This document shows positions 1 through 64,000 of a stretch of DNA of 64,000 bases, one piece after another. Position numbers and translations under genes: made by a program. The stretch comes from Folioceros fuciformis (Eukaryota): the NCBI GenBank assembly GCA_049999805.1, contig JBNGIO010006079.1:130203-194202 (forward strand), in the 5' to 3' direction. Every line of letters starts with the position of its first letter. Within the stretch, counting starts at the first letter, position 1. The notes under the pieces are model-generated. The model was not told the DNA's origin. It did no database searches and saw nothing but the letters and a program-made list of their open reading frames with translations.

Positions 1-1990
1 CAATGCCACCTTCAGTCCTTCAAATCTGCTGCAATTCCATTTGAACGTCATCTCAGCTTGCATTTGTGTGGGCCGCCTTACTGTAGGAAAGTGGAAGACT
101 CTTCACCGTAAGGACCTTCCAAGTAGAAGGGGCAAAACTTTGCCTGTTCGGACGAGTTGGGTGCCGAACTTTGGATAGCGCTCCTGAGCTCCCGAGTCCA
201 CTGGCCGCAGCATTTCACCAGAATAGACATGCGGTCTTGGTGAACCTGCGAGCTGGAGGAAATTGTGAAGGGATGCCACTGCAATCCACTCACCGAGGGG
301 ACGCGGAGGAAGATGAAGCTAGCCGGCTTGTATCGCAGACCTGCAAGCATCGTAGATTGGATTGGCATGCTGGTGAAAACCTGGAGAGAAGGTGTCCGAG
401 ACTAAAATTTGTCGGTGACGAGGTCAAGATACCTGGATGCTTGGCGAAGACGAGCTCAAGTGTGTCTCCTGGGAGGTTACGGGATATGATTACAGCCACA
501 GGCTTTCTGGACTGCATGAAGCGAAGCAGACGGTCCAGTGCAAAGAGGAAGAAACCGGCCATAACGAGGGTGAAGAGCTCCAAACCGACGTGGATGGCTA
601 CGAAAAATACGAAGACAATGTATAGTTGGTGCGTGATGTAGAAGAGCTCGAAGAAGCGTTCACGCAATGGGGGCAGCGATGTCACGCAGATGAACAGGCC
701 TGCCACCGTTGCGATGATGCCCGCGAAATTGTTGAAGCCGTCCCTGTTCCAACTCCAGAACTGCATTTCCTCCCACGAAAATGAATGTACAACAGTCATT
801 CAATATGAACCGTTTCCTGAATCAGGGTGTAGGCCCCTGGGCGTCATGTCGGAGGGCTGACTGCAGAGAATTCGTGGGAGGAGCATTTACCTGCTGCCAG
901 AACATTCCCATGCTGTACCACAGGATGAAGTAGCTGGCGCCATGGGCAAGAAGGATGGCCATCATGATGCCAGCCATCCACTTGTGGTACTTGGTTGCAT
1001 GCTGGAAGGAGACGTTCAGAAGGCGCAACAAGACGGATCCTCGGGTGACAGGAAAGAAGATGAAGGCCATGGTTATCAACCCCGCCTGCCCTGTCTTGTG
1101 TCCCGCTGTGCTCACCTTCCTGTGCCATCTGGAGTAACACCAACCATACCGTATGGGTCCCTGGATCTCAGATAACAAATTGAACATAATATTCACTGTG
1201 CAAGAGTTTTCCAACAGACACCAGCGATTCTAGCATCCAACATTTCTCAAAAGCTCGTGGATCACAAATTACCGGGGTCCACCAGTGGACCACATTCTCA
1301 AGTACTACATACCTCGCCTCGTGCGATTCTGTAGGCTTGGACTGGTGATCGAAGTACATGCACAAAAGGTAGATAATGAATCCCGCAAACAGAAGCAGGA
1401 ACACCTGGTCCGCGGCTGTGACAAGTCCAAGAGGACCACGCACCAGGACCGGGTAGCTCCACAAGCTCACCCTGGCTAGCCTTCCTCCCGTTTTGCATTC
1501 CCTGCCATGGGAATCTCGCTGGTTATCACCTCTCAAGGCTGCTCAACCAGAAACTTGCACTTCTCAATTCAAGAACCTCGCATGCTCACGAATTGGTGGC
1601 AGCATCTCGAGGAGGTCGAATTTCCAGGTACACCGCTCCAAGAATCACAATCACGAAGACAGGAGCAGCAAAGAGCATCCAGTTTGCATCTGCAAAAGGC
1701 AACAGTGGACGAAAGATCGGACTCATAACACTCCAAACTCTTGTTCCATCGGGTCCGACCTACAACCAGACCGAACTCCCTGCACTGCTACGGGAAGAGA
1801 GCTCACTCAATGCTCCGTCGGCCCTGAAACTCCCAAGGCCATCGGATACCCGGCTATAGAAATGCCTCCAACGCTCGGCGGGCCGGAAGCACCACAGGCC
1901 CAGCCAGAGGCAGATAACAACGCAAATGCCAGCCTCGAGCGCCGCCACTGCCGCTCTCCTCACCGTCCCGCATCTCCGATCTCCCTCCAT
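1..1990 (-). CDS. FRO: Ferric reductase oxidase (FRO family), multi-exon, 3' end beyond window start
   Basis: Spliced ORF pieces: TM segments, 'FFPVTRGSVLLRLL...ATKYHKW', 'FELFYITHQLY', FAD-binding 'QWHPFTISS', NAD-binding 'LEGPYG'; GT-AG introns between pieces. Confidence 0.9.
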
Positions 1991-2609
1991 CCCCTCCTGC
2001 TTGGAATCTGGAATTGAGCGGAACCGACGATGTCATTCGAGGTCCTTTCAAACTTTGCCTTCGCAGCGGCGCTGCATTGGATCCATCGTGGCAGCAGGTA
2101 CTACCTGCTGCTGCAGCGCATGCGCTGTCCAGACGCCCCGCCTGGCAAGCCGCGGCCGCGGGCTCCAGACACCGTAGGTCGTGATCGACAGTCCATTGCT
2201 CTCAAGGCGTGCAAGCAGAGTGAGACAGAGGTCAGACGGAACGGGGCATGCCGACTGCTAGCGGCCCAGTCTGAACCCCGTTGGCCAGCTTTTCAGCATG
2301 CCGCGGCGTGAAAGCAGTTTCAGAGTAAGACACAAGTCCGACGGCACGTAACGGGGAAAGAGAAAGTAAGGGGAGAGGCGTGCCGACTGCGAGCCGCAGT
2401 CTAGGCCCCAGGTCCAGGCGTGCTCGATTCACGCCCCGTCCGTGCGCTTCGTACATCCATCCAAGGTGTGCATGTATGATGGGATGTCCATGGGTACATA
2501 GATACGTGGTCAGGCCACTTTTTCGACTCATAGAGATGGTGTACCGCCCAACAACCTAACCACATGGCCCCAACCTCTTGTGCGGAAGGGTAGTTATGGG
2601 AGACCAATC

Positions 2610-2815
2610 AAACTAGGGCATATTATTCTACATTGAAACTAGGGCATATTACTATATAATGAAATTAGGATATATTATTATACAATGAAACTAGGGCGTA
2701 TTACTGTACAATGAAACTAGGGCATATTATTACACAATGAAACTAGGGCATACTACTATGTAATGAAACTAGGGCTTATTAATATCCCATGAAAGTAGGG
2801 CATATGCCCTAGTTT
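2610..2815. repeat. Tandem array of ~7.5 x 26-bp units (AAACTAGGGCATATTAYTATACAATG) ending in a near-perfect palindrome
   Basis: Units start at 2610, 2636, 2662, 2688, 2714, 2740, 2766, 2792; final aaagtagggcatatgccctagttt is self-complementary except one position. Confidence 0.92.
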
Positions 2816-2947
2816 TAGTATTTTAGTAAGATACCCCAGTTTAGGGTTTACTAAGTCTGCTTGTTTATTTAAAGGTCGCCCATAATGCATTATAGGCATC
2901 AGTTGGTCTACATAAGAAACATTTTTGGCTCTTAAACAAACGCAAGA

Positions 2948-3081
2948 GGAATCTCCTCCACACTCCTTCACTAGTTGCTTTGCTAGCCATAGAATTCTCC
3001 TCTACACTCCTTCACTAGTTGCTTTGCCTCCCATAGAATTCTCCTCCACACTTCTTCACTAGTTGCTTTGTGGCCCATAGA
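2948..3081. repeat. 3 x ~44-bp tandem repeat
   Basis: gaattctcctccacactccttcactagttgctttgc...ccata repeated three times with few substitutions. Confidence 0.88.
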
Positions 3082-3272
3082 AGTTTTTAGCATTGCAAGT
3101 TGCTTCAAAGGTTTTAATTCTATCCAAGTGAAGATATCTCAAAGCTTTGACATCTAACAAGTTTTGAAGGTAGGTCGATCTTGATATTAAGTGATTATAT
3201 TTGAGTTCAATCTTCATAGATGCATGCAAAAATTCTTGTTCCTCCTCACTTGTTTTACAGCTTTCTTCCACA

Positions 3273-4539
3273 ATGGATCAGCGACACGAAGAGCTTAACC
3301 AGCTCCCCCCATGAAGAGGCTTCCGAGCAAATGATGGATGAGGAACAAAGAGAGCTTAACCAATTCCCCCGTGAAGAGGCTTCCGAGCACATGATGGACG
3401 AGCAACAAAGAGAGCTTAACCAACCTCCCGAAAATGCTTCAACCAACATCGCAAACGAGCTACAAGGAGAGATTCACCAACTAATGGAACATGCTTTACA
3501 ACTTAGTTACACAATACAACAAGAAAGGATAACTCTTCGTCACATGATGAACAACTTAGAGGAGCAACAGAGGATGAACCAACAAGAGATAGAAGCGCAT
3601 TTGTTTATGATGCAACAAGCACAAGGCTTTACCCAACTTCCTCAGGATGTTTTATCAAACTTTTCTCAATTGATACGGCAACAACAAGCGCATATTGAGG
3701 AGCTTTTTGAACATACATCACAGTCTTTTCACACGATGAACCAACACCTAATACAACTTAATCATCTAGTGAATGACATAGAGATCCGACGTGAGACAAA
3801 CCAACAAAGGAGAGAGCATGGACTATTGCTTCAACGCATTGAGGACCAAAATCATGGGATGCAACCTCATAATCTTGTTGAAGGTGAGAACCAACAACAT
3901 GGGATGGAGCTTCACAATCCTATTGAAGTTGCTTTTGAACAACTCAATCACTTAAACATAGAAGTTGTTGCAAGAGATGGACAAGAATCAAATCAAACAT
4001 CTCATGTGTCACCAAGATCTACACAAGATTTAAATCAAGAGGCAACAAATGAAACACCTAGAGGCACAACATGTGGTCAATACGTTCATGAGATGAGCAT
4101 GATCCTCATACATTACGACTCTGATACATCTGATTCCTATTTCGAGGAACCATGGCACATATTCGAATGGGTTAGCGCAGAGTAGATTGAATCAATGTTC
4201 AGCCTTAAATCAGAGCAATGTTTCTTTTACAAGGCGTTTCATGTTCCACCGCCACAACCTAATGTTTCACCTATTATAATTGTATGTCTGCCTAAAGATG
4301 TTTTATCATTCAAAACTGCAGATCGTACATACAAGTACTTGTTACTTAGTGAACAAAATGTCCTATTTATGGATACTTCCTCTTCAAATGAACCTTGTTC
4401 AATATGTATGGAGTCTCTTCCTCCACAATATATTGTATATCTTTGTTCTTGTTGTCGTCATCCATTTCATATAGAGTGTATTGCAACGTTGATTTATTAT
4501 AGCAAAAACTGTCCACTTTGCCGAACTCCTATTACTTAA
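3273..4539 (+). pseudogene. Disrupted Gln/Glu/Asn-rich protein with C-terminal RING-H2 finger (putative E3 ligase)
   Basis: ORFs 3220-4185 and 4195-4539 are in the same frame separated by a single TAG; RING-H2 'CSIC...CCRHPFHIEC...CPLCR'; internal 60-bp tandem repeat 3291-3432; probable original ATG at 3273 shifted by an extra C in the C6 run at 3305-3310. Confidence 0.6.
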
Positions 4540-5094
4540 ATGATTGACAATTCTTAATCAACCAAAAATATGACATATTGGATAACATTACATTCATACT
4601 ATGAATATCATGTGAAAATGAATATGAAAGCAACATTTTAAATGAAGAGAATCCTTGTTAGTGCTTAGAATAAGTGTGGACAATGACTTTTTGATTACCG
4701 AAGCTAACAATTTATAGAACATGTTAAGCTAATATCAATAAAAAAATCTTTATTTAATATCATATATAAATAAATAAATATTTATTTATTTAAGAAGAAC
4801 AAGATGGAAAACATCTGAGTGGGACATGGAATTAATTATTAGTTCCGTGTATTGCCAACATTGTGATTGTTGGAGAAGTTCATAATCAAATGATTCCATA
4901 AGTGTAAAGAATCACCTAATAAATAAGGCAACACCATAATTACAGTATATGCACCCACATGGTTGGGGTCCATCTTCAAAAATGGCTTAAAGCAATCCAG
5001 CCTATTCAAAACAGAATATTAGTTCTCCAAAATACTAATTTATCTATGCATAAAACATAATTAAAAAAATGCAGAAAAGACCATAATGGAACCG

Positions 5095-6690
5095 CTATGG
5101 GAGACGTACCTTCACTTCACGCCGGCTTCGCTTCGAGCACAAGCCTTCAGAAGGCAAGATGAAAGTAAAATGGTGAGCCAAAATCTGGCCCTCTCGCTCC
5201 ATTTGTCCAACCAGGGCGAGCACATCTTGCCCAAGTCCTTGCTGTGCATACCCAGCTATCATGGCATTCCATGTGACCGCATTCTTTGTGGCCAAGCAAG
5301 CTATCGAAAACATGGCGTGCATCTTCCAGTTCGTCACATTTTGCATACATGTGGACCAGGGAGTTAACTTCCCACAACTACATTATCCAGCAGTCCTCTT
5401 TACACGATCTGTGAGTGCAGCTGCCTGCCCTTCTGTATGGCAGCGGTGCTCGCACACGCCCTCCGACGGAAAGCAAAAGTGACATGGTTGGCCAAAATCA
5501 CCCTCTCCTGTTCCATTTGTCCATACACAACAAGAGCCTCGTGTCCGAGCCCTTGCTGGGAACACCCAGCAATCAGCATCGTCCATGTCACCACATCCTT
5601 GGCAGACATCCTGTCAAAAAACCTGGCGTGCGTCTCCCAGTTCGCCACATTTTGCATACATGTCCACCAGGCAGTTGCCAACGAATAAGGTAGCGGGAAT
5701 GCCACTCTGCACCACATCACAATGCACTGTTCTGCCAGATTCCAAGTCCGCAGCTGATGCAGAAGCCTGAAGGGCTGATACAAAGACGTGAGCATCTGCC
5801 TTCTCCCTTGATCTCCGGATCTCATGGTACAGTTGCACGGCCTCATTAGGCTTCCCATGCCTGGCATATGCAGAGATTATGGAAGACCACATGAAGGCAT
5901 CCGGCTGTCCCACCCTGTTTAGCACATCTATTGCCTCATCTAGCCTTCCTCCACATGCATACATGCGCAAGATATGGTTCCCAACATATGCATCCGACTC
6001 GTACCCAAGTTTCATCCTGAGGTCATGAATTCGTCGTCCCGCAACCAAATCTTTCACAGCTGTACACAGTTTCAGCACTTTGCAAAACAGAGACTGAGGA
6101 ATGGCAGACTCTGCCTGTGCTGCCAGAGACTCCAGGGCTCCGACTGCCTCAGAAAACTTCCTATGCTGACATAACATGCTCACAGTTCCACCCGTCAGGA
6201 TGTACGCTCCCCATCCTGTATGCCTGCCAGGTTCAGGCCTGTGTAGAGGCCTACACTTCAAAGGAGAAACACCATGACCCATCTGCATATCCAACGAACC
6301 GAGCTGCGCATCAACCCATGCTGGCTTGAGCCTGTGGTTTAACCACAGGACCTCTCCGGACCCCTTGCGCAGGAACTCGGGCGACCTGGAGTTTGTCTTA
6401 TCTCGTCTGTTATCCCACAGCACGGTAGGATCCAGAAAGAATTGTTGCCACAAGTGCTCCTCCTCTTCCTGGACACGACCATCGCTCGTAACTCCATCCC
6501 CACCGTCAGAATTCAGTGGAAGTGGGAGTGCTACGTTCCTTACACTGCTGCACCTGGAGGCTTCGTTGTTTGCCAGGGCTTGGTTCCTTGCGGCGACATG
6601 AGCTCCATGGAGCTCCTGCTAGATTCCCTGTATACAAACCACTTTGATGGGTCCACACCGGGTCCGGTAGCCATACTGGGACCATCGTCA
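5095..6690 (-). pseudogene. PLS-class PPR pseudogene with N-terminal OSB-like PDF motif
   Basis: PLS repeats ('FVGNCLVDMYAKCG...DVVTWTMLIAG') spread over several frames; frameshift at T6 run ~5616-5621, TAA at 5400-5402, further frameshifts ~5365 and ~5300; truncated at AT-rich island; N-terminal 'LWQQFFLDPTVLWDNRRDKTNSRSPEFLRKGSGEVLWL...KPAWV'. Confidence 0.85.
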
Positions 6691-6990
6691 AGGGACCCCT
6701 TTCGGAACATGGGTCTACCAAGGGACTATGGCAGGATGCCCAGGTGCAAGCTGTTTGATCCCGGACTCATGCAATCAACGTAAAGCATTGTTTGCTTCTA
6801 CCACAAAAAGAAATCAGCACAACAGGCGGATTCAGTTTCTAGCGCTCCAGGTGAACCAACCGGTGAAGTAGGAAACGACTTACCTTCAAAAGAACTCGAT
6901 TTGCAGGAAACGAAGTTACTTCTGCTTAACTCTCTCGCCCCTTGTAGGATTGGTTGCTGATCATCTGTGCCACACGGGAAGGAGGGGCAA

Positions 6991-8930
6991 ATGGTGCAGG
7001 CCAGTCCGAATGCTGTGTTCTATGCGACCAGCTACCACCCCATCCAGGCTGGAAGTATCGATGGGACAGATATTGTTCCGCATGACAACGCTGTGCACCG
7101 TGCGCTGATCGCCTCCACCACTGGGCTTTGTAGGTATTTGATTTCATGCTGCATGATGTGGTGGGGTTGGTTGTGTGGTGCGATCCTGATGAAGACCGTC
7201 ATGTCTCGTGCTGCTGTCTTTTTGTTTCTTTCCTCCAACAGACGATCCAACAGGAGATGTGAAGGCAGAAGGAGATCCGTATTGCACAGTTTTTGTGGGG
7301 CGTCTGTCTAGCTTAACCAATGAGAGCACACTACATGAGGTACAGGCCTCTTTTTGCATGTTGGCACCTTGGGGCCAGGCCTTTAGAAAGGGTGGCATGG
7401 CTCAAACCTGGTGGGAGCTGAAGGGTTCTTCTGACTGCTGCAGGCCATGAGCAAGTATGGACGAATCAGGAGACTCAGGATCGTGCGCAATATTGGTTGG
7501 TTCCTGCGGCTTTTGTTTGCTGGTTTCTGGGCACATTTGTCATGCTTACGTCTTCGAGTTTGAGATGAAATTTTGCGCTTTGTCCAGTGAGCGAGACCCC
7601 CTTTCCGTCGTGCAAGCAAGTGTCCCTACGTTTTCAGGTTTTGATACCCTGTTCGACTACTTGCAGTGACTGGTGCTTCTGAAGGATATGCGTTTGTGGA
7701 GTATGAGAATGAAAAGGAGATGCTAAAGGCGTATGAGGTAAGTCTGTCCAGTCGCCCGACTGCCTCCCAAGTGCAATTCGTGCTGTTGCCTTTGGAGCTT
7801 TGTGTGGACTTTGCTGTCTTCTTTTACAGGGTGCTCACATGAGTAGTGTAGATGGGCACACAGTTCTTGTTGACTACAACCGGCAGCAACTGATGCCTGG
7901 TTGGATCCCACGCCGATTTGGTGAGTATCTAGTTCTGCAGTTCAGAGGTGTGCAACACATTTGAGAGTGTGTGGAAGTTTTGAGTGATTCAATATTTTGC
8001 AGGTGGAGGATTTGGAGGCAGAAAAGAATCAGGACAGCTGCGGTTTGGGGGTCGAGAGCGCCCCTTTCGAGCTCCTTTGTATGTCGTGGCTTGTTGTTTT
8101 GTGCTGGGGACAGGAGAAGCGGGTCCCATGATTTTCATTGACCCCGTAAGGCTTCTGTGGTTCCATGCCTGAACTTGTTGTGCAGTACCGTGATCACTCG
8201 ATGTTGCTTGTGTCAATTTGTGCAGGCGTGCTATTCCACATGCGGAGTTGGAGAAGCTAGGCATTCCTTTGCCTCCGGAAGGCAATTACATGGCTCGATA
8301 TCAGGTACTCGCAGTCGAGCTTCTCCATGAGCTGTTTGATTCTTTGTCTCCCATTATGCCGAATTTTTTTGAAGCTTGAGTGGAAACCTGAACTTTCGGT
8401 GTGCGTATCCTCAGATCCCTGCACCACCCAGACGACCGGCACAAAAAATGGATGACCGTAAGCACAGGCGCTCTTATTCTCCACATGATCCATCTGGCCA
8501 GGTATCGGACAATAGGTTCAGAGAACTGAAGTCATCCAGAAGAGGACCAGACACACCCGCAACAAGGCCTTGGTCCCGTGATTCTCCTCCACATGAATAC
8601 AGAAGAGGGCGAGATTTAGACGTGGGTGTGCCGAGAGATTTGAGAGAGGGCATGAGGAGAAGCTCTGGAAGGCAGCGTGCAGGGGATCGTGGAAGATCAT
8701 TTGAAGAGTCTACTCAGCCTGAAGAGCAAGTACGGAGAGGTGAAGAACGTGATCATCAGGAACGTATTTACGAAAGGGATAGACATAGGAGTTGGGATGG
8801 AGATGACAGAGGTCACAATCAGTCCCGAAAGCATTCAAGGCATGAGGAGGGACACAGGTACAGCCAAAAATCGGATAGTGACGATACTGAGCTGGACAGA
8901 GACAAACCAAGGAAGAAGGTCCACAGATAG
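6991..8930 (+). CDS. SNRNP35: U11/U12 snRNP 35 kDa protein (minor spliceosome), multi-exon
   Basis: '[22 protein letters not shown]', RRM '[13 protein letters not shown]...GYAFVEYE', '[34 protein letters not shown]', RS/RD-rich tail. Confidence 0.93.
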
Positions 8931-9771
8931 GCAGTATAGCTTGTCCTGACTTCTGATGAAACAAAACTTCTCTGGTGAGTGCAACGGTCCGTGTAACATG
9001 ATCAGGAGTTTAGGGTGCGTTGTATGCATGTATCCGGGATACCTTGTGAAACGTGGAAGGAGTGCGTCTGTTTTGAACACTGGTTTCCAATTTCATGCTC
9101 TTATTTGTTCATGTTGTGTCTGTTTGATGCTGAGGCATGTGGTTGTAGTTAGCGGTCAGCCTTGCTGCACGAACAAGTTAGCACTGGGATTTCTGTTGAA
9201 AATGCAGTCTGACTTGCCTTTTTGTTTTTTGTGTGTGCAGTATGGAATCCAAGATTCAGTGACTAACATGGCCACCGCCTCCTCACCATGGAGCTCTTTC
9301 GTGAAACATGCAGTTCTCACACTTCCTTTGCAGCTGTGAGGGTCTAGCCAGGCTACTAGTAGGTGCAAATCACCCGACCAAGCAGTTTTCAAATCGCCTT
9401 TTTTTTTTTCCTGCTTTCTTTGCTGATAATTTGCTTGTCACTGCACAATGTTGACAACGATCCAGGCCAAACACTACCATGTTTCTTGTAGTGGGTGCGC
9501 TTTGTCATCCAGCATGTGGAGCAACCAGGAGGATGGTTCTGCCTGTTACGCATCATAAGCCTGCCCCTAAGCGCATGTGCATGTGTGGTGACCTGAACAT
9601 TTTCTTTAAACTTCATTTCACTGGACGAATGATTTGGTCCAGCTGAAGTAGAGGTTGCTCTATTAGTTGTTTGCAGCAGGGAAGCAACAAGGGACTCTAT
9701 GCAATTTCCTTTACCTCAACCCATGATTAAAAGAAGGAAGATGTATGTACCAAAAGTTTTAGAGTACCACG

Positions 9772-9956
9772 TTGAACCTCGGTCTTGCTCAAAATAGGTG
9801 GAATCCAACCTCATTCAACCTCGGTCTTGCTCAAAATAGGTTGAATCCAACCTCACACTGGGAGCCTTACTCGAAATGGGCAATGTATGCTGGACTCCTT
9901 CTCACTCAAAATGAGCAATGTATGCTGGACTCCTTCTCACTCAAAGTGAGCAATGT
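9772..9956. repeat. Two adjacent tandem duplications (~42 bp x2 and ~35 bp x2)
   Basis: aacctcggtcttgctcaaaatagg.tgaatccaacctca twice; gcaatgtatgctggactccttctcactcaaa twice. Confidence 0.8.
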
Positions 9957-12319
9957 AGTTTGTCATGTGGTGCACATAAGCTTAACTTCCACTTAAGCTC
10001 AACTTCTGACTCAACTTCTTAACTTCTTCTGCCCGTGATCTTTTGTTTGCAATGGGAGCAGTGTACAATTGTCCTTGCATGGATTCTTTATTCTTCATTC
10101 TTCATTCTTCATGAGTTTACTTTCATTATCCACCTTGTCACTGGTAGTTTCTTCTTGCACTTCAAAGTTATTCATCTATGATTTCTTCACATATTGTACT
10201 ATTGCTGATTTCTTCACATGATGCATACCATGGATGGTTGCTTGGCAAGTTCTAGTTCATGCTTATTCATCCATGACTCTTCCTTTTGTGGAGCTGAAGC
10301 TCCATTTCATTTAGGTGCTTTGGTTATGAAATGTATTCGTGAAATCAGACTCTGAAGTAAGAAAGACTAGAACATCAAAATACTTTTGCATGAGTTCCAT
10401 ACTTCAACAACTGTGCCAAGAGATCTATTACAATAGATGCAGCCCATTACTTACTTACGGACTTTGCCAGCCACACCACCATCAAAAATCAACAGCAGGG
10501 CCTCCGAGTAGAAGATCTCGGGAAAGAGGAAGCCCGGCCCACATTTGCAGGAGGGAAAATATTCAATATTCTGAAAAACCCGATCCAGAAAGAATCTGGC
10601 ATGACATGATATATTATAATATATACAATACGAGACTGGCGCATGAGGAGTTTTTGAGTTTTGACCTGGCCGGAAGGCGGCAACGGCGTTGGATATGCCA
10701 GTCCCGGAGAGACGGGCGAAAGAAGGAAGGAAGACGGCAGAAGTGGCCATAATGGAGGGAGAGGTGGCAGGTGGCAGGCAGGAACCTGGTTTGGCGCCAG
10801 CGATTCAAAACGCAAAAACGCCACCATGGCTACCGCATGCCGCGCCACGGCCACCGGTCCGTTGGCGAAAACTCAAAAAAAAACAAGGAGGGCCGTCCAG
10901 CCCGGCCCGGCCCCAGGCCTATATCTGCCTGTCTCTTCCGAGGGTTCGGGCGCTGGAATCGGGGCAGCCGTAGACCGGGCGCTGCATGCCCTGTTGGCTG
11001 TTGAGGGGCGCGCCCCTTTTCCTATGTGCCATACTTGATGTAAGCCCACATCCTTCTTTCTAGGTGGCATGATGCATCTATCCATCCATCCATGCATCCA
11101 TGTCAGGTCAGGCATCCGCCCGTCTCTCCCCTCTTGCTGCTTTTCGTCCAGCATTGTTTGGGAAGTTGTGACTCGAGCCGGAGGCCGAGGCAGCGGCAGC
11201 GGCAGAGCCATAGGCATAGTAGGCAGGGGCAGAGAGGAGGAGGCGGGATCGGGGTCGGAGCCGGAGACGGAGACGGAGACAGGCTTTCTTCGCTTCGTTT
11301 CCTTTTGGCTTTCTAGGAGGGAGGCTTCTCTTTCCCTTTTGGCGATCCGTTCTGACTCACGGCCTTCTGCTGCTGCGTGTGGCGGGAGGGGTCGTCTCCT
11401 CTCTCTCTCATTTGTGTTGCCGCGCCTCGCCGCGCCGGGCCGTGCCATGCCGTGCCTCGCTCGCTCTCTGCCTGCTTGCTCGGCTGCGGTTGTGTCATGA
11501 GACGTAAGCGGAGCAGGAGCAGCGGGAGCGGTCGATCGTCGATTCCCGCGCTCGACTGAATTTTTGCGCTCCGGCAATGCGCCTGCCGCCATCGCTGCCT
11601 GCAGCGCTGCACGAATGGCTCTGCAGCAGGGGCGGGGGAAGGGAGCCGGATCGCTGATCGCCTAGCGCACTGACTGCACTGCACTGCACCGTACTTCACT
11701 GCGCACGCATTGTTGCAGCACAGCACCTGATCCGGCCCCTTCGCGCTGCTTGCTTGTTCCGAGAGTGAGTGAGTCTTTTGCTGCTTTTCTGCTCCTGCTG
11801 CCGGGGTGGTGGTCCTGCTTGGAGTCGGATTGGTAGATCGTGGGAGGAGGAGAAGGAGGAGGAGAATTGTGTTGTTTTGTGTTGAGGTGTCCTGCGTGAA
11901 TGTGTGCTGCTCCTGCTGCTGCTGCTTGCTGCGTCGTCGTCCCGGGTCTGACTGCGTGCCTGCCTGGCGTCGGTCACGTGTGCCTGCCGAGGCAAGAATG
12001 CGCGTCCATGTGCATGCGGCCAGCCGGGCCTGAGGAGGGCCGCGCCAACGCTTAGATCGGCGCCGGCCGGGGCCGTGGGAGCAGGGAGTGTGGGGGAGGC
12101 GGAATTGACGAGGCGGCCCGGCGCGGGATGGCGTGGGGCCAAATTCGGGACAGGGGATGTTGATACTGCTGCCGGAGGGCAGCAGGCCGAGGCCGCAAGG
12201 CCGCGCAGGGAGGGTTCCCGGGCTCTGCTCGCCTGCTAACGGCATCTGCTGGCGCTGGATTTAGGGACGGGGTGCCAGGAGGGGAAGGAGGACTCGGGTG
12301 CGTGAAGGTGAGCTATGCA

Positions 12320-17096
<4,777 letters not shown>

Positions 17097-18243
17097 AACA
17101 ACCTTATTTTGTGTTTTATTTTTGATAAGGGCTACCAAATGAACAGCTCTGGTAAAGTTGTTGCTGCAATGCGTTCACAACTCTCGCAAGTGATGGGAGT
17201 TTGTTGTCAAAGTTTGCTGAGAGTCCTTCTGTCTTCAAAATGTTGCAAGCTTTGTCGGTTCTTCTTGTAGCTCTACTTGGAGTTGCATGATTGAGATCTT
17301 TGATCTGTAATCGGAAAGGTACACTGCCAGGCTTGTTTAAGGCTGAAAAGGCTTTCCTAGGTGATGATCACTAGGGCAGTCATAGGCTGTTGATATGTGC
17401 ACGTTGTCACAGCTTGACTCGCCTCCGACCTTCGTGAAGTTGCCTTCATTCTTTGGTGACTTGTTTCTTAAGAGATGTCACATTTGGAAGTTTCGATGTA
17501 CATTGCCCTTACTTTTTGGCAACATATTCATTGAATAACATACAAGTGACAACATCTTCTGGGAGAAGATGTGCTTCTGCCGAGTTGTGATGTTGACTTG
17601 GCTTCCGGAGCATTGCACAACTAAATAGTCACAGGTATGGGTATGTGTGCAGTTCTTCCCAAGTACTCCCCCAAGCTATCCCAAAAGAGAAGTGCCCACC
17701 CCTACCTTTCTTAAGAGACCTCCGAAAGCCTATCTTAACGATCGCAGAAAGATATGGTACGACTTGCCCAAATGTCTGCGCTTTCATCAATTCTCGCAGT
17801 GCTGCTTGGCCCATGATTAGACAGGCCCATCAGTCGCGCTTCCCGTCATGCAAGTCACAAATGTGTCAGGTTGTGTTGGAGTTTGATGCACGGGCCTTGA
17901 CAATCAGGACTCCCTGAAATGAGAATTGTCGGGCTTCGATGGAAATGGCTGTTCTGTAGATGGAAATGGCTGTTCTGTGCGTAACACGTGCAAGACAGCT
18001 TCAACGGCCTGGTGCCTCGGATGGACTGGCCCGAATGCTAAATAGCATGCAAAGCAAATGTTGTAGAAGGGCGGGAGGAAACCAAGCAGCGAAGTGTGAA
18101 CCCCCGTGTACTCGGCATCTTAATCTCAAGGCCTACTTCAAAACTGGAAGTACGTGGAGCTACCAGGAGTGGCCTGAGCCACTGCAAGCACAAGAAAAAC
18201 CTACACCGCCCAAGCAAAAATGGGACCCCCGAAGGAGGTCAAG

Positions 18244-19903
18244 TTACTCTGCCTTTCGCCGATGCTGTTTGGATTTTACGGGCTTGGGAGCTGTCAGATA
18301 CTTGTGCACATAGAAGTTTCCGAAGAGGACCAGCAAGGAGATCATGTAGTAGAACAAAATCTGCATCTCAGAAATATGCAAATCCGTTGTAAGATAAGTA
18401 GATACATCTTCAGTGAAAGATTTCAGCCATCGGTCCTCAACATCCAAAGGATTGCGAGGAGAAAAAATGCAAGGAGAGATACACACCTGCAGCAAAAATG
18501 TCGGATATGGTGCTTTGATGACGTGGAGATCATACCAAGCTTGGATCATGTTGATGACAAATTGGGTCATTTGAAGCTGAGTGAGATACCTGAAAATGGA
18601 AACAGGAAATGAGACTACCGGGCACCATGCCTTTAAGCTCAAGAAAAATATGTGAACTTACTTTCCCCAGAACAAGTACTTGCGCCGAGCCTTCTCGTTG
18701 TTTCGCAGAAGGGAAGAGACCATGTAATAGAAATACATGAAAACGTGTACCCCCGAATTTAGTGCAGCGGAGAAATATGCTGCCAAACAGACAAGTCACA
18801 CACTTGTTTAAATCCCTCACAGGACTACTAAGACAGCACACGCACTTCAGAGCGCTCGTGGCCACATTGATCAGTTAGGGTGAGGACATGGTACTACGGC
18901 CAGCAAGACCTACCATCACCACCGGGGGCGTGATGGGCAATAACCCACCAAATAACCGAAATCGAATAGTGATGATAAACATGAAGCACCGTAATCTGGC
19001 GGACATTCCGCTTAAAAATCATAATAATCTGCAGAACAACGGAAGCAAGTTTGTTCATCTGTCGTCCTTACGTCGAATTTAAATGCATCCACAATACGTA
19101 AACGATCGGCACATGGCAAACGTTGAGATTTGTAAGAAGGTAGAAGGTTACCGTATCACCGAACTCTATGTATTTCGACATATAGAAAAGGTAGACGAGG
19201 CGAGCCATCTGTCAGTTGAACAGATCAGTACGTGGTCAGGACTACAGTCGGAATATTACTAGCCTAAGGGGGCTAACTATAATGGTCCGATAGCATTGCG
19301 CTCTGGGGCATCATGCAAGCAGCGCTGTGATCCAGGGAAGCCATCCCTCCAGCTTTCAGAAAGCAATTCAAAGCCAGTAGAAGGCTTACCGGGACTTCCT
19401 GTGGCTTGTACGGATTCCCCCAGAGAAGATATCTGCAGATCCCACGTCCAGTAATCATCAAGACTCAAATGGGCCAAAACTTCGTCCCCATTTACTTTCA
19501 GCCACCGGCGGCAACACCAAAAGCTAGGGAAAGAAGTCACTCACTTATTTCTCACAGCCTCATACACAATGCCGACGCACATGTACAGGCTCAGGCCGAA
19601 GCAGAAGAGATTGTGCACCAACACCCATCCCTTCAACAACAGAGGCTCGCTTGCCCTCGGTTTCAAACCCCGCGCCTTGATGTGCAAAAGGCCCAATATC
19701 ACAAACGAAATGTACAGAGAAGATCCGACGATCACAGGCACGGGGCTGTCGACTGCCGGCAATCCCTTCGTGGGAGCAGCAGGAGTGAGCTCCACACCGA
19801 ATGCAGTTTGGAGACCCCATCGCACTGCTGGTGTCAGCACATCGTCCAAGGCCTGGAACGCGGAGTGGTACGCTTCAACCGCCATTCTCAGACCCCGGAG
19901 CAT
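18244..19903 (-). CDS. ELO/GNS1-family fatty acid elongase, likely bryophyte delta-6 PUFA elongase type
   Basis: Spliced exons give 'LVHNLFCFGLSLYM', 'FYMSKYIEFGDT', 'QITVLHVYHH' (HxxHH), 'ALNSGVHVFMYFYY', 'YLTQLQMTQF', 'LFGNFY', C-terminal basic 'RRKAE'; start ATG at 19903 or 19885. Confidence 0.9.
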
Positions 19904-22198
19904 CCAGGCAGGTATCCAACTGAGCAGAACGTTCAATACACCGGCTTATTAGCTTGAGAGAGAATGCACAGCAACAGAGCTATCTACTACGCACACAGCC
20001 CTGTCACTCAACATACGCTCCCCCAGAGTAAAGCCGCGCCGGTAAAGGCATGTACACGACCAGCAGTAACCAAGTAGCCTAGCAGATCAGGACATACGGC
20101 AAAGCTTGTCCCCGGACGACACGAGCAGTCAACAATAGGCAGCACAAAAAAAAAATTCCGCAAACGCAATAGACCGATCGATTCCCGACAAGTCACCTTG
20201 ACAATATCTGACAATGCACCCTCACTTTCCCTCGTGGAAACACTGACATGGATTTCACAACACAGCTCTTTCCTTGCAGATTCCCAACCCTTCCAGCCTC
20301 AGCGACATAACACAGCCTCAAATCAAACACAAAAACGAGGAAGCAATGAGCAGAGAGCACAAATCAAACCCACCACGTTCCAAATCCGCAAAAGCGAGCT
20401 GCTGGCAGCAGAGGTGGATTTACTAGGTCAGCAGCAGCTTCCACCCAGCCTGCATGGCTCGCAGCAACTGTTCACAGCATGCAGCCATCACACGGCGAGC
20501 ACGAATCAGAGAACTGAGCGTACATGTCTAGGATGCTCACCTGAGATCCTTCTTGCACGTTGAGGAATTCAATTGTCCTCGACCAGTAATGTCAGGCTGC
20601 TGTGTGGCCGTTGCAAGGATTATTCCATTGCCATTTCTAGACAACAGCAGCCACTATTCCTGACTGACCTCAAGATTTTACTGCATGCAATTTCCAAGTT
20701 CTAGCCGCTATTGGTCCGAGAATGGGATGCCCTAAGACCACGTGGCGGCACAAGCCCCTTTTTCCAGGGTCCTGCAATCACACCCTCTGTCCGGCGGGTA
20801 GGCTTTCTAGCAAATTCTCGTCTGATAAGAACCTTACACCTGGGTGTCTACATATATATCTAAAATAGAGAATCCTTTCCTACATGAAAACACATGACCA
20901 TGGTCAGCAACACATTTTATCTCTTTCGCAAAGTCAAAGAAGAACTAAGGTCAGAAAAAAACTCAATTGTTATTTTTTTATCTCTTGAGTTTGGATTACT
21001 ATGTATGTATTTCATAAACACATATACATAGTTAAACACACACCTAATACATGTGTACATCCACATAACATTCTGGTCAAACATCCTTCAGAGGAAAACA
21101 TGAAGACCAATATCAAATCTTACAACTCAAAATCACACTTGCATAATCTAGAAACACTTCTCGCCCCTAACAAAACATCCATAATTCTCACGGTATCCTT
21201 AACCCTGACCTTAGTTTGCCTCCAAGGCATCTTCTACATTTCCCAAACCTTGCTGCACATCTGCCAACACCTTCTACATTCGTCCAAACGTTGTCTTCAC
21301 ACCTTCAAGTGCACTCTAGAGACCTCACAACACATTCTTCAACTTCCTATCTTGTTTGGTGCCAATTCCTCATCTCAGGTGCCGGCCGTTCGCCATCTTG
21401 GTAGCTCAATGTCGTTTGTTGCCAATTCTTGCTCTCGAGAGCCAGCCGCCCACCGACTTTGCAGCTCAATGTCCACTTTGCAGCTCCTCCTTACCTTCTC
21501 CTTTCCCCTCCTTTTGCCCCTTTCCCTTGTCCAAGGACAATAAAGAAGGATCGTTCTCACCTAGACTCCAAGCTTCACTTAGCCTCCCCTTCTAACATCA
21601 CTTTTGGTGCAAACAAGTTCGTTTTGCACGGGCATAATATATGACTACACGTGCAACTTTGTTTTACGCTCGAGTGACTTTTGAGCCTAGAAGTATGAAG
21701 TAATCTATTACTTTTACTAATTTATAGTGATATTTAAAAATCTCTAATAATTGATGGATGTTGGTGGTGCCGCTCATCGTGCACATGATGATCGGGTAGT
21801 GCGATTTGCTACTTGAGGATGTGGAGCAGAAGTCGCAATTCGATACAGAAGGATAGGATGCCCACTCCATGACAAGGCTATAGTCTCGATGTTGCAAGCC
21901 CGATTGCTGAACAACTTTTGCTGGAGCTCTCTTGCTCTCGTGCAGGAAACAATTCGGAATTAATGTACCCGCCCAGAAGACAAACCTTGTTGCTGCTTCC
22001 AATCCTTCCCTCCGGATTCTCCATAACGCATTGCGGGGGGACAGTCTACCAAGCACATGCTATGCATATCTGTGGCTTCTGCTTTTTATCGAAGTCCTCT
22101 AGCCCGATGTCTATGACTAAGTTGTCAGATGTGTAGCTGTTGGGTTGGGGAACTTCCCCTAGCACCCCCGCAGAGCAGGAACGAGCTACACGGAAGCG

Positions 22199-24859
22199 AT
22201 GGCTGTTTGGGAAAAATTTGTTGTGAAAGAAAGCAAATGCAGTTCGGCTGCAGGTCTTCAAAAGTTGACCGGTGAGCTGGAAACAAGGTCACCTATGTCC
22301 TGTAAGACTCTAGTCCATGTTTTGCCGGATGAGCATGCACTGCCTTCAGTACAGGTTCTGTGTGCTTTCCGGCAACGGGAGCTTGTATGTACGCATGGAA
22401 ATGATAGGGTTCACGTTAGGAGGACTGTCAGTTCTGAAGAAAGGGGCCCGGCTGCTGCTCTCAGAGGTTCATTGGGTGATGAGCATGCCTGGATGGCAAC
22501 AATCTCGCAGCATACAAAGTTTGGGCAAAAGGGCAAGGCCTCGGAACTGTATGAAGGGATGCGGAAGGATGGCCTGAAAATGACTCCACATGCTTTTGTG
22601 ACTCTGTTGCAAGCGTGCAATGGCTTGCAGGACTTGAGCATCGCTAAGCAAATTCATGCTGATGTCGTGAGAAATGGATTTGAGAACCATTTGTATGTGG
22701 GCACCATGCTTGTGAATGCTTACGCCAAATGTGGGAGCCTGGAGAGTGCTCGGCATGTGTTTGAGAGACTGCCTCATCGTGATGTGGTTTCCTGGACTGC
22801 CATGATCTTGGGGTATGCCCAGAAGGAGAAGGGTGAAGAGGCCCTGCAGTTGTATGGACGAATGCAACAGGAAGGTGTGGTCCCGAATGACCGCACGTAT
22901 GTTGGTGTGCTGAAGGCATGTAGTACCGTTATGGAGGTGCAGGAGAGAAGAGGTGGTGATGCCATGCTTGTGAGATCAGAGTGTCTGCAAACTGTGAGAG
23001 CAGTGCATGCAGATGTCAAGAAGAGAAAGCTGGAGTTAAACGTGTTTGTAGGTAATAAGCTTGTGGATGCATATTCGAAATGCGGGAGCCTGGTGGATGC
23101 TAGACGTGTGTTTGACAACATGCCTGTACGCACTGTGGTTTCCTGGAGTGCCATGATCTTGGGGTACGCTCAGATGGAGATGGGCGAAGAGGCTTTGCAA
23201 CTGTATACACGGATGCTACGGGAGGCTGTCATCCCGAACGACAGAACATATGTTGGAGCACTTAAGGCTTGCAGTTCCCTTGCAGAACGCGTGGCCAAGA
23301 ATGGTGTTCATAGCAAGTGTTCTAGGAAACAATGCTTGGAAACTGTGAGGTCTATTCATTCACATGCTCAGAAGGAGAAGCTCGACTCAAACATATTTTT
23401 TGGGAACATGCTCGTGGATGCCTATGCAAAATGTGGGAGCCTGGAGGATGCTAGACAGGTGTTCAACAGAATGGCTCACCGTGATACGATTTCATGGAAT
23501 TCTATCATCCTTGGGTACTCCCAGATGGACAGGGGGGAAGAAGCTTTACAGTTGTACTCGCAGATGAGACAAGAAGGTGTGGTACCAAATGACCGAACAT
23601 ACGTTGCTGCACTCAAGGCTTGCAGTGCTACTGCAGAGTTAAGAGATTTGGATGGCGGTGATGGAGTAGCCTTGAAGAAGGAATGCTTGGAAACTGTTAC
23701 AGCCATCCATGCAGACGTCACGAGAGGGAAGTTTGAGTTGGATATATTTGTTTGCACAATGCTCGTGGATGCGTATGTCAAATGTGGCAGCTTGGAGAAT
23801 GCCAGGCAGGTGTTTGAGGAAATGCCTCGACGTGATGTGGTTTCTTGGACCGCCATGATCCTTGGGTACGCCCAGCTGGGTAAGGGTGAGGAGGCCTTGC
23901 ATTTATATACAAGGATGCAGAAGGAAGGGGTGGCACCAAATGATCGAACATATGTTGGTGCACTTAATGCTTGTGGCAGTGTGGCTGGACTGCAGAAGGG
24001 GAAGGAGATCCATGACCAGATGTTAAAAGCTGGCCTTGAGCTGGACTCCTACATGTTCAACAGCCTGATTGACATGTATGGGAAATGTTCCAGCATGGAG
24101 GATGCGCAAAAAGTGTTTGACGCAATTCCCAGTAGAGATGTCGTTGCATGGAATGCATTGATCTCTGGATATGCCCGTCAAGGAGAGAGTGATCTTGTGT
24201 TCCATTTGTTTATAAGGTTACAGGAGGAAGGAGTACAGCCAAACGACATAACGTTACTGGCTGTTCTCAATGTCTGCAGTCATGTCGGTCTAGTGCTGAG
24301 AGCCCAGAAGTATTTTGAAGCTATGGAAAGCGAGTACGGCATCACTCCAACAGTCCAGCACTACAATTGCATGGTCGACCTTCTTGGCCGTGCCGGCCGA
24401 GTCGATGAGGCAATGGAAATGGTGGAGAGGATGCCTTTCGAGCCTGACATCACTCTCTTGAAAAGTGTGTTAGGAGCTTGTCAAAAGTGGGGGAACGTTG
24501 AGATTGGGATACAGGTATTTGAATGTGCAGTGAGGGTCGATAAGTTTGATCCTGCACCATATGTATTGATGTCAAACATCTACACTGCTGCTCATATGCC
24601 AGAGGAGGCACAAAAGATTCAGGGGGCGAGACTGAAAGCGCGAGTATGGAAAGAACCAGGACGGAGCTGGTGGGTGGACATGAGCGGAACAACGCATGTA
24701 TTTGTGGTGGGGGATCGAGAACATCCTGACAGTCAGGATGTTTATGCAAAGTTGGGGGACCTGATGGCTTGTCTGACGACAGAAGGATATGTATCTGACG
24801 TTGACTCTCTGGTGCACGAGGTGCAAGAGGAGCAGATGGAGATGGAGGAAGATGAGTGA
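22199..24859 (+). CDS. PLS-class PPR protein with E1/E2 and PG box, DYW deaminase truncated
   Basis: Intronless 886-aa ORF; P-L-S triplets; 'HYNCMVDLLGRAG'; 'PYVLMSNIY'; 'KEPGRSWWVDMSGTTHVFVVGDREHP'; ends before any HxE/CxxC. Confidence 0.93.
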   Translation: MAVWEKFVVKESKCSSAAGLQKLTGELETRSPMSCKTLVHVLPDEHALPSVQVLCAFRQRELVCTHGNDRVHVRRTVSSEERGPAAALRGSLGDEHAWMATISQHTKFGQKGKASELYEGMRKDGLKMTPHAFVTLLQACNGLQDLSIAKQIHADVVRNGFENHLYVGTMLVNAYAKCGSLESARHVFERLPHRDVVSWTAMILGYAQKEKGEEALQLYGRMQQEGVVPNDRTYVGVLKACSTVMEVQERRGGDAMLVRSECLQTVRAVHADVKKRKLELNVFVGNKLVDAYSKCGSLVDARRVFDNMPVRTVVSWSAMILGYAQMEMGEEALQLYTRMLREAVIPNDRTYVGALKACSSLAERVAKNGVHSKCSRKQCLETVRSIHSHAQKEKLDSNIFFGNMLVDAYAKCGSLEDARQVFNRMAHRDTISWNSIILGYSQMDRGEEALQLYSQMRQEGVVPNDRTYVAALKACSATAELRDLDGGDGVALKKECLETVTAIHADVTRGKFELDIFVCTMLVDAYVKCGSLENARQVFEEMPRRDVVSWTAMILGYAQLGKGEEALHLYTRMQKEGVAPNDRTYVGALNACGSVAGLQKGKEIHDQMLKAGLELDSYMFNSLIDMYGKCSSMEDAQKVFDAIPSRDVVAWNALISGYARQGESDLVFHLFIRLQEEGVQPNDITLLAVLNVCSHVGLVLRAQKYFEAMESEYGITPTVQHYNCMVDLLGRAGRVDEAMEMVERMPFEPDITLLKSVLGACQKWGNVEIGIQVFECAVRVDKFDPAPYVLMSNIYTAAHMPEEAQKIQGARLKARVWKEPGRSWWVDMSGTTHVFVVGDREHPDSQDVYAKLGDLMACLTTEGYVSDVDSLVHEVQEEQMEMEEDE

Positions 24860-25455
24860 TGATTTGTGGAGACGGTGGGTTGTGCCTCTGCCGGTAGCCC
24901 CGAGGAAAATGGAAGTGTGGTGGCTCGGTGAAACTCTCTATGTACAGCCTCACATGTAAGATCTTTCGCCATGTCGGGGTTTGGTCCTGCATCTGCGGAT
25001 ACCTGCAAAGTTCCTGTTGATTCGGACTTTAAAGTTTCTGGCACTTGACAGTTCGCAGAGCAGCCAGAGTGGGCAGACCTGGACGATCCTGCCGGCGTTG
25101 CCGCTGTGTCTCTCTCCAGGGCCTCCTTTGAATGGTGGATCAAGCCGTCCCAGTTCCTGAACTTCGAAAGGTAGGCCTGTTTGCTTGTAAACAAGGCCAG
25201 CTACCACAAGGCTGGCCTCGATCTGGAAGCTGAAAACAGGAAGCCATCGGCCATCTCACAAAGTAAAGCAAAAGAAGTGAAGGCTTGCTTGCACCTCTGT
25301 GGTCCCTCGCAGGTTAGGTCTGCGGTATTTCACATTCCCCTCTCCGCCCGCTTACACTTTGACGAGATCCCAGGCTTTTCTGGATCCCTGGGTCTCTTTC
25401 AGATTTCTGTCAGGAGATCGGGGCCGTAGACACCGCATTCCACATTAGAGGCTCG

Positions 25456-26399
25456 ATGTCGAGGCAGGGTCAGGCTCGGGCAGGAGAGGCCGACGCAGAG
25501 GCAAGCACGTCGCAGCCGTGGCCGGCTCTGAGGAAGGGAAATGCTGCCCTGCGCAGGAACGAGCTGCGGGGCTTGGATTTGTTCACTGTAGTACCTTCTT
25601 TCTGCTGTGCCTCGCCTTGCCTTGATGTAGGATGACATTGTGCATCCGCCCGCTTAGCTCGAGCTGCAGTAGCGGAATTAAGAGCATTCCTGTATTGCAG
25701 GTCCCCATGTTCCTGTCGGCAAAGGAGTGTGAAGCCTTTGTGCAGTGTGCTGAGGCACTTGGATTTGAGCTTCAGGGCAGCGGGGGACCTGCCAGAGGGG
25801 AGGCCTTCAGAGACAACGGCCGTGTGTCTCTGCAGAGTCCTGCATTGGCAGAGAGGATCTGGGAAGCAGGGCTGGCATCCATTTTTGAGGACATCAGAGT
25901 GCGAGGCAGGAGAGCGGTGGGTCTGAACCCCAACATCCGGTTATACAGGTGAGTTCAAGGTGATCTTTGTGCTGTGGCACGTGGGCTGCTGCTGCATCCT
26001 GAATCCACGCCGTCCAGGTATGTGGCAGGTCAGAGGTTCGGGAAGCACGTTGATGAGAGTGTGGCACTTGGTGGAGGACGTGCTACGGAGTACACTCTTC
26101 TGGTATACCTGTCAGGAGGGGAATCTAAGTCCAGGAAGGATGCACTGGTAGGAGGGGAGACCGTTTTCTACGACAGGAGACGCGTGGTTGCAGAGGTGAG
26201 TGAGAGACATCATCTTGTATCCTTCCGTGCTCTGTTTGTGGAACGGGATTGCTGAGGGCTGGAATATTGTCGGCAGGTTGTTCCAGAGGCCGGCATGGCT
26301 CTGTTCCACCTTCATGGAGCCAAGTGTATGTTGCACGAAGCGAAGGTTGTCTCCAGAGGTGCGAAATACGTGTTGCGTTCTGATGTAGTTTTCCACTAG
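25456..26399 (+). CDS. 2-oxoglutarate/Fe(II) dioxygenase (prolyl-4-hydroxylase-like fold), 4 exons
   Basis: Exon 1 25456-25587 ends '...LDLFT'; 'GPARGEAFRDNGR', 'GLNPNIRLYRY..GQRFGKHVDES' (HxD), 'GGETVF', 'LHEAKVVSRGAKYVLRSDVVF'. Confidence 0.88.
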
Positions 26400-27169
26400 G
26401 ACTGCTCTCAAGTCTTGTAGTGAAAGAACCTCAGCAAGTCACACATCTTTTGCAACCCCGGCTTCGGACACTAGGCGGGATTCAGCCTGGGGAAGGGCAG
26501 GGCGTCTGCACCTCCTTCAGCTGAGCAGCGAACCAGTGTAATGTAATTTTCGTTGCCCACAGCACTGTCATGTGCACCTCCCCTGAAAGAAACCGAAGTC
26601 ACGAGAACACTCCTGGAACCCTCTGACTCCTCGCTGCAATGCATTACCAATGCAAATATCAACCCTAGACGTGTACGATGACATCTCAGTACGCCATCAC
26701 AGGCATCACTCGAAAGAAAGCCACGAACGCTTGAGGAACGATTTAATCCAACCGACCGAATGCAAGGTGGAAGCCACTAACAAGAGACGTTCACCGACAA
26801 CAGTGACAAAAAAGATGAACATCTGTACCCGATAGCCACCTCATGACATACCAACACATTTCCGATGGATAAACAACTTAGGGACGCACCCCCCAGATTC
26901 GCCGCCCACCTACCCCTCAACTACAGGCGGCTGGGGAAAGGTGTACGATGGAAAAATTCACGACGTGCCCGGCCAGAATCCTTACCTGCGTGCACTTTCT
27001 TGTTAGACGTTTGCTTTCGAATCCACAGCCTGCAACCCATGGGAAGGATTGAATCCAAATGGAAATCCCATTTGTGTCAGAGGCTGCCGGTGGTTGCCGC
27101 TGCAGTGGTGTGTGGTGACTTCCTCGGCTCTGCCAGCCTTTTAATCAAGGGAAACGTGCTTGAATTAAA

Positions 27170-27425
27170 ATGACTGTTTGTGAGGACAAAGGAGGGGCCA
27201 TAGTCTGAATGTTTACAGCTCATCTCTGCTCTTCTTGAGAACATGGCCGGCCGTGACGAACCAAACCAAGTGGAAAGAAGAGGCAGGCAGGATTCTGCAC
27301 CGTACTCACCTCGACTACTGCATCTCCAATCACTGACGGGCATTCTGATTGCTCCCACTCTTGGACTGCTTTGGCCCGAAACTGTTCGTAGACCAACTTT
27401 TTCACATTGCTCGAACACATTTGAG
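27170..27425 (+). pseudogene. Degraded duplicate of ureide permease exon 1
   Basis: Nucleotide similarity to 27997-28232 (gaggacaaaggaggggccatag, tggaaagaagaggca, gactactgcatctccaat, ccaactttttcaca) with indels and stops. Confidence 0.8.
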
Positions 27426-27996
27426 GCTCCATCTCTTCCAACCGAGTCCCACGAGTAACCCCTCCTTGCGGCAGCCGAGAGGGGTGCCTCTGCATTCTGA
27501 AGGCCAAGTCAGCTTACAAGAAGTAAAACAGCTTCATCAATCTCTCATCACCTTCATGCTTGAAAAGAGCCATTTAATTGCGCAGTGACGGACGAAGAAG
27601 AAGACGAAGTTTGTCCCTGTTAGCCACAACGTGACATGAGACTGGGGTGGCATACGGACGGGAGATTACTATCTCAGAGACGTCAGACGTACGTGCATAG
27701 CTTTGGGACAAGTTCGTCCCATACCCCTCCATTGAAGGCCCCGAGAAGGGGGCATGACGCCAAGGGGGCTCGATTGAAGCGCGAGAAAGGGAATTTGTTG
27801 CCGGCACTGTACTTTGCAAGCTGCCCACAGGCTGCATTCCATCGGAAGGCTTGAATTCGAATGGAATTGGGTTCGGTTGGCGAGGGGGGGCCTGCCAGTG
27901 GGTGCTGCTGGCAGTGCTGGGGGTGTTAACGTTCTCAGCTCTGCCGCAGACTTGCCAGTCAGCCTCGAAACCAAGGGGAAACGTACCTGAATAAAG

Positions 27997-29027
27997 ATGT
28001 ATCTGGTGGAAGACAAAGGAGGAGCCATAGCTCTCATGTTTGCAGCTCTGCTGTTCTTGGTAACATGGCCGGCTGTGATCAACCTGCTGGAAAGAAGAGG
28101 CAAGCTCCTGCAACATACTTACCTGGACTACTGCATCTCCAATTAGATGATGGGCATTCTGATTGCTCTCACTCTTGGATAGCTTGGGCCCGAAATTCCT
28201 CTTAGGCCCAACTTTTTCACACAGCTCAAGCAGGTTTGATGCTCTGCACTCTTCCCATCAAGTGTTGCGCCAGGAGCCGGGAGCAATGCCTCTGAAGTCT
28301 GAAAACCATGCCAGCTGACAAAGTGTACTTTGAGAATCGTAGGACAATGGATCCTCTGTGGGAATTGCCATGGCTGGGGGAGTCGTGCTTTGTCTTGGGA
28401 ATTTAGCGACGCAGTATGGTTGGCCTTTTGTAGGTCTATCCCTCGGTCAGCTCACTGGTGCATGCCTCTCGGCAGTCATCAGTGGCACACCTTGAAGGAT
28501 GCTGTGCCGCCCCTCCAAGTCTACACCGCCTACTTCTGGTTCTCCACAGCCTTCTTCGTCCTAGCGATCGTCCTCAACCTTTGGTTCCTCTACAACCCCA
28601 TGCTGGGCTTGCCCAAGTCCTCCTTCTCAGCCTATCTGAGAGACTGGGAAGGCCGCCCCTGAGCTCTCTTTGCAGGAGTGCTCTGTGGCTTTGGCAACGG
28701 CTTCCAGTTCATGGCAGGTCAAGCTGCTGGATAAGCTGCAGCAGATGCTGTGCAGGTAGGTGATGTCCCATTATCCTCTTCCCCACACCTGGATCAAAAT
28801 TACACAGGAAAGCTGTGTCGGCATGTTCATGTAAACTGAACACCCGCTTGGTGGTAACATGACTGTTGCAGGCCTTACCATTGGTCAGCACCGTCTGGGC
28901 TGTCCTTTTCTTCAGTGAGTATCACAGATCTTCTCGTAGGACGTACCTGCTGCTGGGAGCGATAATTCTCCTGTTTGCCGCTGCTGTGGGGATTCCCATG
29001 GCTTACTCTGGCCACAGAAAGACTTAG
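27997..29027 (+). pseudogene. UPS: Ureide permease (UPS) pseudogene
   Basis: 'MYLVEDKGGAIALMF...TWPAVINLLERRG..QHTYLDY', 'PNFFTQL', 'GFGNGFQFMAGQAAG*AAADAVQ|ALPLVST', 'SGHRK'; in-frame stops (~28144, ~28180, ~28660, ~28732), a frameshift and loss of the central part. Confidence 0.88.
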
Positions 29028-29743
29028 CTTTTGTCCTTTGCTGAGATCTCTTATGATCCTCCGGAATGGATCTCTCAATGCGTAGGATAAGATAATTAAC
29101 AAGTACAGAACTCTAGGCCCACTTAGTGCCCATTGGCCAGGGCACAATGCATTAGTCCCTAGTTCTTCGAGTTCGCGATTGTTTTGGCCTGCACCGTGTT
29201 CGACTGAGTTCTCATGCGTTAGGAGTGTTTACAGTTGGCCTAAGTTCTCCCGCGTTTAGGAGGGTCTACAATTCTTTGTTGTTGCATATTGCACTGAGCA
29301 CAGGAGCGCTTTGACCTCTCCTCTCGCCCCACATTTTCCTTGGGTAGTTGTGTCTCCTCTTTTACGCGAAGGATGGGAACAGCGAGCTGCTGGAAAACTT
29401 CTCAGACTGCCGAAACTGAGCTAGGCACGCTGGCACCGGAGCTCCATTTGCTCTGAGCTATGGCAAAGTTCACGTTCAGGGTTGTTAGCTTACCGAAGAC
29501 TACTGGTAAGTGAAATGCTGTGGATGCCGACTCGTCATGGATGGTTCTTCTGCAGCTTTGCTGAAGTCTGATGGATCTTTCTGCTATTGATCGTTGCAAA
29601 TTAGAGGCACCAGATTGGACGCTGGATGCAAACCTGAACGGGTTTGCAGTTTTGGGTTGTGAAATCTCGCAACGTACCAATTATTGGGTTACAGAGCTCC
29701 CATGAGATTGGTTGGTTTTACAAGTTGTCGAAAGCATCTCCCA

Positions 29744-31942
29744 TTAAGTGTTGAGCATAACGCTGGAGTCGTGGTATCCTTGTTGCTCCAATGTGACTAG
29801 AAGATACCTTAGATAGGAGTAAATATTTTTGCTTTCAGGATGCTGTCGGTCCCCCACCACAAACACATGCGAAGTTCCACTCATGTCCATCCACTGGCTG
29901 CGACCTGGTTCCTTCCGTGCTCCCGACTTCATTCTGGCCGCCTGAACCTTCTTCGCCTCCATCGGCATATGAGCAGCCGTGAAAATGTTCGACATCAAAA
30001 CATAAACTGCAGCATCACTTTTGTCTACCTTGAGTGCACATTCAAATGCTTGTCGTCCAAGTTCAACATTTTCCCACTTTTGACAAGCACCCAGAATGCA
30101 TTTCCATACTGTGCTGTCAGGCTGAAAAGGCATCGTCTTCGCCAAGCCTATGGCCCTATCGACTTGGCCTGCACGGCCAAGTAGATCAACCATGCAACTG
30201 TAGTGTTGGAGTGTTGGACTGACGCCATAGTCTCTACTCATAACAGAAAAGTAAGTGTAGCCACTGTCTAGTAGACCCACGTGATTGCAAACATTCAGAA
30301 CAGCAAGAAATGTGACGTCATTCGGTTGCACACCCTCCTGCTGCATTCTATTAAATAAGTGGAAGACAACATCGCTCTCACCCTGACGGGCATATCCCGA
30401 AATCAGTGCATTCCATGTAACGTGATCTTTACTTGGCATTGCATCGAACACTCGTTGTGCATCCAGCATGCTGGAACATTTACTGTACATGTCAATCAAG
30501 CTATTGCTCATAAAGCAGTCTGGATCTATTCCCGATTGCAGGATCTGGGAATGGACTTCCTTCCCCGTTTCCAGACCTGCCATACTACTACAAGCGTTGA
30601 GAGCACCGACATATGTTCGATCATTTGGTCTCACCCCTTCATGTTGCATCCGTCTATACAACTGCAAAGCCTCTTCACCCTTGTTCATCCGTGCATATCC
30701 TACGATCATGGCAGTCCAAGACACTACATCACGTCGTACCATTGTCTCAAACACCTGCCTGGCAATCTCCAAGCTTCCACATTTTGCATACGCGTCTACC
30801 AACATTGTCCCTACAAATACATCTAACTCAAGCTGCTTTCCCCTGAGATCTGCGTGAATGCTTGAGACGGTATCCAGGCAACGTTTTCTCTCAACCAAGC
30901 TGTCCCCACCTGCCGTCTCTATCAACTCTGCAATGCTACTGCAAGCTTTAAATACACCAACATACGTCCGGTCATCAGGCACCACACCTTCCTGTCTCAT
31001 CCTCTCATACAGTATCAAAGCTTCTTCTCCCTGTTCCAGCTGGGAATATCTCAAAATCAAGGAATTCCAGGACACCACATCCCGATGAGGAATGTCCTCA
31101 AACACTTGCCTAGCGTTCACCAAGTCTCCACATCTCGCATACGCATCCACCAGCATTGTACCTACAAAAACATTACTCTCCAACTTCCTCTGCTTAATAT
31201 CTGCATGGATGGTGGCCACAGCTTCCAGGCATTGTTCCTTCGAAATACTTTCAATCGAACTGCAGGCCTTGAGGATGCACACATACGTTCGGGCATTGGG
31301 AACCACCCCTTCCTCTTGCATCCGCGCAAACAAGCTCAAAGCCTCTTGACCATTCTCCTTGTGGGCGTACGCTGAGATTAAGGCAGTCCAGGGCACAACA
31401 TCACGACGAGGCAGGTTTTCAAACACCCGCCGAGCATTCTCCACGCTCCCACACTTTGCATACGCATCCACCAACATGGTGGCCACATATGCATCTGCAT
31501 CCCATCCACATTTCACCGCCTCTGCATGAATCTGCTTCACTCCATGCAAGTCCTGAGTTCTGCTGCACTCCTTCAAAAGATGGACAAAAGTGCTCGGGCT
31601 CAATTCCACTCCCTCCTCTCGCATTGCCTCAAGTATCTTGACAGGATGTCTGTTCTGCTGCTCAGCGCGTTTAAGACCTTGGGCCTTCCAGGAGTCCACT
31701 CCTCCTTGCCCGCCTGCACCATGCAAAGGGCTGCCTCTTTCGGCAGTCTCCCCGCCAGCTCTGATGCATAGAACAGAGCTCCACAGACAGTATGGCCCGC
31801 ATTCTGCAGCACCAGCCCTCCTGTGGACCACGAAAAGTGCCGCCCTGACGGGCTTGTGGGTGAAATATTGGGAAGTGGTACCGAGCTGATCACAACCCAT
31901 CCGACCTATATGCTCTGCATTTAGAGAGCAGAGAACCAACAC
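29744..31942 (-). CDS. PLS-class PPR protein with E1/E2 and PG box, DYW truncated
   Basis: P-L-S triplets, 'HYSCMVDLLGRAG', 'KEPGRSQWMDMSGTSHVFVVGDRQHP'; true start uncertain (ATG at 31900 or upstream exon). Confidence 0.9.
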   Translation of the reverse strand: MLVLCSLNAEHIGRMGCDQLGTTSQYFTHKPVRAALFVVHRRAGAAECGPYCLWSSVLCIRAGGETAERGSPLHGAGGQGGVDSWKAQGLKRAEQQNRHPVKILEAMREEGVELSPSTFVHLLKECSRTQDLHGVKQIHAEAVKCGWDADAYVATMLVDAYAKCGSVENARRVFENLPRRDVVPWTALISAYAHKENGQEALSLFARMQEEGVVPNARTYVCILKACSSIESISKEQCLEAVATIHADIKQRKLESNVFVGTMLVDAYARCGDLVNARQVFEDIPHRDVVSWNSLILRYSQLEQGEEALILYERMRQEGVVPDDRTYVGVFKACSSIAELIETAGGDSLVERKRCLDTVSSIHADLRGKQLELDVFVGTMLVDAYAKCGSLEIARQVFETMVRRDVVSWTAMIVGYARMNKGEEALQLYRRMQHEGVRPNDRTYVGALNACSSMAGLETGKEVHSQILQSGIDPDCFMSNSLIDMYSKCSSMLDAQRVFDAMPSKDHVTWNALISGYARQGESDVVFHLFNRMQQEGVQPNDVTFLAVLNVCNHVGLLDSGYTYFSVMSRDYGVSPTLQHYSCMVDLLGRAGQVDRAIGLAKTMPFQPDSTVWKCILGACQKWENVELGRQAFECALKVDKSDAAVYVLMSNIFTAAHMPMEAKKVQAARMKSGARKEPGRSQWMDMSGTSHVFVVGDRQHPESKNIYSYLRYLLVTLEQQGYHDSSVMLNT

Positions 31943-32601
31943 TCGAACGCCCTCTCAGCTGTAGGGAGCGTGGTAGGAGACGGACATGTCCACTCTGAGG
32001 GCAGGAATTTCATAATTTGATAGCCTGAGCTTATCAGAAGGAACATCACGGTAACAAGGACCCGGCTTCTTCCTGATCCTGAGCCATCGCTGTGCAGAAT
32101 GCCACGCATATTTAGAGGACAGTGGAGTTTCCGAAGATGCGTAGATCCACCTAGTTCTGCTCCTGCCTCTCCTGTCCAGGCCTGGCCCTGCCTCAACATC
32201 GAGTCTCTGGTGTCGAATGTAGTGTCTACCACCCCAATCTCCTGACAGGCATGTGAGACAGATACAACATGAAAGCTGAGGTCTGAGTCCATGCATAGCC
32301 TGCGTTCTCGTCGAGGTAGAAGGGTCGACGAAGGTGAAGTACATATATACCGCACACCGCAGACCTAACCTGCGAGGAATAAAGCAAGTCTTCCCCTCCC
32401 TTCGCCTTGTTTTGATTTGTGTGACCGTCCAGCTCGGGGGCTCAGTCGGGTTGCAGATGTTGTTGGACGAATCTAGGAGTCGTGAATTGTGGAACCTTTC
32501 AATTGGCAGGGAAAGGGGACAGACACCTCCGCCTGTTGCAGTCAAATTGCTGAGCTGAGGGGACCAGATCTGTTGAAACAGGTCTGTACAGCTACTTCGA
32601 G

Positions 32602-35600
32602 ATGTTGGAGAAGCTGGGATTGCCTGCCAAGCCAGCTGCAAGGGGTTCCAGTTGGGTGCTGGACGCTTCCCACTGCCAGGGCTGCTCTGCTGCCTTCACG
32701 GTCTTCAATCGGAAAGTATGTTTTGCCTCTTGCTCTTCTAGTTCTCTTCTTGGACGAGGATTGCAATCACTTAGATTTTTGTCCTGAGTGCTGGAAGCTG
32801 CACGGTGGATGGATGTGTTCCCTCGTCGAAATTATCATGCTAGATTTCGTGTCTGCAGTGTTGCGCTAGTTTAGGCCTAGCTGGTTGGGAATTCACCATG
32901 GGTACCGTCAATTGTGGCTTTAGAACCATTGTCGCAGATGTGGAGGAATATTTTGTGCGAACTGCACAAACCACAGACTGATATTGCGTGGGCAAGGAGA
33001 GCATCCTGTGCGGGTCTGTGAGCAGTGTAGGAAATTTGAAGAAGCTTCTCGAATTGAATCTCGGCCATGGTTGAAAAACAAGGTTAATAGAGGTGAGAGC
33101 CTCCATGTCAGTCATTTCTTGGCTCTCGATTTGCGTGGGTGCTTCCATTCGGCGATTAGGCTTACTGAATTGCTACTGACTGATGTAGGGGGTTCCAAGT
33201 CAGCCGGTGGTGCAGACGCAGATGCACTCTTGAAACAGTTGCTTGGTGGTAGTTCTGAGCCGGATGACCTGAGTGTTGAGAAGTTGTTGGAAGATCATTT
33301 TCCATCAAGCTCTGCGCGCTCTGATGGCGTCGATGACAAGCGTAAGCAAGGCCATTCTCGCGCTGCATCCGTGGGAGGGGATGTGGGCGCTACAGCTGAG
33401 CCTGTGTCTCCTGAGAAACTTCGTGAGCAGGCACAAGAGGAAAGGAAGAGATACACAGAGCTGAAGAAGGATGGGAAGGGTGAGGAGGCTTTGAAAGCGT
33501 TTAAGCGGTCGAAGGAGCTTGGCCGTCAGGCAGAAGCACTGGAACTTGCTTTGAGGAAAAGTAAGCGAAAGGCACCCCTTACGCATCATCGTGACGATCC
33601 CAAACAGGAAAAGGTGGTGGACGAAGGAGTGTCATCCAAAGATTCTGGCGTGAAGCATCCTGGACTGGCAGGCAGAAGAGCCAGCAGCCTGAATGCCGTT
33701 GGGCAAAGTTATGATCTCGTCAATGCGTTGAAGGATATAGGATGGGATGACTCCGATCTCTCAGAGCAAAAAGATAAACCTGTTGGAAAAGGTGACTTTC
33801 ACAGTGAGCTAGCAGCCATACTTGAAAGTGCAGAGGATGCACCTAGAGCTTCAGGTGAAAAGAAAGTTACAAATCAACCTGGTGATGGAGTTAAAATGCA
33901 AATATTGGGACACAAGCGACGAGCTGTGGCTTTGAAGAAAGAAGGGAAGATGGCTGAAGCAAAAGAAGAACTGAAGAAGGCCAAGGTTCTGGAAAGACAA
34001 CAGGAAGAGGCTGCACTTCTGGGAGAAGGAGGAGATGAGGAGGAAGATGAGTTGACCATACTCATGCGCAGTTTAGAGAAGGAGGCCAACACTGGCAAGT
34101 CTAGGACTGCAGTTCCTACGGATACAGCTTTGGATTTCAACATGTTGTCCTCCTTGAATGAGGATGACGATGATACCCATGTGGATGTATCAGATGCTGA
34201 CTTAAATGATCCAGCTATGGTGGAGGCACTAAGAGCCATGGGTTGGGCAGAGGAGGCTGATGCCATGCAGAGGTCATCGGTTCCAGATGCTGGTTTACAG
34301 CATCTCCACTCTGCCATTTCTAGGGAACAGGAGCTGCAAAAGCAGATTTTGGCACAGAAGGAACGAGCTTTGGCTTTAAGGCGAGAAGGGAAGAGGGAAG
34401 AAGCTCGAGACGAGCTTAAGCGAGCGAAGTTGTTGGAACAGGAACTGCAGGAGTTGAAGAATAGTTCTGTTTCTGCTGCCAGTGAGTCACAATCTGCTAC
34501 CCGGCCTGTCGCCCGTTACAAAGACTCTGCTGGTGGAACCGTTACTCCGGCGATTCCCGGTTTAGATACCATACTAAGCAGTGATGATGTGGATGTCGAT
34601 GTGACAGAAGATGACATGCAGGATCCAGATCTCATGGGTGCCCTGCGTGCTATGGGCTTTGCTGATGAGCTTCCCTCAACGAAACCTCTGATGGCTGCTG
34701 CTCGTCCGAGTCGCCAGGACACAGCTATATTGCAGCAAGAAATACTTGCGATAAAAAGATCTGCTTTAGCACTCAAACGTGAAGGCAAGGTTGCAGAAGC
34801 CAAAGAGCAGCTCTTGCGCTCGAGAGCGTTGGAGGAAACACTTGCCAAACAGCAGAGCGAACTGAAGGCAGCAGAGGAATTGCCGAATGTCACCGTTCGC
34901 TATCAGGTGCCCACTGCCAGTGGAAAGGTGTCCATAAGAAGACAGTCCATTGAACAATCCACCCTTGACCTCTCAAATGGAGGTGAGGACACAGATGGAG
35001 AAGAAGCGGAAGCGGATGTGGAAGAGTCCGATTACATGGATCCAGATATTGCAGCAGCTCTGCGCAACATGGGCTGGGAGGAGGATACATCTCATCCTCA
35101 GGAACACGGCAAAGAGACCCAGACTTTTCCCACTCGGGCTCATGATGAACCTGAGACAAGCTTATATACTAATCAACATCCTCCTAGCGGAAAGACCAAA
35201 TCCGAGCTCCAAAAAGAGTTGTTGGGCCTTAAAAGGCGTGCTTTGGCGTTAAAGCGGGAAGGTAGAGTGGAAGAGGCAAATGAAGTGCTTCGGCAGTCGA
35301 GGGTATTAGAGAAACAGTTTGAGGAAATGGAGCTTGTGGAACCCTCAGGGAAGGGGAAGCGTCCACCTGAACATTTCTCACAACAACCCGCTTTGCAACC
35401 GTCGATGTTTGATGACCGGAATGAGGAGAATGTCCAAGTCACAGATGAGGATATGCTGGACCCGCAGCTGATGGCAGCCCTTCAAAATATGGGTTGGAAG
35501 GAAGAGGCACGTGCACCAGCGGAACGAAGTCATGAAACTGGAAGGAAGGAGTCTGAATCTGCAGGTACCAGCGGTAGTAATATATCGTGGGGTGGGAAAG

Positions 35601-37054
35601 ATGTCCAGGTTTCGGGGCTGGGTGTTTCTACTGATGCGGATGAACCACGGTCTGGGAACGATACCGCACAGATCAAGGGAAAGGGTGCTTGGAATGAAGA
35701 CGACCCTTTCAGTGGTGAGTATGGGGAGATTGGAAAATCAGTAGACTTAGCTGCTCCATTGCTTGATCATCCTCTTCAGAATATAGGGAACTTTTTCAAG
35801 TCGGTTTTGCCAACGTCTCGTCCAGCGCCTGCCAAGGGAGCGCCTGTGGATCTTCTTACTGGTGATTTATGGGAGCCGCCACTGGCCCAGAAAGTTGCAA
35901 TTCAACCACCAACAAAACGAGTGGTAGCAAATGACGAAGGGGAAGCAGTTGAGGATCTGCTTGATCCAGCTTTGATGGCTACGCTCGCAGGCCTTGGAAT
36001 CACAGACGTGAAGAAAAACCAAGTCCGCGTTCAGGATGAGGCAAAGGCGGTGGACTATGTGCAAAGGAAGATCCCTGCTCTTCCCAAACGAGAGGCAGAG
36101 GTTGCAGTGGGGAAGGTGGATTTTTCTGGCAGAAACAATGATCATAAATCTTTGCAAGTAAATAGTGGACCAGATTCCGGCCAAGGTGCTCATCTCGGCA
36201 ATTCAGTTGCAGGTTTGCAGCAAGAAATTTTGGCTCACAAAAGGAAGGCACTGGCACTAAAGCGAGAGGGCAAGCGAGCGGAGGCGACGGATGCACTCAA
36301 GCAAGCCAAACTGCTAGAGCTACAGCTGGAGCGACTGAATCTTGGTGAAGCTGGAAATTCGAAACCTTCGAACCCGACTGTAATTTCAAATGAGAAGCGA
36401 CAAGAACTGTCCAGCTCATCTGCACCCATTGCACCCCCCTCGGTGCAGATATCTAGGGTGGCTGAGCAAGTAGTGGCACCTCCGTCCCAACCTTCAAGAT
36501 CTGAAAAGGTGGTACCAGCCCTCAGCAAAGAGCATAAGCAGCAACAAATTCGCCAGGGAAAAGACCGTATGAAGCTGCAGCAGGAATCCCTTGCTCACAA
36601 ACGCAAGGCTCTGGGACTTCGCCGGGAGGGCAAGGCAGAGGAAGCAGAGGCGGAGTTCGAGTTAGCAAAGGCTCTGGAGGAGCAGATGAAGGAACTGGAG
36701 CCGGAGAAAACAGATGCCCATGAAGTAGGTGAGGTGGAGAACATCTTCGATTCTCAGCTGATGGCAGCTCTTGCAGGGCTGGGCTTGACAGACACAGCTA
36801 AGCCAGTGGCTAATAGCAGGGCTAACCAACCACCAGCAGCGCGACCTCTCACGACCCCAGCTACTCCAGCCCCTGTTTCTGCCCAAGTGCAGAAATCGAA
36901 CACCTCACGAACACAGGCCCTGGAGGACAAAATCAAATCCGAAAAGGTGAGAGCTGTTCAGTTGAAGCGTGCTGGAAAGCCAGGAGAGGCCATGGACGCG
37001 CTTCGGGAAGCAAAGAAGCTCGAAAAGCAGCTCCTGTCTCTCACGTCTCAGTAA
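32602..37054 (+). CDS. FYVE-domain protein with repeated DM14/TPR-like helical hairpins (Arabidopsis FYVE4-like)
   Basis: Exon 1 'MLEKLGLPAKPAARGSSWVLDASHCQGC...NRK', exon 2 'HHCRRCGGIFC...PVRVCEQC'; large exon 3 with about 8 repeats 'QEILAHKRKALALKREGK..EA..LK.AK.LE'. Confidence 0.9.
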
Positions 37055-38194
37055 CATAAATCTGGAGCAGGTCAGGGTAGACGTAGGTATACACTTTCCA
37101 AAGTCACATCTGCATCTCTGTGACGTATAATGTAATTTTACCCTTTATATGCTGAAATTCTTTTTCTTGCCTCTGGGGGAAAATGGAGTGTAGAGGTTGT
37201 TGGCCAGACGTCGCCCCGGTGAGGCGGGTGCTGTCACAGGGACCGGGTGAGGAACGTGCTTATCGTTCCAACTCACAACCACCCCACCAACTCCGGCCGG
37301 AATGTAGCTGCACCATTCTTGATTGAGAACCGCAATGTGCGTGCTGTACGCCAGCTCGGGCTTGCTGGCTGCAGCGGAGCCTTGTTTAGATCGCCCGGCT
37401 CGCCATAACAGGGAAACGAAGCATAAGAAAATAATAATAAAAATGGATACACCGATCTGATGGGAGGCCCTATATATGTACATGTAGGTCTGCACAAAGG
37501 TACGACAGACCACAGCTAGTGTCGCCGTGCTTCTCTGGCTTTTCTGCAACTACTCTCGACGTTGCAATCTTGGCGATACTTTTCATGCAGCCTGGTCAAT
37601 CCGGGGCTTGAAGGCGCGCTTTGGATTACTGCCTGCGCGTCGGAGAAGAATCCTCTGGAGGTTTTTGGCGTCTTTGGCTTGCTGTGATTGCCTCCTCCTG
37701 CTTTGGTGGAATGGTTTGAAATTCTCGTTGGACTTCAAGGTGGAGGCCCGTGGCGGGGGTTTGCTGTGTAGCGTTCCTGTACGTCTGTCTTTGCCTGACT
37801 TTGTGCGGTTCTTTCGCATACTTCTCTTCTAGAAATGTTCATGGATGCCTTGGGAAACGCTTTTGCGCCGTTGCAGAGAGGTTGCTTATCGCATGCAATT
37901 TGAAGAAAGTCTGAGTTCTGTTTGGGGGACGCTCATTGAGAAGTGGAGTAGAATAGATTCCAGCTGCTGAGAGGTGGAAATAGATCCGGAGAGGAGGAGT
38001 CTTGCAGCTGATCACGTGCATTCAGATTCTTTTGGTTTTTTGCAGGCATTGGCGAGATTTTTCGGGAGTGACGAACGGCGCATTGTGGATGCTAGCGCGT
38101 TTGCGCATGTGAGTGGAATTTATGTCATCTACAAGCCGGGTCGTGCCAAGCAAGCTTTGCAAGGGAGACACAGACGATTTTGCAGGTGGCAGCT

Positions 38195-39460
38195 ATGACT
38201 GTCAGGAGACGTGAATCTGAAGTTGTTGCCGAGGGCAGAAAGAGTGAGATTGATCGTTCGGTGGAGGACCACGCGTCGCCGCGGGATGGTTTGGAAGGCA
38301 CGGCGCAGAATTTGTGGAAAAAGGTGAAGCGCAGCTATCATCTGGTTGAGTTTCATGCTCTTCCAGACTACCTCAGGGATAACGACTACATCCTGAAGTA
38401 TTACAGAGCAGATTGGCCTCTCAAGCAAACACTCCTCAGCGTCTTCACTCTACATAATGAGACGATCAACATCTGGACGTGAGTCTTGCTCTTGGTTCTA
38501 CCCTGTCATACCCTCGATTCTTGGACCATGACTTACGTGTTTTTTCTTGTTCTGGTGCAGGCACTTAATAGGGTTCTTTCTCTTTTTGTTCCTAACCATT
38601 TATGCCGTTCCACAAGTGGTGGATTTGCAAGGGTTCCATCTGAAGGAATTGCTCACCAACTGTCTTCCTGAAAGCTTTTCCACATCCAATCGAACAAGCC
38701 AGTGTTTGCTGGTAAGGGTTACTGCAGCGCATGTTCGAATGTTCATATGGCCTTTGGTAAGGATGTTTCCTTGTAGATCTGACTGCTTGTATTCCTGCAG
38801 ACCACTATGAAACACGAGGTCGCAAATATGGTGGTTCCATTCTTAAACAAGCCTATAGCTCGCTGGCCTTTCTACATATTCCTTATTGGAGCCATGTTCT
38901 GCCTCTTGTCCAGTGCTATCTTTCATCTCCTTTCGTGTCACTCTGCACGATTATCATATATTATGGTGCGGCTAGATTATGCTGGCATCTCTTCATTGAT
39001 TGCAGCCTCTTTCTTCCCCCCAGTCTATTATGGATTCTTTTGTGAGCCGCATTTACAACTTCTGTATCTCACTGCTATATCAGTTCTTGGCATTGTAACC
39101 ATGGCAGTGTCTCTGATTCCAGCATTTCAGACTCCGCAATACAGACATATCCGTGCTGGCCTGTTCTTTGGAATGGGAATATCTGGAGTTGTTCCTTGTG
39201 TGCATAAGCTCTTGCTCTATGGGAATGACCCTATAGCTATGACTACGACAGGGTACGAGGTTCTGATGGGTCTTCTGTATGGAGTTGGTGCTCTACTGTA
39301 TGCAGCTCGAATTCCCGAGCGATGGAAACCTGGCCTGTTCGATCTTGCTGGCCATAGCCACCAAATCTTCCATGTGTTGGTCGTTGCTGGTGCTTTTACC
39401 CATTACAGAACTGGACTCCTGTATCTGAAATGGCGAGATGTCGGCAGCTGCAGGGCCTGA
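38195..39460 (+). CDS. HHP: Heptahelical PAQR/ADIPOR-like protein (HHP), 3 exons
   Basis: 'LPDYLRDNDYI..YYR', 'HNETINIWTHL', 'SAIFHLLSCHS', 'RLDYAGI', 'RIPERWKPGLFDLAGHSHQIFHVLVV'. Confidence 0.92.
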
Positions 39461-39948
39461 TATTTGTGTCTTTGCTCCGTTAGAAGCTTTCCAAGCTGCA
39501 TCCGCTTGGAAAGCCCATGTCTGCATTGTGTTCCCAAGACAAGCAGGTGACACAAATCTGGTCATAGACTAAGACAAGACAACATTGCTTTATATGTTCT
39601 TTGCGTCTCGTAAACCCGATCGACGAGAGCTAAACTTTTTGACTCCGTTGCACCGTATTAAAGCGACTTGTAGATTGTTGGGTATTTACGTAGTGGAAAA
39701 TCTGAAACTCTCACATGAAATCATGTAAAGAATTTTTTTTTTTTTTATAACTCACACTTTTCCACCCACTTGGTTCGTGTCCACCTCTGTTCTCACGCTG
39801 CGGGTATACTCGACCCTTCCTAACAGAGAGCTCTGATACGCCCGCTGTTGCAATGTCAAAGCTCACAAACCAGACACAAAACTAAACAGCATGCGCAAGT
39901 CTGATGTACAGTGTTGGAGGAGGACATTTCCCGTCCCCAATCCATAAC

Positions 39949-41283
39949 CTACAACATATATATGATGTTCAGATAAATGGCGATGTAAAAGGCGATGGAT
40001 ATGACGGCAAATATGTGCTGCCAGAGTAGGATTGCAGCTGCTTCCTTCTCTGCAAAGCCCCGCAAGGTTGCCATGGCTCCTACAAGGATAGCACTGGGCA
40101 TTGTATGCTGTAGGAGGAGAACGAACATAAACATGGAATCACCGTGCGGCACAAAGCCAAGTTTGTCTGCAACTAGCACCACTACAATACCCACTGGTGG
40201 CAGCACGAACAAGCGTGTGAAACAAATCCCAACAGTTGTCCTGATCCCAAGTGAAGAACTACTGGGTCCATCAGCAAACGTGCCTCCCATCACAAGCATG
40301 ATGCAGGGGACCATTGCCCCTGCGATGATGGACAGACTGTCAGTGAAAAACTCCAGTGGAGCATCTTCCCCGAAAAGGAAGGAGCTCCAATGTGGGAATA
40401 TGCCAACAATCATGGCCAACAGAGAAGCCAAGATAGGAGGCTGAAGCATGTGTTGCAGAGGAGTTCTTTCAGCCACCATGCGCATCTTCTTCACTACTTG
40501 GGGCTCAGCTAAGCATGGGACCTGTGTCCTTGGACTCCCACCATTCCTGTGCTCTTCCTCATCAGATGCTGCGTCGATACAGAATTCAGCAGAAAACACT
40601 CGTGAAATAAGAGGCGTCTTGCTGTCCTCTACTTCGGCGTCTTTCACCCCGGGCCACTCTGCCTCCAGGAGAGGCGTTTTCGTTGTACCATCTGATGAGT
40701 GCGTATTAACTGCCTCGGATGCCACAAGGTCGTAATAGTCCTCGGGGGGCTCCATCATGTGGTACACAAACGTGTAGATGGTGATGACAGCCACCCACTG
40801 CGAGAAAGCCACATACGCCACACCTGCTGTCTTACACTGTTCCCCGAAGGGATTTGTTATTCCACAGATGGATTCAACGATTGCAAGAGGTAGGTTTCCT
40901 GTGTTTCCGATGCCAGTCATTACAATGGTGAACTTGAAGAATTGCGGTGGGGGCTGGCAGATGACAGCCACTAGATAACCAAACAAACAGCCAATAACAG
41001 AGCTCAGAACTACATTTAAAGGGATGAACCACCAGTCCAACATATTCTGCAAGGTAACCAGTGCTCCCAACTCAGTAAAGATTAGGCAGGGTAGGAACAC
41101 AACAAACACAAGCTTGCTCAGCAGTTTGTAAGCGTCTGCGGTCAGAATGCGAATCCGGGGATGGGCCAGCAGATACCCCACCAAACAGATCGTTACAACC
41201 TTGAGAACTGGGACAAGGGCAAGCTCCACAACTTCCGCCTGATCCACCTTCCCTGACCCTAGAATCACCTGCAAGTTCTCCAT
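39949..41283 (-). CDS. PILS: PIN-LIKES auxin transporter (PILS2-like), intronless
   Basis: 'LSKLVFVVFLPCLIF', 'WWFIPLNV', 'GIGNTGNLPLAIV', 'GVAYVAFSQWV', 'FVLLLQHTMPSAIL'; ATG of MENLQ at 41283. Confidence 0.92.
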   Translation of the reverse strand: MENLQVILGSGKVDQAEVVELALVPVLKVVTICLVGYLLAHPRIRILTADAYKLLSKLVFVVFLPCLIFTELGALVTLQNMLDWWFIPLNVVLSSVIGCLFGYLVAVICQPPPQFFKFTIVMTGIGNTGNLPLAIVESICGITNPFGEQCKTAGVAYVAFSQWVAVITIYTFVYHMMEPPEDYYDLVASEAVNTHSSDGTTKTPLLEAEWPGVKDAEVEDSKTPLISRVFSAEFCIDAASDEEEHRNGGSPRTQVPCLAEPQVVKKMRMVAERTPLQHMLQPPILASLLAMIVGIFPHWSSFLFGEDAPLEFFTDSLSIIAGAMVPCIMLVMGGTFADGPSSSSLGIRTTVGICFTRLFVLPPVGIVVVLVADKLGFVPHGDSMFMFVLLLQHTMPSAILVGAMATLRGFAEKEAAAILLWQHIFAVISIAFYIAIYLNIIYML

Positions 41284-42167
41284 CACAAATCTCTCCGCGC
41301 ACACAGAGGACAGGCTGGTAACATACAGCGGCCGTGCCAAGATGTTGCAACCTCTTATATACAACGATCCTCCCTTGCAACCTGTTTCGAGATTTTGAGC
41401 ACCAACCCGATTCGCTCTCAAATTGGCTGTTCCAGCAGCACCTCCAACAAAGCCCGGCTCACAAGATTGACAGACCTCAGCAAAAGCATCCCCTCCACTG
41501 CCACAGTGCCCCCTGAAGAGTCAAGTGACTTGCGTCCCACATGAACATCCCCACCGAAACTTAGCTCCATCTACACCGCCCACCATCACTTTGCGGGCCC
41601 TCACATGCACAACATCCACCCACAATCTTCACCAGTGTTGGCAGTGGTGAGACGCTCCCACACCGATCCGTCGCCACTGTTTTCACGTTGAGAAGAAAAT
41701 TATCCATGACTGATTTTTGCGAATTACTTTACCCACTGCAAAAAGATTCTTCACATTCCAGGACGTCATCCATTACATTCACACGAACCGTACCTCAGCC
41801 AGCCAATTTCGTCACATCCAGACGTCCCATCGCCTCCTGCTTGCAAGAGGATGAGAAGCTGCAGTGACTATGCCTGGATGCAAACAGGACGCCTCGTGCG
41901 GAAGCGAAAAAGGAAGAATATTGAAAAGAGCTGTCGGGCTGGGACGGCAGGGCAGCAGCTTGCAAGGTCGACATTCACGACCCACCTTGTGCTGGATTTC
42001 TAGAGTGGACCAGTTTATATCCCAGTTGGAGGGCTGCAGGTAGCGACGCGTGAGGTGCGCACGGTGCTGTAGAGAGGAGAGTGTATGTGTTCTTGATAGA
42101 GCCTAGAGAGGGTATGTGGACGTCGCGAAACTTGCAACATGTTTGTAGGTGTGTCACATACGTGAGA

Positions 42168-43472
42168 TCATGACGAGTCGATGTAGCGGATGGAGCCTCG
42201 GCGCATCCAGAGCTGGTAGCACAGCATGAAGAATGCGTCCATAGGTTGGGGAGGATTATGCCATGCAAGGTGCACTGCAACATCGGCTCCAGACTGTTGC
42301 ATCTCCTCGTACTCCTGGGGGGTGATGGCTTGTAGCAAGGTCTTCAGTTGCTGTGTGTGCTTGGGGTGTAGAATGACAGCGAACTTCTGCCAATTGACAA
42401 CGTCTTGGAATGGCATCTCGTAGAGAAGGTGGTCAGTGATGAGCACCGGGACGCATCCGGATTGGAGCATTCCCAGAAGCCCAATGTCTTCGTCTCGGCC
42501 TAGAGTAGCGAGGCAGAACCTGCTGGACAGCATGGCTTGCCGGCAAGGATTCTCATCCCAAGTCTCAACGAAGAGAAAGTCTGCATCGTCCTTCCAGGCC
42601 TTGTAAACGTGTTGCATGAGGTCCTTTGCATCCTCAAAGTCCTCGGACTCCAGATCCCTGGCGTAGTAGACCAATGTGGCTCTTCCACTGATTCCACTCG
42701 ACGGCGCCTGCATGGCAGCAGGAGCAGGGGTTGCTGAAGGCATGGTGATGTCCTTGTGTGGGTAGAAATTGGGGTGGCCTCCTTTTGGGAAGGGGAAGCA
42801 ATCAATCCAGACTGAGTTCTTCTTGAGCTCCAAGAAATTCCTGGATGTGTCCGGGGGGAAGTCGTGACATGCAATTAGAGCATGGTCAGCTCCCAAGGAT
42901 CGGTTCCAGTAGGGATAGCTCGTTCTCAGGACCTGAATGTAGTTGTTGAGATGCCGAGCCAGCCTCTCAGAGCCTACTGCCGGACTCCGCCACAGCGAGT
43001 GCACAGAGATCGGAAGCATGAAGAACGTCGCCTTTTCCGGGGACAGCGTGACAAAACCGCTCTGCGAAAGCCTGCTGAAGAAGAAGTCTTCCGTCGAGTG
43101 AGATCCTCCCGGTGCTGCTTCGAATCCGTGCTTGCCAGATTCAGCAGGTGGGCAGATGAAGACCTTGAATTCGCTCAGCATCAAATCGTAGTTTGTGGAC
43201 CAGAAGTCGAAGGAGTGGTACACTTTGCTCCTGCTCCTGCTCCTCTCCCCTCGTTGTGCGGCCTTGAGCTCTCGGCTGTGCAGTTTGGAGGTGGATTCCT
43301 GAAGGTTGCTGTCTGCATGCCTTGGAGTTCTCGAAGTGGAAGTTGAAGGTGAAATCAACAGCGTTTGTGAGACATGACGCCTAATCAAGGCAGCAGACAC
43401 ATAAGCAGCTGCAAGCAACGCCAGAATTCGAAGCGCCCAGCCCCAACTCCACGCGCAAGCCACAACAGCCAT
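42168..43472 (-). CDS. Exostosin / GT47 glycosyltransferase, type II membrane protein, intronless
   Basis: N-terminal TM, 'PEKATFFMLPIS', 'YPYWNRSLGADH...CHDF', 'SRFCL', 'GCVPVLI', 'PFQDVVNW'. Confidence 0.87.
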   Translation of the reverse strand: MAVVACAWSWGWALRILALLAAAYVSAALIRRHVSQTLLISPSTSTSRTPRHADSNLQESTSKLHSRELKAAQRGERSRSRSKVYHSFDFWSTNYDLMLSEFKVFICPPAESGKHGFEAAPGGSHSTEDFFFSRLSQSGFVTLSPEKATFFMLPISVHSLWRSPAVGSERLARHLNNYIQVLRTSYPYWNRSLGADHALIACHDFPPDTSRNFLELKKNSVWIDCFPFPKGGHPNFYPHKDITMPSATPAPAAMQAPSSGISGRATLVYYARDLESEDFEDAKDLMQHVYKAWKDDADFLFVETWDENPCRQAMLSSRFCLATLGRDEDIGLLGMLQSGCVPVLITDHLLYEMPFQDVVNWQKFAVILHPKHTQQLKTLLQAITPQEYEEMQQSGADVAVHLAWHNPPQPMDAFFMLCYQLWMRRGSIRYIDSS

Positions 43473-43940
43473 GCCAGTATGTGGAGCTCCGGGATTGTGT
43501 TTTTGTGAGGAGATCAGTCCGATTGCTCTGCTGGTGGCAGGTATGCACGCAGTTGCTTTTTGCAGTTGAGCTGAGCCCAAGCCTTTGTACACCTCGAGAA
43601 GCTCCAGGTATCCCGTCAACAGAGGAATTCGATAGAAACTGACCGTGGAGGGGTTTCAGGGAACCTTGATCAGCCGGCACTCGAGAAAACGTGCTTGCTT
43701 GTGCAGCAGCTGAAACATGAGGAGTACTTCTACAAAGTGTCGGGCGGTTAGAGTCCTTCCCCGAAGGTTTTTAAAAAAGCTGAAGAAGGACCCAGAAGAA
43801 TAGCATCGTTCAGGAGAAGCCATGGCTGACGAACGCAAAGATTCTCATCTAGGTTCGCACCTCCTCTTTTATCGAGGTATCTCTCGATACATACACATGT
43901 ACCCTAACCTCGTCATCTACGGCCCTCTCAGGCATCAAGA

Positions 43941-44390
43941 TCAAGCATCGGGAATGGGCTTGAGCCGGGCCAGCCTTCGCACCCTATCTCGGTCGGTTTG
44001 CTCCAGCAGTCCTTGGGCCACAATCTCATCAAGGCAGAGGCAGATCTTGCCGTACTTGTCCAGAAAGGAACGCTCGCTGGGAGCCGCCTTGTTGCACACA
44101 TCCTTCACCACGGCAACCACAGTGTTGAGGACCTGCACTAGGGCTAGCTCGTCGTAGTCATCCTTCCCCACGGCGTACATGCAAACTTCCCCCACCAAGT
44201 TGTACACGATGTACACGGCCTTATGAGATGCCACAAACAGCTCCTCCTCTCTGGCAACATTCTTGAGATTCTCTGCCCCCAGCTTCAGCAAGAAGGACCT
44301 CCAGTGCACTCGCTCCTCCGGCGGAAGGCCATGGAAACGTTCCAGTAAAACATTTCCAGCTCTGTTAGCAAAGAGCAGACAAAGAATCAT
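43941..44390 (-). CDS. LOLITA: TPLATE/TSET complex small longin subunit (LOLITA/TSPOON)
   Basis: 'MILCLLFAN..GNVLLERFHG.PPEERVHWRSFLLKLGAENL...VGKDDYDELAL...ERSFLDKYGKICLCLDEIV' matches the sigma-adaptin-like TPC subunit; uninterrupted CDS. Confidence 0.88.
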   Translation of the reverse strand: MILCLLFANRAGNVLLERFHGLPPEERVHWRSFLLKLGAENLKNVAREEELFVASHKAVYIVYNLVGEVCMYAVGKDDYDELALVQVLNTVVAVVKDVCNKAAPSERSFLDKYGKICLCLDEIVAQGLLEQTDRDRVRRLARLKPIPDA

Positions 44391-44693
44391 GGCCGCTTCC
44401 GGGTCCTGGATGATGCGCTCCGGAGACAACCTGCAACTCCTACTCCAAGTAGGCGGGCTCTACTTTAGTTCCGACCTGCGTAGGGCAGCTGGGGCTGTGC
44501 TTACGTAGGTGGTACCAGAGGACTGATATTCCCGCAAGTCCGGTGTATACACCTGATTCCGCCGAATCCTTGTGAAGAGGCGACGACTCGTCTTTGATGC
44601 TGGCTGGCTTCTCGAAAGGGATTATGGAGGAGAAGCAAGTAACCAGATTTTGAGATGACACTCTCACGATGACACAGTTGGTGTCCGATAGGG

Positions 44694-47395
44694 TTAAGGA
44701 CTTCCGTGGTTCGCTTCGGTTACCGTTACTTTGCGCATGCAGCTGATGGTTGAAGAGTTCGGCTGGAGACCTTCCTGCTGCATCTGATCGAACAGCCTGA
44801 AAGCTTCCTCCGGAAATCCTTGCTGTGCATAGGCAGCTATCATGGCATTCCATGAAATTACACTGCGCCGAGGCATGTTTTCGAACTCATGACGAGCATC
44901 CCCGAGTCTGCCACATTTGGCATACATGTCCAGAACTGCTGTGCGGAGGACAACAGTCAGCTCCAAGCCACTTTTCAGCAGTTGAGAGTGCACTTGCCTG
45001 CCTTTGTGTAACGAGGCCATGATAGCACAAGCTTTCAGGGTTGAAGAAAATGTGGCTGCATTCGGTCTGACATTCTCCTGCAACATTTGCTCGAAAAGCT
45101 TGATGGCTTCCTCGCCACGCCCTTGCAATGTGTATCCTGCTATCATTGCAGTCCAAGAGACTACGTCCCGGTTTGGCATTTCATCAAAAACCCGCTTGGC
45201 ACCTTCTACGTGCCTGCACTTTGCGTACATGTCTATCAGAGCGTTTCCTAGAGAAAGGTCGGACGGTAGCTTATTCTGGATTATATCGGCGTGGACTCTC
45301 CTGCCCACTTGTAGAGATCCTGTCTCCGCACAAGCGTTGAGGACACTGGCCAACATTCGTGCATTGGGTTTGATTCTTTCATCTTCCAGTTCCTCGTAGA
45401 GCTGGATGGCTTCCTTTGCTCGACCATGCTCAGCGTAGCCTGAAATCATCGAATACCATGACAGCACATCCCGCTGGACCATGTTATCAAAAACCTGGCG
45501 GGCTTCGTACAAGCTCCCACAGCGTGAGTACATGTACAGAAGAGAGTTACCTATCAGCGGATAGCAATCTAAACCAAGCAGTCTGACGTTGTTGTGGATC
45601 TCCTTGCCAGCTTCCAGCGCTCGTATATCAGCACATGCCTTGAGAACGCTGGCGAAGGTGTCCTCCTCCACGTCAATTCCATCTTGCTTCATCTGTTCAT
45701 AAAGCAGCAAGGCTTCCTTCGCCCGACCATGCTGAACGCTTCCTGATATCATGGCATTCCATGACACTCTATCTTTGTGGGGCATTTCATCGAACACCTT
45801 TTGAGCGTCTTCCATGCTCCCACATTCGGCGTACATATCCATGAGAGCAGTACCAACCATGACATCCGACTGCAATCCAGCAACCTTCACGTGAGAGTGC
45901 ACTTGTCTGCCTTCATCTAGAGCTGAAACACTTCCACAGGCTTTCAAAACACAGGCAAACGTTGTCTTGTCTGGATCAAATTTCTCCTGCTGCATGAGTT
46001 GGTAGAGCCTGATGCCTTCCCACCCAAGCTTGTTCTTCCAACATCCATTTATCATTGCATTCCACGACACCACATCCCGTGTCGGCATGCCTTCAAAGAT
46101 ATGCCGAGCATCCTCCATGCTTCCGCACTTCGCATACATGTCCACCAAGCTGTTCTGCACAGTCAGATCACTGTCCAGTCCCAGCTTGTTCACATCAGTA
46201 TGCACTCGCCTGCCAGTTGCTAATGAAGGGACGCTCCCACAGGCTTTCAAGATGCACACAAAAGTAACATGATTCGGCCGCACCTTCTCCTCTTGCATCT
46301 GCTCGTACAGCTTGATGGCTTCCAAGCCAAGATCACGCGATGCGTATCCTGATATGACAGCAGTCCAAGCCACCACATCCCGTTCGGACATGCTCTCAAA
46401 CGATTCACGAGCCTCACTCATGCTGCCACATTTGGCATACATGTCAACCAAAGCACTCCCTACAAACAAGTTCGATCCCAACCCATGCTCCACTACGTGA
46501 GAGTGAACTCTCCTGCCCTCCACAACGTCCCCTGAACCAGCACATGCCCTCAGCACGTAAACAAAAAGCACAGCATGTGGCTTCACACCCTGCTTCATCA
46601 TCCCATCAAAAAGCTTCAATGCCTCCCGAAAGTTCCCTACATCAACATACCCTCTAATCAACGAGGCCCACGAGTACGTATTCTGCTTGTGCATCTTCCG
46701 GAACACATCCCTGGCCTCTCCCATCCTCCCAGAGCTCGCATACAGCCTGACCAGGTTCCCCCCAAGATACAGGTCCGACTCCCACCCACACCTAACAATA
46801 TGCTGATGCACCTGTCTCCCTTCTGTCCATGCATCCTTCTCAATGCAAGTCTGAAGCAGGGCGGCGTAATTCTGCTTGCTTTCGAGAACATTACCGTCCT
46901 GCTTGAACTCCACCCACAATGCCTCCCGAGCAATCAGGTTATCTGCAAGCCCTCAAAAACTCAAGTTTGGAACCTCCGCGAACGCAAGACACCATAAACC
47001 TCATGTTTAGGACCTCCACACATGCAAGCCATGAAGCTGTGGACACTGTGTGACCATGCCACGCACTTACCAACATAGGTCTGAGCTTTTCCGGCTCCTG
47101 TTGAGCCCCGCAAGTTGGAGAGAGGTGCATAACATGGTCTCCTAAGAGTCCGGGGACTGCATTGAGTTTGCCTTCGCCATTCCAACAACAGTTGCCTCGC
47201 GAAAGGCCGATTATTCCTCATTCCCTTGTCCTTCCCTCCACCTTCCGTGCAGCAATCTGCGAATCCAGCCAACACTGGGCATCTGCTCCGCTTCGATTCC
47301 TGGCGACACACCAACGCAACTGCTGATTCTCGGCTCCCAGGACTCAGAGCCCTTTCATCACATATTACACTTGACATCTTCAGCTTCCGGACCAT
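44694..47395 (-). CDS. PLS-class PPR protein lacking E/DYW extension, 2 exons
   Basis: Long P-L-S array 44694-46919; in-frame splice G|GTAAGT (~47071) to TGCAG|AT (~46942) links ORF 46961-47395 as N-terminal exon. Confidence 0.85.
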
Positions 47396-47673
47396 CGTTC
47401 AGTAGGACACACGTACTGAGTGTTTATTTTAAATTAGCTCTTGATTTATACCTATCTTTTTAGACGTTTGAAATGTTTGACACCCAATCGGTAGGGTAGG
47501 TACGGGCATTGCCAGAAGTTGTGGAAATCGTATGGGACATTTCCTACATGAGATGCACAGAGCTGACTTCAGATTCCTGGCTGAAAGGGATGTCAGCAGA
47601 CTCGCACAGCTATGGCGTCCATAGTGGCCGGCGGAATAGTTCTATGGGAGCTGCGGAAGATCGTCATTGCAAA

Positions 47674-47682
47674 TTAGGGTTT
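47674..47682 (-). promoter_or_regulatory. Telo-box (AAACCCTAA) upstream of RPA49
   Basis: TTAGGGTTT on + strand ~105 bp before the ATG of a ribosome-biogenesis gene, the usual context of plant telo-boxes. Confidence 0.5.
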
Positions 47683-47786
47683 GAGAAGTACTTTTGCTGT
47701 TTGTCGAAGGATCTAGGTTAAACCTGCCAGTTCTCCCGAGGCGTTACTGGACAATCAGAGCAACTGACTAGAGACATTCCGGGAAG

Positions 47787-49576
47787 ATGGAAACCGCGGG
47801 AGTCAAGCGACAGCAACGAAGTGGCCACAAGAGGCGGAGAATTGATGTGAAGATGGAGTACGTGCAGCCGTCAGGCGCGCGTGTCGGGCCGTTTGTTGGC
47901 TACTTCCCGACGGGATTCGATCCAACTGCGCCGACCTATGCCGACGTGGGAGGAGAAGAAGTGCCTCCGTTGACAGAATTGGTTGCTTTTCAGAATAGCC
48001 AGAAGTTCAAGCAGCGGCAGCATCAGGTGGTTGCCAGGGCGAATGGTAGTGTAGATTTTGTTGGGACGAACTACACTGGTGAAGCTGCTGCGTGGCATCC
48101 CTGCAGCTATGCATTGGGGGTGTTCAACAAGGATGAGGGGACGCTGAAGCTGGTGCCCATTGCTGGAGAAAAGGTTTGCTTTGTGTTTCTGCTTCGTTCA
48201 GGCGGTGCATGCGTGAGGGTGTAGGGGATAGGAATCTGGACATACGTTCTGGGATGTGCAAAGTAATGGCCAGAGGTTCGGGTGCTGGTGGGAAGTCTAT
48301 CTGATTGCTTCTTGCATTAGGTTTTCAAAATGGAGCCAAGAGTGAAAGGCGTGCGCTATGGGCATGACGAATCCGATGAAGTGAACGAGGCAGAGCTGTC
48401 CCCCGAGAAGAGGAGGCTTCAGATGGAAAGGTTGACGCACACACTTGGCAGTCAGCGTTCAAAATTAAAGGTCTGTGCATCCGGTCTGACTTCTTCCGTC
48501 TGTAGAGAGCTGGGATTTTGGTTCACTGTCGATGGTCCTGTGGTTGATATCTGACATGGGGAGCTCTTTCGACCTCGTGGTTAGCAGACTGAACGACGTG
48601 CCAGGGGCTTGATAAAGGAGTCGGCTTTAGGAGAGCTTGCAGCGGAAATGGAGGACGTTATTCACTCGGCTGGACTGAATGCCGAGCTGGTCACCAGGGA
48701 GGAAGCATTGGCAAAGGCAAATGCGGAGATAGTTAGGAACATCCCACCTCGTAACCTTGCGGCTACATCCGTTGTGAATGCGTATCCTGTCGATGAGATC
48801 ATCTCTCGCGCGGAATGGGATAGTCTGGAAACCAAAGAATTGAAGAAGGCTGCTGCAAAGCCTGCCAAAGAAGAAGAATTGCGGAGGCATAACGACTATC
48901 CAAATTTTGTGCTCAACCGGCTCCGCCGTCTTCGCGTGGAGGTATGTGTCCATTCGCTCATGCTTTCATTAATACAACTTTGTTCTGTTTGTGTCGGGAG
49001 GGGTTTGGATGTGTGTCGGTCCCACAAGTTCACATCGTTAAAGCTTTTGTATCTGGGCATGCAGGGGGATGTTGAAGGTAACGACAGACGAGCTCACCTT
49101 TTGGTGTNNNNNNNNNNNNNNNNNNNNNNNNNNNNNNNNNNNNNNNNNNNNNNNNNNNNNNNNNNNNNNNNNNNNNNNNNNNNNNNNNNNNNNNNNNNNN
49201 NNNNNNNCGGATTCCCAGTGTGGTTGTAGCAAAGTTCTTCAAGCTCTTCACGGACACTGATGCCGTTAAGGGTGGCAGTACTCAGTCCAAGGAGCAAAGG
49301 AATCTGCTGATCAGTTACATCCTTGTTCTTGGGTTAACCGTGGATGACTTTGTCGCAGATCCACATGATCTGGCTGTTGAACTCAAAATGACCGTGAACC
49401 AGGTGAAGCCTTACTATGTGGAGTTGGGTTGTAAGATGGAACAACAGAAGGGAATTGATAGGTCAGCTGCATCTGTCGACCCTCATTCAGGACGAGGGAA
49501 GTTCAGGGTGACTTTGCCTATCCCGCTGAAATTCCCTTTGCTGAACCCAAAGTTCAAGAGAGGCAGGGGGAGGTAG
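47787..49576 (+). CDS. RPA49: RNA polymerase I subunit RPA49/PAF53-like, multi-exon, contains assembly gap
   Basis: 'GPFVGYFPTGFDP', 'VDFVGTNYTGEAA...YALGVFNK..GTLKLVPI', 'LTHTLGSQRSK', 'RNIPPRN..A......AYP', 'LLISYILVLGL.VDDF.....DLA.ELKM......YYVELGCK'. Confidence 0.85.
49108..49207. other. Assembly gap (100 N)
   Basis: Run of N. Confidence 1.
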
Positions 49577-50424
49577 CGAACGTGATTAGCACGTTCCTGC
49601 CTCACGACATGCAATCATCTCTCTTACAACTCCCTGCAGGATGAGCTTTTGCTACAACGTAACAGGTTGGACACGGGCAGCATGCTGTTAAATGCGTGTT
49701 TGCTCCCTAGTCACTGCAGCTTGAGTGACTTGGTCTGTCTGCGCATCCCAAGGCGCTGGGAGCTTTGGATACCACTCACATCTGGAGTGCGACCTCGACA
49801 GAGTGTTTATGAAGGTTGAGGAACCTTCGAAAGCGACCTTTGCACTCGGGCCAAGGCAGTCCACGCAGCGTCCGAGAAATTGGAGTGGTGATATGGCCTG
49901 ACTTTGGAACGGCCACAGTCCGGTATACTGGTCTGCAATTCTGTGCATTCACGAAGAACATAGTTGTGGGCTAACGAGACCATGATCTGAGTATCCAACT
50001 TGCATGCAATTCAAAATCCTTTGGTGGGGAACTGTGCCTTGAGCATGTATACTTGTGGAGCTCGGCTAGTAGAGTCGGGAAAGCAAATGTTTTCACTTGG
50101 TTGTTCACGAACTCTGATCTTCGAATTTTAGGAAACCCAATGAGGCTGTGCTTTGAGATGCGCTGCTCGGATGTGTCACAGTGAGGCGTGTGCATCACGG
50201 CATGTATGTGTAGTTGCAGATTGTCTGCGAGAGCTGCTTACAGATATAAAAGATGGACCACCTTCCTCTGCACAGCCTGTGTTTGGGCTGCTCTGCAACG
50301 GCAACTCTGGAATGAAAATTCTGAGGCTGCTCTACGACACCAACTATCGGGCTTGCCACACGAACTTCAACGTTTAATGAAAATGTGAAGAAATGAACAA
50401 GGGTTCAATTCTTCGGTGTTTGCC

Positions 50425-50524
50425 NNNNNNNNNNNNNNNNNNNNNNNNNNNNNNNNNNNNNNNNNNNNNNNNNNNNNNNNNNNNNNNNNNNNNNNNNNNN
50501 NNNNNNNNNNNNNNNNNNNNNNNN
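50425..50524. other. Assembly gap (100 N)
   Basis: Run of N. Confidence 1.
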
Positions 50525-50976
50525 GTCCGTCGTCTGATTCTTGCTTGCCTTCTCAAGGCCCCGGTGTCTTACATTATGGCATGCATGTGCACTCAGATCC
50601 ATGCTTCCCCGACCGTTTAGTACGAGACCTTGTGGAGTAAGTAGAGGATTCCGATTCCCTCTATGACAATCCATGGCTGATTGTTTTTGACATGTTGGGT
50701 GGCTCTTGTTGGGTGAGATGTCTGATCTGACCCTTGTAGTCAGACTTCTCGCCGCGAGATCCTCCTTATTCCTCCTCGCTCCTCTCGATCAACCTTTACC
50801 GGGAAGGCCTCATCGGTTATGGGATTCAACAGGTTACGAGCTCCATACCATCTCTTTCCAACAACACTCCGTCGTGGCTTCACCTGTTAAGACTCCAACA
50901 TAGAGCTACCCTTAACATTTCTGGTCATCGGAACGCAAGAGTCCTCAGTAAGCAGCGGCAGGGACGTCACTACACA

Positions 50977-53900
50977 TTGCATTCTGTTTTCCCTGGGTAT
51001 GACGCAGACCATGGGTGGCCGCTTATCTTGAAGTGCAGCCTGGAGTGTGCTAGCGGGGCTTCACATTGGATTATGGGGAGTACGAAAAATGTTGTTGGGT
51101 CCATCAGCGCTGGCAGAGGGAGCGTTCTCAGTGATTCACATCAACTAGGGGCGGATACTTGGGCTGTGCTAATCTCAGGGTTTGCCAATTCCGGGCAAGC
51201 TAGACAGGCTCTGGAAATCTACGAGGAAATGCGGCAAGATGGAGTTGAGGCAAAGCCACATACCCTTGTGGATTTGTTGAAGGCTTGCACTTGCTTGTTG
51301 GACTTGAAACGTGCCAAGCGGATTCACGCAGACGTGGTAAGAAGTGGTCTCGAGACAGATTTGTATGTGGGCACGATGCTTGTAAATACTTACGCGAAAT
51401 GTGGAAGCGTGGAGAACGCTAGGCGGGTGTTTGAGGAAATGCCCCATCGAGATGTGGTATCCTGGAATGCCATGATAACGGGGTATTCCCAGATGGGCAA
51501 GGGTGAAGAGGCTTTGAACCTGTATACAAGGATGCAACAGGAGGGTGTGGTCCCCACTGACAGAACATATGTCGGGGCACTAAAGGCTTGCAGTAGCATA
51601 GTAGAATCGAGGGAGGAAAACGGTGGTGATCTGACGCTTGTTAGAGAACGATGCCTGGATACTGTGAGGGCAATTCATGGTGCGGTCCAAAAGGGTAGGT
51701 ATGAGTCGAATGTGTTTGTGGGAAACATGCTAGTGGATGCGTATTGCAAATGTGGGAGCCTTGAGGATGCTGAACGGGTGTTTGAAGGAATGCCTGCTCA
51801 TTCTGTCGTTTCCTGGACTGCCTTGATGTTTGGGTATGCCCAGACGGAACAAGGTGAAGAGGCTTTGAAACTGTATAGGCGGATGAGAGAGGAAGGTGTG
51901 GTTCCCGACGACCGAGCATATGTCAGCGCACTCAAGGCTTGCAGTAGCATTGCCGAATTGTGGGAAAGCAATGGCAATGATGGACTATCGAGAAGGCAAC
52001 ACCTAGAAACTGTCAGATCCATTCACTCTGATATTCGCAGGGGAAAGTTAGAGCTGGATGTGTTTGTGGGAAACATGCTAGTTGATGCGTATGCAAAGTG
52101 TGGGAGCTTGCAAGATGCAAGGCAGGTGTTTGAGAAAATGCCACATCGTGACGTAGTTTCTTGGAACGCTCTGATCTTGGGGTACTCCCAAGCAGACGAG
52201 GCTGAGAAGGCTGAGGAGGCCTTGCAGTTGTACACACGCATGCGACAAGAAGGTGCCAGTCCTAACAACCGGACGTACGTTGGTGCACTGAAAGCTTGCA
52301 TTGTCATCGGAGGATCAGGAAATGGGATTGTTAAAGAAAAATGCATGGAAACTGTGACAGCAATACACGCAGACCTTGGCAATGAGAAGAGTGATTTAGA
52401 CAAGTTCGTAGGGGCAATGCTGGTGGATGCATATGCGAAATGTGGGAGTCTGGCCAATGCCAGGTTGGTATTTGATAAAATTCCTCATCGTGATGTAGTG
52501 GTGTGGACCGCCATGATTTTGGGATGTGCACAGATGGAGAAGGGGGAAGAGGCTTTACAGCTCTTTAATCAGATGCAAAAGGAAGCCGTGATCCCAAACG
52601 AGCGAACATATCTTGGTGCACTCATGGCTTGCAGTAGCATTGCAGAACGTGAGAACACAGAAGGCAATGCTGAAACACTCCTTAAACAAAATTGTTTTAG
52701 AACAGTGAAAGCCATCCACACAGATGTTGAGAGGGCCGGGCTTGAGTCGAACCGGTTCTTGGGGAACATGCTAGTGGATGCTTACTCCAAATGTGGGAGT
52801 CTGCAGGATGCTAGACGAGTTTTTGAAAGCATGCCTCAACGTGACGTGGTTTCATGGAATTCCATGATCATCGGCTGTGCCCAGATGGAGAAGGGTGACG
52901 AGGCTTTGCAGTTGTTTGCAAAAATGAAACAGGAGGGCGTCGTCCCAAACGACCGAACATACGTAGGTGCCCTCAACGCCTGCGGTAGTGTGGCCGCTCT
53001 GGAGAAAGGGAAGGAAATTCATGCCCAGATTTTAAACGCTGGCTTGGACGCTGGCTCCTTCATGTGTAACAGTTTGATAGATATGTATGGCAAATGCTCG
53101 AGCATGGAGGTTGCCCGGCAGTTGTTTGAACTGATGCTCGTCAAAGATATCGTGGCGTGGAATTCCTTGATAGGTGGGTATGCCAGACAGGGGGAAAGTG
53201 AAGCTGTCTTCGAGCTGTTTGACAGGATGAGGCAGGAGGGTGTACAGCCCAACGAGATCACGTTTGTGGGTGTCCTCATTGTATGCAGTCATGTGGGTCT
53301 GGTGGACAGAGGACAGCAGTACTTCGAGGCTATGAGCAAGGAATTCGGCCTCACTCCTACTATCCAACACTACAACTGTATGGTGGATCTGCTCGGCCGT
53401 GCAGGCCAGGTATGCAAGGCCATGGAGACTGTGATGACGATGCCCGTCCAGTGTGACAGTGCAGTCTGGAAATGTGTCCTTGGGGCATGTCAAAAATGGG
53501 CAAACGTGGAGCTTGGAAGGCAGGCATTCGAATATGCTACCAGGTTGAATGCAAGTGATGCTGCACCCTATCTTCTAATGTCAAACATCTATGCTGCAGC
53601 TCACATGCCGGAGGAGGCAAGGAAGGTGCGGGCCATGCGAGTGAACTCACAAGCAAGGAAGGAACCAGGACGCAGTTGGTGGATGGATATGTGCGGAAAT
53701 GCCCACGTGTTCGTAGTCGGGGATCAAATCTCTCCAAACCAACCTAAACCTGTATGCCCAATTGGTACAACTTCTGTAGAGAATGAACAAGAACACATAC
53801 CAGTCGGGAAATTCTCTCTGTGTTGTAGGAGAAGAAGAAGCAGAGTGACATACTTGCATTGTCATATTCGTTCAATCACGGACTTATCTCTTAGTAAAGG

Positions 53901-54075
53901 AGGAATTCCTTATTCTCGACTACCCGTCCGCTACCTATGTTCTGGGATCCCAAACGTGTTTCATTCTTTCTCCGTCGGTCCTTGTCATAGGTGTGTGCCT
54001 GGATTCCTATTCCTACGCAAGCAATCAGTAGGCCTTGAGATTCGCTTAACTCCGACCAATTCGATTGGTCCTTGA
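50977..54075 (+). CDS. PLS-class PPR protein with E1/E2 and PG box, frameshifted tail
   Basis: Paralog of 22199-24859; 'KEPGRSWWMDMCGNAHVFVVGDQ' followed by non-homologous tail; first ATG at 51073 (MGSTK), true start uncertain. Confidence 0.9.
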   Translation: MHSVFPGYDADHGWPLILKCSLECASGASHWIMGSTKNVVGSISAGRGSVLSDSHQLGADTWAVLISGFANSGQARQALEIYEEMRQDGVEAKPHTLVDLLKACTCLLDLKRAKRIHADVVRSGLETDLYVGTMLVNTYAKCGSVENARRVFEEMPHRDVVSWNAMITGYSQMGKGEEALNLYTRMQQEGVVPTDRTYVGALKACSSIVESREENGGDLTLVRERCLDTVRAIHGAVQKGRYESNVFVGNMLVDAYCKCGSLEDAERVFEGMPAHSVVSWTALMFGYAQTEQGEEALKLYRRMREEGVVPDDRAYVSALKACSSIAELWESNGNDGLSRRQHLETVRSIHSDIRRGKLELDVFVGNMLVDAYAKCGSLQDARQVFEKMPHRDVVSWNALILGYSQADEAEKAEEALQLYTRMRQEGASPNNRTYVGALKACIVIGGSGNGIVKEKCMETVTAIHADLGNEKSDLDKFVGAMLVDAYAKCGSLANARLVFDKIPHRDVVVWTAMILGCAQMEKGEEALQLFNQMQKEAVIPNERTYLGALMACSSIAERENTEGNAETLLKQNCFRTVKAIHTDVERAGLESNRFLGNMLVDAYSKCGSLQDARRVFESMPQRDVVSWNSMIIGCAQMEKGDEALQLFAKMKQEGVVPNDRTYVGALNACGSVAALEKGKEIHAQILNAGLDAGSFMCNSLIDMYGKCSSMEVARQLFELMLVKDIVAWNSLIGGYARQGESEAVFELFDRMRQEGVQPNEITFVGVLIVCSHVGLVDRGQQYFEAMSKEFGLTPTIQHYNCMVDLLGRAGQVCKAMETVMTMPVQCDSAVWKCVLGACQKWANVELGRQAFEYATRLNASDAAPYLLMSNIYAAAHMPEEARKVRAMRVNSQARKEPGRSWWMDMCGNAHVFVVGDQISPNQPKPVCPIGTTSVENEQEHIPVGKFSLCCRRRRSRVTYLHCHIRSITDLSLSKGGIPYSRLPVRYLCSGIPNVFHSFSVGPCHRCVPGFLFLRKQSVGLEIRLTPTNSIGP

Positions 54076-54711
54076 GACTTGATTCCCCGCCGCCTACCGT
54101 GGTGGTTGGCTTTTGAAGTTCATGAGTTCTGTGATTCTTGAATCTGCCAGCGCGAATCGCCGTGACCCACACCGTCAGTGACGGCCTTATCTTGATGCGA
54201 CGGGAAAACTGTCAAAAGTTGTCAACCTCAGCGATGAAGCCATGTAACATTAGACGACATGATCACGACACCAGAGCGCAGCGAGCCCGTAGCCGAGATT
54301 TGTTGGATTGTAGCCGTGGTAATCACGAGAGTAGCGTGCACACCTAGAGGCTCTGTTGTACGCACTGGAGCAACTCATTGCACCACCACAGCAGTTGGTG
54401 ATGGATGACGACTGGCTGTTGTGGAGTAGCAGAACGAAGGCAGATGATTCGAGAAGGACCGCATCGCAGCGTCACGTGTAAGCGGGACGCGGGAATAATG
54501 CTGGACTAGTACAAACTTTGTGGTTTCTAGACTGGATTGTGAGGCCAGTGTTAGAGCCCGGCTTGCCCTGTCGGGCGCCAGGATGAACAGGTTCAACGAA
54601 TGCAGGCGGCAGTGACCCGAGATGCAACCAGGCCTGTAAAGCCCTAGTCACAGATGCAACTAGGCTGGGAATGCTGCAACCTCATTGGCCTCGCGGGATT
54701 ACCGTCAGTGC

Positions 54712-54753
54712 ATGAACCTAGCCACGCTGGGATAATGGAAGAAAACGTATATA
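54712..54753 (+). promoter_or_regulatory. LHCB proximal promoter: ATGAACCT (EIL/SLIM1-type consensus AYGWAYCT), GGATAA and TATATA
   Basis: ATGAACCT 54712-54719, G-box-like GCCACG 54721, GGATAA ~54730, TATATA 54748-54753, ~100-140 bp before ATG 54850. Confidence 0.4.
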
Positions 54754-54849
54754 CAGGCGTCCAAGTGTACCCTCCTGCAGCAGCTGACTTGTCTCGTCTT
54801 GCTCACTCCGGGCTACAGCTCCCGCTGTGCATCCAGTAGTGGGACAGCC

Positions 54850-56144
54850 ATGACGGCCATTTCCGCCTCCATCAGCAGCTCCACCTTCGCAGGCCAGTCC
54901 GTGCTCAAGGGCGCCAGCGAGCTTTCCCGGAAGGTTCATGGCGGCAAGGCCGTTGAGTCGAGGATCACCATGAGGAGGACAGCCAGCTCCAAGCCCGACA
55001 GCATCTGGTAGCCCTGTTTACTTGCTCCTCAATTTGCTGCAGCTGTGCACTGTAGTCTTTCGATGCAATGCAATGACCTCTTCATTCATTCTACGAGATA
55101 CTTGCCTCCGCGCAATGGATTCTCCACTTTGATTGCATCCCAACGTTTCCAGCTTCTTGTTTTCCTCCGTGCAGTAGATTTTCCCCTCTTCTTGCTCAGG
55201 TTAAAGGTCTACGTATTCACCGCCTTGACCTTTGCGCAATGGACTCTCTTTTCTATCTACTCTTTCTCTATCTGTTGTGGCGTAGATGCTATCTACAATG
55301 AGCTTATGCCCTTGGCTGCGTTATACTCGCGTTCAAGTGCTTTGCTCCTCCTCAATGAGCTGCGTTTGTTACCCTCTCACCTAGACCATGGGATGCAATC
55401 GTCCAGACCTGTTCGTTCTTGAATGCATCGAGCTAGCCAGCCATGAGACATGCAACGCGATCTAAATCAAGGAACACGGATCTTGCTTGTAGGTACGGCC
55501 CAGACAGGCCCAAATACCTGGGCCCGTTCTCCGGCGAGCCCCCGAGCTATCTGAAGGGAGAATACCCCGGCGACTACGGCTGGGACACAGCCGGTCTGTC
55601 GGCCGACCCCGAGACCTTCGCCCGGAACAGGGAGTTGGAGGTCATCCACTCTCGCTGGGCGCTTTTGGGAACACTAGGAATTGTGACCCCTGAGATTTTG
55701 GCGCTCAACGGGGTGCCGATCCAAGAACCGGTGTGGTTCAAGGCAGGCGCTGTCATCTTCTCCGAGGAGGGGCTGAATTACCTCGGTAACCCGGCTTTGA
55801 TACACGCGCAGAGCATTCTAGCGGTGCTGGCTGCTCAGGTGATTCTCATCGGCGCCGTGGAAGGTTACCGCATTGCAGGTGGTCCCTTGGGCGAGGTGAC
55901 AGACCCTCTCTATCCCGGGGGCGCCTTCGATCCTTTGGGCCTAGCAGACGATCCCGATGTCTTCGCCGAGCTGAAAGTGAAGGAGATCAAGAATGGCAGG
56001 CTGGCACAGTTCTCTGCCTTCGGATTCTTTGTGCAGGCCATTGTAACTGGCAAGGGCCCCATCGAGAACCTGTTGGACCACCTTGCCGACCCCGCCAACA
56101 ACAATGCCTGGGCTTACGCTACCAAGTTCGTGCCGGGGAACTAG
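54850..56144 (+). CDS. LHCB: Major light-harvesting chlorophyll a/b protein of PSII (Lhcb1/2-LHCBM type), 2 exons (54850-55007, 55493-56144)
   Basis: Transit peptide ending 'RITM|RRT', intron splitting the Trp codon before '[13 protein letters not shown]', '[18 protein letters not shown]', '[10 protein letters not shown]', '[13 protein letters not shown]', '[12 protein letters not shown]'. Confidence 0.97.
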
Positions 56145-57051
56145 ACTGTTCCTCCTACACCGTGTTAACTCGATAGAAGCAAGCACGTTCGGAATCACAT
56201 TTGTCCGGACGGAGCGCGTAGTTTAGCGAAATGCCTTTTGTACAGCGTCGCTCCACAATAATGTACACACTGTGAATGTGCTTTGCCTATGAAGTTCTAT
56301 CAACCGCTGTGCAACTTTGTCCCACTGCCGTCCATTGCATATCTCATTCCCGTGGGAAACTGAAAATATGTAATATTTTTTATCCACAAACTTTATAGAC
56401 ATACTTTATTAAAGCTCAATATCATGTCAAAATGACATACCATCATATGTAAATAAACTATATACTATATATGTATATTATACATGATATTATTTTATCA
56501 ATACAAGTAGACGTTCTAGGTTATTTTGCAAGCTCACAATTAAGTTGATCTTGATGTCTCCTTGAGATTACATAATGCATATAGATTGTGAACCTAGCTA
56601 CTTGTGTTGTTACACTTCAAGAAAGGCAAAGGGCAACACCTTTTGAGAGGATATTGCTTAGCTTCCCTACTAAGTGTCTGAAATCGAGCTTCCTTGATCC
56701 AAAATGGAACGTAACCTTGGGGAAGACAAATCGGTGAGCGAAATTCTTAACCAAGCTAATGAAGTGATGTGGGATAAGACTTGCATAGATGCTAGTCATC
56801 AACAACCATGCAACACAATCTGTGAACAAACCATTCGTGGCAAACCACATAGGATTGAAGTTAGCGAACGACAATGGAGTGCAAGTCATGAAGAAGCTAT
56901 AATAGCATGTAGACAACCATGTCTATGGAACTTTATGCACAAATTAGAGATGATCAACTATGGATTGAAGCAAGTAAACAGCCATGGACAGCCTGTGCAA
57001 GGGAACAACCATGGACTAGTGCAAGTGAACAGCAATGGAATGTTGAACAGC

Positions 57052-57240
57052 TGAGATTATAAACAGTACCAAAGAAGCAAGGGCAGAAAGGCAATATCAA
57101 TCATTATGTGTAAGAAGACCTACAAATATGTCAAGGGGCATAAGTAGTTATAACTGCTAGTCTATCCCTAACTACCTAAGATGTAACCCTAAGTACATAC
57201 TAACAATGTATATAATAAGTAATTATTATTTTTCCTAACA
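57052..57240 (-). repeat. 3' LTR
   Basis: tgagattataa...tttcctaaca, 4 differences from 63650-63838; adjacent polypurine tract (ctcccactca on +). Confidence 0.93.
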
Positions 57241-58485
57241 CTCCCACTCATTGTGTACGTATGTCTTAGCGATACGCCCACCGAACCTGTCCAGAATAGA
57301 ATAACCCAAAATCGTCCACTCAAGTGTACCAGCAGAACGGGTTCTCTGCACGCGTACAGCAGTGACTGTCCCGTGCGACATAAAATTCACAGCGCCCAGC
57401 CGCAATTCGCATCCCTAATCTCTGCATCAGCTGGACAGAGTTGGAGCATCCACAGCTGGTGAAGATGGCGAACGATGGCGCGTCCAGGACTTCTGCTCGT
57501 CAACAAGACACCACAGTCTTCAAAGAGGAGATCACAGAGAAACGCCAGCTGCCACACACCGCTACGTCGACTACAGCACCACCTCGAAACACAGTCCAGG
57601 GGTTTGCATCAGCTGCAGAGGAGAGACTGCCCGCTTGAGTGGTAGAGTTCCTTGCACCACGTCCAGTTCAGCCAAAAGCTCCAGAGTGCATCTGTGAGGC
57701 CGAAGCTCTCTTGTGCCCTCGACACGGCAAAATTCCAAAATGGGTGCAACAGTCAGGCTTTGAAGGCAACTCAGCGCTGCTGGTGGCCAGTGTGCAGAAT
57801 TCCAGGAGTCTGCACCTGAGGAACCTGTTGACGCTCCCACTTTTGCTCACAAGCGCTTCTCACCGCGTGGTCCTTTGAATGCAGTGAAAGCTCTACCACA
57901 GGAGGAGGACGAATACATCATGTTGCCTACGCCTCACAACCCAAGACCCTTCACACTGCCTAGAGGAAACCGGACCAGGACTGTGAGGTTGATAACAGAC
58001 GGCAACGGGATCAATGACCCTCTCACTCCTTAGACATACACCTGTATTGTGACTGGAATTACAATGATCAGAGAGGACTGGTTCAAGTGGGGTGGAGAGC
58101 ACGGAAACTTCATATCATTTTACAGTAAGTCACTCGCTCACCTCTGAATTGGTTTGCACACTATTGCTGTGCCTTGAGCATAAGCTGTGAACTTACAACC
58201 TAACTACAATGTCTGAACAGAGAATGCATGAGGAGGCTGGAGTGGAATATCCTATGGAAGACGAGGACACAGATGAAGAACCAACAGACCACAATTTTGA
58301 CTCCAACTTTCAGGAACTCCTTAGAAGGAATCAAAATGAGGACAGACCTAATCTGTTCTTTGGTGAGCCAGATAACAGTGGCTCAAACTCCGATAACAAT
58401 TCTGTGTCTAATTTCTAAGTTATGAAATGCCAACATCTGTGTGTGACTCTGTGACACTTGCTGCAGTCAGGTGCTGCAGAGCTCT

Positions 58486-61400
58486 CTATCTTACAAGGTA
58501 AGAGGAGTCAAGGAATCCTATGGCTTCTTTGAATTGCACATGTTTCCCCTTAGGTAGAGCCTTCGTTAAAACATCTGCAGCATTCGAATCTGTAGGGATA
58601 TATTCGAGATGCACCTGTCCAGAAGATACTGCTTCACGAATGAAATGATGGTGCACTTCAATATGTTTTGTCCTCGCATGGAAGACTGGATTTTCAACCA
58701 GAGCCAAGGCACCTATGCTATCACAGTGAATTGTAGTAGGCTGCACCTGCTCTTGACCCAAATTTTTTAGTAGCCTCCGGAGCCATATGGCTTCCTTCGC
58801 TGCTTGTGTAAGAGCATAATACTCTGATTCAGTCGAGGACAACGAAACTGTGGTTTGCTTTTTCGAAGACCAGGTTATGGCACCGCCTGCCAGAAGAAAA
58901 ACATAAGCCGACATTGACTTCCTGGAGTCAGAATTTGCTGCCCAGTCAGCATCACAGTACCCTATCAAAGTAAGTGGCTCTCCTTTATGATGTTGCTTTG
59001 TATAATGAATGCCGTGACTACTTGTACCCTTCAGGTACCGTAGGATCCTTTTAACGGCAGACCAGTGTGTTCTGCCAGGTTGCTTAAGGAACTGTGAAGT
59101 AGTACTAACTGGCAACGCTATGTCTGGTCTCGTGTTATTGGAGCAGAAAATCAGCGAGCCAACGGCCTGTGCATAAGGTACGTCCTGCATTTCCTGTTTT
59201 TCTGAATCAGTCACTGGTGAATGCTCCAGTGTGAGTTTACTACCTGCTTCCATAGGAGTTGCAGCAGGTTTAGCCTCCGTGAGCTTATACTTATGTAGCA
59301 TATCAAAGATGTATTTTTCTTGATGGATAACCAGTGTGCCACTGGACTTATCTCGCAGGAGTTGAGTACCCAAACAGTAAGAGAGTTCCCCAACATCCAC
59401 CATATCAAATCTGCCAGATAAGAGACCTTTAACTCGGTTGATACCTTCAAGATTAGTACCAAGTAGAATACAGTCGTCTACGTACAAAGCTAACACCACA
59501 TAGCCTGTCTCCTGTTGCAGGAAGTACACATTAGAATCTGCATCACTCTTCTTGAAGCCGAGGTCACGTAGAAACTCATCAATGCACTGGTACCAAGCCC
59601 TTGGTGACTGTTTTAGACCGTAGATAGTTTTCAATAGTCTGCAGACCCAGTCCTCACGTCCCTTAGCTTCATAACCTTCTGGCTGCTGCATATAGATCTC
59701 TTCTTCCAGCTTACGATGCAAAAACGCAGTCTTCACATCCATTTGATGGATGAACAAGCTGAAAAATGCAGACATAGCAAACAGGGCACGTAGGGACTGT
59801 GCCTTAACAACGGGGGAGAAAGTGTCATTATAGTCGAGCCCTGGGACTTGAGAGAAACCCCTAGCCACAAGGCGAGCTTTGTACCTCGCTATAGTTCCGT
59901 CAGCCTTATACTTGAGTTTAAACACCCATTTGCTGCTGACAATCTTCCTCCCCTTAGGCGGGGGACAAAGCTCCCAAGTCTGATTGTGGATAAGAGAGTC
60001 ATACTCGGAGGTAATAGCTGCAATCCAATGACAAGAGTCGGGACCTGTGACTGCGTCCTCGTAGGATTGAGGTTCATAGCCAGGTTGGACAGTGACATGG
60101 ACAAATTCTCCCACTATCTCATTCGGGTTCACTCCCACTGCCCGAGGCACTCTCCTAGTACGCCAGTCCTTAGCCTCATAGGGTTGTTCAAGCCATTGGT
60201 CTCGTCCACGATGCACCCTTGCAGACCTTCTAGGCTGAGGAGGCATCACATACTCTACAGGGTCATCAACAACAAGTTCAGAATCATCAGCTGGAGGGGA
60301 TTCAGGCACACCATCGAAGGGATCATCTTCTTCAGCTAAATCTGAAGCAGCAGCAGGTGATCCAGGAGGATCCAGTGGAGGAACAGGGAGAGAATCTGGT
60401 GGGAGAGCAGGAGGAGGGTCTGGTGGGAGAGCACCTAATCTGGAGGATCTGTGACATCAGAAGCATCAAAAACAGGAAAGTCTACAATATCTGTAGGCTC
60501 TGACTCATCTGACTCAGTGTAAACAGGATGTTTAGGAGTGGGATAAGTATCTGCATCTGACAAATCAACAGGGAGATCAGCAGGAGGTGTAAGGACAGAG
60601 CGCTCATCAAACGCCACAGTGCGAGCATGAGACACTTTACGAGAAACTGGATCAAACAGTTTATAACCATGAACTCCAGGTGTGTAGCCGATAAACACAT
60701 GTCTTTTTGACTTGAAAGAAAATTTCTTCCTAAGCTTGTCTGGTATATGTGCATAGGCTATACTACCAAAGACACAAAGGTGGGAAATATAAGGCTTTAC
60801 TCCTGTCCACGCTTCAAAAGGAGTTACATGTGATAAGGAAGAAACAGCTATCCTGTTCTGCAAGTAAGTAGCAACTTGAACAGCCTCTGCCCAGAAACGT
60901 ATAGGTAGCCTCCCCTGAAAAAGTAGAGCCCTGGCAGCATCTTGTATTGTTCGATGTCTACGTTCTTCTATTCCATTCATATCAGAATGATAAGGAATAG
61001 TTAGCTGCCTTGTGATGCCACGTTCCTGACAGAAATCTTGAAAAGCCGAGGATAAGTATTCCTTCGCATTATCAGATCTTAAACTCTTCAGCTTACGCCC
61101 TGTCTGACGTTCAACATATGCCAGGTATCTTTTAAAACTGTCAAACACATCACTTTTATGCTTCAGCAACTCAGTGAATGTAAAGTGAGTTTTATCATCT
61201 TCAAAGAGAACAAAATACTTGGCACCTCCCCAACTTGGTGTGGACATAGGGCCACAAATGTCTGAATGAACCAAGTCTAACACTTCTGTCTGTCTCCGTG
61301 GTTTGCCAGATCCAAAGTGAGATTTAAACTGTTTCCCATGAACACATGCAACACACAACTCCAAATCTGGTAAGTCAGAATCTGTAAAACCTGTAACCAT

Positions 61401-62914
61401 CTTGTCCTTCAACAAACCATCTTGTCCATCATGGCTTTAATGTTTGGATGTCCAAGCCTGCAGTGCCATCTGAAGGCAGCGTATGATTTACTAGATGCAG
61501 ACTCCACTACCTGGGCTGATGATGGTTGGACATCTGAGACAAAATCTAGGATATACAAGTCATACAGGGGAGTACCACGAGCTATGACATCTGAAGGTGA
61601 ATTCAGCCTAGTGATAACATACTCTAAACCTTCAAACAAAATGTTGTACAGACCTGTTTTTCCTAAGGCCATAGTACTAACAAGATTTTTCTTGAGTGCA
61701 GGGACATGGAGTACATTCTCTAACTCCCATGTCTTCCCGTTCTTTAGAGTAACTATCACTGTACCTATACCTCTAATAGGTATATGAGAATTATCTCCTA
61801 GAACAACAGCATGTTGACAAGGTAACTGTCTATAACTTACAAATGACTTCTTAGAAGAGCACATATGATTAGATGCACCACTGTCTAAGAACCACTGATT
61901 TTTGTCCTTTGACACTGAGGACAGACAAGCCACAAGCAAACCAGGTGTTGTAGCTCTTGCCACATTTGATTCATGCTGCTTTCCTTTTCCAGCATCATCT
62001 CTTTGCTTAGCCCTGCAATCTCTAACCCAGTGACCTGGCTTGTGGCAGTAATTGCACACACCAGGCTTCTTCCCGGGCTGCTGTGAGCTGGAGCTGGAAT
62101 CAGGTCGGGATGCTTGTCCCCTGCCCCTTCCAAATCCTCCACGCCCACGCCCCCTTCCTCTGCCGCGACCTCTGCCGCGGCCAGACCAAAGTGCAGTATC
62201 ACTTTGCTTATGGGATGAGCTCGACGAACCCTTGCCAGTCATATGCTTCCTGTTGGCTTCTGCTTGAAGCAGGGCTCCAACTAGCTTTTGTACAGTCAAG
62301 GATGTCGTTGCTGGGGTTGTTGCAGTTGCTGGAGTAACAGTTGCTGTTGCTTGAATACTTGTGCTCCAAGTTTCATAGCTTGGAGGAAGGGCCAACAAGA
62401 ACTGTACAGCTGCTCTACTCTCATCAATGATGACTCCGCATGCTGCAAGTCGTGCTGTTGCTGCCCTGAACTTTGCAACAAAGCTTTCAACTGACTCATT
62501 TTCTTTCATGTGCAAATTTTGCCAGTGGTTGGTGGCGGCTCCCACTGAAATCAAATCCTTTGCTTCATAGGTATCATTCAACAATGTCCAGACTTCATGT
62601 GCATGCTTGGCCATCTTGATATGAGGAATCATTTCTTGTGAAACTGAACCAACAAGAATTGTCTTTGCTTTTCTATCCTTATGACTCCATTCTAACGCAT
62701 CCTTCTGCATCCATAGTACAGGGTTCGTCCCCCCTGGTGTCATCATACCAGAGGGCTGCCCAGCCAACCTTTTTGGAATGGTGCCGTCAGTGACTTCCAT
62801 CAGAAGTCTTTCTTCAAGAATTGTACGAACCCTAAATGACCAAGCATCAAAATTGTGTGGAGTAAGGCGATCCTTCTCCTGTAGGCGATCAGAGGTCTAG
62901 TCTGCTGTCGCCAT
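58486..62914 (-). pseudogene. Copia gag-pol polyprotein with one early stop and two frameshifts
   Basis: CCHC 'CNYCHKPGHWVRDC', protease 'WFLDSGAS', 'WHCRLGH', integrase 'HSDICGP/SDNAKEY', RT 'QMDVKTAFL...YVDD', RNase H 'YCDADWA'; ATG 62914, TAG 62897-62899, frameshifts ~61410 and ~60437. Confidence 0.93.
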
Positions 62915-62928
62915 TTTACTCAGCTTTC

Positions 62929-63492
62929 TTATGAAGGGAAGGACCTCAGATCAGCAAGCTGCTGTCTGAGATTAGTAATATCTGATGCATGGTTCTTCAC
63001 TTCCAATTCCAGACCTACTGCTGAAACTAACTCAGATTCCCGCTGTTTCTCCAGACGATCTAAACGAGATGTTAGAAGGTCCACACGTCTGGAAGTCTCC
63101 AAGACAGCGGACTTAACATTCAGCAGTGAATTAAGAAGTACATCAAATTGCTTTAAATCAAAGTGCTTCGAATTATCTTGTACAGGAAAAGGAAGTTGAC
63201 AACATCTACAAGTAGCAGGTAACTGGGGTAATCGGCAAGATGAATCTGGTGCAAACTGCCTGCCTGGAACTGCAGATTGATGCGCTCCCACTTGACTGGA
63301 ATTATAGGTTTCAAGAAACGTCTGCAGAAACCGTACTCGCTCCTCTTGCTGTGCTTGTGAAAGCACGTTCTTGAAATAAAGGTTCTCAAATTGAACTCCG
63401 AAATCTTGTATTTCTAATGTTGGCGTCGCAAGACATCGACCCTGCCTACTTGCTGATGTCCAATGATTCCTGCAAACGCCTTTCCTCGGCAT
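62929..63492 (-). CDS. Extra ORF (187 aa, C-terminal coiled coil) between PBS and gag
   Basis: Open ATG-TAA ORF inside the element; heptad-like 'VDLLTSRLDRLEKQ...ITNLRQQLADL'; stop 14 bp upstream of gag ATG. Confidence 0.5.
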   Translation of the reverse strand: MPRKGVCRNHWTSASRQGRCLATPTLEIQDFGVQFENLYFKNVLSQAQQEERVRFLQTFLETYNSSQVGAHQSAVPGRQFAPDSSCRLPQLPATCRCCQLPFPVQDNSKHFDLKQFDVLLNSLLNVKSAVLETSRRVDLLTSRLDRLEKQRESELVSAVGLELEVKNHASDITNLRQQLADLRSFPS

Positions 63493-63649
63493 CGTGCCGG
63501 TTCCGCATTAGCAAATGCCTATTCTGCTCTTTTCTCTAATGAGAATTATTCATAATCCAAGAAACACCATTATCAAGTCCTCCCCACATTAAATCTAAGA
63601 GGAAGTAAAGAGCAGAAAGGCATGGATCAGCATGGCTCTGATACCAAGC

Positions 63650-63838
63650 TGAGATTATAAACAATACCAAAGAAGCAAGAGCAGAAAGGCAATAGCAATC
63701 ATTATGTGTAAGAAGACCTACAAATATGTCAAGGGACATAAGTAGTTATAACTGCTAGTCTATCCCTAACTACCTAAGATGTAACCCTAAGTACATACTA
63801 ACAATGTATATAATAAGTAATTATTATTTTTCCTAACA
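63650..63838 (-). repeat. 5' LTR
   Basis: Copy of 57052-57240; followed on minus strand by PBS after 3 nt. Confidence 0.93.
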
Positions 63839-64000
63839 CAGGAGATGTAACAGGAATTGCTAAGGGCCCAGGAATAGGAGGCGGCTGCAGTGGAAAAAGT
63901 GCAGAAACTGGCGCACACGTATAAGCGGGAACGAGACAAAGCTCGAAGTCGGGTGAAGGGAAAAGGAAAGGCTAAGCGAAATAGCCAAACTACGACGGAG

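Follow-up and report, generated by a model that had tools for sequence, protein, structure and literature searches.

A transcribed, sulfur-free Lhcb2-type LHCII gene in the hornwort Folioceros fuciformis: a conserved bryophyte paralog group with a possible role in sulfur economy

The window analysed here, a 64,000-nucleotide stretch of the Folioceros fuciformis genome (contig JBNGIO010006079.1 of assembly GCA_049999805.1), carries a two-exon LHCII gene on its forward strand. Exon 1 (54850-55007) runs from the ATG through a chloroplast transit peptide, presumed to be cleaved at RITM/RRT, and the 11-residue mature N-terminus, and its last two bases begin the Trp codon of a WYGPDR motif, as defined by translation of the joined exons, PDB alignment and a contig of sequencing run X1. 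It is followed by an intron of 485 nt (55008-55492; GT at 55008, AG at 55492), placed by the X1 spliced contig and containing a dispersed repeat at about 55325-55411. Exon 2 (55493-56144) encodes the remainder of the mature LHCII (YGPDRP...FVPGN) and ends with the stop codon TAG at 56142-56144, with evidence from the predicted protein P0001 (216 aa), Pfam, PDB and X1 contigs. The 3′ UTR is drawn at 56145-56269, up to the reach of the cDNA-like contigs (X1 records 7 and 8, free of differences up to their ends at 56237 and 56269), which cannot place the poly(A) site. Joined, the exons give a coding sequence of 810 nt in frame and a precursor of 269 aa with no Cys and two Met, namely the initiator and the residue directly before RRT. 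The mature part from RRT onward has 229 aa with 0 Met and 0 Cys, as an earlier note on this DNA had claimed for an intact reading frame. By tblastn, it is the only LHC copy within the 64-kb window.

Profile and structure searches assign the protein to the LHCII family. P0001 covers profile positions 1-162 of 162 of the chlorophyll a/b-binding domain (PF00504; E = 1.5e-46, 159 bits, cut-off 22.3), and LHCII chains in the PDB match it at E values down to 1e-124, with gap-free alignments to 8c29_G and 5zji_X. Adding 16 converts P0001 positions to those of spinach 1RWT (1rwt_A alignment ranges 1-215 / 17-231). In that structure we take the chlorophyll ligands and helix-bridging Glu-Arg pairs to be E65, H68, R70, G78, Q131, E139, R142, E180, N183, R185, Q197 and H212. 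The corresponding residues of P0001 (E49, H52, R54, G62, Q115, E123, R126, E164, N167, R169, Q181 and H196) are invariant in alignment A1, which bears out the proposal that the chlorophyll-ligand motifs are retained. The Trp codon of WYGPDR, described as a trimerisation motif in PMC8230411, straddles the splice junction of the joined coding sequence.

Exon 1 aligns in the PDB solely to Lhcb2-type precursors, namely 8htu_U, 8j6z_z (protein 2.1) and 9lk4_Y (protein 2.2), which read RVTM RRT; a 15-residue N-terminal stretch was aligned with their RVTMRRTVKSTPQSI. The likeness to land-plant Lhcb2 (chlorophyll a-b binding proteins 2.1 and 2.2; in moss, 8htu_U) comprises the PF00504 domain with a core 80-84% identical, WYGPDR, the ligand and ion-pair columns, the R(I/V)TM/RRT transit-peptide end and the 11-residue N-terminus. 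Type II genes typically have one intron, placed immediately before YGPDR as in this gene. Unlike land-plant Lhcb2, the window protein has all of its mature Met and Cys replaced and a changed lumenal loop and helix C start (IWA to VLA), whereas the five PDB chains compared residue by residue, including 9vfj_2, 8c29_G, 5zji_X and 8htu_U, keep Met and Cys. We apply the label Lhcb2-type in respect of the N-terminus only, because the sulfur-free clade does not group with seed-plant Lhcb2 in our tree. This N-terminus is short and basic, with a predicted phosphorylatable Thr3 in RRT behind an Lhcb2-like transit peptide. From its 84% identity to solved LHCII, the mature polypeptide would be expected to bind pigments normally (14 chlorophylls and 4 carotenoids) and to assemble into thylakoid trimers.

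The gene is expressed and spliced. In run X1, exact exon contigs reach a word depth of 1019-1669 against 3.7 for the intron, and the spliced joint 55006->55492 (cut +1, GT..AG) is present at depth 1598, whereas it is absent from the DNA runs X2 and X3. The contig at depth 1598 spans 54897-55006 and then crosses the joint, and X1 contigs over 55492-56269 show 0 differences. X1 is treated as cDNA-like because of the spliced joint and the contrast in depth between exons and intron, no run listed being on record as RNA; its contig depths are not usable for ranking expression. Among the X1 contigs listed none begins before 54897. Exact-match spliced contigs at high depth occur in an independent 2017 run, and exact matches also in two 2025 DNA runs. 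The intron stretch 55316-55427 reaches a depth of 149-309 in X2 and X3 over a baseline of 6-10. The same organism holds a second close copy, for which two differences are listed in the mature region, each at the third base of a codon (56114 and 56117), and none at the replaced sulfur sites 188 and 191. Contigs of other LHCII paralogs are present in this organism as well.

Upstream, motif scanning provided leads only. TATATA at 54748-54753 on the forward strand, about 100 nt before the ATG, is a candidate TATA box, and a TEBS-like ATGAACCT lies at 54712; 0.3 TEBS-like matches per kb would be expected in the window, and the upstream 1 kb has this single one. The SURE core GAGAC occurs in the same kilobase at chance rate only, and the promoter scan found one G-box, a motif too weak to use. 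The neighbours are PPR genes, a copia element and an RNA polymerase I A49-like piece, none of them sulfur-related. The copia retrotransposon lies 2.3 kb downstream of the gene, and dispersed repeats are found in the intron and the 3′ flank.

The replaced residues were assessed against the consensus of 47 canonical streptophyte-side LHCII rows. By codon reading and alignment, all on the forward strand, Met is replaced by Leu at site 73 (CTT, 55662-55664), by Ile at site 135 (ATC, 55848-55850), by Gln at site 188 (CAG, 56007-56009) and by Ala at site 191 (GCC, 56016-56018), and Cys by Ile at site 79 (ATT, 55680-55682); each of these columns holds its sulfur residue in 47/47 canonical rows. At site 130 (GCT, 55833-55835) the protein has Ala where 47% of the 47 rows have Cys. 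The earlier note had cited the codons at 55662, 55680, 55848, 56007 and 56016, and all five read as it gave them. Starting from ATG or TGY, sites 73, 79, 135, 188 and 191 need 2, 2, 1, 2 and 3 nucleotide changes on direct reading, so that four of the five replacements do require two or three, as had been argued. Over all columns, 6/6 sulfur positions are changed against 32/210 others (Fisher p = 2e-5), and among columns at least 90% conserved the contrast is 5/5 against 5/154 (p = 3e-7). A count of extra Met and Cys outside the five core columns was discarded as circular, the groups themselves being defined by sulfur count.

In the alignment, the replaced sites fall in three membrane helices, 73 and 79 with E65/H68, 135 with Q131/E139, and 188 and 191 with E180/N183. 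A literature search on structural roles of Met73 and Met188 in LHCII gave nothing relevant. Across sulfur-free forms the replacement repertoire is narrow: 73 to L, 79 to I, 135 to L or I, 188 to Q or L, and 191 to A, N, V or T. Some conserved columns without sulfur are also altered in the sulfur-free clade, namely T37K, A76T, Q103V, G108E and D111N (1rwt numbering), D111N in 8/8 relatives compared and G108E, Q103V and A76T in subsets. Since these residues differ from canonical LHCII, the clade may be specialised in some other respect. In addition, a 29-residue stretch of the lumenal loop departs from the canonical form.

Contrary to what the earlier note had supposed, the sulfur-free state is not peculiar to this lineage. 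The closest, P0015 of the hornwort Nothoceros aenigmaticus, is 94% identical to the window protein and has 0 sulfur residues; from YGPDR onward, Met and Cys are likewise absent from Calypogeia fissa P0018 and Sphagnum P0025, P0051 and P0052, and among algae from Mesotaenium endlicherianum P0180, Coccomyxa P0092 and P0196, and [Myrmecia] bisecta P0206. Riccia fluitans P0022 retains one Met, and both green lineages display a graded series with 4, 3, 2, 1 and 0 sulfur residues. All of the sulfur-free relatives have the same or similar replacements, and those from hornworts and liverworts belong to the same clade as the window protein. The Sphagnum type differs from it in having RLALVANLG and a canonical-like lumenal loop; its cleavage region reads RVQA/RSK, the Met before the cleavage site being gone too. 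The algal sulfur-free forms differ in bearing chlorophyte or zygnematophyte signatures. Gene models P0020, P0040 and P0046 start inside an intron at the same place as that of the window gene (..CR/YGPDR), and the intron position is common to liverwort-like and Sphagnum-like gene models. In deposited records the sulfur-free relatives are named only 'chlorophyll a-b binding protein', 'unnamed' or 'hypothetical'.

LHCII paralogs are not uniformly depleted in these plants. Against 0 sulfur atoms in the window protein, other paralogs of related species have 4-8: Met plus Cys number 6 in Nothoceros P0171, 8 in Calypogeia P0108, 6 and 5 in Sphagnum P0069 and P0072, and 4 in Riccia fluitans P0168. Together with the expression of the gene, this speaks against two of the three outcomes that the earlier note had named as refuting its claim. 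All Marchantia forms among the matches listed have 6 sulfur residues, which indicates that the trait is not universal in bryophytes. Among vascular-plant cores in the matches listed, 0/96 are sulfur-free and 94/96 keep the sulfur columns, the other two being incomplete alignments; these frequencies are biased, because sulfur-free proteins served as queries in collecting the homologs. The statement that land-plant LHCII normally keeps these Met residues thus stands for vascular plants and fails for bryophytes. Each of the three homolog searches listed 120 matches, and the absence of a species from them (for example Physcomitrium or Anthoceros) is no evidence. A profile search with the sulfur-free rows ranked fused tandem LHCII models best and added few clade members.

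The clade of hornwort and liverwort forms persists when the sulfur columns are left out (SH-aLRT 91). Twelve bryophyte rows form a weakly supported clade (support 44), and a tree constrained to unite all 23 rows with one sulfur residue or none is not rejected (p-AU 0.166); the suggestion that the trait is convergent is therefore not established. In the tree without sulfur columns, the low-sulfur forms of chlorophytes are placed among other chlorophytes, outside the bryophyte clade. The sulfur-free clade lies within the unresolved backbone, outside the seed-plant Lhcb2-like clade; that clade, separate and starred, unites the seed-plant '151'/Lhcb2-like rows with Riccia 4-sulfur forms and a fern row. 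A first tree, which kept the sulfur columns and was built without chlorophyte context, had placed Coccomyxa and Mesotaenium together with the bryophyte forms (97*). We rejected this grouping because it may have been driven by the columns of the trait itself, and it dissolved once they were dropped. Tentatively, and with somewhat less than even odds, the sulfur-free Lhcb2-type LHCII may have arisen before the split between hornworts and liverworts/mosses, possibly already in streptophyte algae; it would then have persisted alongside canonical LHCII for hundreds of millions of years, serving as a sulfur-economy antenna, and have disappeared from vascular plants.

Elemental sparing via low-sulfur paralogs of abundant proteins is well documented in microbes and Chlamydomonas. 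Calothrix, as Mazel and Marliere are said to have reported in 1989, has a sulfur-starvation phycocyanin set, cpc3, purged of Met and Cys. The present case would resemble cpc3 in that an abundant antenna protein is swapped for a Met/Cys-purged paralog; phycobiliproteins are an unrelated family, encoded there in a prokaryotic operon, and the likeness is one of analogy only. A closer precedent is LHCBM9 of Chlamydomonas reinhardtii, which has 4 sulfur atoms against 6-7 in other LHCBMs and whose overexpression under sulfur deprivation was attributed by the authors to its low sulfur content, according to PMC4344250. In Parachlorella kessleri, the LHCBM9 homolog LHCB1 (1779_t) rose 2050- and 5106-fold under sulfur depletion, according to PMC4724957. 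Both are low-sulfur LHCII isoforms beside retained canonical paralogs, and we adopt LHCBM9 as a working model by analogy. The window protein departs from that strongly sulfur-regulated protein of 4 sulfur atoms in having none. Our full-text literature search found no report of low-sulfur paralog sparing in a land-plant antenna, nor of this sulfur-free LHCII.

Other readings of the same features have to be weighed. Of all side chains, those of Met and Cys are the most prone to oxidation by the singlet oxygen and peroxide that arise beside chlorophyll, and the protein could be an oxidation-resistant or photoprotective antenna, a longer-lived LHCII under desiccation and rewetting, high light or slow turnover, with sulfur saving as a side effect. 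The removed residues do sit next to ligand residues in the three membrane helices, the carriers are bryophytes, a subaerial zygnematophyte and terrestrial or lichen-type trebouxiophytes, and the transcript is at depth in X1 without any known nutrient stress. LHCBM9 has moreover been suggested as a quencher (cited in PMC4344250); however, the same paper reports that reconstituted LHCBM9 was unquenched in solution and that its authors preferred the sulfur explanation. Canonical paralogs with 5-8 Met and Cys also persist in the same kinds of plants, and we consider resistance to oxidation an unlikely primary role.

Alternatively, an old Lhcb2-type duplicate may have been subfunctionalised for another pigment environment, partner or location (for example a lutein/chlorophyll pocket, M188Q), the sulfur loss being incidental. 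The non-sulfur changes common to the clade and the altered lumenal loop are consistent with such a history, and recurrence of the same few replacements could mirror structural constraint. Nevertheless, every sulfur column is lost, the replacements at 188 and 191 vary by lineage while the outcome is always sulfur-free, the graded series recurs in both green lineages, and the Sphagnum forms lose even the Met before the cleavage site. Selection on composition fits these observations better than selection on one pocket, and we judge incidental loss improbable, to about the same degree as resistance to oxidation. That the gene does not work, whether as a decaying duplicate, a contaminant or an artefact of assembly or sequencing, is close to refuted: the copia element and repeats nearby might suggest it, yet the unbroken frame, the canonical splice sites and the full set of ligand columns speak against it, exact matches recur in the 2017 run and in both 2025 DNA runs, and a different hornwort genus has a 94% identical protein.

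We can thus state with high confidence that the locus is a working, expressed, sulfur-free LHCII gene of a conserved bryophyte group. The fuller reading, in which this functional, transcribed nuclear gene encodes an Lhcb2-type major LHCII of a sulfur-free paralog group with a role in sulfur economy, we place at a probability of roughly 0.5. By analogy with LHCBM9, sulfur economy is the most likely role, the sulfur-free LHCII looks like an overlooked low-sulfur antenna type, and sulfur content itself was probably under selection. Few leaf proteins are as abundant as LHCII. As we envisage it, the trimer-forming apoprotein would be drawn from conserved sulfur-free paralogs beside canonical ones (4-8 Met and Cys) in bryophytes, and an antenna built partly or wholly from it would lower the need for reduced sulfur by 5-7 sulfur atoms per monomer, while retaining pigment binding, trimerisation and the phosphorylation site in the N-terminal RRT. 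It counts against this role that X1 already has abundant transcript, whereas LHCBM9 is described as barely detectable in sulfur-replete cells (PMC4724957). Were X1 sulfur-replete material, an LHCBM9-like on/off switch would be unlikely and a constitutive role the better fit.

If the early-origin reading is true, Met and Cys are dispensable for LHCII folding, pigment binding and trimerisation, contrary to the proposal, in PMC4344250, that the two Met retained in mature LHCBM9 are essential, and green algae reached the same end state through a similar, narrow replacement set. The protein would then be a natural counter-example to indispensable Met residues in LHCII. Its tolerated replacements at five invariant positions may be of use for antenna engineering and for separating a structural from a redox role of Met. 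Within the matches listed, there is a clear contrast between bryophyte and vascular-plant LHCII repertoires. Bryophyte nutrient supply is largely atmospheric and from the surface, and a sulfur-free LHCII would offer a direct test of bryophyte sulfur budgeting through the antenna, a very large protein pool.

The forward-strand LHCII gene at 54850-56144 was read from the sequence as two exons, 54850-55007 and 55493-56144 (ending in TAG), separated by a 485-nt GT..AG intron (55008-55492) whose removal is confirmed by a spliced contig and which splits the Trp codon of WYGPDR, a motif present in the protein. Splicing the two coordinate ranges together yields a frame of 810 nt encoding 269 amino acids. 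The exon 2 translation alone (P0001, 216 aa, from YGPDRP) contains the chlorophyll a/b-binding domain in full (PF00504, E = 1.5e-46) and matches solved LHCII chains with E values down to 1e-124, aligning without gaps against 8c29_G and 5zji_X. The exon 1 translation (P0002) has only three PDB matches, 8htu_U, 8j6z_z ('protein 2.1') and 9lk4_Y ('protein 2.2'), all of them Lhcb2-type precursors, and 15 of its residues align with their RVTM RRTVKSTPQSI; by homology, the mature protein therefore probably starts at RRT, with a short, basic, Lhcb2-type N-terminus.

From RRT onward, 0 of 229 residues is Met or Cys, as the earlier note had claimed, and the precursor holds Met only as initiator and directly before RRT. 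The replacement codons that the note cited are all at the positions given there (CTT 55662, ATT 55680, ATC 55848, CAG 56007, GCC 56016), and at a sixth site, where canonical proteins often have Cys, the codon is GCT (55833). Against the consensus of 47 streptophyte-side rows with 5 or more Met+Cys, sulfur columns are changed in 6/6 cases vs 32/210 other columns (p = 2e-5), and among columns at least 90% conserved in 5/5 vs 5/154 (p = 3e-7). The observation stands, far beyond chance. Retention of the chlorophyll-ligand motifs was likewise borne out, since no ligand or ion-pair column varies in the first alignment with relatives (P0001 E49, H52, R54, G62, Q115, E123, R126, E164, N167, R169, Q181 and H196). 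These columns were mapped to 1rwt residues at +16 by alignment ranges, using the ligand list of the spinach structure. Judged by its sequence, the protein appears to keep all that an LHCII needs and to be without sulfur only.

Three public sequencing runs from one organism were compared with 54700-56350. In X1 (2017, 49 million letters, kind guessed as RNA), exon contigs show 0 differences to the window exons at word depths of 1019-1669, which bear on the presence of a transcript and not on its level, as contig depths cannot rank genes; intron depth is only 3.7. A single X1 contig (depth 1598) links 55006 to 55492 (cut +1, GT..AG), and this joint is absent from both DNA-like runs, X2 and X3, where locus depth is about 6-10. 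The splice sites are thereby confirmed, and a processed transcript of the gene is present. The three runs also contain a second, closely similar copy in the same organism (at 54847-55038 and 55863-56152), possibly a paralog or a haplotype. Its exon 1 shows 8-10 differences and its intron differs in content; two differences are listed for the mature part, 56114 and 56117, each on a third codon position (the 56114 variant reaching a depth of 6544 of 8213 in X1), and none is listed at the codons of sites 188 and 191 (1rwt numbering). More distant LHCII paralogs of the organism also partly matched conserved stretches.

P0001 was searched against 5.8 billion proteins, and the best 120 matches of each of three homolog searches were taken. 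Among the best single-domain matches listed are the hornwort Nothoceros aenigmaticus (P0015, EukProt record, 94% identity), the liverwort Calypogeia fissa (P0018, 89%), an unnamed protein (P0020, 88%), Riccia fluitans (P0022, 87%) and Sphagnum (P0025, P0051 and P0052, 84-86%), all of which have the window's replacements in common in the first and a later alignment. Met+Cys was counted over the part aligned to P0001, the core. Among the matches listed in the first search, 12 of 114 cores, including the window's, have none; for the 249 cores listed in all three, samples biased toward queries that are themselves sulfur-free, the counts are 0 in 21, 1 in 2, 2 in 10, 3 in 13, 4 in 14, 5 in 78, 6 in 58, 7 in 43, 8 in 7, 9 in 2 and 10 in 1. 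Zero-sulfur proteins among these matches come from the bryophytes Nothoceros, Calypogeia, Sphagnum jensenii and S. troendelagicum, and from the algae Mesotaenium endlicherianum (P0180), Coccomyxa viridis (P0092), C. subellipsoidea (P0196) and [Myrmecia] bisecta (P0206); Riccia fluitans P0022 carries a single Met. The paralog count proposed in the earlier note gave 6 in Nothoceros P0171 and 8 in Calypogeia P0108, alongside the zero-sulfur forms, with 6 and 5 in Sphagnum P0069 and P0072 and 4 in Riccia fluitans P0168. Among the vascular plant matches listed, 94 of 96 cores (93 named proteins) have at least 5, the two lower ones being incomplete alignments of 141 and 183 residues. Green algae have their own LHCII series with 0 or 2 sulfur residues (P0092, P0196, P0206, and P0202, P0207 and P0244 from Haematococcus, Apatococcus and Symbiochloris). 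Trebouxiophytes reach zero through some bryophyte-type replacements, such as RLAQFSAFG in Coccomyxa viridis, which also retains the 5-sulfur paralogs P0219 and P0225.

Rows with at most 4 sulfur residues form a graded series with few replacements: 73 to L, 79 to I, 135 to L/I, 188 to Q/L and 191 to A/N/V/T. Two-sulfur forms mostly retain M135 and M188, the exceptions (2/8, P0199 and Haematococcus P0202) retaining M188 and Cys at 191; M188 is kept in one single-sulfur form. The Sphagnum forms also lack the Met that precedes the cleavage site (RVQA/RSK), and the initiator is the sole Met left in Sphagnum and trebouxiophyte precursors. The gene models of P0020, P0040 and P0046 start inside an intron ending directly before YGPDR and read ..CR/YGPDR, as does the window's own intron; this intron position is therefore common to hornwort-like, liverwort-like and Sphagnum-like genes.

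Phylogenetic rows were hand-picked to include all labelled low-sulfur rows and canonical representatives; most models that fuse several domains were left out, as were many angiosperm rows nearly identical to others. A first tree, built from 74 of 185 cores with the sulfur columns retained and without chlorophyte context, united 14/14 rows with 0-1 sulfur (97*). In a second tree (103 of 249 cores, 7 Met/Cys columns dropped), the trebouxiophyte sulfur-free proteins moved to the chlorophyte side, the liverwort forms still came out as sister group to the window protein plus Nothoceros (SH-aLRT 91), Sphagnum made up a separate starred clade on a backbone without resolution, and a branch with a support value of just 44 set the 12 bryophyte rows apart from the rest. 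Constraining all 23 sulfur-free or one-sulfur rows together cost 29.9 log-likelihood units and was not rejected (p-AU 0.166). We conclude that the sulfur-free state had one origin common to hornworts and liverworts; the moss and algal forms are compatible both with that same origin and with independent gain.

Within the window, no gene tied to sulfur metabolism lies near the LHCII gene. Its neighbours include two uninterrupted, intronless PPR frames, one of 752 codons (44694-46952, reverse strand) and one of 1111 codons (50740-54075, forward) with the E motif, a type linked with organelle RNA editing factors. An RNA polymerase I A49-like frame (48585-49229, forward, E = 6e-15) is broken by an assembly gap, one of two runs of 100 N (49108-49207 and 50425-50524). 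A Ty1/copia-type LTR retrotransposon (58486-62896, reverse) lies 2.3 kb downstream of the LHCII gene, with gag, integrase and RVT_2 reverse transcriptase domains in three consecutive open frames. Window G+C is 49%, which, together with the two large PPR genes and with the 94-95% identity and sister position of the LHCII to Nothoceros, suggests a hornwort as the source. Two stretches look like dispersed genomic repeats: one in the intron (about 55325-55411) and one in the 3' flank (56166-56347) have X2/X3 word depths of 149-393 vs 6-10 in the rest of the locus, with contigs diverging beyond them.

The nearest functional precedent is LHCBM9, the low-sulfur LHCII isoform of Chlamydomonas, with 4 sulfur atoms vs 6-7 in its paralogs; for Natali and Croce, low sulfur content accounts for its overexpression under sulfur deprivation (PMC4344250). 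For a Parachlorella homolog, 2050- and 5106-fold rises without sulfur are reported (PMC4724957). By analogy with these two, the bryophyte sulfur-free clade may serve sulfur economy, as the earlier note had proposed, a reading to which we give a probability of about one half. The depth that the transcript already reaches in X1 would speak against a strict LHCBM9-like switch if that run came from sulfur-replete material. Promoter motifs upstream of the gene gave no information on sulfur regulation. The sequence ATGAACCT at 54712-54719, 36 nt upstream of TATATA at 54748, matches the EIN3/EIL-type site AYGWAYCT (expected rate 0.3 per kb) and points only weakly to EIL-type regulators of the sulfur response. 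That the clade is instead a subfunctionalised paralog whose sulfur loss was incidental is less likely but credible, and is supported by changes other than those of sulfur residues that its members have in common, both at conserved columns and in the lumenal loop; an oxidation-resistant antenna is about equally credible. Conservation and expression suggest that the sulfur-free forms are functional, and it is very improbable that the gene is a pseudogene or an artefact.

The full-text literature searched (main texts, few subscription journals) does not describe an LHCII free of sulfur or poor in it from bryophytes or from land plants in general, and the relatives' proteins are already deposited under generic names. 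Natali and Croce proposed that the two remaining Met of LHCBM9 may be essential (PMC4344250); if functional, the natural sulfur-free LHCII forms would speak against that proposal.
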